NCBI GenBank assembly: GCA_043822705.1
Contig: JBDRBK010000155.1
Coordinates: 1-10,879 of the forward strand
DNA: 10,879 bases
Direction of reading: 5' to 3'
Origin: Fidelibacterota bacterium
GTDB lineage: Bacteria; Fidelibacterota; Marinisomatia; Marinisomatales; TCS56
This document shows positions 1 through 10,879 of the stretch, piece after piece; the stretch's first letter is position 1; every line of letters starts with the position of its first letter. Both the position numbers and the translations under genes were made by a program. Under the pieces are notes generated by a model. That model saw only the letters and a program-made list of their open reading frames with translations. It searched no databases and was not told the origin of the DNA.

Positions 1-579
1 CGATTCGGCAATTTTCCGCACCAGCGGTACCAGCCGCACCTTGACCGCCTCGAACAGCCGGGTCACTTCCGCCGAGGTCATTCCCGGTTCGAAATAATCC
101 AGCAATGTGTCGTAGGGTGTGGTCTTGACCCCCAGATAATCTATTTCACGGAATTTCAGGTCGACGATTTTCTCCAAAAATGGTTGGAATTTTCCAAAAT
201 CATTGGCTTTCCGGGCTTGCGCCCAGACCTGCTGGGCCATTGACGTGGTCTGTGAATATTCTTCCACGAATTCCTTTGGCAGGGCGGCGGCCCGGTGGTA
301 ATTACTCCAGATCTCGCGGACTAGGCGCTCCTGCTCCGCCGTCAGTTGGGCGTCGGGCTGACCCGATTCCAAGTCCACCAGTTCTCCCAGCGCTCCGCGC
401 ACTACGGGACCAACCAGACGCTCGTGCCGCAGACTGTCCAGCAGGGCGATCTGATCGGCCCGGCTGGCTCCCCCGCCTTCGGGCATATAGGTTTCCTGAT
501 CCCATTGCAACAAGGACGAAGCGCCCTGCAGATCGGCGATAATTTTCAGTTCCTTTATTAAGGTTTCCAGCGGTGTCAT
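1..579 (-). CDS. Carboxypeptidase, M32 family (carboxypeptidase Taq/Pfu-like); N-terminal 193 aa, continues past the left edge
   Basis: Not in the ORF track; translated by hand from ATG at 579. MTPLETLIKELKIIADLQGASSLLQWDQETYMPEGGGASRADQIALL...VWAQARKANDFGKFQPFLEKIVDL...PYDTLLDYFEPGMT. The WDQETYMP, W..AR..NDF..F.P.L and YD.LLD.FEPG motifs are characteristic of M32. GAGGAG lies 5 nt upstream. The HEXXH motif would lie outside the window. Confidence 0.93.
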   Translation of the reverse strand, partial: MTPLETLIKELKIIADLQGASSLLQWDQETYMPEGGGASRADQIALLDSLRHERLVGPVVRGALGELVDLESGQPDAQLTAEQERLVREIWSNYHRAAALPKEFVEEYSQTTSMAQQVWAQARKANDFGKFQPFLEKIVDLKFREIDYLGVKTTPYDTLLDYFEPGMTSAEVTRLFEAVKVRLVPLVRKIAES

Positions 580-584
580 GTTTT

Positions 585-590
585 CTCCTC
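585..590 (-). promoter_or_regulatory. Shine-Dalgarno site (GAGGAG) for the M32 carboxypeptidase
   Basis: Minus strand reads GAGGAG-aaaac-ATG, inside the 16-nt gap after the upstream lipoprotein stop. This suggests a two-gene operon. Confidence 0.8.
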
Positions 591-595
591 GGTTT

Positions 596-1195
596 TTATT
601 TCCAAAACGCTTCATAAATTTCTTTGCGGTGCAAAACAGCCGCCCGCAGATCCTCGGCTTCTTTGGTCAGCTCCGGCGGCAGCCCTTTTTTGAAAGCCTT
701 GTCGTAGGCTTCGAGTATTAATTCAAAATCATCATGATTTTTTTTCTCATAGCTGCGGGCCAGCCAATAATGTGGTGCGGCGCTGGCAGTGTCCAGCACG
801 GCCGCTTCGCCGAATTTGACAATCGCTTCCCATAAATCGTTGGGGCCGCCACGTTTGAAATGAAACTGGCCGGTCGACATGGCCGCCCAATAGCGCGCTT
901 CACGCTGGCGGGGATGAAGAACCTGAACATGCTCGAAATTATCCGTGGCCGCGGACCAGTCAGCGGCAGCGTAAGCGGCGCACCCGTTAGTCAGATACAG
1001 TTCAACCAGAACCTGCTTCAGTTCTTCGCTGTTAGGGCAGGCCGCCAGCAGTGAATCTTCATGGGCCAGAACCCACTCCGGATCAGTCTGCGCCAGTGTT
1101 TTAAAGTTCGGCCGCGTCGTTCCACAACCAGTGATTAGTAACTGTCCGGTCACTACTAGTACCGGCAGCAAGATTGAGTGCGCGTATTTTTGCAT
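596..1195 (-). CDS. Putative lipoprotein with TPR-like helical repeats
   Basis: Hydrophobic N-terminus ending in a lipobox-like LITG-C24. TPR-like helix pairs: LYLTNGCAAYAAADWSAATDNFEHVQVLHP, EAIVKFGEAAVLD, APHYWLARSYEK, ILEAYDKA. Confidence 0.7.
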   Translation of the reverse strand: MQKYAHSILLPVLVVTGQLLITGCGTTRPNFKTLAQTDPEWVLAHEDSLLAACPNSEELKQVLVELYLTNGCAAYAAADWSAATDNFEHVQVLHPRQREARYWAAMSTGQFHFKRGGPNDLWEAIVKFGEAAVLDTASAAPHYWLARSYEKKNHDDFELILEAYDKAFKKGLPPELTKEAEDLRAAVLHRKEIYEAFWK

Positions 1196-1336
1196 GCGTC
1201 AATTTACTAACGTCTGCACCATCGCCGAAACCGTCCATTGGATCAAGCGGCTGTTCCGGCTATGACCGTATAAACGATTATTATCTAAATTAATGCGCGT
1301 TATTTCTGACCGACATAAGAATTTGAAGGATCAATC

Positions 1337-2299
1337 ATGAGAAAAATCATTTTAGGCAGAACCGGGCGGAGCGTGTCGGCTGTCAGCTTTGGAACCTGGG
1401 CGCACGGCGGGCCAAACAGCAGTGCCGGCGGGCAACCGATCGGCTGGTCCGGCCATGATGATCGCCTGGCGGAAGCGGCCCTGATCCGGGCCTGGGAACT
1501 GGGAATCAATCACTGGGATACGGCCGATGTTTACGGCGAAGGTAATTCGGAACAGCTGATCGGGCGGGCCTTCGAAACCGTGCCGCGGGAAGAAATTTTC
1601 CTGGCCTCCAAGGTCGGCTGGAATCAGGGCGACTACCCGCATTATTACCATCCGACGCTCATGCGGAAACGCTTGGAAAGAACCCTGCAAAACCTGCGGG
1701 TGGACATGGTTGACTTGTTCTATTTTCATCACTGTCTGTTCGGGAAGAAAAATGAACTGCTCGAGCCGGCGCTGGAAGCAATGCTGCAATTCCGGGAGGA
1801 AGGTAAAATCCAGTTTATCGGTCTTTCGGACTGGAATTGTCGCAAAATCATGAAAGTCGTCGATCGTATAAACCCCGACGTAATTCAGCCCTACCGTAAC
1901 GTTCGGGACGACGACTATGCCGCCAGCGGCCTGCGCCAATGGATCAACGACAACAATACCGGCGTCGTGTTTTTTTCGCCTCTGCGGCACGGTCTGCTGA
2001 CGGGTAAATATAATGCTCCGGCTACATTTACAGCCGGTGATTTCCGCTCCGGCGTACCCGAGTTCCGCGATGCCGGCTTCATCGCCCGCACCCAAACCAA
2101 CCGCCGTTTGCTGGAAGAACGTTTCGCCACACATCCCCAGCCCGTGCTGCACGGCCTTTCCGGCGCTTTGCTGACCGACGCGCCGACCGGCTGCGTTCTA
2201 CTGGGTCAGCGCAATCCCCAGCAGGTCGAGGCTGCTGCGACACTCGGTGAACCACTGTCCGCCGCAGAAAGCGCCTGGGTCTTTTCGCTGTACCAATAA
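1337..2299 (+). CDS. Aldo/keto reductase
   Basis: LGRTG..VS..SFGTW start. GINHWDTADVYG carries D61 and Y66, FLASKVG carries K92 and DLFYFHH carries H131, giving a complete catalytic tetrad. Also EGKIQFIGLS and SPL.HGLLTGKY. GAAGGA Shine-Dalgarno at 1325-1330. Confidence 0.95.
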   Translation: MRKIILGRTGRSVSAVSFGTWAHGGPNSSAGGQPIGWSGHDDRLAEAALIRAWELGINHWDTADVYGEGNSEQLIGRAFETVPREEIFLASKVGWNQGDYPHYYHPTLMRKRLERTLQNLRVDMVDLFYFHHCLFGKKNELLEPALEAMLQFREEGKIQFIGLSDWNCRKIMKVVDRINPDVIQPYRNVRDDDYAASGLRQWINDNNTGVVFFSPLRHGLLTGKYNAPATFTAGDFRSGVPEFRDAGFIARTQTNRRLLEERFATHPQPVLHGLSGALLTDAPTGCVLLGQRNPQQVEAAATLGEPLSAAESAWVFSLYQ

Positions 2300-2330
2300 C
2301 ACTTAATGCCAACAGGAAACAACTGAACCG

Positions 2331-2945
2331 ATGGCCTATAAAATCTGGAAAACCCTGGACCAGGTCGAACGCTACGCCAATAAACGTTATCGGACCTGGG
2401 ATCAACGCTGGATCAGCAACCGCGAGCAACGCCTGGTGGCGGACTTGTTCCGCCGCCACGATCTGGGCGACACAATTCTGGATGCGCCGTCCGGCTTCGG
2501 TCGATTTCACGGTTTACTGCGCGCCTTCGGCACGGTATATGCCGCCGATCTGAACCATTTTGCCGTGGAATATTATAATCAGCGGATTTGTTCCGATCCG
2601 CCGGCCGTTGAAGCTGCAGCCGACAACCTGCCGTTTCCGGATGGTAATTTCGACAGCGTTTTCTGTTTCCGGCTGCTCCAGCACATCCACGGTGCCGACG
2701 AACGAATCGCGATCCTGACCGAGCTGGCCCGCGTCAGCCGGCGAGCCGTAGTGGCGTCCATTTATATTGAAACCTGGTTTCACAGCACCCACCGCAAGCT
2801 GGTAAAAATGCCGTCTAAAATCACAATGATCGCTCGGGATCAACTGGCCGCCGAAGCCAAAGCCGCCGGATTGCGCCTGGCGGAGCTGCGGGCGGTCGTA
2901 CCGGGCCTGCACGCCCACCAGATCGGACTATTTTTTAAAGAATAG
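2331..2945 (+). CDS. Class I SAM-dependent methyltransferase (Methyltransf_11-like)
   Basis: Motif I ILDAPSGFGRF, motif II VYAADLN, then A.NLPFPDGNFDSVFCFRLLQHI and ILTELARVS. Starts 31 nt after the AKR stop on the same strand. Confidence 0.9.
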   Translation: MAYKIWKTLDQVERYANKRYRTWDQRWISNREQRLVADLFRRHDLGDTILDAPSGFGRFHGLLRAFGTVYAADLNHFAVEYYNQRICSDPPAVEAAADNLPFPDGNFDSVFCFRLLQHIHGADERIAILTELARVSRRAVVASIYIETWFHSTHRKLVKMPSKITMIARDQLAAEAKAAGLRLAELRAVVPGLHAHQIGLFFKE

Positions 2946-3716
2946 GCGTTTCAACGCCGCCTTGCCACGCCGGTACCGCTGCAGCTTCCGGCGGGCCCGG
3001 CGATAGCCGGCCTCCCAGTCACCAGCCACCGCACTTTCATTGCCATATACAGTAAAAAATCCGGTGACCAGGACCTGATTTTCGTTGTACCGGTGGCCAA
3101 AGTTCAATTTGGCCAGATCGTTCAACCGCTGCCGGACCGTCAAGCGCCGCAACACCCGCGCCCTGTTCAGGTCCACAATGTGAACCTGCCCTACTGAATC
3201 AACCAGAAAATTGCCGGTCGTCAGGTCGCGGTGTAGAATTCCGGCGTTGTGCATCCGCGCCAGACTGAGCGCCAGATCGGCGAATACCGTCAGTACCGCG
3301 GATTCTTCCGGACCGGATTTCAGGAATTTCCGCAGGGTCACATGCGGCCGGATAGCGGCACAGACAAACAGGTTGGTCTGGATCAGTCCCAAACAACGGT
3401 CAGTTAAAACTGCAATCGGGGCAGGCGTGCGGGAACCAGCTTGCCTCAGGGCACGGGCGGTCCGCCAGCTCAAGGCCGCCCGGCTGGGCATCAGTGGTGA
3501 TAAAAAATAATGTATCCGGCTGCGCCAGCCGAACAGCTTGACAACTATGGGACCAAGTGACGATTCAATTTCCGCAACCAGGTTGGGGCGCCGGTCAAAA
3601 ATCTTAACGGCTCGTTTTTCGAGCGCGTTGCGATCGAGCAAGTCTACCGGTAGCAGCGGCGCCGGCCATTGCCCAGACCAATCCCGGTTCATAAAGATGG
3701 ACTTTTTCATTGTCAT
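2928..3716 (-). CDS. Lipopolysaccharide kinase, Kdo/WaaP/InaA family (protein-kinase-like fold)
   Basis: IVVKLF (beta3 Lys), SRAALSW..A..L..AG..TPAP, catalytic loop MHNAGILHRDLTTGNFLV, metal-binding IVDLNRAR, and R..DLAKL. The start is uncertain: GTG 3722, or ATG 3716, 3710 or 3692. Confidence 0.85.
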   Translation of the reverse strand: MTMKKSIFMNRDWSGQWPAPLLPVDLLDRNALEKRAVKIFDRRPNLVAEIESSLGPIVVKLFGWRSRIHYFLSPLMPSRAALSWRTARALRQAGSRTPAPIAVLTDRCLGLIQTNLFVCAAIRPHVTLRKFLKSGPEESAVLTVFADLALSLARMHNAGILHRDLTTGNFLVDSVGQVHIVDLNRARVLRRLTVRQRLNDLAKLNFGHRYNENQVLVTGFFTVYGNESAVAGDWEAGYRRARRKLQRYRRGKAALKRLFFKK

Positions 3717-3888
3717 GATCACTCAATTGTTAAATCAAAGACCACGGCGATATTGAACGCCAGCCTGCTTTGTTTCGGCGCAGGCAATTTAAATCTTTTC
3801 ATTTTGGAGTAGACAGGATATATTTCCCGTAATTATTGATTTCCACCGGATGGCACAACCATTCCCGCAACCTTTCCAAGAGGCGCAA

Positions 3889-4590
3889 ATGAGTAAACAC
3901 CGTCAACCACAAAGTCATTCGGCAGTAGCCGGCATGATCCTGGTCGTTATTGGTATCCTGTTTCTTTTCGACACTTTTCACCATCTTCATTTAGGGCGAT
4001 TTATCGCTCATTGGTGGCCGCTGATCCTGATTGCCGCCGGGATCGCCAAACTGCGCAGCGACGATCGGCCGGGTGGTGGAATCTTGGTAATTATCGGCGC
4101 CGTATGCCTGTCGGCCACGCTCGATATTATCAACTGGGGCAGTATCTGGCGCTTCTGGCCGGTCATTCTGATTTTGGTCGGGTTGCAGATCATTTTCAGG
4201 ACCAGGGGCCAAGCCCGGCCCTGGGGAAAAACCACCAGCCGGACCGACGAAAATTATTTCAACTATACGGCCATTTTCAGTGGCGGCGAACACCGTATCG
4301 TTGCCACTGAATTACGGGGCGGCGAAGGGCTGGCACTGTTCGGCGGCCTGGAAATCGACCTGACCGCCGCGGCTCCCGCCGATAATTGTACTTTCAATTT
4401 AACGGCTCTGTTTGGCGGTATCGAACTGTTGGTTCCCGCCGACTGGCAGATTGTCACTTCCGGTACGCCGATCTTCGGATCGATCGCCAACCAGACCAGG
4501 GCCGGCGTTGGACCGGATACTAAAACCGTCTATCTTAACGGCACAGTTCTTTTCGGTGGTATTGAAATAAAAAATCAGCCGGGCAGTTAG
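3889..4590 (+). CDS. LiaF-like cell-envelope-stress membrane protein (N-terminal TM hairpins plus C-terminal DUF2154-like beta domain)
   Basis: Two internally repeated TM units (WWPLILIAAG and FWPVILILVG). C-terminal repeats AIFSGGE, ALFGGLEI, ALFGGIEL.VP.DW, PIFGSI and VLFGGIEIK. ATG 3889 is preferred over 3850 because GAGG lies 5 nt upstream. Confidence 0.8.
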   Translation: MSKHRQPQSHSAVAGMILVVIGILFLFDTFHHLHLGRFIAHWWPLILIAAGIAKLRSDDRPGGGILVIIGAVCLSATLDIINWGSIWRFWPVILILVGLQIIFRTRGQARPWGKTTSRTDENYFNYTAIFSGGEHRIVATELRGGEGLALFGGLEIDLTAAAPADNCTFNLTALFGGIELLVPADWQIVTSGTPIFGSIANQTRAGVGPDTKTVYLNGTVLFGGIEIKNQPGS

Positions 4591-4607
4591 GCCCGCCCGG
4601 CTGATTT
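4572..4607. terminator. Bidirectional intrinsic terminator between the convergent liaF-like and porin genes
   Basis: Perfect 13-bp inverted repeat AAATCAGCCGGGC (4572-4584) / GCCCGGCTGATTT (4595-4607) with a 10-nt loop. T-rich tails on both strands: TTTCTTTCT on +, TTTTTTATTT on -. Confidence 0.8.
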
Positions 4608-4629
4608 CTTTCTATCGAATATCTGATTT

Positions 4630-5853
4630 TTAAAAGAACAGATAGGTGGCCAGCAATCCCCGAACGTTAGTCACACGCTCGTCGGAAGACAGCGTTTTGG
4701 GGGACAGATCCGCTTTATAGGCGCCGGCGTACAGCGCGCTGGTGATTTCCAGCTCAAATGCAAAGCGCAGTTTTCCGGCATTATAGACGGCCCGCGGGCT
4801 CACCCGCCAGAGGCCGGCAATATTGGGAGACCGGGCCGCAGAAAAATCATGAATCACATCCTGCTCCAGATCGCTGCCGATTCCCAGATTGGTCGAATAA
4901 CCGGCAAAAACACCCAGTGACACCGCTCCGCCGGAAGTCATCACGTCAATCCAGGTACTGAGGTTTCTGGTCGGAAAATATTCCACATCAGTAGTAACTG
5001 TGTCAGTCAGTATCGCATAACCGCCCAGCATCAACTGATCGGCCAGGTCGCCACCGTAGATAGTTTTGGCGCGCATGGCCAGTTTATCGCCGACCAGTTT
5101 TCCGTAAGCCGTAAAAACCGTTGAACTGAAAACATCGGCACCGGCCGAATGACGGATGAAACGGAGATGCCCGCCGCCACCGATTAGCGCCTTGGCCGTA
5201 CCCAATTCTCCGAAAAGATGCAAGCCTGGCAGACCGGACTGCTGCTGTTTTGTACGGCCGCTGATTTCCTGAAAGGCGTCGCGCTGCATCGTTGCGGCAC
5301 CAATCACCGTCAGGTTTTCACCAACCTTGGTGGTGTAACGGATCTGCGGATTGCGGGCGAAAGGCTGAATCGGCATCCCGGTATTAAAACTCACCACCTG
5401 GGGAAAAACCGCCGTCGAAAACAGCGGTGACCAGTACTGCCCGATCTGAAGCTGGCTGGCGCCCCAGTTCAATTTCACAAACGAGTGGCGCAGTCGGAAC
5501 TCATTTTCATTGCCATTGGACGCACCAAAAAAGTCCCCCTCGATCAGACCGGTAACCTTGGCGCCCAGGGCATCCGGCGCTGTGATGTCGGCTCGCAGGC
5601 GGGTCTGAAAATTCACCATATTGATGTTGTTGACGGCATTCAAATCATTGCCTTCCGCGTCCTCACTGATACCGGCCGGATACAGCAGGAAATGTCCTTC
5701 GCGGGCGGAAACGACCTGGCGCGTGTCATAAAAACCATCAAACTTTATAAATCCACTAATGCTTGTACTTACACCGGCATCGTCGGCAGCGAGCGGACCG
5801 ACCAGAGCAGCAAGACTAAGGGCGATCAGCATTATCGTTGTGTATCTACGCAT
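4630..5853 (-). CDS. Outer-membrane beta-barrel porin, DcaP-like
   Basis: Signal peptide MRRYTTIMLIALSLAALVGPLAA. Motifs GFIKFDGFYD, QTRL, IEGDFFG, FRLRHSFVKLNW, IGQYWSP and RNPQIRY resemble the DcaP family. Amphipathic beta strands and a C-terminal ATYLFF beta-signal. AAGGA Shine-Dalgarno at 5860-5864. Confidence 0.8.
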   Translation of the reverse strand: MRRYTTIMLIALSLAALVGPLAADDAGVSTSISGFIKFDGFYDTRQVVSAREGHFLLYPAGISEDAEGNDLNAVNNINMVNFQTRLRADITAPDALGAKVTGLIEGDFFGASNGNENEFRLRHSFVKLNWGASQLQIGQYWSPLFSTAVFPQVVSFNTGMPIQPFARNPQIRYTTKVGENLTVIGAATMQRDAFQEISGRTKQQQSGLPGLHLFGELGTAKALIGGGGHLRFIRHSAGADVFSSTVFTAYGKLVGDKLAMRAKTIYGGDLADQLMLGGYAILTDTVTTDVEYFPTRNLSTWIDVMTSGGAVSLGVFAGYSTNLGIGSDLEQDVIHDFSAARSPNIAGLWRVSPRAVYNAGKLRFAFELEITSALYAGAYKADLSPKTLSSDERVTNVRGLLATYLFF

Positions 5854-5877
5854 TTTATTTCCTTTGATTTTTCCAGA

Positions 5878-5906
5878 ACCATAACAGTTAATGATTACTC
5901 TTTCAA
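5878..5906 (-). promoter_or_regulatory. Putative sigma70-type promoter for the porin gene
   Basis: Minus strand TTGAAA (5906-5901), a 17-nt spacer ending in TGt, then TATGGT (5883-5878). The -35 box matches 5/6 and the -10 is extended. It sits just upstream of the RBS, with an AT-rich tract upstream of the -35. Confidence 0.55.
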
Positions 5907-6006
5907 TCGAATTAATTTTTGTAAAATATTAGCATAGATTTTAGAACATGTTGAGGAAAGTGAAAACAAACAATACCGTTTTTAATACTCCGGGCAGAGG
6001 CCCGGC

Positions 6007-6879
6007 ATGAGCCGGTTGGCAATCATACTGCTGCTGGCTTTCGGACTACTGGCCGTCAGCACCGCCAGCATTTTTGTGCGGCTGGTCCCCGCCCTGCCGG
6101 CGGCGACCATCGCCTTCTGGCGAATGGCCGTAGCCAGTACTGTTTTATGGACCTATACCGGTTTACGTACCCGAGCGGTCATGACCGTATTGAATCGCCG
6201 GCTCTCGGCTCTGGCGGGAATTTTCCTGGGCTTACACTTCGCCTGTTTCTTCGCCGCCCTTCAATATACCAGCATTGCCAACGCCACCCTGTTTTCGGCC
6301 ATGGCCCCGTTTTTCACCGTTTTAGCCGAACGTTTTATTCTGGGGCGTTCCTGGAATTCACGGATAATCATCGGACTGGGAACGGCCCTGGTCGGTGCGG
6401 CTATAATTCAAGGCGGCCGTTTTGATTTCAGTGATCGCAGCACCATCGGCACTCTGTTAGGTCTGGGTGCCGCCGTCCTGATCGCCCTGGTCCTGCTGCT
6501 AACCGAGCGGATTCGGCGCGATACCGGATCGCTGGTGTTCAGTCGCAGTCTGTATCTTGCCGGCGGACTGACAATGCTGGTATTTACCGGCCTGTCCGGA
6601 GGCCGGTTACTGGCCGTTGATCCGTCAGATTATCTCTGGTTGGTCTTGTTAGGAGTTGTACCGACCGTGTTCGGTCATACCAGTTTTTACCATGCCGTAA
6701 AATTCGTGCGGCCTTCGGTGGTGGCGGCCGTGCCGCTGGGTGAGCCGCTGGTAGCTTCCGCCCTGGGCTGGTTTCTGCTGGGCGAGGCCGTGCCCCTGCA
6801 CTCGCTGGTCGGCGGAGTGATTACTCTGGCCGGCCTGTTCCTGTTGATTAATCAGCCGCGGCTTAAAATAGAATCCTAA
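6007..6879 (+). CDS. DMT/EamA family inner-membrane transporter
   Basis: 290 aa with about 10 hydrophobic segments in two EamA repeats. Motifs IAFWRM, ALQYTSIANAT, LGVVPTVFGH and LGEPLVAS.LGW.LLGE. Confidence 0.93.
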   Translation: MSRLAIILLLAFGLLAVSTASIFVRLVPALPAATIAFWRMAVASTVLWTYTGLRTRAVMTVLNRRLSALAGIFLGLHFACFFAALQYTSIANATLFSAMAPFFTVLAERFILGRSWNSRIIIGLGTALVGAAIIQGGRFDFSDRSTIGTLLGLGAAVLIALVLLLTERIRRDTGSLVFSRSLYLAGGLTMLVFTGLSGGRLLAVDPSDYLWLVLLGVVPTVFGHTSFYHAVKFVRPSVVAAVPLGEPLVASALGWFLLGEAVPLHSLVGGVITLAGLFLLINQPRLKIES

Positions 6880-7598
6880 AATTTATAACCAGTATGGCGG
6901 TCGTTCTCTTCCCGGAAACGCCAAACCAGGTCATGGTTTTTCACAAAGCCACGTTGTTCTTCCGGTAGCAAGGCACCGATCCGGCACATTATTTCCAGGC
7001 CGATCTCTTCCAATAACTGCTGCCGGGATTTACCGTCGGCTTCCTGCTCAAACGGACCAAAGGCACGACCGATACGAACAGTGACGGTCTGACGGACACC
7101 GCGGAATAAATTTTTCCAGAGATTATTATGACCGGTGACGCTGACCGGCAAAATCGGCACGTTGGTAGCCAGCGATAAATAGGCGGCGCCTTCCTTGGCT
7201 GGTCGCAGTTCGGTAGCCAGGGAAGTAGCTTCCGGAAAAATGCCCAGAATTTCGTTTTTCCGCAGTACCTGTAATGAAGTTTTAATAGTAGAGGGCGCCA
7301 ACTTGCTGCGGTTGGTGGGAATGAAACCGTAAATCCACGGCGCCCAGAACATGTCGTTGCCGACAACCTGATCGCTGGCCATCAGAAAATTAATCGGCCG
7401 CTGAGTGGCGTATATTATGAATATCGGGTCCAGCACACTGAAATGATTAGCTGCGATGATGTACGGGCCACGGTCCGGAATGAACTGCCGGCCGTATACT
7501 TTCACCCGGGAAGCCAGACTTAGCATGAACAGTGTAAAATAGCCGGACAGATAGCGAATGATCAGCGGACGTGGTCGGTATTTATTTAAATCGCGCAT
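6876..7598 (-). CDS. plsC: 1-acyl-sn-glycerol-3-phosphate acyltransferase-like (lysophospholipid acyltransferase family)
   Basis: Catalytic HX4D motif ANHFSVLDP, then FIPTNR, LGIFPEAT (FPEGT-like) and VPILPV. The family is clear; the exact acceptor is not. Confidence 0.85.
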   Translation of the reverse strand: MRDLNKYRPRPLIIRYLSGYFTLFMLSLASRVKVYGRQFIPDRGPYIIAANHFSVLDPIFIIYATQRPINFLMASDQVVGNDMFWAPWIYGFIPTNRSKLAPSTIKTSLQVLRKNEILGIFPEATSLATELRPAKEGAAYLSLATNVPILPVSVTGHNNLWKNLFRGVRQTVTVRIGRAFGPFEQEADGKSRQQLLEEIGLEIMCRIGALLPEEQRGFVKNHDLVWRFREENDRHTGYKF

Positions 7599-7755
7599 CT
7601 GTCAAATTAGTTTTATGTTGTTTTGCCTGGTTTATAGGCCTGTCGGCCGGGATATTTAATATCAACAGCGGTAAAATTACGAAGTATTTGATTTCCATCA
7701 ACGATTCTAAAAATCATTTGTTTATGATCGTCTGTCGCAAGAACTTTCCCCTATC

Positions 7756-9090
7756 ATGAAACCATCCTCCACCAAACAGAAAGCACTGGATCGCTTTCAC
7801 CGTCATGTATCCAGCGCCAAAACCGATTTCTTTCTGAAATACGGAATGAACTTCGTAATGGGAAAACGCCAGGGTCCCTATCTGTATGATATCGACGGTG
7901 AAAAGCGATTATTCAACCTGCACTGCAACGGCGGTGTCTTTAATCTCGGTCATCGCCACGAGGAATTGATCGAATTACTGCGGACCAGTCTGGCGGAAGT
8001 TGATATCGGAAACCACCATTTACTCAGCCGCGAGCGCGCCGAACTGGCGACCATGCTGGCCGACCTGATGCCCGGGGATCTGACTTACACAGTTTTCGGG
8101 GTAGGTGGCGGCGAAGCCGTTGATCTGGCGATTAAAGTCGCCCGCGGCTATACCGGCCGCGAGGATATACTTTCCGCTCGGGGCGGTTATCACGGACATA
8201 CCGGTCTGGCGCTGGCGGCCGGCGATGAAAAATACCGCCGTCCGTTTGGTCCCCAGCCACCCGGTTTCCGGCAGATCGATTTCAACAATACTTCCGCCCT
8301 GCAAGACGCCCTGGATGAAAACACGGCCGCAGTGATCCTGGAAACAGTACCTGCGACGCTGGGGATGGTCATTCCGGATGCGGACTATCTTCCTACCGTA
8401 CGTGAACTTTGCGACCGCAACGGCACCCTGCTGATCCTGGATGAAGTTCAGACCGGCCTGGGCCGCACCGGACGGCTGTGGGGATTTGAACATTATGATA
8501 TCGTGCCGGATATAGTAGTTCTGGGTAAGGGGTTGTCCGGTGGTCTGTACCCGATATCCGCAACTGTGCTGCGCGAACCGCTGGAAAAGGTTTTTCATCC
8601 CGATCCATTTATTCACATCTCCACTTTTGGCGGCGCCGAAATCGGTTGCCGCATCGCCCGGCGGGTTTTGGAAATATCTTCTTCGCCCGATTTTCTTGCC
8701 CATGTGGTCCGGCTGGCAGAACAGTTTCGCCTGGGGGTGGACCGGCTGCGGCCGAAACACCGAAAATTTTTGGTCGGCCTGCGACAGCTTGGTTTAATGA
8801 TGGGACTGGAATTAAAGGATGACCTCTGTGGCCCGATCTTGACCAAGGCGGCCTATGATCATGATTTACTATTGATATACGCCGGTAACGATACTTCGAT
8901 CAGTCAGTTTCTGCCGCCCCTGACAATTTCACCGCCCCAGGCCGAGATGGCGATCAGCCAGCTGGACGGCGCCCTGGCGGCCGCCCGGCGGCTGCGCCTG
9001 CTGTACGCCGGCAAGGAACGCCTGCAGCAATTCGGGTCACAAATTACCTCCCGCTTAAAAACCAGATCCGGGAAAAATAAAAATGAATAA
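7756..9090 (+). CDS. Class III PLP-dependent aminotransferase-family enzyme, substrate unknown
   Basis: G.YLYDIDG, FNLGH, GGGEAV, YHGHT, LILDEVQTGLGRTG (D229), PDIVVLGKGLSGG (Schiff-base K258), STFGG and PPL. Overall similar to putrescine/acetylornithine aminotransferases, but with altered specificity residues. Confidence 0.92.
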   Translation: MKPSSTKQKALDRFHRHVSSAKTDFFLKYGMNFVMGKRQGPYLYDIDGEKRLFNLHCNGGVFNLGHRHEELIELLRTSLAEVDIGNHHLLSRERAELATMLADLMPGDLTYTVFGVGGGEAVDLAIKVARGYTGREDILSARGGYHGHTGLALAAGDEKYRRPFGPQPPGFRQIDFNNTSALQDALDENTAAVILETVPATLGMVIPDADYLPTVRELCDRNGTLLILDEVQTGLGRTGRLWGFEHYDIVPDIVVLGKGLSGGLYPISATVLREPLEKVFHPDPFIHISTFGGAEIGCRIARRVLEISSSPDFLAHVVRLAEQFRLGVDRLRPKHRKFLVGLRQLGLMMGLELKDDLCGPILTKAAYDHDLLLIYAGNDTSISQFLPPLTISPPQAEMAISQLDGALAAARRLRLLYAGKERLQQFGSQITSRLKTRSGKNKNE

Positions 9091-10009
9091 TGATCCCAAT
9101 TTTCTGGAACGATTCGAGCATGGTTTAAATCCTGCCGATCTGAATGCATCCAAAATTCCGGGGACTGTCCTGGGTTATGGCGAAATCTCCACTATTTTCC
9201 AGATCGGCAACGACGATCGACACGCCTACAAACGCATGCCATTATTCAAAACACTGGCCGCCGCCGAGGAATATGCCACCAACTACCGTCATTACTGTGA
9301 TTATCTGGGCGGCGCCGGTCTTACCCTCCCCGCTGACGATCTGCAGCTTGTCGCCCTGCCAAAGCGACCGGTGGTGCTCTATATCGTCCAGAAACAATTT
9401 CCGTCGTCTTGGTTCGCGCATCGGCTGATACATGTGTTGGACGCAGATGCCAATAAAATTCTACTGACGCGGATTGCACAGGAAACGATAAAAATCCGGA
9501 CCTATAACAAAACGCAGGCCCCGGCACTGGAAATCGCTCTTGACGCCCAGATATCCAACTGGGTGTTCGAAAATGGTGATCCGGTTGGTGGAACGCTGTA
9601 TTATATCGATACCTCCACGCCGCAATACCAATTGGATGGTGTCGAACAATTAAATCCGGAATTAATCCTGCAAAGCGCACCGTCGTTTCTGCGCTGGATC
9701 ATCAGCAAACTGTTTTTAAAGGACGTAATGAACCGCTATTACGACCAGCGCCAGATTATGATCGATCTGGCTGCCAATCTTTACAAGGAACAACTGCCGC
9801 AGTTGATTCCGCTGGCAATCGAAATCATCAATTCCCTGCTCGGCGATGACAGTACGGAAATCACCGCTGAAATTGTCAACGGCTATTACCGCGAAGATAA
9901 ATTTATCTGGGCGTTATTTCTGACGGCCCGCAAAATCGATCGCTGGCTGACGACCACACTGTTCCGACAGCGCTATGAATTCATTCTTCCGGGAAGGATT
10001 CAACGCTGA
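9083..10009 (+). CDS. Uncharacterised protein with protein-kinase-like motifs (recalled as DUF6206-like; not verified)
   Basis: 308-aa ORF overlapping the upstream stop by 8 nt (ATGAATAA). Motifs LGYGEISTIF, AYK50, L..AG..LP, LYIVQ, D154AQISN159 and YID176. Confidence is high that it is a CDS and moderate for the kinase-like function. Confidence 0.75.
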   Translation: MNNDPNFLERFEHGLNPADLNASKIPGTVLGYGEISTIFQIGNDDRHAYKRMPLFKTLAAAEEYATNYRHYCDYLGGAGLTLPADDLQLVALPKRPVVLYIVQKQFPSSWFAHRLIHVLDADANKILLTRIAQETIKIRTYNKTQAPALEIALDAQISNWVFENGDPVGGTLYYIDTSTPQYQLDGVEQLNPELILQSAPSFLRWIISKLFLKDVMNRYYDQRQIMIDLAANLYKEQLPQLIPLAIEIINSLLGDDSTEITAEIVNGYYREDKFIWALFLTARKIDRWLTTTLFRQRYEFILPGRIQR

Positions 10010-10010
10010 T

Positions 10011-10879
10011 ATGTGCGATACTTTTGTCGTCCTGCCATCCGCTTCCGCCAACGTTTCAACGCTATTCGGTAAAAACAGCGATCGTGAACCGAACGAGGCG
10101 CAGATCGTGGAATACCATCCCGCCGCCGACCACCCGGCGGATTCGCGCCTGAAATGTTCCTACCTGGAAATTCCCCAGGTCCGCCACACGTGTGCCGTGC
10201 TCTTGAGCCGGCCTTTCTGGATGTGGGGCGCGGAAATCGGCGCCAATGAGCATGGCGTCGTCATCGGTAACGAGGCCGTGTGGAGTAAAATGCCGTTGGA
10301 AAAGGTCGGACGCCTGACCGGTATGGATTTGTTGCGACTGGCCCTCGAACGCTCGACCACAGCCGAAACCGCCCTGGAAAAGATCACCGAGTTACTGGCG
10401 GAATTCGGGCAAGGCGGCAATTGCGGCTATACCGCCCCAATGGTTTATCACAACAGTTATATTATCGCCGATCCCGCCCAAGCCTGGGTCCTGGAAACCG
10501 CCGGCCAGCTCTGGGTGGCCCGGCGAATCAACAACTCTTACTCAATCAGCAATGGCTTGACTATCGGTGAAGAATTCGATCTTAGTCACTCAGACTTGAT
10601 CACGGTTGCTCGTCGAAAAGGTTGGTTGAAAAAAGGTGCTGCTTTTGATTTTGCTGAGTGTTATGCCGATTGGTTTTATACTACATTTTCCGGCTGCCGT
10701 TCGCGACAGCGGCGATCCCGTCACTTGGTAGCACATCAGAAACCTCTCGACCTTCCCGCCGCCATGGCCATTCTGCGCGATCATGGAGACGAAGACTATC
10801 GTCCTGACAGCCATTTTCTGATCAATCGGATTTGTGCCCATTCCGCCAACCCGGTGGCACGGCACTCCGCCCAATCCAC
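10011..10879 (+). CDS. Secernin-like C69 family peptidase / Ntn-hydrolase; continues past the right edge
   Basis: Not in the ORF track; open from ATG 10011 to the window end. MCDTFVVLP...LFGKNSDREPNEAQ...LSRPFWMWGAEIGANEHGVVIGNEAV...GMDLLRLALERS..A..A...GQGGNC...YHNSYIIADP..AWVLETAG..W. Cys2 is the expected N-terminal nucleophile. Starts 1 nt after the upstream stop. Confidence 0.93.
   Translation, partial: MCDTFVVLPSASANVSTLFGKNSDREPNEAQIVEYHPAADHPADSRLKCSYLEIPQVRHTCAVLLSRPFWMWGAEIGANEHGVVIGNEAVWSKMPLEKVGRLTGMDLLRLALERSTTAETALEKITELLAEFGQGGNCGYTAPMVYHNSYIIADPAQAWVLETAGQLWVARRINNSYSISNGLTIGEEFDLSHSDLITVARRKGWLKKGAAFDFAECYADWFYTTFSGCRSRQRRSRHLVAHQKPLDLPAAMAILRDHGDEDYRPDSHFLINRICAHSANPVARHSAQS

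Follow-up and report, generated by a model that had tools for sequence, protein, structure and literature searches.

Among known phospho-/ammonia-lyase systems are hydroxylysine kinase with PHYKPL, ethanolamine kinase with ETNPPL, and PbfA. Eukaryotic sphingolipid breakdown runs from ceramidase through sphingosine kinase to sphingosine-1-phosphate lyase. Mallette and Kimber reportedly proposed that AutA, the class III PLP enzyme of the RMM/aminoacetone-utilisation microcompartment of Mycobacterium and Rhodococcus, is a phospho-lyase. AutA is accompanied there by an (S)-1-amino-2-propanol kinase (PDB 6EF6). The microcompartment has been proposed to convert aminoacetone to propionyl-CoA (PMC8156839), a conversion that needs a net loss of a hydroxyl group. 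No characterised orthologue was found for its PLP enzyme and transamination has been proposed for it (PMC6620236), which we count against the reading preferred here.

We analysed a window of 10,879 nucleotides, the whole of contig C155 of a Fidelibacterota bacterium, in which a class III PLP enzyme, a DUF6206 protein and a C69 hydrolase are encoded side by side (Table 1). Our best reading, to which we give a probability of roughly 0.6, is a predicted cytoplasmic pathway of amide hydrolysis, O-phosphorylation of a vicinal amino alcohol and elimination by a phospho-lyase.

Operon layout and the three proteins

The tight coupling of three co-oriented genes claimed by the original prediction was confirmed from the open reading frames and their start and stop codons: the DUF6206 gene opens with the ATG at 9083, ahead of the PLP gene's TAA at 9088-9090, and its TGA at 10007-10009 is followed by one base and then the C69 ATG at 10011. 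A mechanical ORF caller began the C69 gene at 9975; we placed the start at 10011 because 76 of 89 aligned rows open with MCDT and Cys2 is invariant. From this spacing, we infer that the three genes are co-transcribed. No sigma-70 promoter consensus was found upstream of the operon (7599..7755). A second copy on contig C10, 91.6% identical over 4208 nt, has the same overlap and gap and a full 438-aa C69 gene; an opposite-strand gene comes next, so the unit there ends at three genes. Third codon positions account for 81 of 99 differences between the copies in the PLP gene, 55 of 82 in the DUF6206 gene and 46 of 73 in the C69 gene, as expected for genes under selection. The divergent acyltransferase adjoins the operon in close relatives only, and we rejected it as a conserved member. 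The search for further members came up empty: besides the three-gene end of the C10 copy, sorting 162 co-directional flanking ORFs gave 113 groups, none with more than eight loci, and yielded no fourth conserved member (50 picked flanking ORFs were scanned).

Table 1. Features of the operon and its upstream flank in the window
Feature	Position	Strand	Family or remark
Divergent PlsC-like acyltransferase	6876..7598	-	PF01553
AT-rich stretch separating the operon from the divergent acyltransferase gene; presumed promoter region	7599..7755	.	
PLP enzyme of class III (fold type I), 444 aa; predicted phospho-lyase for amino-alcohol O-phosphates	7756..9090	+	PF00202
8-nt overlap of PLP-enzyme stop and kinase start	9083..9090	+	same in C10 copy
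DUF6206, 308 aa; predicted amino-alcohol O-kinase	9083..10009	+	PF19709; protein-kinase-like fold
1-nt gap between kinase stop and C69 start	10010..10010	+	same in C10 copy
C69/secernin-like Ntn hydrolase, cut by contig end; predicted amidase freeing the amino alcohol	10011..10879	+	PF03577

The PLP enzyme matched PF00202 at 258 bits (cut-off 30.5) and keeps Lys258, Asp229, Gln232 and Thr290. Across 195 rows of its family, the cofactor-site residues Lys258, Asp229 and Gln232 are conserved at 99%, 100% and 100%, and Asn58, His87, His88 and Pro199 are family-specific. Its best match in both sequence and structure was PatA (TM 0.88, about 32% identity), and the host genome holds a single other class III match to it, both of which would suit an ordinary putrescine or acetylornithine transaminase sharing an operon with two unrelated genes by chance. 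However, the enzyme fell below every NCBIfam cut-off, ArgD included (255.7 versus 612 and 221 versus 658.65 bits for the PatA equivalogs), five PatA residues are all replaced (Phe91 by Gly, Gln119 by His, Leu419 by Gly or Asn, Glu243 by Thr and Arg426 by Gln), and the linkage and fusions described below recur across phyla. We find such a chance association very hard to credit; the class III enzyme is atypical, as originally predicted. By its missed cut-offs and its missing Glu/Arg pair, it is not the ordinary transaminase that would have spoken against the original prediction.

One study describes the PatA-type Glu/Arg pair as strictly kept by all the class III transaminases that it compared (PMC4244111). 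In the family studied here, Glu243 corresponds to Thr201 in 100% and Arg426 to Gln384 in 98% of the 195 rows, so the enzyme fails the ion-pair test of the 2-oxoglutarate-using class III transaminases PatA, OAT and ArgD. Nine sister sequences keep the pair, and neither DUF6206 nor an APH kinase lies near any of them, several of these loci being short. These observations bear on a reading in which the kinase serves a transaminase running in either direction between an amino-alcohol phosphate and the corresponding keto or aldehyde phosphate, as in RtxA/serinol-phosphate-like chemistry, while C69 adds or removes an acyl group. The closest structures are indeed transaminases (PatA and PigE), the microcompartment member has been read as an aminotransferase (PMC6620236), and glycerate kinases of two families, which adjoin the module in L186, L208, L252, L358 and L288, would fit a C3 carbonyl product. 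Nevertheless, with the position of the Arg that binds the keto-acid carboxylate and that of its partner Glu both changed, and a sister clade that retains the pair without the kinase, we consider this reading unlikely. The catabolic order of the original prediction, hydrolysis, phosphorylation and elimination, is also our predicted order, whereas transamination and the RtxA-like biosynthetic direction it had offered beside it have become less likely.

The enzyme was also compared with known phospho-lyases. The PbfA model scored 194 bits (cut-off 525), ETNPPL ranked low among the matches (E 2e-36) and 6TOR came far down the PDB list. By sequence, the clade lies far from ETNPPL, PHYKPL and PbfA, which we count against the phospho-lyase reading; it sits on another class III branch, and lyase activity would have arisen separately. 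The loss of the Glu/Arg pair speaks against transamination and names no replacement chemistry, and class III includes racemases and epimerases, so that the phosphorylated substrate might instead be racemised, epimerised or cleaved by a retro-aldol reaction as in sphingosine-1-phosphate lyase. Racemase structures, however, rank far below PatA, and the acylating aldehyde dehydrogenase that stands beside microcompartment members in eight of 13 APH-paired loci fits an aldehyde, the direct product of elimination; we regard these other reactions as improbable.

The DUF6206 protein matched PF19709 at 72.7 bits (cut-off 30.4), and its AF2 model (pLDDT 96) has a bilobal protein-kinase-like (PKL) fold. 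Six residues are invariant among 99 homologues: Gly33, Lys50, Gln103, Asp154, Asn159 and Asp176. On the basis of motif spacing and strand positions in the model, rather than structural superposition, Gly33 is predicted to belong to the Gly loop, Lys50 to be the beta-3 Lys, Asp154 to be catalytic, and Asn159 and Asp176 to bind Mg. The fold and the conserved Lys/Asp/Asn/Asp set bear out the cryptic kinase of the original prediction. The catalytic motif reads small-Leu-Asp, without the His of HxD; helix 58-77 has no invariant Glu, and Glu34 of the Gly loop is more than 90% conserved in the 99 rows. In a comparison with soluble APH kinases, hydrophobic moments failed to set DUF6206 apart, and only a basic C-terminal helix (mean net charge +5) stood out. 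A sequence search of solved structures gave nothing significant, PF01636 (APH) had no match in DUF6206, and we found no mention of DUF6206 in the literature searched.

The top VIA rows were amicoumacin kinase (Z 11.3), Bud32 (11.2), APH(2'') (10.9) and aminopropanol kinase 6EF6 (10.5), tied within 1 Z at an rmsd of about 5. Foldseek ranked eukaryotic Ser/Thr protein kinases first, with a TM of about 0.4, which we count against a metabolite kinase. Conceivably, DUF6206 is a regulatory protein kinase with the PLP enzyme or the hydrolase as its target, as Bud32 and RIO kinases score level with small-molecule kinases in VIA and a preprint labels the prodiginine gene sco5884 (see below) a Ser/Thr kinase in passing. 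Against this, an aminopropanol-kinase orthologue replaces DUF6206 within the same PLP clade, and DUF6206 is present in biosynthetic clusters of genomes that lack that clade (0 of 5; best match 297 bits versus at least 420 for members). We judge a regulatory role to be quite improbable.

The C69 protein matched PF03577 at 40.7 bits (cut-off 23), and Cys2, at the nucleophile position, is present in 100% of the 89 aligned rows, in agreement with the predicted secernin-like Ntn hydrolase. The gene cut by the contig end missed the C69 dipeptidase equivalog NF033678 (30.7 versus 250 bits), and the full-length C10 protein gave no match to it at E 1e-40. A sequence search of solved structures returned nothing significant for C69.

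Conservation of the module and the proposed pathway

For the locus search, the 99-row DUF6206 alignment was too diverse, and three sub-alignments were used. A PLP enzyme was found within 1.5 kb in 202 of 263 DUF6206 loci, and C69 was present in 79 of these 202. The core is thus an invariant pair of PLP enzyme and kinase, with C69 optional, and the module is common to many bacteria and some archaea. Cultured carriers include Robertkochia flava (L025) and Nocardioides taihuensis (L210), the latter with the pair. The expectation that all three genes would stay linked across phyla held for the pair, and for C69 in part. Among 41 related genomes, which are kin and not independent, 22 have DUF6206, with the PLP enzyme in 20 and C69 in 19 of them; the 19 without DUF6206 have neither. 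In Asgard genomes whose DUF6206 gene has no adjoining PLP enzyme, one is carried elsewhere in five of five. Fusions also recur across phyla: kinase to PLP enzyme (P0188, five members), C69 to PLP enzyme (P0193, seven of eight members full-length, and P0195) and an oxidoreductase-like domain to PLP enzyme and kinase (P0194 and P0196). Failure of the three genes to be co-conserved, which would have spoken against the original prediction, is therefore not what the neighbourhood and genome counts gave.

Two in-frame joins (L061 and L028) look like frameshifts and were left out of the fusion counts, and a further one (L213) is a single record. The absence of C69 from most paired loci is counted against our best reading.

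In trees made by FastTree with SH-like support, the microcompartment PLP clade (support 100) nested inside the DUF6206-partnered clade (support 99). Its PLP enzyme has a 6EF6 orthologue (E 2.9e-155) as kinase partner, and two PLP-APH fusions adjoin C69. The original prediction knew of no characterised operon of this composition; none was found for the trio in the papers searched, but its logic is known, since the same PLP clade occurs with aminopropanol kinase in the microcompartment. The host genome contains no match to the APH kinase.

Across 237 DUF6206-PLP paired loci, there were no shell proteins and one permease. No acylating aldehyde dehydrogenase of the microcompartment type queried lay within 3 kb in any of them; this is counted against our best reading and leaves the fate of the product invisible in the neighbourhood.

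In the proposed pathway, C69, with Cys2 exposed after removal of Met, would hydrolyse an N-acyl amide to a free amine. DUF6206 would then use ATP to phosphorylate the hydroxyl adjacent to the amine-bearing carbon. The PLP enzyme would form a Schiff base, Lys258 would take the alpha proton and phosphate would be eliminated, and hydrolysis of the resulting enamine would yield an aldehyde or ketone and ammonia. In some lineages, the amino alcohol may come from an aminoketone through a reductase, in place of amide hydrolysis.

Candidate substrates and the prodiginine context

Given this chemistry, a small substrate such as aminopropanol, ethanolamine, hydroxylysine or an aminodiol is slightly favoured, and a long-chain base, sphinganine-like or another 1-amino-2-alkanol, comes out at a little under even odds. 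Neighbouring reductases and an almost complete lack of amine permeases suggest the long-chain version; the glycerate kinases beside five loci point to C3 chemistry and against it, and the hydrophobic moments, which do not set DUF6206 apart from soluble APH kinases, also count against it, as do the phylum-wide and distant-genome counts of serine palmitoyltransferase (SPT) below. A tie to endogenous sphingolipid synthesis was rejected as lineage-driven: DUF6206 occurs in 12 of 14 SPT-positive genomes among the 41 relatives, whereas across 151 genomes of the phylum an SPT orthologue and DUF6206 coincide in 11 (15.9 expected), and a clear SPT orthologue is present in four of 20 diverse, distant genomes that carry the module.

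DUF6206 also fills the SCO5884 slot of red-type prodiginine clusters, where its neighbours are a DUF6041 membrane gene on one side and redU, for the phosphopantetheinyl transferase, on the other, an identification made by synteny. SCO5884 goes by the name RedT, on which the literature searched gave nothing relevant for undecylprodigiosin or prodigiosin. The role of SCO5884/85 is given as unknown (PMC7581861). DUF6206 is found after oxoamine-synthase PKS and reductase genes as well, its other contexts being clusters that make aminoketones by oxoamine synthase.

The context is suggestive of a trio that acts on ceramide and sphingoid bases. It is doubtful, although worth stating, that the trio carries out a prokaryotic breakdown of ceramide-like lipids while DUF6206 also supplies the SCO5884 step. 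If so, its three enzymes, unrelated to the eukaryotic families, would be a ceramidase of secernin-like type, a long-chain-base kinase (DUF6206) and a lyase derived from PatA that eliminates phosphate and ammonia with no chain cleavage. They would be spread in bacteria of sediments and the sea, and the core of kinase and lyase would extend into Asgard archaea and Archaeoglobi. In prodiginine synthesis, an alkyl-hydroxypyrroline would be aromatised by phosphorylation and elimination, and the human secernins would gain a substrate lead.

Comparison with known systems

Three uncharacterised families are in play: DUF6206, a wide class III PLP clade routinely annotated as transaminase, and the bacterial secernin-like hydrolases. 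If the phospho-lyase reading is true, this chemistry arose separately from a putrescine-transaminase-like ancestor, the kinase partner was swapped between unrelated families, and the aminoacetone-microcompartment enzyme branched off from an older module that had no compartment. Through the prodiginine link, a classic antibiotic pathway offers a gene of unknown role that can be tested directly in a model organism.

PatA (YgjG) and PigE share the fold and cofactor site of the PLP enzyme (TM 0.86-0.89), including the Phe327 position, and PatA differs at the five residues given above. The hydroxylysine and ethanolamine systems likewise place a PKL-fold kinase before a class III PLP ammonia-lyase, with chemistry like that proposed here, but ETNPPL, PHYKPL and PbfA belong to another class III branch than this enzyme, which is nearest PatA and PigE. 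AutA is a sub-clade of the present PLP family, about 40% identical, and fits 15 of 16 signature positions, the 16th varying within the family; it too has a PKL-fold kinase partner, with an amino-alcohol substrate on the microcompartment side. Here, in contrast, the kinase is DUF6206 (hhalign probability 0.2% against the aminopropanol-kinase APH group) and the usual third gene encodes a predicted C69 amidase. The hydrolase shares PF03577 with secernins (SCRN1-3) and C69 dipeptidases and has a secernin-3 cluster among its Atlas neighbours (0.97), whereas the dipeptidase cut-off is missed; secernin substrates have been described as elusive. The undecylprodigiosin (red) cluster has DUF6206 at the SCO5884 position, but in a biosynthetic setting and without a partner PLP enzyme of this clade. 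The ceramidase, sphingosine kinase and sphingosine-1-phosphate lyase route has the same order of steps, and acid ceramidase and NAAA fall in the Cys-Ntn PVA subfamily with C69 (PMC9140057); none of the three proteins here belongs to the families of that route, as the kinase has no DAGK domain and a class III enzyme stands in place of the decarboxylase-type lyase.

Three co-inherited genes

Three plus-strand genes separated by an 8-nt overlap and a 1-nt gap, as described in the original prediction, are borne out by the ORF coordinates of the PLP enzyme, the DUF6206 protein and the C69 hydrolase. The window is the whole of contig C155 of genome G000, whose same-family relatives carry the label Candidatus Neomarinimicrobiota / Fidelibacterota. 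Its bases 1-141 match the final 141 of contig C154 exactly, and the sequence therefore extends leftwards into that contig.

Coordinates of features in the window and of DUF6206 in a prodiginine cluster
Feature	Pfam	Position	Strand	Remark
Class I methyltransferase		2331-2945	+	
Kdo/WaaP-family kinase		2928-3722	-	
DcaP-like outer-membrane protein		4630-5853	-	barely above Pfam cut-off
EamA transporter		6007-6879	+	
PlsC-like acyltransferase		6876-7598	-	
PLP enzyme	PF00202	7756-9090	+	above Pfam cut-off
DUF6206	PF19709	9083-10009	+	above Pfam cut-off
C69 hydrolase	PF03577	10011 to contig end	+	above Pfam cut-off
DUF6206 in locus L056		7908-8867		prodiginine cluster

The methyltransferase and Kdo/WaaP-family kinase genes are convergent with overlapping ends, a pair also present in loci L002 and L003. 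The transporter and acyltransferase genes, convergent with a 4-nt overlap, lie beside the operon in close relatives only.

A second copy of the region lies on contig C10 of the same genome (C10:1-4208 matching window 6672-10879) at 91.6% identity and with no length difference, most substitutions falling at third codon positions. The C69 gene is complete there (438 aa), and because an opposite-strand gene follows it, the unit on C10 comprises three genes. Since contamination of G000 is reported as 6%, this copy may belong to a co-binned relative, which is a more probable source than duplication.

Four genome scans, each taking at most the 80 best matches, with kin over-represented, placed DUF6206 loci in more than ten bacterial phyla, Asgard archaea and Archaeoglobi; removal of 4 duplicate contigs and 20 short loci left 263. 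Cross-phylum linkage, which the original prediction had named as a check, is seen for both partners: among the matches listed, a PLP enzyme lies within 1.5 kb of DUF6206 in 202 of 263 loci, and C69 within 6 kb in 79 of these 202, on the opposite strand in 14 of the 79. The 61 loci without an adjoining PLP enzyme include 44 in actinomycete biosynthetic clusters and 9 near a contig edge, sets that may overlap; where no copy adjoined, the PLP enzyme was found elsewhere in the genome in five of five Asgard genomes and four of five others tested. Presence was nested among 41 relatives (DUF6206 in 22, the PLP enzyme in 20, C69 in 19, all three in 18), and the 19 relatives without DUF6206 had neither partner. 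A reverse search with the PLP alignment found DUF6206 at 38 of 80 metagenome loci, many of the others being short or belonging to microcompartment or Glu/Arg-keeping groups. Single proteins also combine the PLP enzyme with the kinase (751 aa, 5 members), with C69 (811-815 aa, 7 of 8 members, and a second cluster) and with an NAD-dependent oxidoreductase domain (2 proteins); the N-terminal domain of two triple fusions looks like the latter and has no Pfam name. The three genes are thus real, co-inherited and sometimes fused.

Other arrangements were seen. In five fusion proteins (P0190, P0191, P0192, P0194, P0196) the partner of the PLP enzyme is an AMP-binding ligase or an NAD-binding domain resembling reductive aminases. 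One DUF6206 match with two in-frame TGA codons (L043, G010:C58:14940-15833), in a genome lacking PLP-enzyme and C69 matches, is possibly a decaying copy. An Ntn hydrolase of the penicillin-acylase family is encoded upstream of the pair in related Dehalococcoidia without C69 (L161-L164, L170, L174, L177, L183, L184, L199), other amidases adjoin the pair in single loci (L195, L228, L256, L274, L311), and in related Actinomycetota (L142, L156, L176, L203, L207) an unassigned glycyl-radical enzyme is divergent from DUF6206, that of L207 (990 aa) scoring under all NCBIfam cut-offs.

Active sites of the kinase and the PLP enzyme

The confident predicted model of DUF6206 (pLDDT 96) shows a kinase fold with an intact-looking active site. 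Gly33, Lys50, Gln103, Asp154, Asn159, Asp176 and Pro200 are invariant across 99 full-length sequences, hand-chosen from 150 listed homologues with the query added; the His of the HxD motif is absent. Foldseek returned eukaryotic protein kinases (TM about 0.4), and a wider VIA search gave amicoumacin kinase (Z 11.3, rmsd 5.1, 226 aligned), tied with Bud32, APH(2''), Rv3168 and 6EF6 (Z 10.5), the microcompartment aminopropanol kinase. The fold does not discriminate between small-molecule and protein substrates, and a profile comparison detected no resemblance of DUF6206 to the group of aminopropanol kinases. No paper on DUF6206 was found in the literature searched, most subscription journals lying outside it.

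The closest solved relative of the PLP enzyme, which falls below every NCBIfam cut-off shown, is E. coli PatA. With the printed alignment mapped onto PatA numbering, Glu243 is replaced by Thr201 in 100% and Arg426 by Gln384 in 98% of the family (195 rows); Phe91, Gln119 and Leu419 are likewise substituted. According to PMC4244111, this Glu/Arg pair is strictly conserved across the enzymes compared there and required for the 2-oxoglutarate half-reaction. Near-invariant instead are Asn58, His87, His88 and Pro199, and the histidines are predicted to assist phosphate binding. Judged by these residues, the enzyme lacks the transaminase switch. The signature is altered in the two triple fusions.

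Chain length of the substrate

Several observations were counted for a lipid substrate. An APC permease lies within 3 kb in 1 of 237 paired loci versus 6 of 13 loci paired with an APH kinase; KdsR-like SDRs flank 4 of the 237, and a TSC10-like SDR flanks 3 further loci (8JAT, E 1.1e-28, second-ranked match). Contig C9 of G000 carries an operon of serine palmitoyltransferase (SPT)-like and KdsR-like genes, the former first (L385:8418-10560), with scores under the cut-offs (502 of 640 and 323 of 400 bits) and SPT as best PDB match of the former (E 3e-120). PMC9140057 places C69 in the same subfamily as acid ceramidase and NAAA. Counted against a lipid were the rarity and sub-threshold scores of the reductase neighbours, the presence of C69 beside aminopropanol-kinase-like fusions, and glycerate kinases of two unrelated families directly adjoining the module (L186, L208, L252, L358, L288), which hint at a C3 product or acyl group. 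On the same side, the amphipathicity of DUF6206 was not diagnostic. SPT-like genes in 60 of 151 genomes of the phylum suggest widespread sphingolipid synthesis there, and it also counted against a lipid that the module does not track them (DUF6206 in 40, both in 11), nor does it in 20 distant genomes. SPT would be dispensable for degrading lipids from outside the cell, so the chain may be long or short.

DUF6206 also occurs in prodiginine-type (red-type) clusters at about 40 actinomycete loci. The order in L056 is FabH-like, FabF-like, DUF6041, DUF6206, phosphopantetheinyl transferase, nitroreductase-like, regulator, acyl-CoA dehydrogenase and PKS. Here DUF6206 fills the slot of SCO5884, also named RedT, and that gene therefore encodes a protein of kinase fold whose catalytic residues are intact; prodiginine synthesis passes through a hydroxypyrroline intermediate. 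PMC7581861 gives the role of SCO5884 as unknown, and a preprint (10.64898/2025.12.22.695978) labels it a Ser/Thr kinase. In small clusters of Amycolatopsis, Umezawaea and Lentzea (L064, L067, L068, L071), DUF6206 follows an adenylation-PKS-oxoamine-synthase gene and one or two KdsR-like or OleD-like reductases, with a thioesterase in some; the best model for the L067 and L068 reductases is 3-ketodihydrosphingosine reductase, under cut-off (251-258 of 400). PMC12134224 demonstrates sphinganine formation by a PKS and an oxoamine synthase, with a KDSR-like SDR proposed for the reduction. A phosphorylated sphingoid-like compound is the candidate product of the small clusters, and in both settings the expected intermediate would be a long-chain vicinal amino alcohol.

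Relation to microcompartment pathways

One PLP-enzyme sub-clade, about 40% identical and sharing the signature, is encoded in clusters that also specify shell proteins, an acylating aldehyde dehydrogenase, a permease, an APH kinase that matches 6EF6 (E 2.9e-155) and an SDR that matches 6CI8/6CI9. These are RMM / aminoacetone-utilisation microcompartment clusters, as described in PMC4207490, PMC8156839 and PMC6620236. In a FastTree phylogeny of 85 hand-picked rows, with group labels partly set by signature, 11 microcompartment sequences group as a single branch (support 100) within a mostly DUF6206-partnered clade of 72 rows (support 99), and 9 Glu/Arg-keeping sequences fall outside it. Because of this nesting, and because two PLP-APH fusions (L335, L358) adjoin C69 genes, two unrelated kinases appear to serve one PLP clade, one of them a solved amino-alcohol kinase. 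The Glu/Arg-keeping PatA-like sister clade, adjoining an amino-acid permease (L341, L342, L361, L381, L382) and in L341 also a small SCP2-like gene, probably comprises true amine transaminases.

Mallette and Kimber in 2018 reportedly proposed the microcompartment PLP enzyme as a phospho-lyase. PMC6620236 instead suggests transamination and states that no orthologue has been characterised, and PMC8156839 proposes that the microcompartment turns aminoacetone into propionyl-CoA. We infer step order, lyase chemistry and substrate as follows: C69 would free an amino alcohol, DUF6206 would phosphorylate it and the PLP enzyme would eliminate phosphate and ammonia. We give roughly three chances in five that the module works like a kinase and phospho-lyase pathway. 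Its PLP enzyme, as judged from sequence, shares ancestry with the microcompartment enzyme, and the module belongs to no characterised family.
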